A DNA stretch of 63,732 bases, counting the filler, from Folioceros fuciformis (lineage: Eukaryota): NCBI GenBank assembly GCA_049999805.1. It is 9 parts of 9 records of this genome, joined end to end, with 100 filler letters (N's around TTAATTAATTAA, not from the genome) between each part and the next. Parts side by side here need not be neighbours in the genome. Positions count along the whole stretch, not along the records: positions 1 to 12,618 come from JBNGIO010004399.1; 8 more parts are not named here. One strand, given 5' to 3'. The notes beneath the pieces are model-generated. The model was not told the DNA's origin and made no database searches. It was given only the letters and a program-made list of their open reading frames with translations. This document shows, in pieces, positions 1-63,732 of this stretch. Every line of letters starts with the position of its first letter. Positions within the stretch are counted from its first letter, which is position 1. The translations under genes were made by a program, and so were the position numbers.

Positions 1-187
1 GGGATGGCCTTATGGCATGGAGAGAGAGTGCACCGCTTCGGTGGTAGCGGTTAGGGTTGCGACGCTCTCTATAAAGACGTGACTCCTATTAAACGCTCCC
101 AGCGTTTCATACCCCGGCTTTATGCCCTAACAATAAATAAATAATTAAGTCTGGTTATTAAATGCTTAACCTATGTATGCTTTTTCA
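1..187 (-). repeat. Start of the Copia 3' LTR (truncated by scaffold end)
   Basis: Minus strand reads AAGTGGGAG-TA-TGAAAAAGC: a PPT-like tract followed by a TG start. It pairs with the CA end at 6232-6233. Confidence 0.65.
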
Positions 188-189
188 TA

Positions 190-198
190 CTCCCACTT
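190..198 (-). promoter_or_regulatory. Polypurine tract (PPT) of the Copia element
   Basis: AAGTGGGAG on the minus strand, a typical Copia PPT form, 2 nt before TG. Confidence 0.65.
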
Positions 199-274
199 AG
201 CCGGACTTTGTTAATTTTTCGACTCTTCGTCTTCAATCTGCAGCTAGGGTTTGCTTTCGCTTAGGGCCGCCGTC

Positions 275-706
275 ATGGATTCCGCCACTGATGGCCAGGT
301 TCAGGTCGCTTGCGTGCTGTTGCTGGTCATTGTGCTGATCCTTCTTGCGCTCCGTTGGCGGAAGCCCTGCTCCTTGTGCAACGAGTTTGCCAGATTACAG
401 AGCGCTGAGGCTGGCCTGGAGGCAGCGCACGCTCGTTGGAGGCGCCTGCAGGGATTTCCTCAACTGATACCAGATGCGCCTTTTAGAATGCTCCCAAATT
501 GCATGGACCGTTTCTTGTACGCTGGCTCAGACTTCACAGACGAAGGGCGACTCATCCTAAGATATGGTGAGCTCTCCACAAGCTTCTGCGATGTTGCTCG
601 CTGCTGTTTTCCTTCCGTTTGCTGTTCTGACCATCTGCTGCCTTGCGCTGAGCCCTGGTATATGTGCTCCACTAAAAAGGCAACTCGCCGCTTCAAGAGC
701 AGCTAG
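275..706 (+). CDS. 143-aa antisense ORF inside the Copia element: N-terminal TM helix, Cys-rich
   Basis: ATG in the context GCCGCCGTCATGG; uninterrupted frame; hydrophobic run VACVLLLVIVLILLAL followed by RWRK; 11 Cys. Confidence 0.6.
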   Translation: MDSATDGQVQVACVLLLVIVLILLALRWRKPCSLCNEFARLQSAEAGLEAAHARWRRLQGFPQLIPDAPFRMLPNCMDRFLYAGSDFTDEGRLILRYGELSTSFCDVARCCFPSVCCSDHLLPCAEPWYMCSTKKATRRFKSS

Positions 707-770
707 TTCTGAAGATCTGAAGACCTACATGAAGACTTGCAAGTGCTGACCTCGTGGGTGTATCTTGGTG

Positions 771-3700
771 CTACTTTCTTACTGTCAGGCCCAGAGCCCT
801 ACAGAATTTGTCATGTTTATCCTTTGCTAGGGCTTTGGTTAGCAGGTCTGACACATTGTCGGTTGTAGGCACATACTGCAATGTTGCCTGCCCATTTATT
901 ATCACCTGTCTAATGAAGTGATGCTTTACTTCTATATGTTTGGTTCTGGCATGCATAATAGGATTTTGTGCTAATGCAATAGCAGACTAATTGTCACATA
1001 GTAGAAGTGTGGGTGAAGTCTGGGTTTCACCTAGTGAGGAGAGCAGTTCCCTTGCGTAGACTATATCTTGGGCAGCAGTAGCTGTAGCGGCATACTCTGC
1101 CTCTGTAGACGATAGAGCCACCACTTGCTGTTTCTTGGAATGCCAAGAAATCACAGTGGAATCATATTCATGGGCTCCCAGAAGCAAGCAATTGGCAGAG
1201 ATGGACCTGCGTGTGTCAGCATCTGCTGCCCAGTCTGCGTCGCAAAAACATGTCAGCAGCAGATCTTTTGGTCGTTGTCTGTACAGCAGGCCAAGTCTTG
1301 GCGTGCCCTTCAGGTATCTCATCACCCTCTGTACAACTGCCCAATGTGCTGGTCCATAGCGTGTTAAGAACTGAGAGGTTACTCCCACTGCGTAGGACAG
1401 GTCAGGTCTCGTCCAATTTCTGCAGTAGATTAGTGAGCATACAGCTAACCTGTATGGAATATTTTCCATTTGCTGCCTCTCTGTCTCTGTTTTGGGTGCC
1501 TCCTCAACACTCAGCTTATCACCAACGGCCATCGGCGTCGCAGCAGGTTTGCAGTCCGACATCCTATATCGTGCTAACACCTGGCTGATGTACTGAGCCT
1601 GATGTATGAAGACAGTGTGCTGTTCCATGTCTTGCAGAATTTCTATGTCGAGGAACCATGTGAGCTTCCCCAAGTCAGTCATGGAAAACTCAGAGGTGAG
1701 TATAGATTTGACCTTGGCCATAATCTTTGGGTTGCTGGCAATGAGGACAGCATCGTCCACGTATAGAGCCAGAAAGACTACTCCGTCTTTCTCCTCTAAC
1801 TTATACACATTCGAGTCAGATTCAGATTGCAGGAAACCTGACTGCTTAAGGTACGTGTCGATGCGTTTGTACCAGGCTCGTGGGGACTGTTTTAGTCCGT
1901 AGATTGTCTTAATGAGCCTACATACCTTTCCTGGCTGCTTGGAATCTACAAAACCTTCCGGCTGATTCATGAAAATCGTTTCTTCCAGGGTGCCGTTCAA
2001 GAAGGCAGTCTTCACGTCCATGTGTTCCATGGCATAGTCTCTTTGTGCTGCAATTGCAAATAATGTGCGAACAGAGGTTGCCCTGACCACAGGAGAAAAG
2101 GTTTCTGTATAATCCAGGCCCTCCACCTGGCTATACCCTCTTGCCACAAGTCGAGCCTTAAATCGAGCTATGCTTCCGTCAGCAGCAAGCTTCTTTTTAA
2201 ATACCCACTTGCAGGTTACAGGTTTCCTGCCAGCAGGTAAGTCCACCAGTTCCCACGTCCTATTATCCATCAAGGACTGGTACTCTGAGTCAATTGTAGC
2301 AGCCCACTTTGCAGCTTCTGGTCCGCTGATTGCTTCTTTGTATGATTGTCGCTCATACAGATTATCTGGTGCACTATCATCATGCACCAGAAACGAACTG
2401 TATGTGAGAGGTGGTGTTACCCATTCGTCGAGTGAGGCAGTGTGCCTCCTGCTGCTTCCTCTTGGACCCTCAGGTTCTGGAGCTGATTCCACCTCTACTT
2501 CAGATGAATATCCTTGTTCAGCTTGTGTATCGGCAACCTCCTCATGACTGCCTGTATGGATGTCCCCTGTATCCTCCTCACTTACATTACCAGCAACTAC
2601 CTCAGCTTGGGTGTCATTGGAACCTTCTCCATCATCATCATCCGAAAAAATACTTGCAGGCTGGTTGACTGCAACTGCAGGTACGTGTGCATGCTGAGTT
2701 GTAGTACTTGTGTGTTGGAAGGTCTCCTCGCTACTTTCCCCTTCTGATGCCTCACTTGTGGATGCTTCCTGTGCAGGGATTCGCTCTGGAAGCTCAGGTT
2801 GAGGTGTGAGCAGAGACAACTCGTCAAATACCACACTTCGGCAATGAGTTATGCCTCTGGTGAGCGGTTCCATCAATTTGTACCCTTTGATTCCTTCCGT
2901 GTAACCTACAAACACGTACTTGCGTGCCTTGTAGTCAAGCTTGACTCGCTGATCCTCTGACAGATGAGCATATGCTGCTGCACCGAATATTCTGAGGTGA
3001 TTGATTCTCGGCTTATGGTTAGTCCAGCGCTCATATGGAGTTGCTCCTGTGAACACACTGGTAGGAACTCTGTTCCTAATGTACAGTGCCGTACATACTG
3101 CTTCAGCCCAGTATCCTCTCAGAAGTCGTGCTTGCTGGAGCATTGCTTTTGCTGATTCCTGTGTATGCCGATTGGAAATTTCAGCTATGGGATTTTGTCC
3201 TGACGTGTATGGAGTCGTCAGCTGTCTGGCTATGCCTTGTCCCTTGCAAAAGCTGGTGAAGGCATCTAAGATGTACTCGCCTCCGTTATCACTTCTCAAG
3301 ACATTCAGTAGCTGGCCTATTTGTCTCTAAGCAAACGTAACAAACTCCATGAAACAATCCAGGGTTTGACCTTTCTGTTTGATGGGATACACAACCGTGT
3401 ATCGGCTCCAGTCATCTATGAATGACAGAAAATATCTGGCTCCACCAAGTGACACTGTGGACATGGGTCCACATATATCAGTGTGTACTAGCTCCAGGAG
3501 CTTGGTAGCACATGTTGGATTGTTGTCTTTGTATGGAGCTCGGTGGTGTTTGCCAAACACGCACGCCTCACAAAAAGGCTTCTCAGCAGGCTTCATCAAG
3601 AACCTTTCCCGGTAAAGTGTGTCACTGTTGACCATCATATTCAATTTGTCAAAGTTTGTATGTCCCAAACGCGCATGCCACAACCTGGCATCCTGCTCAT

Positions 3701-5182
3701 CCTTCTGTGCCTGTGTCAGGTTCGCCATTGGTCTCCCATGCCCATACTGAACATCTAGCTTGTACAGGTTGTGTTCTGGTGTCCCAATTGCAAAAACTTC
3801 TGATTTGTTTTCCTGGTCAACTATATGGCACTGACCATTTGCACACATGGTGCTTAATTTGTGCTGTACGTCTAACAAGTAGACTGACACCAAGTTCTTG
3901 ACCAGGGTTGGTACATGCAGAACCTCTAGCAAGATTTCAACTCTACCAGTTGTGGTCTGGACAGGAACTTTGCCTATTCCTTTAATTGGCAGACCTCGGT
4001 CATCACCAAGAAGCACAACCTGTCCATTTGGGACCTTTCTGTACTCTGAGAATGCTGATCTAGTATGGCAAATATGTGACGACGCACCTGAATCGAGGTA
4101 CCACGCATGCCTGTTTTGTGGTGTGGACACCATGTATACTGCAAGAACTGTGTTAGGTTTTCTGGATGCCATGTTGGCTTCAGGTGGAACTGTACGGCGA
4201 GGCTCACCTGCCTCTTTTTCCTACACTCCGCCTCCCAATGGCCTGGGATCAGGCACCAGTTGCAAGGGCCCTTTTTCTTATTAGCAGATGCTGTTGGGCG
4301 GCGCTTGAAAACCCCACTGCCACCAGCATTCTGGTTCTGAGATCCTTGTCGTGGTGGCTGCCTTTTTGAGCCTCTGTTTGTATAGAGAACTCGATTTGAG
4401 GACTCTCCTCTGGAGGAGGTACCACCCCTGCTTGCAATCCTCGTGGATTCTTCCTCCAGGAGGGCTCCAATCAGGTCTGAGAGGGAAACTGCAGGTGTCT
4501 GGCCTGCTGGTGTGGCCTAGGCCACATTCCGCATATGTGTGCAGTGGTTGCTCACAAAGACTCGATAGCTATCAGGCAGGGATAAGAGAAGGGCCACAGG
4601 AGCCTGCATCTATGTCGATGCAGTCCCACTAGAGGTAAGCTTAGACCTCAACATTCTGAACTTGATGACGTGCTGCTCCACTGACTCGTGCTCTTTCATC
4701 TTGCAGTTGTAGAAGGCACGAGTTGCACTCACCATTGATGATCCGTTCGACACTCTGTAAATTTGGTTCAGGGAGTCCCAAACATCCTTTGTTGTGTCAG
4801 CATCTTGAGTATGGTGCATCATTGACCCGTCGAGAGCTGACTGAATGATGCCCAAGGCTCGAAGATCTGATTTTGCCCAAGCCACTATATCAGCCTGGGC
4901 TGCTCCTTGCGGAGGCTTGGGCACTGTGCCAGTCACGATGCCCCATAGGTCATGCTCTTTCAGGATGGTCTGACCTCTGAGAGCCCAGATGTCAAACTGG
5001 GTACCATTGAACCTATCTCTCTCCTTAAAATCTATTTTCACATTTGTGACTGTGGTTGTATTGTTTGCGACAGCCTGCGGTGGCAGATTTGCCATGTTTC
5101 CAACAGCTTGATGTGAGAGGGCTGATCCTACTTGTCCTACAGCATATGCCTGAGCTAGCTGCGCAACAGATACAGCATGCAA
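771..5182 (-). pseudogene. Copia gag-pol polyprotein, disrupted
   Basis: Domains are continuous but broken by in-frame TAG at 4610-4612, about 4518, 3327-3329 and 987-989 (CDN*SAIALA, where Copia normally has CDNQSAIAL), plus a frameshift near 4215 just after the zinc knuckle CNWCLIPGHWEAEC. Confidence 0.93.
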
Positions 5183-6218
5183 GCCTGTGCTTGACTGAGA
5201 GGAGGCAGTCTCCTAATTTAGGCCAAGAGGGTCAACTAGGAAAGGATCTGGATTTGTGTTTCCACTCCTCCCTGTATCACGACCTCTACGCCTGCCTCTT
5301 GGGTTTCTGTTACCCCTACCATGGTTATTATTGGACATGAGCCAATTTAGGAAGATGCCTGATCATGGGTGAGCAAGAAGTAGATTCTTGTTCCCATGAT
5401 AGGGATTACAGACTGAGGTTGATTTATCTGCACGTCTCCACAGGTCAGGCCAGGTTGTTATGTAGATTTGTGAAAAATAGGTAGCCTGGTCAGCAGTTCG
5501 ATCTGCTGTGTGAGGCTCACTATCTGTCTATGGGAGTTTATGACCCTGCCTGTCAAGTCACACACCTGTTGCCTATGCCTCTCTGATTCTGACCTGAAAC
5601 TGGTGTATAATTCCTGAAGGGAAAGGTCAGGCTTGGGAGGATATGTGCTTCCACAAATCTTGCAGGTGGGGATCTCGTTTGCTTTCTGTACACTAGTTGC
5701 AAGTGCTCGATTTATCTCCTTGCGAATTTGATTCCTAAGACTCGCTAAGGGATCTGGCTGTACAGTTTTCTGAAAAAGACTGCTCTGCCTCTATGATGCA
5801 GGCCTAGGACACAAGTTAAAGAGGTGTTGCAGATTTTTATGCTGCTCTTCTACACTCTTTCCAGGACTGCGGGAAACGAATTAGGAGGTAATTTACCCTT
5901 CCCACGTGCTCTCGGCATCCCGACTGTCTATAAATAATAATGAAAGAGAGAGAGTCTAATGTCTAAAACCTTGTGCCCCATGTCCTCTGTGATGACCAAC
6001 GCAGCTCTAATTGCAGAGATTACGCAATGGAATTGATCGTACGACAATCTCTTGATGCAAGTTGTGCACTGCTCAGATGACAACAATGGGAAATCCATGT
6101 TCTAATTAGAAAGTTCTATGTGCAGGGTATTAAATTTGTCCATTTGCTTCCTGTTCAGGCGCCAGGAAGTGCTACGCCTCAGCAGAGGGCGAATTGGCAA
6201 TTTTTAATACCTGAACAT

Positions 6219-6231
6219 GGCTCTGATACCA
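6219..6231 (-). promoter_or_regulatory. Primer binding site, initiator tRNA-Met
   Basis: TGGTATCAGAGCC immediately after the LTR end ...TTTACA. Confidence 0.93.
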
Positions 6232-6304
6232 TGTAAATTCTAGACTGAGATCGATTAGATGCACACAAAAATTGTAGAAAAACAAGTAGTAAATTAGGCG
6301 TGGA
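6232..6304 (-). repeat. End of the Copia 5' LTR (truncated)
   Basis: Ends in CA directly before the PBS. Confidence 0.8.
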
Positions 6305-6314
6305 NNNNNNNNNN

Positions 6315-9300
6315 GGGATGGCCTTATGGCATGGAGAGAGAGTGCACCGCTTCGGTGGTAGCGGTTAGGGTTGCGACGCTCTCTATAAAGACGTGACTCC
6401 TATTAAACGCTCCCAGCGTTTCATACCCCGGCTTTATGCCCTAACAATAAATAAATAATTAAGTCTGGTTATTAAATGCTTAACCTATGTATGCTTTTTC
6501 ATACTCCCACTTAGCCGGACTTTGTTAATTTTTCGACTCTTCGTCTTCAATCTGCAGCTAGGGTTTGCTTTCGCTTAGGGCCGCCGTCATGGATTCCGCC
6601 ACTGATGGCCAGGTTCAGGTCGCTTGCGTGCTGTTGCTGGTCATTGTGCTGATCCTTCTTGCGCTCCGTTGGCGGAAGCCCTGCTCCTTGTGCAACGAGT
6701 TTGCCAGATTACAGAGCGCTGAGGCTGGCCTGGAGGCAGCGCACGCTCGTTGGAGGCGCCTGCAGGGATTTCCTCAACTGATACCAGATGCGCCTTTTAG
6801 AATGCTCCCAAATTGCATGGACCGTTTCTTGTACGCTGGCTCAGACTTCACAGACGAAGGGCGACTCATCCTAAGATATGGTGAGCTCTCCACAAGCTTC
6901 TGCGATGTTGCTCGCTGCTGTTTTCCTTCCGTTTGCTGTTCTGACCATCTGCTGCCTTGCGCTGAGCCCTGGTATATGTGCTCCACTAAAAAGGCAACTC
7001 GCCGCTTCAAGAGCAGCTAGTTCTGAAGATCTGAAGACCTACATGAAGACTTGCAAGTGCTGACCTCGTGGGTGTATCTTGGTGCTACTTTCTTACTGTC
7101 AGGCCCAGAGCCCTACAGAATTTGTCATGTTTATCCTTTGCTAGGGCTTTGGTTAGCAGGTCTGACACATTGTCGGTTGTAGGCACATACTGCAATGTTG
7201 CCTGCCCATTTATTATCACCTGTCTAATGAAGTGATGCTTTACTTCTATATGTTTGGTTCTGGCATGCATAATAGGATTTTGTGCTAATGCAATAGCAGA
7301 CTAATTGTCACATAGTAGAAGTGTGGGTGAAGTCTGGGTTTCACCTAGTGAGGAGAGCAGTTCCCTTGCGTAGACTATATCTTGGGCAGCAGTAGCTGTA
7401 GCGGCATACTCTGCCTCTGTAGACGATAGAGCCACCACTTGCTGTTTCTTGGAATGCCAAGAAATCACAGTGGAATCATATTCATGGGCTCCCAGAAGCA
7501 AGCAATTGGCAGAGATGGACCTGCGTGTGTCAGCATCTGCTGCCCAGTCTGCGTCGCAAAAACATGTCAGCAGCAGATCTTTTGGTCGTTGTCTGTACAG
7601 CAGGCCAAGTCTTGGCGTGCCCTTCAGGTATCTCATCACCCTCTGTACAACTGCCCAATGTGCTGGTCCATAGCGTGTTAAGAACTGAGAGGTTACTCCC
7701 ACTGCGTAGGACAGGTCAGGTCTCGTCCAATTTCTGCAGTAGATTAGTGAGCATACAGCTAACCTGTATGGAATATTTTCCATTTGCTGCCTCTCTGTCT
7801 CTGTTTTGGGTGCCTCCTCAACACTCAGCTTATCACCAACGGCCATCGGCGTCGCAGCAGGTTTGCAGTCCGACATCCTATATCGTGCTAACACCTGGCT
7901 GATGTACTGAGCCTGATGTATGAAGACAGTGTGCTGTTCCATGTCTTGCAGAATTTCTATGTCGAGGAACCATGTGAGCTTCCCCAAGTCAGTCATGGAA
8001 AACTCAGAGGTGAGTATAGATTTGACCTTGGCCATAATCTTTGGGTTGCTGGCAATGAGGACAGCATCGTCCACGTATAGAGCCAGAAAGACTACTCCGT
8101 CTTTCTCCTCTAACTTATACACATTCGAGTCAGATTCAGATTGCAGGAAACCTGACTGCTTAAGGTACGTGTCGATGCGTTTGTACCAGGCTCGTGGGGA
8201 CTGTTTTAGTCCGTAGATTGTCTTAATGAGCCTACATACCTTTCCTGGCTGCTTGGAATCTACAAAACCTTCCGGCTGATTCATGAAAATCGTTTCTTCC
8301 AGGGTGCCGTTCAAGAAGGCAGTCTTCACGTCCATGTGTTCCATGGCATAGTCTCTTTGTGCTGCAATTGCAAATAATGTGCGAACAGAGGTTGCCCTGA
8401 CCACAGGAGAAAAGGTTTCTGTATAATCCAGGCCCTCCACCTGGCTATACCCTCTTGCCACAAGTCGAGCCTTAAATCGAGCTATGCTTCCGTCAGCAGC
8501 AAGCTTCTTTTTAAATACCCACTTGCAGGTTACAGGTTTCCTGCCAGCAGGTAAGTCCACCAGTTCCCACGTCCTATTATCCATCAAGGACTGGTACTCT
8601 GAGTCAATTGTAGCAGCCCACTTTGCAGCTTCTGGTCCGCTGATTGCTTCTTTGTATGATTGTCGCTCATACAGATTATCTGGTGCACTATCATCATGCA
8701 CCAGAAACGAACTGTATGTGAGAGGTGGTGTTACCCATTCGTCGAGTGAGGCAGTGTGCCTCCTGCTGCTTCCTCTTGGACCCTCAGGTTCTGGAGCTGA
8801 TTCCACCTCTACTTCAGATGAATATCCTTGTTCAGCTTGTGTATCGGCAACCTCCTCATGACTGCCTGTATGGATGTCCCCTGTATCCTCCTCACTTACA
8901 TTACCAGCAACTACCTCAGCTTGGGTGTCATTGGAACCTTCTCCATCATCATCATCCGAAAAAATACTTGCAGGCTGGTTGACTGCAACTGCAGGTACGT
9001 GTGCATGCTGAGTTGTAGTACTTGTGTGTTGGAAGGTCTCCTCGCTACTTTCCCCTTCTGATGCCTCACTTGTGGATGCTTCCTGTGCAGGGATTCGCTC
9101 TGGAAGCTCAGGTTGAGGTGTGAGCAGAGACAACTCGTCAAATACCACACTTCGGCAATGAGTTATGCCTCTGGTGAGCGGTTCCATCAATTTGTACCCT
9201 TTGATTCCTTCCGTGTAACCTACAAACACGTACTTGCGTGCCTTGTAGTCAAGCTTGACTCGCTGATCCTCTGACAGATGAGCATATGCTGCTGCACCGA

Positions 9301-12300
9301 ATATTCTGAGGTGATTGATTCTCGGCTTATGGTTAGTCCAGCGCTCATATGGAGTTGCTCCTGTGAACACACTGGTAGGAACTCTGTTCCTAATGTACAG
9401 TGCCGTACATACTGCTTCAGCCCAGTATCCTCTCAGAAGTCGTGCTTGCTGGAGCATTGCTTTTGCTGATTCCTGTGTATGCCGATTGGAAATTTCAGCT
9501 ATGGGATTTTGTCCTGACGTGTATGGAGTCGTCAGCTGTCTGGCTATGCCTTGTCCCTTGCAAAAGCTGGTGAAGGCATCTAAGATGTACTCGCCTCCGT
9601 TATCACTTCTCAAGACATTCAGTAGCTGGCCTATTTGTCTCTAAGCAAACGTAACAAACTCCATGAAACAATCCAGGGTTTGACCTTTCTGTTTGATGGG
9701 ATACACAACCGTGTATCGGCTCCAGTCATCTATGAATGACAGAAAATATCTGGCTCCACCAAGTGACACTGTGGACATGGGTCCACATATATCAGTGTGT
9801 ACTAGCTCCAGGAGCTTGGTAGCACATGTTGGATTGTTGTCTTTGTATGGAGCTCGGTGGTGTTTGCCAAACACGCACGCCTCACAAAAAGGCTTCTCAG
9901 CAGGCTTCATCAAGAACCTTTCCCGGTAAAGTGTGTCACTGTTGACCATCATATTCAATTTGTCAAAGTTTGTATGTCCCAAACGCGCATGCCACAACCT
10001 GGCATCCTGCTCATCCTTCTGTGCCTGTGTCAGGTTCGCCATTGGTCTCCCATGCCCATACTGAACATCTAGCTTGTACAGGTTGTGTTCTGGTGTCCCA
10101 ATTGCAAAAACTTCTGATTTGTTTTCCTGGTCAACTATATGGCACTGACCATTTGCACACATGGTGCTTAATTTGTGCTGTACGTCTAACAAGTAGACTG
10201 ACACCAAGTTCTTGACCAGGGTTGGTACATGCAGAACCTCTAGCAAGATTTCAACTCTACCAGTTGTGGTCTGGACAGGAACTTTGCCTATTCCTTTAAT
10301 TGGCAGACCTCGGTCATCACCAAGAAGCACAACCTGTCCATTTGGGACCTTTCTGTACTCTGAGAATGCTGATCTAGTATGGCAAATATGTGACGACGCA
10401 CCTGAATCGAGGTACCACGCATGCCTGTTTTGTGGTGTGGACACCATGTATACTGCAAGAACTGTGTTAGGTTTTCTGGATGCCATGTTGGCTTCAGGTG
10501 GAACTGTACGGCGAGGCTCACCTGCCTCTTTTTCCTACACTCCGCCTCCCAATGGCCTGGGATCAGGCACCAGTTGCAAGGGCCCTTTTTCTTATTAGCA
10601 GATGCTGTTGGGCGGCGCTTGAAAACCCCACTGCCACCAGCATTCTGGTTCTGAGATCCTTGTCGTGGTGGCTGCCTTTTTGAGCCTCTGTTTGTATAGA
10701 GAACTCGATTTGAGGACTCTCCTCTGGAGGAGGTACCACCCCTGCTTGCAATCCTCGTGGATTCTTCCTCCAGGAGGGCTCCAATCAGGTCTGAGAGGGA
10801 AACTGCAGGTGTCTGGCCTGCTGGTGTGGCCTAGGCCACATTCCGCATATGTGTGCAGTGGTTGCTCACAAAGACTCGATAGCTATCAGGCAGGGATAAG
10901 AGAAGGGCCACAGGAGCCTGCATCTATGTCGATGCAGTCCCACTAGAGGTAAGCTTAGACCTCAACATTCTGAACTTGATGACGTGCTGCTCCACTGACT
11001 CGTGCTCTTTCATCTTGCAGTTGTAGAAGGCACGAGTTGCACTCACCATTGATGATCCGTTCGACACTCTGTAAATTTGGTTCAGGGAGTCCCAAACATC
11101 CTTTGTTGTGTCAGCATCTTGAGTATGGTGCATCATTGACCCGTCGAGAGCTGACTGAATGATGCCCAAGGCTCGAAGATCTGATTTTGCCCAAGCCACT
11201 ATATCAGCCTGGGCTGCTCCTTGCGGAGGCTTGGGCACTGTGCCAGTCACGATGCCCCATAGGTCATGCTCTTTCAGGATGGTCTGACCTCTGAGAGCCC
11301 AGATGTCAAACTGGGTACCATTGAACCTATCTCTCTCCTTAAAATCTATTTTCACATTTGTGACTGTGGTTGTATTGTTTGCGACAGCCTGCGGTGGCAG
11401 ATTTGCCATGTTTCCAACAGCTTGATGTGAGAGGGCTGATCCTACTTGTCCTACAGCATATGCCTGAGCTAGCTGCGCAACAGATACAGCATGCAAGCCT
11501 GTGCTTGACTGAGAGGAGGCAGTCTCCTAATTTAGGCCAAGAGGGTCAACTAGGAAAGGATCTGGATTTGTGTTTCCACTCCTCCCTGTATCACGACCTC
11601 TACGCCTGCCTCTTGGGTTTCTGTTACCCCTACCATGGTTATTATTGGACATGAGCCAATTTAGGAAGATGCCTGATCATGGGTGAGCAAGAAGTAGATT
11701 CTTGTTCCCATGATAGGGATTACAGACTGAGGTTGATTTATCTGCACGTCTCCACAGGTCAGGCCAGGTTGTTATGTAGATTTGTGAAAAATAGGTAGCC
11801 TGGTCAGCAGTTCGATCTGCTGTGTGAGGCTCACTATCTGTCTATGGGAGTTTATGACCCTGCCTGTCAAGTCACACACCTGTTGCCTATGCCTCTCTGA
11901 TTCTGACCTGAAACTGGTGTATAATTCCTGAAGGGAAAGGTCAGGCTTGGGAGGATATGTGCTTCCACAAATCTTGCAGGTGGGGATCTCGTTTGCTTTC
12001 TGTACACTAGTTGCAAGTGCTCGATTTATCTCCTTGCGAATTTGATTCCTAAGACTCGCTAAGGGATCTGGCTGTACAGTTTTCTGAAAAAGACTGCTCT
12101 GCCTCTATGATGCAGGCCTAGGACACAAGTTAAAGAGGTGTTGCAGATTTTTATGCTGCTCTTCTACACTCTTTCCAGGACTGCGGGAAACGAATTAGGA
12201 GGTAATTTACCCTTCCCACGTGCTCTCGGCATCCCGACTGTCTATAAATAATAATGAAAGAGAGAGAGTCTAATGTCTAAAACCTTGTGCCCCATGTCCT

Positions 12301-12618
12301 CTGTGATGACCAACGCAGCTCTAATTGCAGAGATTACGCAATGGAATTGATCGTACGACAATCTCTTGATGCAAGTTGTGCACTGCTCAGATGACAACAA
12401 TGGGAAATCCATGTTCTAATTAGAAAGTTCTATGTGCAGGGTATTAAATTTGTCCATTTGCTTCCTGTTCAGGCGCCAGGAAGTGCTACGCCTCAGCAGA
12501 GGGCGAATTGGCAATTTTTAATACCTGAACATGGCTCTGATACCATGTAAATTCTAGACTGAGATCGATTAGATGCACACAAAAATTGTAGAAAAACAAG
12601 TAGTAAATTAGGCGTGGA
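6315..12618 (-). mobile_element. Ty1/Copia element, duplicate of 1-6304 (probable assembly duplication)
   Basis: Identical ORF set offset by 6314 nt, same disabling mutations, separated by 10 Ns. Confidence 0.95.
6589..7020 (+). CDS. Duplicate of the antisense TM ORF
   Basis: Identical to 275-706. Confidence 0.55.
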   Translation: MDSATDGQVQVACVLLLVIVLILLALRWRKPCSLCNEFARLQSAEAGLEAAHARWRRLQGFPQLIPDAPFRMLPNCMDRFLYAGSDFTDEGRLILRYGELSTSFCDVARCCFPSVCCSDHLLPCAEPWYMCSTKKATRRFKSS

Positions 12619-12718
12619 NNNNNNNNNNNNNNNNNNNNNNNNNNNNNNNNNNNNNNNNNNNNTTAATTAATTAANNNNNNNNNNNNNNNNNNNNNNNNNN
12701 NNNNNNNNNNNNNNNNNN
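12619..12718. other. Artificial scaffold linker (others at 14555-14654, 19155-19254, 32516-32615, 44351-44450, 51139-51238, 58873-58972, 61544-61643)
   Basis: N44-TTAATTAATTAA-N44; the core gives stops in all six frames and recurs eight times. Confidence 0.98.
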
Positions 12719-13631
12719 CTATCTTTATTTAGTTTAGTAAACTATACTATTAAGCTTTAGATATAATAATATACTTAAAATAGATTTATCTAAGCTTTAT
12801 TAAAAAGCTTTTAACTTTTTTTAAACTAGTCTATTATACTAGTTATTAAAAAGTAAGTAAGCTATAAAGTATTAGTTATATTATAAAGTACTTATAGAAA
12901 GAAAGTTTTATATATTTCTACTTATCTACTTCTATTCTTCTCTAAGCCTATAGTAGAAATTACTAGTAATAGAGTTTAATTACTTAGAGTAGCTAAATAA
13001 AAGTTCTAGAGTTAAATTTTTATAGATTAATAGAAAATAATTACTAAAGAGTAGTCTATATAAATATCTACTACTTAAAGTTTATTAAATATATAAAGTA
13101 GTTTAACTCTATTTCTCTAAAATAAATTTATAATAAGTAAGTAGAAACTTTTACTATAATTTCTACTAGAAGTAGACTTATCTTAGACTAGTAATATCTA
13201 AATCTTACTATATAGTTTTATAAGTATATAGATATCTATTATTAGGCTCTTACTAGGTAGAGAACTATATATCTAGCTACTATTATTATAATTTATTATA
13301 AGAGTAATTATTAGTATACTCTATAATTATTAGATAACGTTAATTTTAAGTAAGTATTAAAGTAGATAATATAAAGCCTTAATTAATACTAGTTTATAGA
13401 GGTATATAGCCTATATATAGTAGACTATACTTTAAGTCTAGATAAAAAAGTAGTTATAGTAACTTATTTATATATAGAGTTTCTAGTTAAAATACTTCTA
13501 CTATTATATTTAGCTTATAGTAAAATATAGTAATATAAATATATATTTTCTAGTCTACCTAGTTAAGTAGACTATTTTAGTAGTATAACTACTACTTTAA
13601 GCTTCTACTACTCTAGTTATATCTATAGTAT
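12719..13631. other. Extremely AT-rich, RIP-mutated sequence, probably fungal repeat DNA (duplicated at 13642-14554)
   Basis: On manual reading: no CA or TG dinucleotide in 913 bp, one CG, a large TA excess and no ORFs. Confidence 0.8.
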
Positions 13632-14654
13632 NNNNNNNNNNCTATCTTTATTTAGTTTAGTAAACTATACTATTAAGCTTTAGATATAATAATATACTTA
13701 AAATAGATTTATCTAAGCTTTATTAAAAAGCTTTTAACTTTTTTTAAACTAGTCTATTATACTAGTTATTAAAAAGTAAGTAAGCTATAAAGTATTAGTT
13801 ATATTATAAAGTACTTATAGAAAGAAAGTTTTATATATTTCTACTTATCTACTTCTATTCTTCTCTAAGCCTATAGTAGAAATTACTAGTAATAGAGTTT
13901 AATTACTTAGAGTAGCTAAATAAAAGTTCTAGAGTTAAATTTTTATAGATTAATAGAAAATAATTACTAAAGAGTAGTCTATATAAATATCTACTACTTA
14001 AAGTTTATTAAATATATAAAGTAGTTTAACTCTATTTCTCTAAAATAAATTTATAATAAGTAAGTAGAAACTTTTACTATAATTTCTACTAGAAGTAGAC
14101 TTATCTTAGACTAGTAATATCTAAATCTTACTATATAGTTTTATAAGTATATAGATATCTATTATTAGGCTCTTACTAGGTAGAGAACTATATATCTAGC
14201 TACTATTATTATAATTTATTATAAGAGTAATTATTAGTATACTCTATAATTATTAGATAACGTTAATTTTAAGTAAGTATTAAAGTAGATAATATAAAGC
14301 CTTAATTAATACTAGTTTATAGAGGTATATAGCCTATATATAGTAGACTATACTTTAAGTCTAGATAAAAAAGTAGTTATAGTAACTTATTTATATATAG
14401 AGTTTCTAGTTAAAATACTTCTACTATTATATTTAGCTTATAGTAAAATATAGTAATATAAATATATATTTTCTAGTCTACCTAGTTAAGTAGACTATTT
14501 TAGTAGTATAACTACTACTTTAAGCTTCTACTACTCTAGTTATATCTATAGTATNNNNNNNNNNNNNNNNNNNNNNNNNNNNNNNNNNNNNNNNNNNNTT
14601 AATTAATTAANNNNNNNNNNNNNNNNNNNNNNNNNNNNNNNNNNNNNNNNNNNN

Positions 14655-15953
14655 GCCATACCCTCCAGTTGCATAATCAGTTCGGCAGAGAAATGCCAAA
14701 GCCATGAAATGCGGAATCTGCCAGAAGTACAAAGCACCCAGCTTGCCGGATCAAGGTGTCCACAGGCAGCAGCCCATCTGCCATCAGCGAGTAAAATCAT
14801 CTTCAAATGGCAAAGACTCATCTTCCAATTAAGCTAACCCTGAAGGCACACAGCTAAAGCACAACAGGAAACGCAGTAACACTGTTGACTCTATAACACA
14901 ACGGAACATGGACAATAACATCACGCAAGAGGTAGCCCCGCGCATGACCAACTACAATTTCATTTGCAAGTGGTGCCACAAACTCAACCTACCCCATGAG
15001 CGGAGGAATGGCACCAACAACTGCCCCAACCCAACTATTAACAGGATGGATCTGCTTGAGAGGAGTGTATGCGACAGTGTACAACGCGATATTCACAGCT
15101 CCTAAGGTGGCTGTCAATGCGTTAGTCTGCAACACAGTTGAGAAAGAAATTTCCCATCAAAACCCGAGAACGAGAGCTTTGACACAGCAAACAGGAAATA
15201 TGTTTGTTAGGGCGGGCGCCAAAAAGAAGAGTCACTCCACCATCCCGTGCTCGGAAGAGTTCGAATGGAGAGAGAGAACCTTCCAGGCCAGTACAGTAAT
15301 GCCAGTAACGCCAAGACAGGCGGCCCACACCAAAGCATGAGACACGGTCACGCGCCCTGACGGCAGCGGCCTTCGCATGGTCCGCTTCATAACAGCATCG
15401 TTGCCAACTTCCATCGCCTGGGGCCATCAATCCATGGCATCAGCCTGGAACCAAAGTTCACGGAATTCATGCGTGGCGAGCATTCCCCGAGCTGCAACAT
15501 CATCTGCAAACCGCAAAAACTAGCACCTGGTTGAATGCGCTGACAGATGCAGCAGCCATCATGGTCCCAGCTGCTGTCCACAACCTCTCCGCTTCCCATT
15601 ACAAATCCTACTCCTGCAGTAGACACGACCAGCATGCGGCAACCAGCAGGGAGGGTGGATCCACATGTCAAAATCCTGCAATTGGCATCCAGGCGAGACG
15701 CAGTTCTATTGCTCGGCAGATCTCACCTGAGCCGAGCCTTGGATAGCTGCCAATGGCATTGCCCGTAGTGCCGGATGGCCTCCGCCAGCGGCCTGGACGT
15801 ATGGGCCCAGACCTCGGTCTGTCCGGCAGCTGGTGCTGCAGCTGCCAGAGCCCCACAAGCTGAAGCAGAAGATCGGCGCACACCGAGGACCAGGAGAGCG
15901 CCGCTTCTCCAGGCCCCCGCCGCTCTGACCAGTGCTCCCAGCGTCATGGCCAT
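14655..15953 (-). pseudogene. COX10: Protoheme IX farnesyltransferase (heme O synthase) pseudogene, 3' truncated
   Basis: Exons encode [60 protein letters not shown] and LYFWQIPHFMAL. Frameshifts near 15576 and 14733; exon-2 acceptor reads CG instead of AG. Confidence 0.88.
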
Positions 15954-16909
15954 TCCCACCTGCCAGAGCGCGCGTCGACACCAGCTAGGAGCACCAGGAG
16001 CATTGAACAACTGGACGCGACGGGAAACCGGGCGACCATACGGTGACCGGAGGCGCCGGGGGAAGTGGGACCCCTTGGTGACCGGATGCACCGCTCATCT
16101 CAAGCCCTTTTCTCATCATCGTCGGTGACGGGAGAGCGATCGCCATGCAGCTGCGGGATAGGGTAGGAAGGGAGTGAGTTGCATCGTATGAGTTGCAGAA
16201 GAAGAAACAACGAGAACAAGGATGGAATCCATTTACGGAGATCCTTGCCCTCCATGTCGTCCACCAACGGTACATCTAAGCTGAATTTTTTTGACTCAGA
16301 TCACTTGATCCGATTTGGTGGTCTCCCCTTTGTTTTGACGCGCAGTGATGCCGTATCTGCAAGATTTCATCGCAAGTATGTGATGTTCTTGCTGAAAGAT
16401 CTTTTCCTCCGATGTCAGCCGTTGCTGTATTTCAAGCCTTCCGTTTCTGATGTCTCCCAAAACCCTAAGACTTGAGCCATCTCTATATTACGTGTTGTCC
16501 TCGAGCCGTTTCTGTTGTAAGCTTGAACGTCAATCCCTCGCGGTTCTGATGACACTATTTCGGCAGGTTTGGGAGGGTTGCCTGCACATCTTCAGAAGCA
16601 GTATGGTCCCATCCTCTACTTTTGTGTGTCACCTCTTAACGGAGAGGAAACTAGCGTGCACCATGCTGGAACCGAAGAAAGAGGGAACAAGGAAAACAGC
16701 AACCATCCAAGCGGGCAGATCATTGTTTGTCATTCGGTAGACTTGGGTCAGGCAAAGGCAGTTATTGCGGATCGCATGGGCTCGGGAGTAAGAGAGGAGA
16801 CAGGTGGACCTCGAGTTGATCTGGTTGGTCTGACGAGGATACCATCACCTCAATTTGGGTGCTGCAGTCACTTGGGATTCATTCATTGGTCTCTTACCAN
16901 NNNNNNNNN

Positions 16910-18208
16910 GCCATACCCTCCAGTTGCATAATCAGTTCGGCAGAGAAATGCCAAAGCCATGAAATGCGGAATCTGCCAGAAGTACAAAGCACCCAGCTTG
17001 CCGGATCAAGGTGTCCACAGGCAGCAGCCCATCTGCCATCAGCGAGTAAAATCATCTTCAAATGGCAAAGACTCATCTTCCAATTAAGCTAACCCTGAAG
17101 GCACACAGCTAAAGCACAACAGGAAACGCAGTAACACTGTTGACTCTATAACACAACGGAACATGGACAATAACATCACGCAAGAGGTAGCCCCGCGCAT
17201 GACCAACTACAATTTCATTTGCAAGTGGTGCCACAAACTCAACCTACCCCATGAGCGGAGGAATGGCACCAACAACTGCCCCAACCCAACTATTAACAGG
17301 ATGGATCTGCTTGAGAGGAGTGTATGCGACAGTGTACAACGCGATATTCACAGCTCCTAAGGTGGCTGTCAATGCGTTAGTCTGCAACACAGTTGAGAAA
17401 GAAATTTCCCATCAAAACCCGAGAACGAGAGCTTTGACACAGCAAACAGGAAATATGTTTGTTAGGGCGGGCGCCAAAAAGAAGAGTCACTCCACCATCC
17501 CGTGCTCGGAAGAGTTCGAATGGAGAGAGAGAACCTTCCAGGCCAGTACAGTAATGCCAGTAACGCCAAGACAGGCGGCCCACACCAAAGCATGAGACAC
17601 GGTCACGCGCCCTGACGGCAGCGGCCTTCGCATGGTCCGCTTCATAACAGCATCGTTGCCAACTTCCATCGCCTGGGGCCATCAATCCATGGCATCAGCC
17701 TGGAACCAAAGTTCACGGAATTCATGCGTGGCGAGCATTCCCCGAGCTGCAACATCATCTGCAAACCGCAAAAACTAGCACCTGGTTGAATGCGCTGACA
17801 GATGCAGCAGCCATCATGGTCCCAGCTGCTGTCCACAACCTCTCCGCTTCCCATTACAAATCCTACTCCTGCAGTAGACACGACCAGCATGCGGCAACCA
17901 GCAGGGAGGGTGGATCCACATGTCAAAATCCTGCAATTGGCATCCAGGCGAGACGCAGTTCTATTGCTCGGCAGATCTCACCTGAGCCGAGCCTTGGATA
18001 GCTGCCAATGGCATTGCCCGTAGTGCCGGATGGCCTCCGCCAGCGGCCTGGACGTATGGGCCCAGACCTCGGTCTGTCCGGCAGCTGGTGCTGCAGCTGC
18101 CAGAGCCCCACAAGCTGAAGCAGAAGATCGGCGCACACCGAGGACCAGGAGAGCGCCGCTTCTCCAGGCCCCCGCCGCTCTGACCAGTGCTCCCAGCGTC
18201 ATGGCCAT
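16910..18208 (-). pseudogene. COX10: Duplicate of the COX10 pseudogene (14655-16899 repeated at 16910-19154)
   Basis: Identical sequence offset by 2255 nt across 10 Ns. Confidence 0.85.
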
Positions 18209-19254
18209 TCCCACCTGCCAGAGCGCGCGTCGACACCAGCTAGGAGCACCAGGAGCATTGAACAACTGGACGCGACGGGAAACCGGGCGACCATACGGTG
18301 ACCGGAGGCGCCGGGGGAAGTGGGACCCCTTGGTGACCGGATGCACCGCTCATCTCAAGCCCTTTTCTCATCATCGTCGGTGACGGGAGAGCGATCGCCA
18401 TGCAGCTGCGGGATAGGGTAGGAAGGGAGTGAGTTGCATCGTATGAGTTGCAGAAGAAGAAACAACGAGAACAAGGATGGAATCCATTTACGGAGATCCT
18501 TGCCCTCCATGTCGTCCACCAACGGTACATCTAAGCTGAATTTTTTTGACTCAGATCACTTGATCCGATTTGGTGGTCTCCCCTTTGTTTTGACGCGCAG
18601 TGATGCCGTATCTGCAAGATTTCATCGCAAGTATGTGATGTTCTTGCTGAAAGATCTTTTCCTCCGATGTCAGCCGTTGCTGTATTTCAAGCCTTCCGTT
18701 TCTGATGTCTCCCAAAACCCTAAGACTTGAGCCATCTCTATATTACGTGTTGTCCTCGAGCCGTTTCTGTTGTAAGCTTGAACGTCAATCCCTCGCGGTT
18801 CTGATGACACTATTTCGGCAGGTTTGGGAGGGTTGCCTGCACATCTTCAGAAGCAGTATGGTCCCATCCTCTACTTTTGTGTGTCACCTCTTAACGGAGA
18901 GGAAACTAGCGTGCACCATGCTGGAACCGAAGAAAGAGGGAACAAGGAAAACAGCAACCATCCAAGCGGGCAGATCATTGTTTGTCATTCGGTAGACTTG
19001 GGTCAGGCAAAGGCAGTTATTGCGGATCGCATGGGCTCGGGAGTAAGAGAGGAGACAGGTGGACCTCGAGTTGATCTGGTTGGTCTGACGAGGATACCAT
19101 CACCTCAATTTGGGTGCTGCAGTCACTTGGGATTCATTCATTGGTCTCTTACCANNNNNNNNNNNNNNNNNNNNNNNNNNNNNNNNNNNNNNNNNNNNTT
19201 AATTAATTAANNNNNNNNNNNNNNNNNNNNNNNNNNNNNNNNNNNNNNNNNNNN

Positions 19255-20250
19255 CAGGAACACTGTGTCGGTCAAAGCTTTACAACAGAGTTTCAACAAG
19301 ATCTCGCAGCAGGCCGGAGTGAAGGCGCAGGTTGCTGCCTTCAGGAAGCTATCCTCCGGCTTCAATGTTTCTCCTTTGAAGGTGGAAAATAGACCTGCAT
19401 TGCAGTGGAACCCTCTGCCTTCCCGATCCGTGCAGATCTCGGCGGTGCTGAAGGGGAAGTCCAAGACTGTAAGTTGTTGAAGTGTGTGCGTTTTTGCTGA
19501 AGATTCGATTGCCCGAGTTATCGTGACGGCTTCCGCTCACTTGAGTTTCTGTTTTTGCAGGATTCCAAGTCCAAGACCGAGGATGGCATCTTCGGCACAT
19601 CCGGTGGATTCGGTTTCACCAAGCAAAATGAGCTTTTCGTCGGCCGTGTTGCCATGCTCGGCTTTGCGGTATGCAACTTCACCGTCTTCCTCGGGTGGTG
19701 TGTTCATGAGCTGGTCGTCGTGGTTCGACCGTCATGTCCCCTTATTTTCTGTTCGTCCCTTCTGTTGCAGGCTTCTCTGCTGGGCGAGGCCCTGACTGGG
19801 AAAGGAACTCTGGAGCAATTCGATTTTGAGACCGGCATCCCGTTGTACGAGACGGAGCCGCTCCTGCTTTTCTTCATCCTGTTCACTCTGCTTGGGGCCA
19901 TCGGAGCTCTGGGAGACCGTGGGAAATTCGTCGACGAGCCTCAGACGCCCTTCATCCAACCTGGCAAGGGAGTCAAGGGTGCCCTAGGGCTGAATGAGAA
20001 GGGGCCGACTTTTGGATTCACCAAGGCCAATGAATTGTTCGTGGGGAGGTTGGCTCAGCTTGGAATTGCGTTTGCCATCATTGGTGAGGTCATCACCGGC
20101 AAGGGTGCTCTCGCCCAACTGAACATTGAGACAGGGATCCCCATCCAAGATATCGAGCCCCTCCTTCTCTTCAACATCGTTTTCTTCTTCCTTGCCGCCA
20201 TCAACCCAGGTACAGGAAAGTTCATCAACGACGACGATATCGCCGAGTGA
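19255..20250 (+). CDS. PSBS: Photosystem II 22 kDa protein PsbS, 5' partial; exons about 19258-19468, 19561-19668, 19771-20250
   Basis: EDGIFGTSGGFGFTKQNELFVGRVAMLGFA and GFTKANELFVGRLAQLG LHC-type helices, two ETGIP motifs, GT-AG introns. Confidence 0.97.
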
Positions 20251-20911
20251 TGCCGCCCTCACAAGTTCAGACCTATCGCAGACTCCGCTCTCTTCAATGT
20301 AAATTTGACGAATTTTCTCACAAAGACACTGCAGGATCCTGCCCTTTTGGCACAATGAAATTTGGTTTGTCTTCTGGAAATTAAAGGGTCTTAAAAGGCG
20401 AAAAGACACGTCTTCTCTAGTTCACTTCATGTTGCTTCTTGTTTCACTAATGCAATTCCGGACCTCTGAGTCTGTCCCACGTTTGACGAAGTCTTTGCGA
20501 AAAGTTGGATGACGTTTTCTCGACATTCAATGTTGGACTATCTGATTCGAGATACGCTTCCTGAGTATTATATGCCAAGCGATTTGACTGTAGCCAACTT
20601 GCGCCTGCGCCTGCACCGACATGGAAACTATTCCACGACATCCTTACATGCTATCGTGAAAGGTCAGCCATTGTAATCGTGCTTTCCTTGTGACCTCCTT
20701 GAGAGATGGCTTGTATGTCTAACTGGTCAGTAGAACATCTAATTGCCTTCCTCACGCATCGCCTGCATTGTGGACAAGTCGGAAACGATGCCACTTCTAC
20801 CCAACAACCATGATGCGCCAGCAACGAACTGTGAAGATTCCGGTGTACAGAGCAGCGTAGGAAAATCCGGGAAGGTAGTACCAAGTGTGGGTCTCTCTAG
20901 AGCCTTGCAAC

Positions 20912-23313
20912 ATGGATGAAGAACAGAATTACTATGTAAACATCGACGCCTTCGTCAATCCCAACCGAGATAAGAGCAGTCCAGCAAGGATAGTTGGGGT
21001 CGACCACAAGTTGTACAATCCAGAAGCACCCATACCAAGAAGAATTTGGCCAGAGGATGATCTGCTGGCCTACTTCCCCAAGCAACTATCCGTGACGTTC
21101 CAACAAGCCTCAATCCCCAAGGAAAATTACCCGGCCCTGCTAATCTTCCCCGAATTGTTTCATCGCCGGAAGCAGCCAGCTACAAACACGGCCGTGGGCA
21201 GTAGCAGCACATCCCTAGCAGACTCCGCCAATCCTGACCTAGCAGGTCACACCCCAAGATGGGCAGAGCCTCCCAAGGGGGGAATCGCCTCGCAGGAAAA
21301 GGAAGCCATCATGCGCCGAGTCACCGACGACTGTTACAGCCTCTTCACATCNNNNNNNNNNNNNNNNNNNNNNNNNNNNNNNNNNNNNNNNNNNNNNNNN
21401 NNNNNNNNNNNNNNNNNNNNNNNNNNNNNNNNNNNNNNNNNNNNNNNNNNNCCGAGCCTACCCTGGAGTTCAACATCCTCTACACGGAACACACCGCCAC
21501 CCTCTCGATGGAGCCCAGTGAAGCAGCCAACATCCCCGTCTCCGCCATGCTCAGCCGCATGGGCCCCGACATCTCCCGGTTCCTCCAATGCCACAACCTT
21601 GCTCCCCTCTCCTCCGACTCCTACAACGTCTACCTCGCCCCCTACGCTGCCCCCAAAACCATGGTGGCGGAGTGGGCAGCCCTCACCAACACCGCCATCG
21701 TCCTCTACCCGAAGAAGAACCCCAACATCAGCTTCTTCCACCGCAGCGAAAACGTGCCCACCCTCCTCTCCGAAGTCCGCACCATCCTCCGCAAGGCCAA
21801 TTTCCAGCTCAAGACCCTGCAAACCCTAGCGCAGCTGGTGCAGCAGCAGTGGCTGGCAATCGCCGCCCGCCCGAAATGGAGGCAGTGGGATCAGTTGGAT
21901 CAAGCACCCAACTCCTTCTACCGCATCCTCCGCCGCGCCATGCTCACCGCGGAACAGAACACGGCGGAGCTCCACTCCAGGCTCACCAACCCCTGCAGCT
22001 CCCTGCAACGCCACGCTGCTCGGGCACGCAAAACCCCCGAGCAATACATCCTCGCCACCTGCTCTCATCTCACACGCCTCCGCAAGCAGAAGGAGACTTC
22101 CTCCCAAGCCATGGCAGCAATGGGCCCCGAGCTCCCGCGCCATCGGAGGGACGCAATCGCCCAGCTCGAGGCTGAAGCGCGGAACGCTGAGAGGCGGCTC
22201 TGGTACAGAGCTGGGCCCATGTTCCAGGTCTGGGGACGGGCGTTCATCCCCTACGTCCGGAGGCGGATTGCTGACCTCCTCCCCCGCAACGCGTCCATCC
22301 CTGTTTATCTAAACACGTATGGGTTCCCGAGGAACGAGACGTCCTGGAACACCGTGCTGGAAGAGATCAAGAACAGGCCGGACCTGTTGGAGAGGTTCAA
22401 GCTCCACGGCATGACTTGGGACGAACTGAGCCATACTTTGACGTGGGGCAGAAATATCCACCACATTCATCAGGTGCCCCGGCCACCCAAGCTGCTCCGC
22501 GACCCCCGCCCCTGGAAGGCCACCCGGCTGTACGTGGAGGGCACCAACGTGTGCCACCAGTCCGTCAGCCCGGCTCACCAGGCCGCCGCCATCACCAGCC
22601 CTGCCCTCAGAGAATTCCGGCCCCACTTGGAGAAGATCTGGAGAGTGGTTTACGCCGAGAACGATCTTGATGTCTTCCAGCTCGCGGAAGACTTCTTCAA
22701 TCCCTCCGGCGGCTCCCATTCCCCCGACCTCTCGTTTGCGCAGCAGGACCGACGACCATCACAGCAGCAGCAGCTAGGGCTTCTGAAGCGAGGGTTTCAG
22801 ACACACCAGGATCGGCGGCTTCAGGGGCCAGGTTCTTGTAGAGCCAATCAGGGGCCCCATGATCAGCAGCCTCAGGAGCCAGGCCACTGGAGAGCCAATC
22901 AGCAGCCCCAGGATCAGCAGCCTCGGGAGCCGGGCCACTGGAGAGCCAATCAACAGCCCCAGGATCAGCAGCCTCAGGAGCCAGGCCACTGGAGAGCCAA
23001 TCACAACCCCCTGGATCAGCAGCCACGGGAGCCAGTCCACTGGAGATCCAGTCAGGAGCCCCAGAATCAGCAGCCTCAGGAGCCAGGCCACTGGAGAGCC
23101 GATCAGAAGCCCCTGGATCAGCAAACTCGGGAGCCAGGCCACTGGAGATCCAGTCAGCAGCCCCAGAATCAGCAGCCTCAGGAGCCAGGCCACTGGAGAG
23201 CCGACCAGCGCCGAACTGAGCAGCCCAGCAACACTTTCGCTACGTTTCCAGACTACTTTCGATCTAGGGACAAACGGGGGAGTCCTGACGCGAAGTGGCG
23301 ACCCAAAGGGTGA
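20912..23313 (+). CDS. Large intronless hypothetical protein with C-terminal 17-aa tandem repeats (spans a 100-N gap)
   Basis: Open frame 20912-21351 before the gap and about 620 open codons after it; strong third-position C bias; no family recognised. Confidence 0.7.
22810..23210 (+). repeat. 51-bp coding tandem repeat, 7 copies plus 1 degenerate
   Basis: Unit GATCAGCAGCCTCAGGAGCCAGGCCACTGGAGAGCCAATCAGCAGCCCCAG, encoding DQQPQEPGHWRANQQPQ. Confidence 0.95.
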
Positions 23314-23426
23314 AAGGAAGTGGTGCCGGACTGGTGGCAGTTATAACGACCATAAGCACGTGCCGCACAACGGCGAAATTTATTTTTGTTATAAATACAT
23401 ATTTACAACCTAAGCATTGACAGTGA

Positions 23427-23498
23427 GGGCATTTGGTCTAGTGGTATGATTCTTGCTTAGGGTGCAAGAGGCCGCGAGTTCGATTCTCGCAATGCCCC
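23427..23498 (+). tRNA. tRNA-Pro (AGG)
   Basis: Acceptor stem GGGCATT/AATGCCC, A-box TGGTCTAGTGG, anticodon arm CTTGC-TTAGGGT-GCAAG, B-box GTTCGATTC, T4 terminator at 23510-23513. Confidence 0.97.
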
Positions 23499-24029
23499 GG
23501 AGGTAGGACTTTTAGCAAGTCATTCCGTTCCCAGAACTTCGAGACCTCTTATGTCAAGGGAGGACAACACTTCGGTGGGTAACGTGATTCACGAGGGCAT
23601 CGCGGCATACGAGGTTGTGGTCGGGTTTCTTAACGGATGGGCACGGTCTGCCCAACCGGAGTTGTTGTGTACTGCCCGCCGAACAGACCGGCCTATGCCC
23701 AGGGAAAATTAAAAAGAGCTACCGCTCACCTCAGCGGATGGCGTCAAGGGCTGGCAAACAATGGCTGCCAGATGCAGTGTGAGGAGATCCGCGGAGTCCT
23801 ATGAAATGGGTGAGCGGGGACAGCTTTGCCAAGGATGGTCGTCGCCAGGAGCATGGGAACCCACCACCGGGATAAGAGCAAGCCACGATCGCCTGACTTG
23901 CGGCATATGGGTTCCGGGGAGGTGTTATGGTTAAACAGCGTGTTCAAGCGTTTGGATGGGGGGAGGCTGCAGGAGGATGTGCTCACACGCTTGGATGGAC
24001 GGAGGCTGCACGATTCCTTGCAAACATGT

Positions 24030-24113
24030 GCGCAAAATAAGGCATAGTACAATAGATGCGCAAAATAAGGCATAGTACAATAGATGCGCAAAATAAGGCA
24101 TAGTACAATAGAT
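24030..24113. repeat. 28-bp tandem repeat, 3 copies
   Basis: GCGCAAAATAAGGCATAGTACAATAGAT repeated three times. Confidence 0.9.
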
Positions 24114-24137
24114 ATAAGTACAAGTACCTCCTTTAAG

Positions 24138-24450
24138 AAGCTTTTCAATCAGACCCCTCTAATTGGGAATAAGCTTTTCAATCAGACCACTCTAATTGGG
24201 AATAAGCTTTTCAATCAGACCCCTCTAATTGGGAATAAGCTTTTCAATCAGACCCCTCTAATTGGGAATAAGCTTTTCAATCAGACCCCTCTAATTGGGA
24301 ATAAGATTTTCAATCAGACACCTCTAATTGGGAATGAGCTTTTCAATCATACCCCTCTAATTGGGAACAATTGGGAGTAGCAACCCTAATTGGGAATAAG
24401 AAGCTTTTCAATCAGACCCCTCTAATTGGGAACAATTGGGAGTAGCAAAA
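24138..24450. repeat. 33-bp tandem array, about 8 copies, derived from a transposon TIR
   Basis: Unit AAGCTTTTCAATCAGACCCCTCTAATTGGGAAT; its core is the reverse complement (one mismatch) of 25479-25500. Confidence 0.92.
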
Positions 24451-25502
24451 ATCATCCCATTTCGAGGAGTTCCTGTTTAGGTATTTTCATCTTTTTTGAA
24501 AATAAAAATATTTAAAAAATCCTTTAAATCAAAAATTCGAAAGAGCTTAAAAGCTTCCAAAAAATCCAAAATGCTCCCTCATACTACATAGCAGCCAACC
24601 TAATTCTAGTTTGCCGGGTTAGAACAATCATCAATCCTTGATTGTTATTGAGTTGCTTTCATCCAATGACTAGCAATATGTTTTTCCAACTGAGAATGCA
24701 ATTTCAAAGCATCAAGAGTGTTATATGGCATCTCTTCCAAAAACATCTTCGCTATCCTCATAACATTATCTATAACATCCTTTGTCGGATACAGTCTTGG
24801 CGCTATGGTCTCCATTGACGCTGTATCATTCTCCTCACCCTCCTCATTGATAGGCGGAGGGATTAATGCTTGCCATATTTCGTCCTCTGTAGGAATATAC
24901 CTAGTCTCAAATCCTTCATCTTCCTCAAAGCTCAAATACTCTTCAGTTATCATTGTTGGATATCCAACATCAGCAATTCTTGTCATATCCTCAAATGTTA
25001 ATAATGCTAAGCTTCGCATGGATTGTTGTAGCTCTTCTACCTGCATTTCCAACGAATTAGAGTGATTTAGAGTGATCCTCTGGATCATATGGTGCATTGT
25101 TTAGATCCAAAGACTCACGGAACCGAGCATCTTGTGCACGCAATTTTGCATCCAAAGTGCTATGCCTCCAACAATTGCATATGGTATGAGGACTCACAAA
25201 TGAAGTCCATGCATAACTACTGCTTGATATACATCGATAGTTGTAGCCGCATTGTTTATGATCTGGTTGCATTGGTACGAAATCATCAACTTGCAATAAT
25301 GAGCCTCAATTTTTTTTTTAAATATATATTTTCCCTTTTAGAGAGGTGTACTTGCATTGAATGTTTGGGAGACATGTTCCCATTTACAAATTAGAGGGGT
25401 TTCTCATTTAGCATGTAGCACATTCAAGGGAGTACGCCCGAGCGTCCCATTTAAAGAGGGTTCCCATTTATAGGGGGTCCCAATTAGAGGGGTTTGATTG
25501 TA
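24146..25502 (-). mobile_element. Internally deleted pogo/Tigger-like (Tc1/mariner superfamily) DNA transposon
   Basis: TIR CAATCA(A/G)ACCCCTCTAATTGGG with TA at 25501-25502; subterminal CCCA(A/T)TTA..GGG repeats; remnant AWTSFVSPHTICNCWRH resembles the AW..V...TI.NCW motif after the DDE_1 domain; acidic C-terminal ORF 24645-25097. Confidence 0.75.
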
Positions 25503-25680
25503 TGTAGACCCTTTTTCCTCCTTAGACCACGATGTTTTAGGAATCAACTTCAATCAACTACAAACTATGTAGACCCTTTCTCCTCCTTAGACCATGATGT
25601 TTTAGGAATCAACTACAAACTATNNNNNNNNNNACAAACTATGTAGACCCTTTCTCCTCCTTAGACCATGATGTTTTAGG
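25501..25680. repeat. Short direct repeats (TATGTAGACCCTTT...GATGTTTTAGG, 3 copies) around a 10-N gap
   Basis: Visible repeats; the last copy may be gap overlap. Confidence 0.6.
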
Positions 25681-26289
25681 TGTATTCCTAATCATTAGGC
25701 TTCAAGGCGTTAGCCCTCAGTGCCCCTATTATGGTTTATCTCCCTCTTTAAGAGTAGATGGGTTTTCATCTTTTTTCTAAAATAAGTAAAAGGCACATCC
25801 AAGCTCTTCAATCTAATATGACAAGAATAATTACTAGGTTTCAAAAATTGGCCATCATGGTAGAAGAAAATCAATGAGAACCTAATTGACCAAATGTAAA
25901 TCAAATAGAACCTACACTAAATTGAGGTACCGTTAGCACACTCTCCCATCGAAAGTAACATCGATAAGAATCACATGAAACAACAAGGCTAGATATCAAG
26001 AGAAAACCAATTTGAATCCAACCTATAAAGTGTGTACTAAATAAAGCCTAGAAATAGATGTATCTTTAAACTCTCATATCCCACATGCATTTCGACTATG
26101 ATAAGGTGCAACTTAGTGTTGTAATCGAATGTGTATTGTGCTTCGAGATTCATATCGTAAAAACTTACATATTTAGTCTATATATGTGTAGGCAAACTCT
26201 AGTAAATGTACTTGTCATATGTACTTACTCTATGTATTTTTTATTTTGACAAACTTCCTTGATGTGAAATAGGACACCAGGATTTTGTC

Positions 26290-26898
26290 ATGGTGAAGAT
26301 GATAGGCAAGAGTGATAAGGGCAGCCTCCTCAAGGCTGATCAAAGTGCTTTCCTATAGGAAGGCATCCGACTCTACGTTCGTTCCCAATTGTTAGATACA
26401 CAATCAATAGAGTCATTAGCATCAGGGACTTGCATGGAGCAGAGTGCAGAAGAAACAGATGTCAATAGTAAAGCTATACTCAGCAGGAAGGAGCTAGAAT
26501 CCCAACAAGAGGACTATAGCCCCCAAGATGACCAGACTTCCAACAATATGGAGTTGTTCAAGAAGAAGACCCGGATGGAGATCTCTGATTCACCGGTGCC
26601 CACCACAAGCCATGTAGGACTAGGATCCAAGGACAAATGGCTAGAGGCCTTGGTGCGCCATTTTCTTCTTTGCTACCAATGGCTACAAGTCAATGACCAT
26701 AGCAAGCCTTTCAACAAAGCTGATTGGGAACAAATCGCCATCATGTTGACTGCACATCCATTGTGCCAAGAGTGGGAGGATGTATGTTCCAAGTATCAAG
26801 AACTAGAGCAGCGGTTGGTGTGGGAGCAGATCAAGCCTGTGTCCCATTGGCCCTTCTTAGTAGACATGTTGGCCTTGGACCTTAATCGATCGCCGTGA
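26290..26898 (+). pseudogene. Myb/SANT-like (trihelix-type) domain ORF with one in-frame stop; alternatively intact from ATG 26434
   Basis: KADWEQIAIMLT...EDVCSKYQELEQR...SHWPFLVDM fits the W..IA..L / C..K...L / WPF...M pattern; TAG at 26356-26358. Confidence 0.5.
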
Positions 26899-29726
26899 AG
26901 GGTGGTGACATTATGGTAAGACCAATGTACCTCTTCTCTTTGCTTCCAAATGGCTGCTCTTCTATTTGAGTCTTCTTAGTTTGCATTGGATTGCTGGTTT
27001 TGTTTTGCATTTTCCCCATCTAGGGCCACCTAGAAATTATGGTGTTTCTTACAGTGTGTCTGACACACAACCCTAAACCCAAATTGCAGGAAGAGAAAAT
27101 CTGAACGTTCGCTTTTGTGGCTGCCCACAAAAGCGAACGTTCAGACTTTCTCTTCCTGCAAGCCATCCATTGTGCTCAAGATTTCCAAAAGGCTGCCGGG
27201 CAGATTGCAATGCACCATATTTCGCATGGTTAAATGAAAACCAGGCAGGTGTCCACCAGGGCAATTCATGTCGCCACATTCGTTTGGGCTAAGCTGTGAA
27301 GAACGTGGCGTACATATTCCACTTCAGCACAGTTTACCTACAGTCATGTCCTACATAGCCAGGCGACTGCTGGACAATCTTTCCAGGAGTCACCTGTCCA
27401 CAACCTGAGAGTACAGCTGCCTCCCATTCTGCATGCGTCTGCTGCTTTTACAGGCCCTGAGACGAGAGGCATACAGTAACATGCATACGGCAAGCAAGCC
27501 ACACTAATTAATTTAGGCTCTCCTGCTCAATTTGTTCATGAGAAACAAGTGTCCCGTTTCCTAGCTCTTGTTCGTCATATCCAGTATTCAGCGATGTCCC
27601 TTGCACCGCATCCTATCCTCCGTTTAGATAAGTTTTCAAAATTTGTTGTGCACCTTCCATTTCACCACCATAGATATTCACGACGCCCCTAGTGCCCACA
27701 GCACGACATCCACCAATTTTGTTCTGGCATGCGCAGCTCGCTGCCTTTTTTGCTTTTCTCGAACACACAAAACGTAGCTCACACATCTCAAGCTGTCCGT
27801 GTGACCCAGTTCAGAGGCTGACTTGCAGGCCGCCACATACCAAACGTTTCAGAGACTAAATGGGACTGTTGGACGAAATGTGTAGGGAACACAACCTCCG
27901 ACCTGGTACCGGACGTGTTCCGCCAACATCTAAAGCACACGATGTAATGGGACAGGCTTCAAAGTAATTTGCGTCAGGGTAATCCATGAAGTCCTGCAAC
28001 TATTATCTTCGTCCGAGTTGACGAAGGAGGTCAGATTCCACGCGTTGAGTATACGTGCATACATTTCTAACGTGCTCGTCTCCTAAACGAGCACTTGGAA
28101 CTCCAGGATTTCTTCCTTGTTGCAGCTTCCCGTCCCATCACCATTTCTTGTGTGGATCAAGCCGTTATCGTACATTTTCGGCTTTTGCGCAAACTATGGA
28201 TGGTATGAAATATGGACTCTGTCCACATTCTTTATTCTAGTGGCGCACTGGAAGAAGTCATACCCACAATTTCGGAGATGGGTGATTTTTTTTTTCCACC
28301 TCTGTTGTCAACGATAGCATAGCTCTTGTACCAAAGAGATTGATGCCGACCCATTCTTTGGCTACTGCTTGGCTTCGATTTTCTATCTTGTTTGTTTCGG
28401 AGGCAACTACATGATCCGATCCACAGTTACCATTTCTGCTGCCCTAAATGAAAAACACTGCTCACCCTACTTCTGCTTCCCCAAACGTAAAACACTGCTC
28501 ACCACGTAACGAGTGACGCTGGGGTCAAACTCTGGCTCCAGCGTTATGATCCTGGATGCCGAAGTAGGTCTTATAACCTTCTCCATAAGCGCAGGAAAAC
28601 CCTCGACCCGTGAGGAATGTTGTCAAGGTATCATTTCACAGCACCCATCAGAAGTTCGTAGTTCAAGCTTGGCCCAGCTCCTCTGCATTTCCAGACCGCG
28701 CTGTTGGATGTGTCTCAAAGGCTGCACCATTCTGTTGAAAATTGTTTGCCTTTCTCTATCTCCATAACGAAATCAGCTTCACACCTTGATTGGGATTCGA
28801 AGCTGTTTTTTGGAGCCAGATACTCAGCAGCTGAGGGAAGGGATGAACAGTCACTAATGTTGTGCCCGCATACAGCTTCAACTTGCTGCTTTTCCTGCTG
28901 CACTTGGACCCCATCTTTTCCACAAGGTGGGCTTGCAAAGGCCTGAACGACAAACTCATAAAATCTTGGGAAGAGACTTGAGCTCGGTATCCTCTTCGTG
29001 TGAGTCGATGAAAGAAGTGAGATTCCGCACGTTAGTATTCCCAAATCTCTAACATTCTGGTCTCTCGTGCTGTTCATCAAAGCACACGTCGACATCCATA
29101 AGCACACTTCCATTTCCAGAATTTGCCATGCCTTTGCCATTCCTTGTAGGATCAATAGGCCATTAGCGCACAAGCTATCACTATTCTGCTTGTGCTCCAG
29201 CTCCATGAGTTTTTGCACAAACTCTGAATTGTGAGCTCGTGGATCACCACCTTCCCCTCCTGTCCCACACAAAAAGCCCCATTCACAGCATGAGGAGTGA
29301 CACCTAGTTTGAACTGTAGCTCCAACAATAGGATCTCGGAGGTGGCAGTATGGTCAACATCTTCTGGCCAAGAATTGATAGAGACCATGTCATCTCTCAA
29401 AGGATTTTTCCTGAAGAAGAATCTCCTTCGGAATCCCCTTACCATTGGTGATGCTGTTAACCTGGAATGCTACCTCCTCCTCCTTAACCTGTTTGGTATT
29501 GTTGAAAACGTTTTGCTGTTGACGACCAAACACCTGTAGAAAATATCGTCAGAAAATGTGGTCAGAAGGTTCAACTTAAAGCTACTTCAATAACCGAATG
29601 ACCAAATATCCAATACAAAGTTATAACACAAGTAATCAATGGTAACAAACTATGTACAGGTTATTGCAACGCAACAAACTACAAAATAATTGCGCAAGCT
29701 ATAACGAGCAGTAACTAGAATATTAT

Positions 29727-29966
29727 GACATGGTGGAGCAGAATAGGTTAAGGGTGTAGCCGCATGGTAGAGTGGAGTGGGTTTAGGGTGCAGCGACATG
29801 GTGGAGAAAAATGAATTAGGATTTTATCAACATTATGGAGCAAAAATGGGTTTAGGGTTTAGTGACATGGCATAGCTGAATAGGTCTAGGGTTTAGTGAC
29901 ACGATGGAGAAAATTGGGTTTAGGGTTTCATAAACATTGTGGAGCAAAATGGGTCTAGGGTTGAGC
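29727..29966. repeat. Degenerate 34-bp tandem repeat (about 7 copies) containing telomere-like TTTAGGG
   Basis: Consensus approximately GACATGGTGGAGCAAAATGGGTTTAGGGTTTAGT. Confidence 0.75.
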
Positions 29967-30100
29967 GGTGTAGAGCGGAGCATATGGAGGGCATTATAGG
30001 GATATGGGTTACAATGAGGAGTACAATTGTTTGGTTTTGATTATTTTACAAGACTTTCTACATGCCTCTATCACATGGCGCGTGACACCTAGCCTTTACC

Positions 30101-32515
30101 TGTCAAGGACACCCCTTGCCTAGTGTGTTCTCAACTTTGTTCCGGGGTCAAGGAGGTGAAGTGCCATATTGGTCACAAGCATAAGGACTTTGATAGGACC
30201 ACTTGGGTGGCACAAGTGCGACTTGCTTCTTTCTCCGAACTAGGTGCCAATCCTCTTCTAACAGATCCTTTGGAGCCGTCCTCGGAGGCTTGGTTGTGGC
30301 TTCGAGGGCAATCTAATCACTTGCTGGTTTTTTTCCATGCTCGTTCTCCATGTCCTCGCCTCTTGTGGGGTTAAAATATGGTACCCAGAGGTACCGCAAG
30401 GTCCACACAGGCCCTCTATGTCGTTGTAGCTCTGGGATTCGATTCCAAGGGAATGATTTGTGTTAAACTACACAGATTAGCTTCTAAAGTCAATTAACAC
30501 CTAAAGCTCGATTGACTCACACACACACGTCCAGTGCTCGGACCTTACCAAGCCCCCTTACTTCTCCCACCAGACGACTCTTCGACCACCCGGTCGCCCC
30601 AAGGACTACCTTTCCCTAGACTACCCTTGGTTGCCCTTCACCCCCCGGGCTACTCTCCGTTCCCCAATGGACTACTACCATCACTTTTCGGGCTACCCCC
30701 GTCGCCTTTCGGGCGACGGTCGCCTGACAGTCTACCGCTCGTGAGTCCCACTCTCTCTCTCTCTCACTCTCTCTCTCAGTTCCCCTTTCTCTAGGATTTT
30801 CTCTCCCACCGGGTCGTTCCTACCCGACTGATTACCTCCTATCCGCGCATCCCCTTTGGCGCTTCCCTTCCTTGGTTCACCACAGACTGCCTCACTCACC
30901 TCAGAAACAAGCGCACGCACACGTGAACAGCGGCAATCTGTTAGACGCCTTCCACCCGCGGAACCTCACACCTTAGATACACCCCCCTGCAGTCTTCATT
31001 CAGCCTCTTCATTGCCTCTCCAGTCTCGTCGCGACCAGTCACTCATACACACCACATCTCGTTGCACCCCACACACATTACCCACCTCGCCTCCGGGGTC
31101 TCCCCGGCTTTGTTCTCTCTTACCCCACTCACTAGTTCTCTGTATACATTCTGCCCATCTCAGCAGTCGTCGAATCACTTCCACTCCGCTTCACTCCTTC
31201 CGGCTTCCTTTTCGCATTCGCTCTTACCCACTACTCGGCCACTCACTCCTCCTCCTTCTCACACATGCGCACTCTCGCGCTCTCCTTTCTCCGATTCTTC
31301 AATCTTCTTTCTCAGCGATGCCCCCTCCTGGGCTCCTATTAACGTTGAGGAATGGTGAGGTACCGGAGCTAAGGGAAGAGGAGTCCCTTCCACTCCGCAT
31401 TCGCGGATTCGGCTCCAACACCCGCACCACCACACGTGACCACCTCGAGGATAGCTAGGGAGCCTCTCTCCCACTCGGCGAGGCTCCTCCTCCCCATTCG
31501 TCCCCGGACTTGATCACGGAGCGCCCACCACCTACACCCGCACCCCAGGTCGCTACGTGTGCTCGCTTGCCTAGACCTCCTGTCCAGCAACGACCATCGC
31601 TAGGTCCCTGCAAGGTCGACTGTTCGGCTGGTTCTTACTACTTTCTTAGGCCTCCAAACCGACCTCTTGTACACGGTGATGGCGGTTTTTTCCGCCATAA
31701 AGTCTATCAGGCAAGGGAGCCGCGCTCTTAAATTCTGAGCGACTTAGGTCCAAATAAAGCACGCTAAAAAAAAACCTATTCTAGCCTGCATTTACTATCG
31801 TTGTTTCCCACACCGCAGGCGGCTTCCCCCTGGCCTTCGCGTGTCACCCTTGCTGTCCCTCCTCTCGCTCTTATGCCCCTCCGTTGGTCCGGTAGATCCT
31901 CCCAGAGGATCTCCACATCACTGCTGCTGCTGCTGGACCTGGTTGCTAGCGCAGGTGGGTCCCGCCGCTATGGTCCACCACCCCTCCTCCTTCTCTGGTT
32001 GTTGAGGACAGCCACAGGCCCCCGTTCTACCCAGCGCTAGGCCTCCTCTTCCGTCAGTTCCTCCAGAACTGCCTCCGCATGGCAGTGGGGTAGTCCTGTC
32101 ACCCACCATCTGTAGTGGTAGAGTCCCAGGCGCGTCCTCAACTATAGGATGTAGCCCCACGTCCCTCCTTTGCGCATACGTACATATAAAAACAGCTTCA
32201 GAACTCTGGCCCCTTCTACATACAGGCCTAGCACATGGGAGGCCTCCTCCTCATACTGCAGCACAATCCGACCTTCTGTCATAACAGAGGTGCTTACCCC
32301 GTCCTCCCTTGGGCTACCTCGGGTTGCCTGCTCCCCCTCCTGCTGGGGTACTTGAAGGTTCTCTGCCTGCCCAGTTGTTGCCTCCTCCGGCTCTATCCTC
32401 CTGGTATGGGTCACCCTCCTGGAGCGCCTAGGGGCAGGCGCCCCTACTGCTTCCTCCTTCGTTTCCAAGGTTGGTTCTTCAGCTATCTTGGGCCTTGCTG
32501 GGCCACCGGTAGCCC
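30101..32515 (-). mobile_element. Putative 3' end of an LTR retrotransposon: LTR about 30101-30550, PPT 30553-30568, long 3' region with decayed ORFs
   Basis: Minus strand GGGAGAAGTAAGGGGG followed by TGGTAAGG...CCTTGACA (6/8 inverted termini). No pol present on this scaffold. Confidence 0.4.
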
Positions 32516-32615
32516 NNNNNNNNNNNNNNNNNNNNNNNNNNNNNNNNNNNNNNNNNNNNTTAATTAATTAANNNNNNNNNNNNNNNNNNNNNNNNNNNNN
32601 NNNNNNNNNNNNNNN

Positions 32616-32910
32616 CCTCAGGAGTACGCACGTCCAGGTAGCGGTGGCCCGCCTGGACGAGCTCGTGGGCGACCTGCACTGGAACGCTCCGCACAGCGGC
32701 GGGCTCCGCCTCTCTTCCCTGCGCGCTCATACGAGACTCGGCCCTGCAGCGCAATCTGCGGCCAGCAGACACCACGGACCCAGAAACCGAACCCACAGCC
32801 AGCGGCGGCAGCAGCGCCGCGGAAGGCGGCCCCGGCAAGCAGGTCCAGATTCCGGGAGGAACGCGAGCTCGGAATATAGCGGTGCCCACAGACGATATGG
32901 CAGCGGCCAT
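32616..32910 (-). CDS. Single-domain rhodanese/thiosulfate sulfurtransferase (STR16/SEN1-like) with transit-peptide-like leader, 3' truncated
   Basis: RSVPVQVAHELVQAGHRYLDVRTPE after an Ala/Ser/Arg-rich leader. Confidence 0.88.
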
Positions 32911-33281
32911 AGATACCAGTCGATGCGGCCTTTCAAACTTGAAGCTCGGGCGCCGAGGACGAAGCAAAGCCATCAAAGCGGATTGAAAGCTTCTAGACGC
33001 GGGAGAAGGTAGGGCAGGCGAGCTGGGGGGCCGGGAATCTTCNNNNNNNNNNNNNNNNNNNNNNNNNNNNNNNNNNNNNNNNNNNNNNNNNNNNNNNNNN
33101 NNNNNNNNNNNNNNNNNNNNNNNNNNNNNNNNNNNNNNNNNNGGGGAGCAGGAGGATGTGGTGATCGGGCAATGAGGCGGGCGGGGAGCGTGGACACGGG
33201 CTGGATGGAGCCTCGAGGTGGTGAAGAAAGCAGGATTTGGTGAGGGAAGGTAAGGGGATTGCAGCTGAGGAGGCGGGCGCC

Positions 33282-36200
33282 ATGGGGGCCGACGATCTGG
33301 AGGCTCTCACGGCCCGCGCGCACCTGATGCGCGAGAGCCTGAGCAAGAGCAATGTCATCACGGAGCAGATGATCACGATTCTGGGTTCTTTCGATCACCG
33401 GCTCTCGACGCTGGAGGCTGCGATGCGACCCACTCAGGCAAGCCCGCTAGTTTGGTTGTTCGGTGGGGATTTTGGGTTGGGAGATCTGGGAATGTCGGGT
33501 TCCCGGGGTGCTATTGTTGAATTATTGAGAGGAATTGGGTTGTCGTTGTGTTGCTGGGCGAGCTCGAGGATTGTTTGACTTGGTTGTGTGCCTCTTTGTG
33601 GCTGTGAAGGTTCGCACTCATGCTTTTCGGAAGGCCCATGAGAACATTGATAACACGTTGAAGGCAACCGAGTCGGTATTGACACAGTTTGATATTTCTC
33701 GGCAGGTTAGGTCCGGGAATCCTTGCTTCAGGTTGGTTGTGATCTCGCTGAAGTACGCTGTTGTTGAGAGTGGTGGTGTTCGTTTCTTCTGTGCTGCAGG
33801 TGGAGAACAAGATAATGGAAGGACCCAGGGAAGATTTGAGTGGCTTCCTTCTAGCTGTCGATCAGCTTCAGAAGAATGTGGAGTTCTTCACGTTCAATCG
33901 CAGCTTCAAGAGTAGTGATGGTGCCCTCACTCATGCACGTGGCCTGCTTGTTAAAGCTATGACCAGGATCGAGGAGGAGTTCAGACATATATTGACTGTG
34001 CACAGGTCGCCGTTTGACCCGTAGCTCATGAGTTTCAGCTCCAGCAGATCTGCAGTTACGTAACGCAGGTGTTGCCGGATGTTAGCACAGGGAATTAATG
34101 TTTGTTCCAGTTGTGCAGCAAATCGGCCGATCCTGCCCAGCTGACTTTGGCCTTGCCAAGCTCTGCTAAGTCACCACACTCTCCTTCGTCGAGTGGTGTC
34201 GGTTCTGCCTCTGGAGCCGATGGCAGGAAGGTCCCACCTGTGGATACAGGGAAACTTTCTAAGGGTAGCGAGGGAATCTCTCTGCCTTTAGGCATTCCTC
34301 CCAGGTTCATCCCTCAGTTGCATGATATGGCCCAACGGATGATCTCAGCTGGGCATCATCAGCAGTGTGTTAAGGCATACAGGTCTGCTTATTGCAATGT
34401 CAGGTCCTTGTGGTGTGTGGTGGGCATCTGTTTGGCCAGTGTTTGCTCGCTGTGTACTCAGATTAGTCGTCCTGGTTGTCTTGTTTCTTCACAGAGATGT
34501 GAGAGCAGCAACTTTGGAGCAGAGTCTTAGGAAACTTGGAGTGGAGAAATTGAGCAGGGAGGATGTCCAAAAAATGCAGTGGGAGGCATTAGAAGGGAAG
34601 ATTGGGAACTGGATACAGTACATGCGTATTGCGGTGAGTTAAGAGCTATGTCCGTACTAAAGAAACCTATAAGTTTGCTGAGCAAGAGTGTACTGCATGC
34701 ATCTTTGATGAGTATGAGCTGATTGAAGTGGCCTGGGGTATTCCACAGCATGCCAGTGCTGAATCACCGTGATTGTGTCCTTTTGGTGAGAGCAGGTGAA
34801 ACAGTTATTTGCTGCAGAGCGCAAGCTGTGTGACAAAATATTCTATCATTTGGATCCCCACAGGGAAAAATGTTTTGCAGAGGTAACGGAATCTAGTTGT
34901 ACGATGCTCCTCAGCTTTGGAGACGCCATAGCTAAGAGCAAAAAGTCACCGGAGAAGCTTTTTGTGCTGCTGGACATGTACGAGACAATGCGTGATCTGA
35001 CACCGGAGGTGCGACGACTTCTTTTTGGGGTCTGTGCGGTGTTGCTTCCAATGACTTGAATCAAACTTTGTTCTCTGAAATGGCGAGTGTTTCTGCAGAT
35101 TGAAACTGTATTTGCAGGCGAGGCATCTGCAGGCATACGTGAGGCTGGCGTTGGGCTTTTACAGCGGCTCGCTCGCTGTGCGCAGGAGACCTTTGGCGAC
35201 TTTGAGGATGCTGTCGAGAAAGACGCTACCAAGAGCTTGGTACATGATGGGAATGTCCATCCCCTTACCAGCTATGTCATCAACTATGTCAAGTTCATCC
35301 TTGAGTAAGCCCTTTTCCCTCAGCCTGAAGCAAAAAGTATCATCCTTGTCAGCCTTCCAAAAGCTTCATGCCTTCTACTGGCGGATACTTCGATCTAGCT
35401 TCCGTCCTCTTTCTTCCCTCCTCGTCTGGAGTCTGAAGTGTCTTCATGAAGTCGTATCAGCGCCAGAAGGTTGAGTCTTAACGTTTTCTTGTGGTACTGG
35501 TTCTTGCAAGCAGCTATCAAAACACGCTGAAGCAACTGTTTGGGGAGCATGAGAAAGATGGGAAGTCAGAGTCTCACCTAGCTGCTGCAACAATGCGTAT
35601 CATGCAAGTTCTTCAGAATAACCTTGAAGGAAAAGCGAAGATGTACAAGGATCCTGCTCTGTCGCAGCTGTTCCTGATGAACAATGTACACTATATGGTC
35701 AAGTCTGTCCGAAGGTAGGAAGTGTATCTTACTGGTATACGGGTTTTTCCCATTGACCAGCGGTTTTATTAACAGGTGAAGTCGAAGCATGGATCAGGTC
35801 AGAGGCAAAGGATCTGCTTGGTGATGATTGGGTTCAAAGACAACGGCGGATTGTACAGCAGCATGCTAATGCCTATCAACGTGCTGCATGGGGAAAGGTG
35901 CTCACCTATGTGGTACTACCTAGAGATTGAGGATTGTGGAAGGATTAGTGCTAAAGACAGGACTTGGCTGCTCTCATGGCTTTCAGGTTCTTCAGTACTT
36001 AAGCGGTCAAGGATTATCCTCATCAGGGAGTGGCGTGGGTTCTGGTGCTGGCGCTGAATCTGGCAGTAGTGGGATATCTCGGGTTCTTCTCAAGGAAAGG
36101 TATGCTACTCAGTTGAAAGAAGTGTAGAGGGAAACCACGCCATCTATCTTCGGAAAATGATTGCATTTTCTTGCGCTGTGCAGGTTCAAAAACTTTAACA

Positions 36201-36574
36201 TTCAATTTGAAGAATTGCACCAGAAGCAGACGCAGTGGACTATATCTGATGCAGATTTGCGGGATAATTTGCGGCTAGCTGTTGCAGAAGTCTTGTTACC
36301 TGCTTATAGGTCCTTCCTGAAGCGATTCAGGTATGCTTTGAAGAGCAAAGCTCGAGCTTGTGATGTGAGAACCTGGAGATGACAGATGTTGTGAGGTTCT
36401 CTCTTGACTGGATTTCTGATCCGATTTGTCTATCCTCGTATGTCGCTTTGTTTCAGTGCTAGCTTGGAGAACGGCAAGAATCCACACAAGTACATCAAAT
36501 ACACCCCGGAAGATTTAGAGCGAATGCTGCAGGAATTTTTCGAAGGCAAGACGAAGGCTGATCCAAGACGTTAG
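33282..36574 (+). CDS. EXO70: Exocyst subunit Exo70, multi-exon A-type
   Basis: ILGSFDHRLSTLEAAMRPTQ, SPEKLFVLLDMYE, DGNVHPLTSYVINYVK, LFLMNNVHYMV, KYIKYTPEDLERML; many short introns. Confidence 0.96.
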
Positions 36575-37216
36575 TCGTAGCCTTGTATCGCGTTGCAGTG
36601 CATAAGAAACCAGCACGTAGATTTCAACGAATGCTTGATTGCTCAGTAACATTTGTATTATAATTGCATTACTACAAAAGCAAATCAATCTATGTTACGC
36701 TTGGTGATGATGACAGTCGCCGCCTGCGCCATAGAAACTCATGCGTTGCCTTCCATGTCCACCAAGCAGTTTTCCATTGGCGAACAACTCTGTGACGTAG
36801 TGACAAGGGAAGCGCTGGCACACCTCTTGCTGCAGCATCTGCAGAGATACGTAGACTTTGCTCCGCTTCATCAGATATAACCACTGGATGTGTACAGTAC
36901 ATGATATCTATCAAACATCTGACAGTGAGGCTGAGAATCACACCGGGCAAACCTTTCCCTGCATGGTCCGTGCCTCACACCCAGCACTTTGAAAGAGCAA
37001 GAACAAAACGAGTAAAAGCAGCCCACGACAGACAATCGAAAGATGGGGCCAATAAATACTAGGTTTATAGTACGTATCTTGGAAAGCTATCCTGATTTTT
37101 TGTTGTTTACGGGTGGCTGATAGGGGTGGCTGAGCACACATCAAGTAAGGACCCAAGGATGGAGGAACCGAAGGGCGGAACTGGAAAAGGAAAGAAGTAG
37201 CATCCAGACCCAATCA

Positions 37217-38587
37217 TCACACCCTGGGAACCAGATAAACGATGCTCTTGATAATGTTCTTCCCCACCCGGAAGCCTGGCATCACCATTACTCCCACCTC
37301 CATGTCACGATGATGGCCAGCCTCAGACATGTGGTCAATGTCCCCTTCTGGGTTGTCGGAGTCCTCCTCCGTGTGATCCACAACGCTCTTCATGTAGGTG
37401 TCGTTGAAGGCAGCCCCTGACTCCACGCGGAAAATGGTGGCCACGGGGTTGAAAGAGAACATGAGAAGCCGCAATAGCCAGACGGAAAGAGCCAGAGGAG
37501 AGAAGTGCTTCTCGTAGAAAGGCGTGGTAGGGTGGTGACCCTGAATGAACTCATCTCCATGGTCCGCCGTGCTGGTGAAGAGCTTACGCTCCAGTTCCTC
37601 CGGGAATATCTCCCGAAACTTGGCGTAGCAGAACTTGAAGAAGTCATCATGCTCGTTCCGCAGCTCTTCCGCCTTGGTGCTCTTGAGCGACTTCAGAGCC
37701 TTGTACTCTTCGTACGATTTGTTCTGAAATTTCTCCGGGTCCATCACATCTAAGGACCCCAAATTCTTATCAATAGTGTACGCCTCGTTCTCCAGCCCGG
37801 AGAACAGGACCTGCGAGATGTAAGACTCCAGCACGTATTTCCTGTGATGTGGCCTCTCGAATTTCATCCGGTTATACACACTGGCAGAGCCCGGGCTCAG
37901 GATGTTGAGGATGCTGATGCTGTCATTCACCCCCTGCTTCGAATCCCGAATCAGCGCAGCCAGAGCCTTGGTGAAGCTGGCCAACGCCAGCCTCGCCCTG
38001 GGGTAAGCCACGGACTCCAGCTCCGGCGGCGTGGCCGCCGTAACCAAATACGATCCCGTCCCCCCCACATGCTTCGCTGCCTCAGCCACAAGCTTCTTCT
38101 GCGCGGCCTCCAACGCCGCCATCTTCTCCTTCAACCTCCTGTTCTCCTCCTCCAGATTGGCAACCTTCTGATTCTCAAAGATGTTCGTCTGACTCGACCC
38201 CGACCGCGACCGCTTGTGCATGGACGCGTTGCCATTGAAGCTCGCCGAGGGAGAGACTCCGGTACCAACAGCCTTTTGGTAGAACTGATGGATCTTGTAG
38301 AAGTCCGCCATGAGGCCATCAATGTACTTGAGCTGGACAATGTAAGTCTCCTGCCCTCCCGGTGACACGTTCCCCGATTCCTTCCCCAAATCCTCCCAGC
38401 GCTTCTTCAAGTGCATTGCCGCGTTTTTCAGCGCGTTGATTTTGGTGAAGATGAGCGCCAACACGGGGTTCTTCTTGGCAGCCTGAGGTTCCAGAAACTG
38501 ATTCCCGCCAAACGTTTCATCGCTGGCCCAGGACGGCTCATCCGTTCCCGTCCTGCCAAACTCCTGAGGCTCCTTTAAACCTCCCAT
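37217..38587 (-). CDS. IRK-interacting protein / GIL1 (DUF641-like) family coiled-coil protein
   Basis: 456-aa intronless ORF with a coiled coil, HRKYVLESY, SVWLLRLLMFSFNP-IFRVESGAAF-YM and VGVMVMPGFRVG-IIKSIVYL. Confidence 0.85.
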   Translation of the reverse strand: MGGLKEPQEFGRTGTDEPSWASDETFGGNQFLEPQAAKKNPVLALIFTKINALKNAAMHLKKRWEDLGKESGNVSPGGQETYIVQLKYIDGLMADFYKIHQFYQKAVGTGVSPSASFNGNASMHKRSRSGSSQTNIFENQKVANLEEENRRLKEKMAALEAAQKKLVAEAAKHVGGTGSYLVTAATPPELESVAYPRARLALASFTKALAALIRDSKQGVNDSISILNILSPGSASVYNRMKFERPHHRKYVLESYISQVLFSGLENEAYTIDKNLGSLDVMDPEKFQNKSYEEYKALKSLKSTKAEELRNEHDDFFKFCYAKFREIFPEELERKLFTSTADHGDEFIQGHHPTTPFYEKHFSPLALSVWLLRLLMFSFNPVATIFRVESGAAFNDTYMKSVVDHTEEDSDNPEGDIDHMSEAGHHRDMEVGVMVMPGFRVGKNIIKSIVYLVPRV

Positions 38588-41475
38588 CCCGGCCTCCTCC
38601 TCCTCCTCTCCGCTCCCTTCCTTCCCTTCCTTCTACACCAACCTCCACCCTATTCCATCCCCTGCCGCATCCAATCCCTCCTCCTCCTCCTTCTCCTCCT
38701 CCTCCCAGATCCTCCTCAGATCAAGCCAGCGTGATGATCCAACCCTCCCTCCCCAGTAACGCTTCTCCTGCCTTGCTAGCAGCCCTGCTCCGAGCGTCCA
38801 GAGAGACGAAGCCGCTGGCAATGGCGACGGTAGTGCGCCGTGCTGGCCCGTTGTCCTCAACGGTCGAGTAGCGATGGAGATGAGAGCATAGCAAGCTCAG
38901 AGGCCAGTAAAGAGAATCGGTCCTTCTCTGACCACTCTGCGAAGCGCACAGCTTGCAGCCGGGCCCGGCCAGGCGCCTGATGGACCCAGTCTCTCTCTTT
39001 CCCGATGTACTACATCCTGGCCTTCTCTCTCCTCTCTCTACGCCGTCGTCGTCCTGTTGTGCTCCCTCCCCCTCCATGAAGATACGACGATCTTCAATGC
39101 AACTGGCCCGCGACAATTTCTTATTGGCCGATCATCAACGGAGGCCAAAAATCTACCGCTAATTTCACACGCAAATCCGCGGCCCAAGAGCCTGCTTCGA
39201 CACGGATTCTGGGGCTCCGGGCTGTTCTGTCTCTATAATGCGGTTCTGCGGGCCTCTGACAAGCTCAGTAAAAACAAACGATGGCCTACAGTACGTCGGA
39301 TTAAAATAGATGGCGCAGGAGGCGAAGGTGTTGGATGGGGTGTTGGAGACTGTGATCGGACAGGGATGGCAGGATTCGGCGACGCTGGCTACTGGACTGT
39401 CCGCAACATTCAAGGTGGCAGAAACTTCGATGATCACTCTGCATTGAATCATATGAAAGCTGCTTTTTATGTTCCCTTTTTGCTCGATGACGGCAAAGGG
39501 AAAGGAAGCCGTGCTTGTGCAGACTGTCAAAATTTGTAGGTGTGTGGACCGGTGCATCGATCCCTGGGGAAGACAGTGTATTGACTGATCTGAAGAGGAG
39601 CCGGCCGTTCAAGGCCTGGGATGAGTGATTTTTGCGTCATGCCTGATGGTTTGAGGAGATGAAATGCGGACACGGCAGGAACGGCCTCGGTGGATGAGAA
39701 GACATTGAATTGACTCCGATCTGAAGGAAGACTTGCTGCTGGAATAGCCAGATTGAATGTCGGGGATGCGTGATTCTTTTGTTACGCTTTGATGCTTCGA
39801 AGGGATGACATGTTGGCACAGTCTGGGGGAATGGCCTCGGACACCCTAACCTGCGTCGTGAGTGAGCGTATAGTGTGGCGTTTTCTGATATACGGTGCGG
39901 CTTTTCTCCAGCATACAACTCTGGCTCGCTGCGGAGGATAGGGGCCACAGTCAGATCTCGGAGCCATGCAGTTCGTGTTGGAAACGCACGTCAGATGCAA
40001 CTCAAAGATGGCATCGGATGAACGCACACCAGACAAAGTGTGTCTGTTTAGAGTACCGTCGTCCAGCAACTTTCTGACTTCTGCTGGAGCCGCTCCAGGG
40101 GTGTGATCAAAGATGCTCAAAAGTAAGCTGATTGAGATGCACCGTCCTGAACCTGCTCTCTGCTTTTGCATCCAGTGCTGCTCATTCAGGGCCGCCAATC
40201 AGGGTTCTGCCCCTGCACGCTTTCAATGTCGAATTGATAGCCTTCACCGAAGATGAGGAATGGGGCTGTCAGATCCTGAACCCGCCCTGCAGTTATCAAC
40301 TTGAAGCTCCCCCACCCGTATGTCGTAAGACACATGCAAAGCTGTCCAGCTACATCCAGGATTTCAGAATACTGCATCCTGGCATAAGAAGCAGCTTCTA
40401 CTGTCCAGGCATGGCAATACCCCTTCCTCCACCATCCTAGTGTCCGATCCCAACTCTTGTGCCTGTCGTGGCAGGTGGCGACGAGGAGCATGCCATTCAG
40501 CTGAACGATCAACTGTGTTACGAACTGCACAATCACGAAGTGATGAGACTTCAAGCTCCGCCTCAGGATGAACAGACAAAAGAGGCAAGGCTGAAGGCAA
40601 TCCATGTTGCATGATCTCTGGTTGCTTTTGTTGAAAATGCTCGTTGCTGGATCTTCATCCAGCCCTCTGTTGTTTCATTGGATGGTGAAAGTCCTGCCCT
40701 CCTGAAGGCCCGGACGCTAGCGAAGCTGACGTAAACGGCTCGAGTGATGATGCCCTCGCATTACGCAGAGGTCCCGTGCAATGCTTGACTGTACTCAAAC
40801 CCATGGTACGCAGATCTGGCGTGATTTGGTCAGAGAAGTTTGGGACTGAGATACGATACTTAGAACTAGGTCTGTACATTCTTTCTTTTCTCCAAGGTGG
40901 GTAGTGGATGTTGGCCTCCCCCCTTTCCTTCGTAGCGTTTTCCGTCAGGTAATGGACGTCCATTATGCCTTGCGCTGAACGTTGGCTTACGCACGCATAC
41001 CAGAGCGAATATCTTTTAACTCGAGTATAGACTATGGTCCTTTCCTATTCCAAAGTTTTACATTCTTGGTGTACGAAGTAGTTACAAGATTATCCATGAC
41101 TGGCATAAGTTCCTCGTCCCAGTTCTTATCGTGGGGTGTATGAATTTTTTTTAATAAAATTTTATTTCCATCTACTCCAATCTTTGGAGAACAACCCGAG
41201 GCCAAAGGATACTACAAACATCATTCTCAAAAACTAGTACTGCTCTCAAAATGTCATGATGTAAAATAACAAAAAAGCCTACCTATCACCGATGCCAAAG
41301 CAGCTACTTGATCTGCACTTGTTGCTATTCTAAAAACCGTGTTGGTCAGTGCTCTTTGCAAAGGAATGGATACATGTCTTCAAAAGAAGGCCATCATGAC
41401 TCTGATAAACCTTGCCGTACTCTTTGATGAACCTCGAGAAGTTCTTGCCCATAGCCCTATAAGTCTCAAAAGCTA

Positions 41476-42108
41476 GGGCAATGAAAATATGCCTATCTTG
41501 TAAAGAGAATACTTATGAACTTTGGCACTTGTACAACCCTCCGTCGCCCATCCAGGGGTTGATGATGATGTGCTCGCAAAGTGAATCACTAGTGGGATTC
41601 GTAACAACACATCAGCAACATGAACATGTTCCTCCCTAGTGAAAAAGAAAAAGGTCGGCTCTAAGTGAAACCCCGTCACTCAAAGTATATGGACACTCTG
41701 TATACGGAAGAAACCCACACTCCTTAGCCATTTAGAACATGACATCTCAAACTACATCACATGTGGCATTGTGGTGCTCCCTATACGACAACGTGTCAGA
41801 TGGGACCTTGTATCGACAATGGCAACTCCAATAGAAAGAGAAAGCCAAGGAAATGTGGCTAGGGAATGTAGGTCTCTTCCATATAAGGAGTGTCTATATA
41901 CTTTGCACAACAAGGTTTCACTTAGAGCTGACCTTTTTTCACTAGAGGGAAATAAGATTGTATCGTTGATATGGTTGTCACAAACCCCACTAGGAATTCG
42001 ATTTGCGAGCATGTCGTCGTCAACCCCTCTAGATGGGCGGCATAGGGTTGTGCAAGTGCCAAAGTCCATAAGTATTCTCCCTTGCAAGACGAACATATTT
42101 TCATCCCC
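41476..42108. mobile_element. Foldback element with about 255-bp imperfect inverted arms (MITE or non-autonomous MULE-like)
   Basis: 41476-41733 is the diverged reverse complement of 41851-42108, e.g. ACTTTGGCACTTGTACAACCCT versus AGGGTTGTGCAAGTGCCAAAGT. Confidence 0.8.
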
Positions 42109-43142
42109 TTGCTCGTAAGACCTACACAGCTATGGACTTAGAAGTGTACCCAAAGAAAACCTTTGGAAATAGTGATTATTTTCAATCCTCTTTCCAAACA
42201 AGAATTTACAAGTCTAGCCTCAAACATAAGTCTTAGAGTGCTTCAAAGAGCAGCGTTAACATCAAAGAGGTGGCAAGATCAATCAATTGCTTTTCAACAA
42301 TTAGCTACATAAAGGATATTCATTTATTAAAAAGAAAACTAAAGAGAGAGAAAAGCATAAACAGAGGGACAAAGGGCTCCATAAAGCACAGATAAGAGCA
42401 TGCCTTTGCAAACTAATGCCCAAATGTGTGAAGGTACCACTTCTAGTGACACCTTTATTTTGGTGATGCATTTAAAGGTGTATTGTGGGTAGTCGGAGTA
42501 TGTATAGCATAAAAAAATGGAAATAGTATTTTTTTGACATTGTATTTGATAATATCCAAAATATTCATCTTAAATATATTGAATGGTGGTTTGGGTTATA
42601 GTAAAGAACTGGTGCCTATTTCAAATGAAAGAGATAGGAACATGTAAAACATGATTGTTTCGAATGAAAAGAATATGAGCACATAAGTGAAGAATAAATT
42701 AGAGAAAAAAATGAAAGAATCGACTAAGAAAACTCGAAAAAGATGGAACCACCAGAGAAAGATAGAAAAACAAACAGAACCTAAAAAACTAAAATAATGA
42801 ATAAATAAAGAGACGAATAAACTTCTTCCATGAACCTTAAAGGAAGAGTTCTTATTCAAATACCTTTTATTTGCATAGGAAAGATGGAAAAAAGAACCTA
42901 CAAAAATGAAAAAACAAAGGTAAAAAAATATGAATATATTTAACCAATAAGGTGAGCCTCAATCATTTATATGGAGAGTGAGAAATCCTAAACCCTAAAT
43001 TATCAAAGATTCATTTTTTTAGAAAAATAAGATGGAAAACTCATCTATCCCTAAAAGGGAGATAAATAGTGATGGAGATCCTAAATGCTAACCTTGAATG
43101 CTTATAATTACGAATAGCACCTAAAATATCATGGTTCATAGC

Positions 43143-43530
43143 ACGCTCGCTATAGAGCAATGGAAACCTCTGGGAGTTGTTGGTGAGCAATGGAAACCTC
43201 TGGGAGTTGTTGGTGCTATCTCTTCTGTTAATGTCGTCATTGTGTATATAGCATTAGCCAACACTCGTTGTAGATCAATGAAAACCTATGGGAGTTGTTG
43301 GTGCTACCTCTTCTGTTAATGTTGTTATTGTGTATATAGCATTAGCCAACGCTCTCTGTAGAGCAATGAAAATCTTTGGGAGTTGTTGATGCTGCCTTAA
43401 TGTTGTCATTGTGTATATAGATAGCATTAGCCAACGCTTGTTGTAGACCAATGAAAACCTCTGGGAGCTGTTGATGCTGCCTCTCCTGTGGATGTCGTCA
43501 TCGCTCGCTATAGAGCAATGAAAATCTCTG
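43143..43530. repeat. About 89-bp degenerate tandem repeat, about 4 copies
   Basis: Recurrent CAATG(G/A)AAACCTCTGGGAGTTGTTG...GTGTATATAGCATTAGCCAAC. Confidence 0.85.
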
Positions 43531-44514
43531 CCGAAAGAACCCTACAATTCACGAAAAANNNNNNNNNNNNNNNNNNNNNNNNNNNNNNNNNNNNNNNNNN
43601 NNNNNNNNNNNNNNNNNNNNNNNNNNNNNNNNNNNNNNNNNNNNNNNNNNNNNNNNNNGACCAGTAGGACAGTGACTCCTCACCGCGCCTAAGAGCTTCT
43701 GAAGACTCAGGGCCTGCACTTCACATGGTTGAGTCGGTAAAGGGAACGAGAATCGGAATCTCACTGTTTCTACAGGGAGCCCTCCCTTTGCACTAAGTCC
43801 AGCAGGAGGACAATTGGCGGCCAGTGCGCACTCCAGATCTGCATCAAGCTCTATAGGAAGAATCCCATCCAAAACACATCTGCCGAAAGTACAACGGCGT
43901 CGGGTTTCTTTCTGGGCCCAGATGCCAAGACACGCAGACCGCAGGGGTTTCTCGCTACCGCCGAGCCTTCTGTGTTAGGGTTCGCCGAGCCAGTGTTATT
44001 AGCAGTTCCTGTAACCCGGCGAGACTCTCACAGCATGACCGACACCAGGCCGGCGGCATCAGCTACAGGGGCTGCTTCTTTACCGGCACCCGACTCAGGG
44101 TGGAGCTGACGGATGACTGCTACAGCATCTCGGACATGGCATTATGGCACAGAACCGAGGGGTGATGGATGGGGTGAGTGGTGGATCCGATATGCTTTTG
44201 GGATGCCAGTTACGATAGTTTGTGTGGAGATGTTAGGTGAGGTTATGTCACATACTTTTATTTTGCTCTTTGCACCGGTTTGACTCTTTCTCGGATTTCT
44301 TGACTCAATTCCGTGGCCTTTGGACATGTGGATGTCCCGGGTTCCAGCACNNNNNNNNNNNNNNNNNNNNNNNNNNNNNNNNNNNNNNNNNNNNTTAATT
44401 AATTAANNNNNNNNNNNNNNNNNNNNNNNNNNNNNNNNNNNNNNNNNNNNAGCATTTATACTTAACTTTATGGATTGATAATAAAAATTAAATTTGAGAA
44501 CAAGAGTCTTGAAA

Positions 44515-45539
44515 ATGCCTTGTGCAAACATTTGTGACAAGCAACTTCCTTGTGCTTTGGCTACAAAAATACCAGAAGATTCTATCGAAAATGTCTTTCT
44601 TTCGACTGGGGATACCAGGGTGATGTACAATATCTATAAATATCCTGAAAATTTATATACAACTAATGATGATCGTGAAGATGGGATGCTAAAAGAATCA
44701 AAATTGTTGTGCAAAAGGATCAAATTGTTGGAAAGGTTTAGATTTCAAGAAATTGCCTTTCACTTAGGTAATCAATTAGTACATCACCTCGCTTGCATCC
44801 ACAATCCATATTACATTTATCCAACTAAACAGATAGATGAGTGGGGTTACTTGTTGAAAGGTGAGGATAAACTGTGCAAGAGACAGTGGAATGAATATCT
44901 AAACTCCAAAGCCTNNNNNNNNNNNNNNNNNNNNNNNNNNNNNNNNNNNNNNNNNNNNNNNNNNNNNNNNNNNNNNNNNNNNNNNNNNNNNNNNNNNNNN
45001 NNNNNNNNNNNNNNCTTTCAAGCAAATGTTTGAAAGAGTTCCTGCTTCTATATAAGCAAATGGGTGCAGCATGCCTTGGGATGTGGAGGCTCCAAAAGTT
45101 GGGCACTCAATTGATGAACATTATTTTGAAGGCTTATGCTGCAAGTTTATACATCGAGGATTCTACTCTTAGGGATGTAAATAATCCAAACCGATATGAC
45201 TTGTTGAAAAAAGGTACATCACCATTGTTTAAAGAGATGTGCCAGAAGCTAGATCTCAACGTTCATCTCCGGGATCTTGCAAAATGTCTACAAACACATA
45301 TGGATGCAAGTTGTGATCATGGTCCTTATACACAACCTGAGCTATCAATCACTGGTATTAAACAACAGTATCAACTTGCCGCAAAGTCTGACTTGATTCA
45401 AGATTGCACAAAGCAGGAAGCTTCCTATATGACAAATCTTCTTGATAACTGTGATAAATTAGCTAAATGGGTTGAAGAAATGCATAAGGAGGGGGCAAAA
45501 TTTAAGGGTCCCATAAGGCCTAGGTGGAAGTATGTATAA
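44515..45539 (+). CDS. AT-rich intronless hypothetical protein (spans a 100-N gap)
   Basis: Open frames on both sides of the gap, about 133 and 175 codons, despite low GC; no family recognised. Confidence 0.55.
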
Positions 45540-46502
45540 AAGTTATGAGTAGGTAGAGGTATATGGATAACCATGTACAATAGTTTATTTAAAAAATTAT
45601 AATTATTTTCACCACATACTACTAGGCACGACAAAGTTCTCCCCCAAAGTTTTCCTTACATCAAATTACGAAGCTGCTGCTATGTTCTTGTATGACGATA
45701 AATTTTCGTTGAACGTGAAGACTTCGCAAACTTTTGCGTACGGAGAGCAAAGCTTTCTGAGTTCAAGTTGCGTGGTGGCATGAAATGGTTGGTTGGAGGC
45801 CAATTTTTCCTTGCTGATCTCAGGATATGTGTCCTAGTGTGGTGTAAGGTGGTAGCCCTTGGACTTCTGCGTCGAATGGCAGTTTGTGTGCTCCACTGCA
45901 GTTGTGAGAGCTGTGGTACAGAAGCATAATCTTCGGAGGGCCAAGCCCACTCGCCGGCAGGATCCATCTGTATCAACTAAGGAAGAAAGCAAGAAGGCGA
46001 GTTTTCAACCGCTAGCACTCCAAGCGCAGCGAGCACGCCAAAACTCTTTTCTCCAAGGCGTCAAGCTTCTACAAGCCTGAGATCACGGGTAGTGGATCAC
46101 CGAAAGCTTCTTGAGGAACCATGACGATTCTGCTCCGCACATGAAGATCTTGAGCACGGATTACGGCCCCTTGTGGACTTCAGTGACGCCGCAGGTGGAT
46201 CAATTCTGTGTTTGTAAACAAGCTACAACGATGCAGACATCCCACAGGATTGCCCACCCGGAAACTCCCATTCTCACTCAAGACTCGTATATTCGTCGTT
46301 GAACATGTATGCGTTTTAAGAGTGACACAATTCCCATCCATCGCGTGCTGAGTTCGACAGGACCTGGCAACACGAAAGAGATCGTCCGTGAAGGGCGATC
46401 AGAACATCCTGCTCTAGTGTTCCAGCTGAGAAACAAACCCTGCTCTACGAATTTTCTCCTCCCTTCCATTTACGGGTCATTTAATTAGGGCAGGGCCCTC
46501 TC

Positions 46503-46531
46503 TATATACAGTACTTTTCTCGATTAGGGTT
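46503..46531 (+). promoter_or_regulatory. TATA-like box and telo-box-like motif upstream of RPL8
   Basis: TATATA followed by TTAGGGTT; telo boxes are typical of plant ribosomal-protein promoters. Confidence 0.5.
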
Positions 46532-46604
46532 CCCTATTTCTACAGGAAAGAGAGAGTTGCCCAGTCTTTCCCCTGTCGGTCACAGGCAGGTGCAGGCGGC
46601 TACA

Positions 46605-47480
<876 letters not shown>

Positions 47481-48225
47481 GGTCTACAATTTTGGCTACC
47501 ATTTTTTGAACAAGGGTTAGGAGGATCAGCGGACGACGATCTCTTTTTGTATTCGGACTGCGGAGCCCACTCAACTTTACTTGCATCATGCAGCCCAAAG
47601 GTTGTGATTTGTCCTCCTGAGAGGCTGATTCCTGTTTCAATGTTTCAATTTTGCTACAGTTGGATGTTCCCCCAATTGATATTCGTCTCGGTCTGTGTAC
47701 GTGTAATGGTGTCTTCCAAGATGCTCATCGGCCTCCATGATTGTGCTTGCCAATGAGACGCCTTCTCATTTTGCCTCCCAGATTACATTGCAGACTGATT
47801 CCCAGGTATCACAAATGCATTGCTGCGTCTCTGTTACCCATGTCCAGTGGCATGATGGACTTTCTGAGACCTTCGGCAGGCACAACAATCAAAGCGAGCA
47901 AAGAGATTGATCTCTGGTCCTGAACTACCCTGTTTTTCTGAAGAAATTGGGTTTAGATCGTGACGCCCATCGTATCGGACGAACGTGCTTTGGATTGCTA
48001 CTCCAATTTCACCACGAGTCTATATTCCGAGAGTTGGGATGTTCTCCGTTTCAAGGCTGCTGAGGAGACAGCAGGCTCGACGCAGCATGAGAAACAGACG
48101 CAAGCTGTGGTTGTTTTGTGAGGATACGCTGGTTCCGTAGCGTTATGGACTTAAATCGCTGAATGGGAGTTGTGTTGTTCCCCGAGTAGCTATGTTTTGG
48201 CAGGGAAGCGAAGGAGCTCAATACT

Positions 48226-48530
48226 GTCTCTACTCGGCTAAAACCAAGGTGGTCACCACTCTCTCTACTCGGCNNNNNNNNNNTCTCTACTCGGCTAAAA
48301 CCAAGGTGGTCACCACTCTCTCTACTCGGCTAAAACCAAGGTGGTCACCACTCTCTCTATTCGGCTAAAACCAAGGTGGTCACCACGCTCTCTACTCGGC
48401 TAAAACCAAGTTCACCACACTCTCTATTCGGCTAAAACCAAGTTCACCACGCTCTCTATTCGGCTAAAACCAAGTTCACCACGCTCTCTACTCGGCTAAA
48501 ACCAAGGAGTTCACCACTCTCTCTATTCTG
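48226..48530. repeat. 35/32-bp minisatellite, about 8 copies
   Basis: Unit CTCTCTACTCGGCTAAAACCAAGGTGGTCACCACT. Confidence 0.92.
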
Positions 48531-48629
48531 CTTAAATCATTCAATACTATCTATACCTTGTTGAAACCAAGGAGTTTGAAAACAATATGTTGACACCTTA
48601 CGCGTATTGGTAGAGGCCTGCATTACTGG

Positions 48630-49003
48630 TATTAGCGTTTTAGATACGTATATGTATTCATATAATTAGTAGAGGTGGGATGTCAATATTAGCGTTTTAG
48701 ATATGTATATGTATCCATATAATTAATAGAGGTGGGATGTCAATATTAGCGTTTAAGATATATATATGTATCCATATAATTAGTAGAGGTATGTATATGT
48801 ATCCATATAATTAATAGAGGTGGGATGTCAATATTAGCGTTTAAGATATATATATGTATCCATATAATTAGTAGAGGTGGGATGTCAATATTAGTGTTGT
48901 AGATATGTATATGTATCCATATAATTAGTAGAGGTGGGATGTCAATATTAGCGTTTTAGATATGTATATGTATCCATATAATTAGTAGAGGTGGGATGTC
49001 AAT
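48630..49003. repeat. 57-bp minisatellite, about 6.5 copies
   Basis: Unit ATTAGCGTTTTAGATATGTATATGTATCCATATAATTAGTAGAGGTGGGATGTCAAT. Confidence 0.92.
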
Positions 49004-50695
49004 CTGGCAGTTGAAATGGTGTTTAGCTCATTGGTCCAGCTCATAGCTCATTAGCTCATGTTGTGTGCTTGCGGATGCACATACATATGATTGACATGTT
49101 TGCACTGCAAAGTTCACTCTTGGATTTTGTAATATATTGATGTTCTTGTCTCATTATGCAAGTTCAAGTTTGTGGCAATGCGGTTATGTGCATAAGCAAG
49201 CGCTCACCTTGACTTTGTTGCAATGGGTTATCGTGCTTCTTTTCTTGCAGGATAAAATAAAAGAAAATAATTATGACAAAATTAATCTAAATAAGAGTGT
49301 GGCACCATACAAAAAACAAAAAGATGAGCCTTCTGGCATTTTATGGGGTTGCCACGACGATCAGCGTATGCGTGAAATCATAAATGCAAAGAAAAGAAAA
49401 TTAAATGATATGGACTTCATCGATGAAGGGCATTGCAGAAGGCAAGATGCGATGCTGCCAACCTACAACGTCATGATGTAATAACAAGTCGTGCAGTTGA
49501 GGACTTCATTTCAAAATTCGGATCCATGCAAATTTAAAACTAAAACAATATCTTATAAAATCCTATTCTTTTCTCTCTCTCTTATAGAAAGACTCTTTTT
49601 TTTTTTTCTTCTATGAGTTTTTTTATCTAAAACATTTTTAATGTATAATTAATCTCTATTTCTCTTAATCTTAAAATACTTTTTATTTATAAGTATGAAG
49701 AGTTTTCCAAATTTTCAAAATCATGCAAATTACTTCCAAAAATTAGTTGCCTAAAAATAGTCCGAACATGCCATCGATTACGGTTACTTGAATCTAATTC
49801 ATAAAGTTTTCTCAATCTTCTATATCTTTTTCTTTCGCTTAGCATCCCTCGAACATGTATGGGTTGTCATACTTGCATGAAATTGATGTATCATAATCAA
49901 AATTTATCATCTATGCTTAATACTATCAATACCATGTCGGGCACTGCCCTCGTATATTATGTGGCTATTCTCGGGAGATCACAAGATTAGTACTAGACTA
50001 GCTACTCGTTTTGAGGAGATGTTATTCAGCCCGATGCATGCTACATTTGTTTGCCTTCGAGTAGCATGCGATCACAAGAGACTAGTGCATGAGTTTAGGG
50101 TTGCCCTATATATATACCCTAAACCATATATTGATCATATGAAAGGTTTAAAAAAAAACTTCAAAGTATTTGAAAAATAAATTAAAAAATGAATGCCCTA
50201 AATGAATTTGAAACCCTAATTGATAGACATAGCAAGTACATGACCATTATAAATTGGTCTGAGCACTTTTGGCTAAGCTAGTATACTGAGGTACGTTTTC
50301 ACTTTTCCTCTCTTCCCCTTTGGTCTCCTCTCCTCTGCTCTCCTCTCCACTTTTTGTTTTTGTTGAATGTATTGTCTCCTCTCCTTTGGTTGCGTTTCTC
50401 TTTTCTTTCCTAATGTGTTTCATTGATTTTGTGTGTTACATGAGTGGAGTGTGTTTGGTTTCTTGGATTGTTCCCTTTTTCTCTTGTTATGTGTGTTTTC
50501 TTTCTTTTTCTTAGGGTTCTTTATTGTCTCTTCCCTTTCTAATATGTTTGACCTAAGTGCTCTTTTCCTTTTCCGTTGTTTCTATTGTGTTTTCTCTTAG
50601 AGTTTTTTTTGTTATGGTTTTGGTTTTTTTTTCTTTTCGAGCTATTCTTTCTCTCCTTCTTTTGAGGGTTTCATTATTTTTTGTCATAATTCCAA

Positions 50696-50762
50696 TCTTA
50701 GTCTTAGTCTTAGTCTTAGTCTTAATCTCAGTCTTAATCTTAATCTTAATCTTCATCTTCAT
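50696..50762. repeat. Hexamer microsatellite (TCTTAG/TCTTAA/TCTTCA)n
   Basis: Direct reading. Confidence 0.85.
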
Positions 50763-52407
50763 ATTGTTCTTGTTCTTCATGGTGAATCTATTTCGTGCTT
50801 GATTGTTTGTTTTTATTTTTTGCTTTTTATTTTGTTCTATGCTTTGAAATAATCTTCATCTTATTTTTTATGTCTTTATCTTTATAGATATATAATTGAA
50901 CTTTTATGAACATCAAATTATTAAACTCAAAAGGAGATCCCTTCAATAATTCAATTACGAGAGAAGTCTATAAATCAAATCTATTCTATTTCATAAAAAT
51001 GCAAGCCCCTAGGTTAGAAGGCCCGAAAGGGTATGCAAACATGCTTTGTATGGATGACTTGAAACACTTATCAATCTAAAGAAACAAGAAAAAGAACGCG
51101 CTCTACAATTACACAGCCCAAAAGAAAAAGGGTCTATGNNNNNNNNNNNNNNNNNNNNNNNNNNNNNNNNNNNNNNNNNNNNTTAATTAATTAANNNNNN
51201 NNNNNNNNNNNNNNNNNNNNNNNNNNNNNNNNNNNNNNCCCGTAGTACGATTGCCCTGGGCTCACTGCTGCTGAGGGGTCCTCCATCGCTACCAAATTTC
51301 GGAAACCAGCTCTCCCGCAGGCAAAACTCTATACTAGGGCAGGGGCAAAATGTACTTAGCACTGGAAGCTAGAAGTATAACCTATTAATGAGATTGTGTA
51401 ACATACTGTACACACGGAGTAGCACCGTCTAGCCCAGCCAGGGACTCAGATCTCCTGGAGATGGAATTGATCAGGAGACGGCAGCCATTTCCCAGGCCAA
51501 AATTAGACAGCAGCTGGCATCAACTGCAGCCCACCAAGGCATCTGAGTCGACTATCATATTTCTTGTATACAAAATTATATCTTACAGTATGTTGCCTGC
51601 GGCAGCTGTTTTTAGGTTACAGACAACGAAAGCGAAACTGGCGGTGAGCCGGGAATTGAGGATTGTTCCTTTGTTTTTTGTTTGCCTCTTTCCGTGCAGA
51701 GGTGTGTGATTGGCAGGCAGCGGTAGTAGCTTTGCTGCAGCTTCCTTGCGCTGCACTGCCGTACCCACGCGACCTATTTTCTAGGACAATTCTAATGTAG
51801 TGTATTGGGGCAAAGGACAGGTCATGTTCAAATTGGAAGATTGACCAGAAGGTTCTCATCTTGCCGTCTGGGCAAAAGTGAGAGTTTAATATGGGCATAC
51901 GGGACAGAGATCACGAAGACACCATGAGAGTAGCAAGGACAACGACGCTGTGGCATATCCCACCCCACGAGCAGGGCAAGGCTGCCAGGTACAGAAACGA
52001 GAGGAGGAGGGGTTAAGGGGCTTGGACCCAAAAGCAAAAAGGACAGAGCTAGGTTGGGGCNNNNNNNNNNNNNNNNNNNNNNNNNNNNNNNNNNNNNNNN
52101 NNNNNNNNNNNNNNNNNNNNNNNNNNNNNNNNNNNNNNNNNNNNNNNNNNNNNNNNNNNNAGTTCCACCATTCTAGCCTAGCAAGCTTTCAAACTCCGAG
52201 ACGCAGGCACTTCCTGGTGTCTGGCAATTTGCAGAGCAGGCAATTTGAATCTCGGTGAGCTGGGGGAGGGTTTCGGATGTCACTGCACGGGTGAGTGCAG
52301 CTTGTTCGGGAAATTGGGATGTGTCTTGGGTTGTTGATGGAAGGAATTTGCTGACCATGTGTTTGTTTGTGTATGATGTCCCTGTGTGGAATGGAATGCA
52401 CAGCTCG

Positions 52408-53687
52408 ATGGCTGACGGGAGTAGTGAAATAATTAGGTTCGGAATATTGGGGTGTGCAACCATCTCGCGGAAGATGGTGAGAGCTATGAATCTGACACCC
52501 AATGTGGAGCTGGCTGCTGTGGGTAGCCGGTCCCTGGCCAAGGCTAAGTTATTTGCAGCGACCTACAGCGTTCCACTCAAGGCAAAGCTGTACGGGAGTT
52601 ACCAAGATGTTTTGGAAGACGAGAGGGTGGATGTGGTCTACATACCGTTGCCAACGTCCCTTCATCTGGAGTGGGTGGTGAAGGCTGCCGACAAGAAGAA
52701 ACACGTATTGTTGGAGAAGCCCGCTGCCTTGACTGTGCAGGAGCTGGACATAATGATACAGGCTTGTGAAAAGAAGGGTCTGCAGTTTATGGATGCCACC
52801 ATGTGGATGCACCATCCTAGAACTGCCAAGATGGAGGATTACCTCAGACCTGAACTTCTGGGTGAGCTCCGAGAGGTTAGCAGACGAGCAATCCCGCCCT
52901 TTTGATGGCTTGAGAGTGGAAACGGAGAGTTCTCTTTCTCAAGTGGCTGGTGGAGGCAGGTGCTGTGGGTGAGACGAAGCTTGAAGTTTCTGTACCTGGA
53001 GTGTCATAACGGTGGAACTCACAATCAGGGCACTTCTTTGTTGTCTTGCAGGTAACAAGTTTGTTTCATTGTACTCTGCCTTTTGACTTCCATGCGAAAG
53101 ATATCCGCGTGCAACCAGACTTGGATGGCCTTGGTGCCTTGGGTGATATCGGCTGGTACTGTGCCCGAGCTATTCTGTGGTCAAACAAGTACCAGCTCCC
53201 GGACACCGTCACTGCTCATCGGGGACCTAAGATCAACGAAGATGGGGTGATCACTGGCTGTGGAGCAACTTATTTGTGGAAAGACGGACGAGTTGCAACC
53301 TTTCGCTGCTCATTCCACTCACAGACCATCACCAAATTCACAGTATCAGGAACCAACGGCGTATTGGAGGTGGACGACTTCTGCCTTCCCCGTCGGGAAG
53401 ATGCGGCCTCCTTCGAGTTCTACACCGACGGTGCCTTCGAGAGTTTGCAGACAACCTACGTGCATAAAATAGTGACTGAGGAGGTGAAAACGGTGTTACC
53501 TCAAGAAGCTCTCATGGTGCATCAAGTTGCAAGCCTAGTGAGAGCCATACGCAGCGGCAGTGGGAAACCGGATCCCAAATGGCCCAACATCACAAGAAAG
53601 ACCCAGCAGCTACTGAACGCCGTCAAGACCTCCATCCAGTCCGGGTTTGCACCCGTGTTTGTGGCCACAGGGGCCTTGGCGAGCTGA
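52408..53687 (+). CDS. Gfo/Idh/MocA family NAD(P)-dependent oxidoreductase; exons 52408-52875 and 53052-53687
   Basis: IRFGILGCATI, VYIPLPTSLH, KHVLLEKP, LDGLGALGDIGWYC. Confidence 0.94.
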
Positions 53688-54816
53688 GCGGCAGACGTGG
53701 AAGACCTCTTCCCTTGAGAAGACAACTTGTCACTCATTCTAAGATTCATTCCAGTTCATCATCAACAAGTCCGACTGTGGAGCATTCCTGATCAAACCGT
53801 AATTACCTGACGGAATGGAAGCTGCTCCAGCCCAAGTTCTGTTGCCTCTTATTCCTTGAGTGTCCAGTGGTGAAAGACAAACCTTACTTTTGCTGCCTAA
53901 GACAACAGCTTTCTCTTGTCCGAGAGCTAGGAGGCCTAGTTATCATCAGTCCTGGACGACAGACATGAGTACATAATGTGCACTACTGAGGAGTGAAAAG
54001 GTTAAACCATAGGACAGGCTGCTGACACATACACAGCTCCAGCCTCCACACATCAGTGACAAGTAGATACAGATTCAATATGTAGGATCTCTACGCAGAG
54101 CTGGGATTGACCTTCCTCCAACAACACTGAACAGAAACACGATTCTGTCCATGTGTGTGCTTGTGGTGCGGAGTCGCCGGTCGGGCCAAGACTGACGGCG
54201 GAATGACGGACCAGTAGCGAATGTGCAGAGAGAGTGGAGTGAGTCGGATTGTCAGCCCCGATTCCGCGCATGGATGAGATTCACGATTCGTGCTGATTCA
54301 GCCCTGGGCCCTCGTCACGCCTCCTCCACAACCCTGTTTTCACCGCCCAGGGCCCGACTCTTCTCGACAACATGATGCATACTCTCTGCTGCCTAACAAA
54401 CAGTCCCAACTGCGCCACAGTTCCCGTCGTGAGCCACACATGGACGTGTCGTTTTGCTTGAGTTTACCAACGTTCTTTTTTATCTGGCTTGAATTGCACG
54501 CCGCGCCACGGGTCACTTCCGCTCCGATCTTCTGCTCACATTACGGACATTCACAACAAGGCTCCGCGGCCACTCCTCACTTGCCGCGGCCGCTCTTTCT
54601 TGTCTGCGCCCAGAGCCGAAAGCAGCAGTTCTGAATTTCGAGGGCCGGACATTGGTGCGAGCCGCGTCCTTGGTGCCGCAGGAATGGAGCTCCTGGGTTG
54701 CGGGATCTGGAAATGCCTTGGCATGCCAGGCTGCGCGCGCGCCTGTTAGTCGGGGTGGTTTTGAATTTTGTGTGCGGTGCGCGGAGCCCTGTCAGGGTGT
54801 CGCTGTGTCTGCGAGG

Positions 54817-56547
54817 ATGAATCATGTGGAGCTTGTCCTGGATTCCGCCTCGGGGCCCGCTGCTTGGATGGCAATTGGCATTCTCATCGGCTGCTGCTTC
54901 ATGGCCGGTGTGGTTCCGGCTGTGCTGCGCTGTTACACTTCCCTCACCGGGCGCTGCTTCGCATCTAAGAGGTTCGAGTGGAGGATAGGATTAAACNNNN
55001 NNNNNNNNNNNNNNNNNNNNNNNNNNNNNNNNNNNNNNNNNNNNNNNNNNNNNNNNNNNNNNNNNNNNNNNNNNNNNNNNNNNNNNNNNNNNNNNNTGTC
55101 TTCTGTTTCGGGCTTGCAGGAAGGTTGAAGTGGTAATCGATCCAGCCGCGCGGAAGGTGGAGAGGGTAACTGTTGCGGACCTTCAGAATCTGGTGCAGGT
55201 GTTAGAGGGAAGGGACAATGTTACTGCTCCTCCCTGGGAGCACGTCATTGAGAAAAGCTCGCCTACTGTATCGTACTGTGCGTGGCGACGGGACCCTAAG
55301 GTTTGTGTGTTTCCGATTCTCCAAATCTCATGCCTCGCCTGGACGGTACTAGGGACGTTGCCTGTGCAGTTTTTGTGAGGCAGCTCCGTGTTTGGTGCAG
55401 GATGGTGGCCCTACGGAAGTCCTTAGCACCACTGTGTTTGAAGATTGCTCCACTGAGCTAGCTCGTGATTTCTACATGGATGGCGAGTTTCGAAAGCAGT
55501 GGGACAGCACGTTTGTTACGCAAGAGCAGTTAGACTTGTGTGAGGAAACCGGAACGGAGATTGGCCGCATTGTGAAGAAGTTTCCGTTGCTGAGCCCAAG
55601 GGAATATGTGCTTGGTTGGCGAGTGTGGGAGGGGGAGGACAATTCGTTCTTCTGCTGCATCAAGGTAGAGTTGTCGGACTGCTTCTTTGAGTTGAAATGT
55701 TTTCCACAAGAAAGTGCATGACACCGAGTTTGCTTCACAGTCCTGTGGACATGAACTCGTGCCTCTTGCTGCCAAGTTCAACCGTGTTGAGACGTACAAT
55801 TCCGGCTGGCGAATACGGAAAGGTGAGCTGTAGCCTTTGTTGTTTGCTGACTAGTCTTCAAGTGGTCTTGTCGGCTGCTGACGCTCCTGGGCTGCTCCTT
55901 GCAATTGATATGCTGCTAACCTAGGATTTTTTATATCCAGTGCCTGGAAGGAATGCTTGTGAAATCAGCATGTTTCACCAGGAAGATCTTTGCATGCAAC
56001 GGGAGATGGGCAAGATGGCATTCAGCAGAGGCATTTGGAGCTACGTGAGGAAAATGGAGACAAACCTTCGAAAGTTTGCCCTGTGTCGAGAAGCGTGTGG
56101 CCAGGGCTGCAGTGCCGTGTCTCTCGCTCAAAAGGTATACACTGTATGGTATTGCCCACACCATCATTCGGTGTTGATCAGGATCGCTTGTACTATGCCT
56201 CCAATTAGTACGCTTTCCTGACTCGCTAGCTTGCCCTTTTTCTTCAGGTACCAACAGCCGTTCTGGCCTCTTTCTCAGTGAAGGGCCAGATGATGCCTGG
56301 AGCTGCCAGCTTAAAATTGTCACGAGAAGCAAGCCTGGGATCAGGCAATTGCATTGGGAACTACGAGATGAGTTCTCCTGTTCGTGAAGCTGCCCTACGA
56401 AAGAAAGTTGCCAAGGGATTGATCTTCCTTGGTGGAGTCGTAGTCTTCAGCCAGTCAACAGCGTCGTGGGGAGCGAAGATTGCTGCCGTTTGCCTGATAA
56501 AACGATTCGTTCGACCTCAATCTCCATGTAAAAAGATAAGGACTTGA
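54817..56547 (+). CDS. START-domain lipid-binding protein with N-terminal TM, multi-exon, spans a gap
   Basis: SYCAWRRDPK, TVFEDCSTELARDFYMDGEFRKQWD, KKFPLLSPREYVLGWRVW, NSGWRIRKVPGRNACEI. Confidence 0.9.
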
Positions 56548-57105
56548 GACAAGAGTCCCTAGATGTGTGTCTAGACATCGGCTGAATTCCATCTTGTACA
56601 ATAGGTAACCCAATTTCATCTTCCAAGTATCCCCCCGATGAAGTTAAGGAGTCCCATCTCAGCACACATGAAGCTTGCAATGAAGCTTGCGAAGTGGCAC
56701 ACACAGACGTCATCTTGGGTGAAATCGTACAGTTTCACATGACAGTTGTTTTTCAATGCCACAGGTGATATTACATCCCAATGGCCATTAGTTGTCCTAC
56801 ACTACAAGGTATCCAGCACTGCAACAAATGATGGTGAAACCATCCAGTTATGGAATGCCACAAAGGCGCGCAACACGCTAAGTATGCGAGCACCTCAACT
56901 AACGAGCCTGAAAAGCCATACTAAAGTGCTAAAAATGATCGCCGCCAAGAGAAACAACACAACAGCTTGGCGTCAAGAGTGTTGAGCGGCGATTCCTGAC
57001 AGCAAATCAAAAGGCGCAACAACATAGGAGTTAGCAACAGTGCAGCTCGCGAACACACAGCTCACAGCACTAGACAGGCTTACCAACTCACGTCTGACAC
57101 AATGT

Positions 57106-58690
57106 TTATGGAACGGGAAGATCCGCCAGGGTGGTGTTGAGTTCTTGGAGAAACCCTTCCGAGATCAACGAGGGGGCATGCGGAAAGAGAACTTTGTAAG
57201 TACTTTTTATTGTTAATTCTCCCGCACCGGACACTGCAGCGATATCTGCAGAAGCAAAGAAGAGCTGTGTCAGCACCTCGACATTTCCTGCGTGTTTCTT
57301 TCAGCAGAAGGGGCCGGGACAACAGTCCTCATACCTCTCATTGTCCTCGGTTGGCCTGAAATCGCTGTCATCATGTAGATAAATCCACATGCAATCGAGA
57401 TCGGGGTTTTCCTGCAGTAGTTCATGCAAGGGCGGCCTTGTTAGTGAGCGATACACATACAGAACCATAAAGGACTGGGCTGGACGACAAATGGCTACTA
57501 TCACTGCGTCACCTGACGTCAAGATTGTCCAATCGCTCAAGACCCACGAGGATGGCTCTCACAATGTTGTGATTCACTTGCAGAGCAGAGCAGAATCGCC
57601 TCTGCAAAAACACGTTCTCAAAGCATGGCACAAGTTAGGTAGAGCGGGACCAGGTCCACATTCCTTTAGGACAGGAAACACTTATCCAGCAATTAACTTA
57701 CCACGTAGTCCCGAGGATGGAGCGCAGACATGTCCATGCGCACACCGCCTTCGTCTTCGAGGTGCTTCGTGATCAGATTAGTTGCTCGACCGATTTCCCT
57801 CACGGAGGCTCTGCTCGTAGCAGCCCCGATCTCTGAAAACCAACCAAGTACAAATCTAACAACGCTCAACTCATGTAACTGGGTCCAAAATCCACCACAG
57901 GTCACACACCAACTCTTCACAACCTTTGAAACTGCGAGGGGTCATTTCTTGTCTACAAGCCAAATAGAGACAGGCAGCCCGAATGGCTTCCTGATTTCTC
58001 CCCTGGAAAGACATGATGTCTGAGGCCCTCTTGTACAACTCGTGAGCCCGATCCTGATATTCACAACAAGAAGCGTGATTTCCGTGACACAGCGCCCATC
58101 CGCAAGATCAACTTGAAGCACGAATTTCGCTGCGATTCAAAACTCAACACCCTTCTACCTGTATCGCTGTTACCAGATGCAATCTGCAAACATCGAAACC
58201 ACAACTAGTCAGCACAACAAGGTTACGACTGAATCCAAAAACAATTGCAACCATCCGAATGAACCAAAGATTTCGCAATCCACACGTGAAACGCTTCTGG
58301 AACGCACCTATCAGCCATATTTGCTATACCATTCAAAGCAGCTATCAGGTTCCTGTCGGACTTCGAAGGTTGGGCCCAACTCTGCCTCAGGCTCGTGGAC
58401 CCCTTGGAAGCCTCCCCCCTCGCACCTTTGTTGGAAATAACGGTGGACAAGGGACCGTCCCTGAGCAAAGTATTGGTAGGGGATCCAACACGGCTGTGAT
58501 CGACAATTGATTCGACATTAGAAAACGTTCTCCACTCCGCCGATTCGTCGACAGTCCGGGCCTCCAGCACCAGGCCACAGCCCGTGCAGATCAAGTCCCC
58601 CTGTGCACGGTCTTCCACAAGAACCGTGGGAACTTTGCACTCTGAGCAGTGAATTTTACCGTTTTCCTCCTCGGGATCCTTCTTGGCCAT
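57106..58690 (-). CDS. TFIIB: Transcription initiation factor IIB family protein, divergent paralog, 7 exons
   Basis: Zn ribbon CSEC...CTGCGLV, B-reader DESAEWRTF, cyclin repeats [11 protein letters not shown] and RRFCSAL...KTPISIA. All introns GT-AG; the spliced frame stays open to TAA at 57106. Confidence 0.9.
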
Positions 58691-58972
58691 GGGTTCTCAG
58701 ACGATGATCGTTTGCGTTAATTGTTCTCTTAGGCTAGCGCTTTCGAATTCGCCTACTCCTGCCCGCTGGCCCGACCTACTCCCGAAGATGCTCTCCCACA
58801 ACCCAACCCAATTCCAAGCTGCTGAGGCGACACCCTTCAGAGTATTCACTCGCTGCAGCAAAGCCAGTACGCNNNNNNNNNNNNNNNNNNNNNNNNNNNN
58901 NNNNNNNNNNNNNNNNTTAATTAATTAANNNNNNNNNNNNNNNNNNNNNNNNNNNNNNNNNNNNNNNNNNNN

Positions 58973-61543
58973 AGCCCACTACTATGTCTCCTTCATTGAT
59001 GATTTCAGCAAGTACACGTGGCTGTACATACTGAAGCATACGGATGAAGTGTTCGAGTCTTTCAAGGACTTCAAAAAGCATGCTGAAAATGAATTCAGCT
59101 GCTCCATCTCTTGTCTAAGATTAGATGGAGGGGGAGAATATGTCTCAAATGAGTTTGACAGGTATCTTGCAGATCATGGTATACGAAGACAGCTGACTTG
59201 CAGATACACACCACAGCAGAATGGTGTTGCAGAGAGGAAGAACAAGGTAGTCATGGAAACAGCAAGGGCAATGCTGAATGAGAAGTGCTGACCTAATGAT
59301 TATTGGGCAGAAGCAGTGATGACAGTAGTGTATGTACTGAATCGAACTCCTACGGCAGGAATTCATGATGCTACACCAATTGAGAGACTGTATGGCTATA
59401 AGCCGGATATNNNNNNNNNNNNNNNNNNNNNNNNNNNNNNNNNNNNNNNNNNNNNNNNNNNNNNNNNNNNNNNNNNNNNNNNNNNNNNNNNNNNNNNNNN
59501 NNNNNNNNNNAGTGATGACAGCAGTGTATGTACTGAATCGAACTCCTACGGCAGGAATTCATAATGCTACACCAATTGAGAGATTGTATGGCTATAAGCC
59601 GGATATTAGGCACTTGAAAGTGTTTGGGTGCATTGCATATGTGCATGTACCTGATGAGAAGCATAGCAAGTTGGATCCTAAAGCAGTGACGAGTGTTTTT
59701 CTGGGGTATGCACGAAATAGGAAGGCATATAAGTGTTATGTGCCATCCACACATGAGATCCTGATAAGCAGGGATGTGGTATTTGATGAGTTAGCCTCCT
59801 GGTACAGCAACTTAGTTGCACTACCCTATGACGAACCCACAGGGGAGAGTACTGTTAAGAGTACTCCAGCAAAGAGTGAGGATGACCAATGGTGGATCAC
59901 CAACGGTGAATCCATAGTCTGGAAGACTGCGGAATGGTAAACTGAAGACCACTGACCCGGATATGTCAGTGAGGGAGAGAGTAGAAAGCAGCAAAACTGG
60001 AAATGAGGGATATGAATCTTCAAGTAGTGAGAGCATTGACAGTGAGTTTGGCATTCCGTATGTGGAAACGCCAGATGCTAAGGAGCAACAATATGCAAGG
60101 CAGGTTCAAAATGAACCAAGACCAAGGAGATCTGAGAGGGTTAGGAAACCCATTGACAGGTACACCTATACAAGCTACAATGTGCAACATTATGCTTATA
60201 TAACAAGGGTCACAGCTTATAAGAAGCCAACCAAGTTTGTTGAGGCAGTGACAAATGATAAGTGGTGTCAAGCCATGGATGAAGAATTCTCAGCATTAGT
60301 TGAGAACGAAACGTGGGATTTGGTTCAATTGCCTGATGGCAAGGTTCTTATTGGTTCTAAGTGGGTGTACAAGCTGAAGTTCAAGTCAGATGGAACGCTG
60401 GAGCGTTACAAGGCCAGGTTGGTTGCAAAGGGATATGCACAATAGTATGGTCTTGATTATGAGGAAACCTTTAGTCTAGTAGCCAAGATGACAACTATAA
60501 GTCATAGCATTAGCAGCAACTAAAGGATGGAAGTTATGGCAAATGGATGTCAAGAATGCCTTCTTGAATGATGAGTTGCAGGAGGAAGTGTACGTGGAAC
60601 AGCCTGAAGGCTATGTTCATCCTAAGTTTCCAACATACGTCTGCAAACTGAAGAAGGCATTGTATGGACTCAAACAAGCACCTAGAGCATGGAATGCTCG
60701 TATCACAAGCTATTTGAAGGAGCGAGGGTTTGTGATTGGAGACGTAGATCACAGTCTGTTTGTAAAACAGACCAAGGTAGGACAAGTATGTCTTGTCGTT
60801 TATGTTGACGACATGATCATCACAGGAGATGATGCAGATGGTATTGCAGATGTCAAGGCAAATCTGCAAAAAGAGTTCAATGTGAAGGATCTTGGTGAAC
60901 TCAGATACTTCTTAGGAATTGAGGTTGTGTCTACACCTCAAGGAATCTGGCTATTCCAAAAACAATATGCTAAGGATATGTTGCAGAAGTATGGCATGGC
61001 AGATTGCAAAGCGATGGATACACCATTGGAGCAGAACGTCAAGTTGCAAATGGATGTAGGAACTGAGCTGGAAAATGTGACTATGTATCGACAGATGGTC
61101 GGAAGTTTGATCTACTTGACTATCACACGTCCTGACTTAAGNNNNNNNNNNNNNNNNNNNNNNNNNNNNNNNNNNNNNNNNNNNNNNNNNNNNNNNNNNN
61201 NNNNNNNNNNNNNNNNNNNNNNNNNNNNNNNNNNNNNNNNNGACTGATTAGTCAATTCATGCAGAACCCAAGGAAACCGCACTTGGATGCAGTTAGAAGA
61301 ATCATGAGATATGTGAAAGGAACTACTGAGTTTGGATTGCTCTATGAGCATAGGAAGCATCTTGAACTGACAGGATATACAGATGCTGATTGGGCTGGTT
61401 GTGCGTATGACAGACGATCAACCAATGGATATGCATTAAGTCTGGGAAGTAGTATGATCAGCTGGCAAAGCAAGAAACAACCGACAGTTGCTTTGTCAAG
61501 CACAAAAGCAAAGTATCGAGGAGTTGCAATGGCAGCCTGTGAA
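58973..61543 (+). mobile_element. Ty1/Copia pol fragment (integrase, RT, RNase H), decayed; a different family from 1-6304
   Basis: RLDGGGEY, YTPQQNGVAERKN, YKARLVAKGY, YVDDMII, YTDADWAG; stops at 59289 and 60443 plus frameshifts. Confidence 0.96.
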
Positions 61544-61643
61544 NNNNNNNNNNNNNNNNNNNNNNNNNNNNNNNNNNNNNNNNNNNNTTAATTAATTAAN
61601 NNNNNNNNNNNNNNNNNNNNNNNNNNNNNNNNNNNNNNNNNNN

Positions 61644-63732
61644 GCTAAATCTAGAGCTGTCTTGATGAAGAAGCAAGTATGCTTCTTGCTGCCTTTGGAA
61701 ACAAAATGTGTATTCCAGGCAAAACCTCCTAAGAAGGATGGAGTTATAATGACCACTAGTATTCTAGGATGAGTGGTGTGTATCATTCCCAGTTTTAGCA
61801 GTGGCTTAGCTGTGGAGTATAAATAGGCCAGTGTTAGGGTCTTAAGGATATACTGTGATACACTGATACACAAAGAGGCAGACAGGGTCTTAAGGATATA
61901 CTGTGATACACTGATACACAAAGAGGCAGACAATGAGAAGTCTAGCCTTGAGGCATAGCTGTGGAGGGCTTGAAGAGCAAGCTTGTCAGATAGAGTCTAG
62001 GGCAGTAGCNNNNNNNNNNNNNNNNNNNNNNNNNNNNNNNNNNNNNNNNNNNNNNNNNNNNNNNNNNNNNNNNNNNNNNNNNNNNNNNNNNNNNNNNNNN
62101 NNNNNNNNNTGTTAGGGTCTTAAGGATATACTGTGATACACTGATACACAAAGAGGTAGACAGTGAGAAGTCTAGCCTTGAGGCATAGCTGTGGAGGGCT
62201 TGAAGAGCAAGCTTGTCAGATAGAGTCTAGGGCAGTAGCCAGTGGGGCGTAGATCGCCAGACTCTTTTGTAAGTATTTGGAATAAAGAGCAGCACCAAGA
62301 GGAGGTGGTCTGCGAGTCGTCAGTGGACGGCGGGCTACTTGGAGCTTAGTGTTGAGTCGTGTGAGAGGGAGTGAGTGATTTGTAAGTGGAGCGCTGCGGA
62401 GTGTTTAGACGAGATTCGAGGCCGTTGCTTCCTTTTACGCTGCATAAGGAAGGGGGCGTTACTTAGTTGGTATCAGAGCATAGTCTATTCCTCCAAGATG
62501 GCCAAGCGCTACAGGATGCAGATACGAGAGGTTTCTCCTAATCCTCCGCCTCAACAACTCGAGGAAAATCAAGGCAAGGAGATGCCGCCTACNNNNNNNN
62601 NNNNNNNNNNNNNNNNNNNNNNNNNNNNNNNNNNNNNNNNNNNNNNNNNNNNNNNNNNNNNNNNNNNNNNNNNNNNNNNNNNNNNNNNNNNNGCCGCCTA
62701 CCGACTCAGCAGGACCATCCGGAGACAAATTTGAAGATTGGAAGACGCAGATGATGGTCGCTTTACGACAAATTCTCCCCGAAGTATTGCCGGAAGTTCT
62801 CCAAGATTTGACAGCATCTGGGAAAAAGGCAAGGAAGGATCCACAGCCTATAGCTCTACAAAATGAGGAAGCGGAAGACAATCAAGATCCTTTTCATATC
62901 TTCGAAGCAGTTCCGAGGGCAAATCTGAAGTTGGCCATGCCAGATAAGTATGAGGGAGTAAGGGATCTACAAGCTATTGATTCCTGGATTTACTCTATTG
63001 AAAGCTATCTTGCTTCATCTGGCCTGGAGCCTAAGCATTACTTAGGAACTGTGGGCAACTTTCTCAAAGGGTATGCTTTGGTGTGGTGGCGAAGTTATTG
63101 TGCTAATGTAGCCCAGAGAAATCGAGCACACACCATCACAGACTGGGCATCTTTTAAAGAGGCCTTGAAGAAGCAGTTCCAACCTGCGAATGCTTTACAC
63201 TTGAGCCAGCAGCTGCTTGATAATATAAAGTAGACAGGTACTGTACGAGAATATGTAAGTACATTCAGTGAAGCTGTTATGCATTGTACTTCAATGAGTG
63301 AAGTTGACAAACTACATCGCTTCATGGTTGGTTTGAAGGATTGGGCTGCTAACAGAATTGAGTTGTATAGTCCAATGACCTTGGCAGAGGCCATAACAGC
63401 AGCAGATGCTATCCCAGATACCTTTCATTCCAACACATCCAACTCCTTAAGAAGATTTCGAGGTAATACCTGTGGACGGTATATGCAAACTAGGGTTTCT
63501 TCCAACAATGTTGCAAGAGGGACTCCCAAGGATAATGAAAGGAGTACAGTTGCAAGAGGCAACTCCAGTGCGAGCTTCCGTGGGAGAAATCGAGGAGTGC
63601 GTAGGGGGCGCGGACCTCAGAGAACAGGGACAATGGGTTCTCGGAAAGGAGTTTGTTTTGCTTGTGGAGAGCCGGGACATTACGCGAATGAATGCCCCAA
63701 TACTCAACAAACTTTGAATGTTGTTCAAGACA
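61644..63732 (+). mobile_element. Ty3/Gypsy retrotransposon 5' part: LTR to about 62463, PBS, decayed gag
   Basis: LTR end GGGGCGTTAC, then PBS, gag from ATG 62498 with LKGYALVWW...ITDWASFKEALKKQF and knuckle CFACGEPGHYANEC; internal stop at 63231. Confidence 0.9.
62468..62479 (+). promoter_or_regulatory. Primer binding site, initiator tRNA-Met
   Basis: TGGTATCAGAGC. Confidence 0.9.

Follow-up and report, generated by a model that had tools for sequence, protein, structure and literature searches.

An antisense gene with a predicted intron and a predicted membrane anchor between pol and the polypurine tract of Copia elements in Folioceros fuciformis

Results

An antisense gene with a predicted intron

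We show that an old antisense gene lies between pol and the polypurine tract (PPT) in one lineage of plant Copia elements. One such element lies in the window, the whole stretch of 63,732 nucleotides analysed here, in which unrelated contigs are strung together by N and TTAATTAATTAA linkers. The initial annotation had read this part of the element as an accessory gene in antisense orientation, coding for a small protein with a single membrane pass, and that reading is borne out by the location of the ORF in sister copies with two LTRs, by purifying selection and by hydropathy. In the clade of the window copy the gene is predicted to be spliced. The features of the element are as follows.

1-189, minus strand: 3' LTR, PPT-proximal (U3-side) fragment, placed by sister L053 and by sister flanks
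190-198, minus strand: polypurine tract AAGTGGGAG, which abuts the 3' LTR in sisters
275-566, plus strand: predicted coding exon 1 of the antisense gene, 97 codons plus one base; pooled dN/dS 0.34, and 0.24 for codons 31-97, the lowest of six frames
296-352, plus strand: predicted transmembrane helix, residues 8-26, followed by basic RWRK; hydropathy 2.93, helix pLDDT about 95, hydrophobic stretch kept in homologues
567-650, plus strand: predicted phase-1 spliceosomal intron, with GTGAG donor and CTGAC branch-like site at 627-631; acceptor lost in the window copy
651-706, plus strand: predicted coding exon 2 and stop; pooled dN/dS 0.39, PW-x-x-C...RRF motif kept across copies
771-5338, minus strand: Copia gag-pol, with Pfam domains Retrotran_gag_2, Pol_BBD, gag_pre-integrs, rve and RVT_2
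5458-5918, minus strand: sense ORF upstream of gag, broken in the window copy; basic N-terminus, CxxC, coiled-coil-like
6219-6231, minus strand: primer binding site (PBS), from the sequence
6232-6304, minus strand: 5' LTR, PBS-proximal fragment, placed by L053, L054 and L055
6315-12618, no strand assigned: exact duplicate of 1-6304 after a 10-N gap, with 0 mismatches in 6304 bases

The 143-aa open frame described at 275-706, on the strand opposite to gag-pol, is present. Alignment with other copies shows a GT donor after codon 97, a CTGAC/CTAAC-like branch site and a YAG acceptor preceding the PW-x-x-C motif. By pattern search the intron was located in 27 of 32 rows, with GT in 24, AG in 25 and both in 22 of these 27; it is 77-95 nt long, a multiple of three in 11 of the 27 rows, and agrees in its size and its ends with an intron of a host gene in the window. 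The acceptor AG is missing from the window copy and is kept by its two closest sisters, and the 143-aa frame stays open only because the 84-nt intron of this copy has no stop. We conclude that the frame results from reading through the intron and that the gene is not intact; the spliced product would be about 115 aa long. The ORF had been called intact, a description that fails on the loss of an acceptor kept in 25 of the 27 located rows, and the contrast drawn between an intact ORF and a broken gag-pol is not supported either. The CC..CC..C..C tail attributed to the protein was rejected as well, since six of the eleven Cys residues of the 143-aa frame (those at 105-124) are encoded by the intron at 567-650 and the tail is translated intron, with a dN/dS of 0.98. 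We also considered whether the T run near 454 might act as a +1 frameshift signal and set this aside, a homopolymer slippage hot spot being the simpler explanation.

The intron of sister copies contains, on the sense strand, a PPT-like 9-mer that is degenerate in the window (about 589-603). An exact 9-mer is present in 15 of 30 ingroup copies and in all seven of the sister-clade copies, compared with 0.35% in shuffles, and it changes along with the real PPT (..GGGAG versus ..GGGGG). It is kept in 7 of 11 copies that have no exon 1. This motif is possibly a second plus-strand primer, and it may explain why the intron stretch is kept in deletion copies.

The carrier element and its boundaries

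The minus strand of the window copy follows the Ty1/Copia domain order gag-PR-INT-RT-RH, and sister copies show the two LTRs, PBS and PPT of an LTR retrotransposon, with an element length of about 6.5-7 kb. Paired LTRs were found in L073, L074, L077 and L080, and in sister L053 the pieces matching 6232-6304 and 1-189 form one 5' LTR after its PBS, so that the whole LTR measures about 260 bp. We take the PBS to be of the plant initiator-Met tRNA type. Among seven elements examined for a 5-bp TSD, it was exact in L226 and L227, agreed at four of five bases in L077 and L080, was not seen in L074 and was unreadable in L073 and L240; the window's own flanks are unassembled. LTR ends often differ from TG...CA, starting with TA or TG and ending with TA or CA (L074, L077, L226, L227 and window positions 189 and 6232).

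The distance from the pol stop at 771 to the PPT, estimated earlier at about 570 bp, was measured at 572 nt. Both the PPT and the 3' LTR that had been placed at 198-187 are there, and only their coordinates needed refinement, to 190-198 for the PPT and 1-189 for the LTR fragment. Gag-pol has stops at 5213, 4610, 4517, 3327 and 987 and a frameshift near 4211-4220; if gag is taken to start at 5338, these five stops and one frameshift agree with the at least five disablements previously counted. Since the ORF falls between the pol stop and the PPT in sisters that have both LTRs, region 1-770 is internal to the element and not host flank.

Because 1-6304 is repeated base for base at 6315-12618, and because a like duplication across 10 N is seen in two other contigs of the window, we count one element here. 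The duplicate is most likely an assembly artefact; its base-for-base identity led us to reject it as a second, independent insertion. One other locus, L078 (G000:C5790), has a tandem arrangement in which one LTR is common to two units, and the duplicated contig of the window may stand for a tandem array of this kind. Elsewhere in the window, a TA-rich contig of 19% GC (12719-14554), likewise duplicated across 10 N, resembles what we take to be a RIP-mutated fungal repeat and is perhaps contamination. Host genes on other contigs are of land-plant type with short introns and belong to the chlorophyll a/b-binding family (presumably PsbS-like), GIL1/IRKI and the ribosomal L2 family (19501-20250, 37217-38632 and 46485-47060).

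In the 11 copies with the PPT in view, the ATG of the antisense gene stands about 45-90 nt from it, and from this closeness we infer a promoter that is most likely within the 3' LTR or on its far side. The plus-strand TATAAA noted at about 71 within the LTR (70-75) was rejected as that promoter, as it is conserved in none of the six sister LTRs that align there. An AT-rich TA(T/C)T(T/A)AA-like box at about 156-163, which could be read on either strand, is better conserved. The acceptor-like TGCAG (239-243) was not confirmed: it is kept in close copies L003-L009 and is not found in L011-L019 or L032. The LTR also contains a palindrome at 87-111, kept with compensating changes in sister LTRs when compared by eye, with a hairpin z of -3.8 in the window copy.

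Purifying selection on the antisense frame

A tblastn search of the 87-Mb assembly returned 75 matches, and 27 loci were opened. In 26 of these the ORF adjoins pol on the opposite strand, and the 27th lies at a contig start in a tandem array; within this fragmentary assembly, none of the 27 loci checked (of the 75 matches) was a copy away from Copia pol. Compared with 31 distinct copies, the ORF frame had a median dN/dS of 0.35, the lowest of six frames, so that the sister-copy check proposed at the outset came out in favour of a gene. In the 17 DNA-selected copies dN/dS was below 1 without exception. The next-lowest frame was the sense shadow, with dN/dS of 0.40-0.54 and six stops over exon 1, and sense-strand coding was rejected on these grounds.

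A second sample was drawn by RT, from which 88 of 150 hits were fetched, 60 of them with at least 60% identity; pol end and PPT were located in 30 ingroup copies (one duplicate dropped). Of these 30, 19 match the exon-1 profile, 5 keep only the acceptor and exon 2, and 6 keep neither. Pooled dN/dS over 21 RT-selected copies was lowest over codons 31-97 and remained below 0.4 in both exons, at the values listed above, while the intron read through gave 0.98 and pol 0.08; these copies were filtered by profile hit, three (two short remnants and one duplicate) were left out, one row yielded no codons, and all pairs share one reference and hence are not independent. Selection on the antisense gene is thus weaker than on pol, and in L091 and L093 exon 2 reached a dN/dS of 1.76. 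With 19 exon-1 copies and 5 remnants among 30, and dN/dS of 0.24-0.39, presence and conservation of the ORF extend to most of the family.

Most individual copies are nevertheless broken. Of 30 further intron-clade rows, in which breaks were read as X, not one holds a whole unbroken gene, and exon 1 is absent from 11 of the 30 ingroup copies, two of which show only a 90-nt gap. Some breaks are common to spreading subfamilies, namely the donor loss in L006, L008 and L009 and an extra base near 454 in eight rows. Since subfamilies have multiplied while sharing these breaks, we conclude that the gene is not needed in cis.

Homologues in other Copia clades

The predicted intron is independently supported by the sister clade. 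Its elements, at 53-56% RT identity, carry an intronless homologue in the same place (hhalign probability 89.9, E 1.7e-6), which reads RYAPFW across the junction and has a dN/dS of 0.10-0.27 both before and after it. A clade at 48% RT identity has RYSPWF within a 114-aa ORF, which fits the 115 aa expected after splicing, and same-place homologues also occur in clades at 47% and 42-44% RT identity. Full open frames are found in 6 of 25 sister-clade loci and in L198. A CxxC is limited to the window's clade and missing in the sister clades; what recurs more widely is a His, two Gly, one Cys and the RY-x-P-aromatic motif. In a quick, midpoint-rooted RT tree of 104 rows, which holds only copies of this genome, carriers form one group of 86 rows (SH-aLRT 97, on a short branch) that splits into two sister groups, an intron-bearing clade of 67 rows and intronless clades of 19. 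Either intron gain or intron loss fits this tree.

A separate Copia clade at 50-53% RT identity (L156, L157, L163, L164, L166, L167 and L169) has a different antisense ORF in the same place, of 86-135 aa, helical-looking, with no transmembrane stretch by eye, some copies having a basic N-terminus, and no Pfam match. Further unrelated antisense ORFs were seen in L165 and L172.

The predicted protein and a 5' sense ORF

The predicted protein starts with a short N-terminus and one transmembrane helix; a basic patch follows, then a long helix, and the C-terminal domain is conserved. The helix and juxtamembrane RWRK pointed out earlier are confirmed by a Kyte-Doolittle mean of 2.93 over the 19 residues 8-26. 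A strong hydrophobic helix (1.9-3.0) is present in 12 of 16 long rows; of the other four, two are without an N-terminus and two score 1.0-1.3. The basic patch is weaker in distant clades. According to the positive-inside rule, basic residues mark the cytosolic side, and an N-terminal hydrophobic helix followed by basic residues suggests that the N-terminus lies outside and the C-terminus in the cytosol. In AlphaFold models the transmembrane helix and the long helix are followed by a domain of low prediction quality that may include a beta hairpin (pTM 0.37 and 0.31; C-terminal pLDDT 42-58).

No relative was found outside this genome, in collections that are mostly microbial, so that these blanks do not show absence from other plants. 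Pfam gave no match for the antisense ORF and its relatives, a search of 5.8 billion proteins with queries P0001, A1 and A4 at near lengths gave no usable relative, and exon 1 searched against 1.84 billion representatives matched one tandem-repeat protein, which was rejected. The ESM Atlas held nothing at or above 0.9, PDB sequences matched only at E >1, metagenome contigs gave a single 20-residue match, also rejected, and viral contigs gave no relative. With the low-confidence models, Foldseek against viral structures found no match at E 0.001 or better, and the best VIA-align hit (Z 5.1) was on generic helices.

Between the PBS and gag, a sense ORF of about 165-230 codons with a basic start occurs in L073 (577-1188), L226, L227, L235, L236, L238 and L240-L242. 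Grouped by position, it was present in all seven loci with the PBS located (18 fetched), from three clades. Homologues of the window's broken copy are found in L075, L077, L078, L080, L238, L241 and L242, and dN/dS was 0.23-0.26 in three of three comparisons with L073. It had no Pfam match above the cut-off.

Discussion

A trans-acting membrane anchor or adaptor

As a whole, the observations are best explained, we think rather probably, by an old antisense gene whose product acts in trans as a membrane anchor or adaptor, a function read from sequence features. Transcription would start in the 3' LTR in antisense orientation, and the protein would sit in a membrane, probably the ER, with its N-terminus out and its C-terminus in the cytosol. 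The cytosolic domain would then bind the element's own particle or RNP, or a host factor, and bring it to the membrane. The intron would survive reverse transcription because it lies on the strand opposite to the genomic RNA. Such a gene would aid the lineage over the long term and not be needed in cis for copying, and defective subfamilies would therefore still spread. The assembly of Ty1 and Ty3 particles has been reviewed as ER-associated (PMC12786077). For the task itself, we regard assembly or trafficking of the particle or RNP, including cell-to-cell movement, as a fair possibility that falls a little short of probable, and removal of a host defence factor as appreciably more doubtful. 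In a bolder version, which we hold to be unlikely, the membrane protein, perhaps with the 5' ORF, would move RNA or particles along the ER as far as plasmodesmata and on into adjacent cells or cells that form gametes. If true, this would give a plant retrotransposon a movement function from a gene without known relatives, within a four-gene virus-like layout of basic 5' ORF, gag-pol and antisense membrane gene.

By analogy with Vpu and Nef, the protein could instead be a single-pass membrane adaptor whose cytosolic helices direct a host restriction or silencing factor into degradation or tether it to a membrane. The layout of a transmembrane segment plus cytosolic helix is shared, and moderate constraint combined with fast turnover between clades would be in keeping with counter-defence, but plant silencing acts mainly in the nucleus and cytosol, and no significant match was obtained, SIV Vpu appearing in the fold search only at E 3.4 among unrelated helices. 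Antisense ORFs have been likened to retroviral accessory proteins (PMC7264820). We rate such a counter-defence adaptor as doubtful. The gene might also limit its own element, antisense RNA and protein restraining copying as a form of copy-number control, with gene loss favouring short-term spread. Defective versions are indeed common to multiplied subfamilies, and antisense RNAs that inhibit Ty1 have been described (PMC12786077). Purifying selection would, however, hardly maintain a purely inhibitory gene in clades at 42-56% RT identity, and the membrane anchor would be left unexplained, so that we find self-limitation improbable.

The likeness to FAST fusogens or viroporins that had been suggested for this protein comes down to a generic layout, which no sequence, profile or fold search backs. 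The protein is small, and of the features typical of FAST proteins it has the single transmembrane helix with a basic patch next to it; it has neither the N-terminal MG start, which occurs in no row that has a start, nor a palmitoylated Cys cluster in the tail, the cluster first seen there being intronic, and the CxxC is missing in sister clades. The FAST-like sORF2 protein moves Drosophila mdg1-family elements between cells (PMC13486581), but plant cell walls block membrane contact, as is also argued in PMC7264820, and we consider a fusogen or viroporin very improbable. Least probable of all, in our estimate, is that the ORF does not work as a gene, being either a piece of a captured host gene or a frame open by chance, and is maintained by signals in the DNA itself, for example the internal PPT-like motif. 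That most copies are broken, and that half of the ingroup copies hold the exact 9-mer inside the intron, would suit this explanation. It is largely refuted by codon-position bias and by dN/dS of 0.24-0.39 confined to the exons, and it sits poorly with the whole open frames in sister-clade loci and L198 and with the absence of any copy away from Copia pol among the 27 loci checked. We retain the trans-acting anchor or adaptor as the preferred reading; that the elements carry this old gene without known relatives suggests an undescribed step in their life cycle.

Comparison with known systems

Antisense extra ORFs between pol and the 3' LTR are known as the aORF-3R class, with maize Grande gene23, rice RIRE2, Silene Retand, PvRetro13 and Botrytis Boty as examples (PMC7264820; Retand is also covered in PMC11963269), and a search for antisense and spliced transcripts has been urged (PMC7264820). 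The gene described here lies antisense between pol and the 3' LTR, and shares with that class its position, orientation, family-wide presence and lack of database relatives. The published examples encode proteins that are nuclear or have SMC or Transposase_28 domains, and the portion of PMC7264820 available to us reports no intron in them; here, the carrier is Copia, the product is about 115 aa and predicted to be membrane-anchored, and the gene is predicted to be spliced. Within the literature covered, mostly titles and abstract openings and mostly outside subscription journals, no spliced antisense transmembrane gene was found in a plant Copia.

The REXdb survey counted only ORFs of at least 250 codons and recorded eORF-3'R in 47-86% of Athila, Ogre and Retand and, for Copia, in 1% of SIRE; rows for Bianca and Ikeros have small percentages in an ambiguous column (PMC6317226). 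Extra ORFs in antisense have been described in Gypsy elements, and Copia surveys list few of them. Since a 250-codon cut-off and the use of no splice model would miss genes of this kind, they may be common. Among Copia elements, the env-like eORF-3'F of SIRE is the nearest counterpart, being an extra gene after pol in elements with multiple PPTs and an extra PPT-like copy in the linker; extra PPTs are known in Sireviruses (PMC6317226, PMC2829016). SIRE differs in its long sense ORFs, an average element length of 9.9 kb and a PPT AGGGGGAG placed 10 bp before the LTR (PMC6317226, PMC2829016), whereas in our elements of about 6.5-7 kb the selected frame is short and antisense, its sense shadow is interrupted by stops, and AAGTGGGAG abuts the LTR.

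Outside Copia, the aORF(-) of sunflower Athila 14 is likewise a minus-strand extra ORF with one predicted transmembrane helix and a predicted ER location; it belongs to Gypsy/Athila and has its helix mid-protein, in a comparison made by description only (PMC11728184). The Drosophila sORF2 is also a small transmembrane accessory protein encoded by an LTR retrotransposon, and purifying selection acts on it less strongly than on pol, but its carrier is an animal Gypsy element in which cell-to-cell transfer is implicated (PMC13486581), and we found no sequence or fold link to it.

In the double-gene-block movement proteins of plant viruses, a small basic soluble protein is paired with a small transmembrane protein, as the 5' ORF is with the antisense gene here. 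Pfam gave no hit, fold searches with low-confidence models gave nothing significant, and a 5' ORF is likewise present in a clade with a soluble-looking antisense ORF.

Plant Copia elements outside the Sireviruses have been described as little beyond gag-pol, and here a set of clades carries two extra genes under selection. With its short natural alleles, its natural deletion lines and a case of intron gain or loss inside a retroelement, the family is suited to asking whether accessory proteins of plant retrotransposons aid cell-to-cell movement or counter host defence. On its sequence, the gene belongs with the antisense accessory ORFs, and what is new in it is the Copia carrier, the predicted intron, the predicted membrane anchor and the pairing with a 5' ORF.
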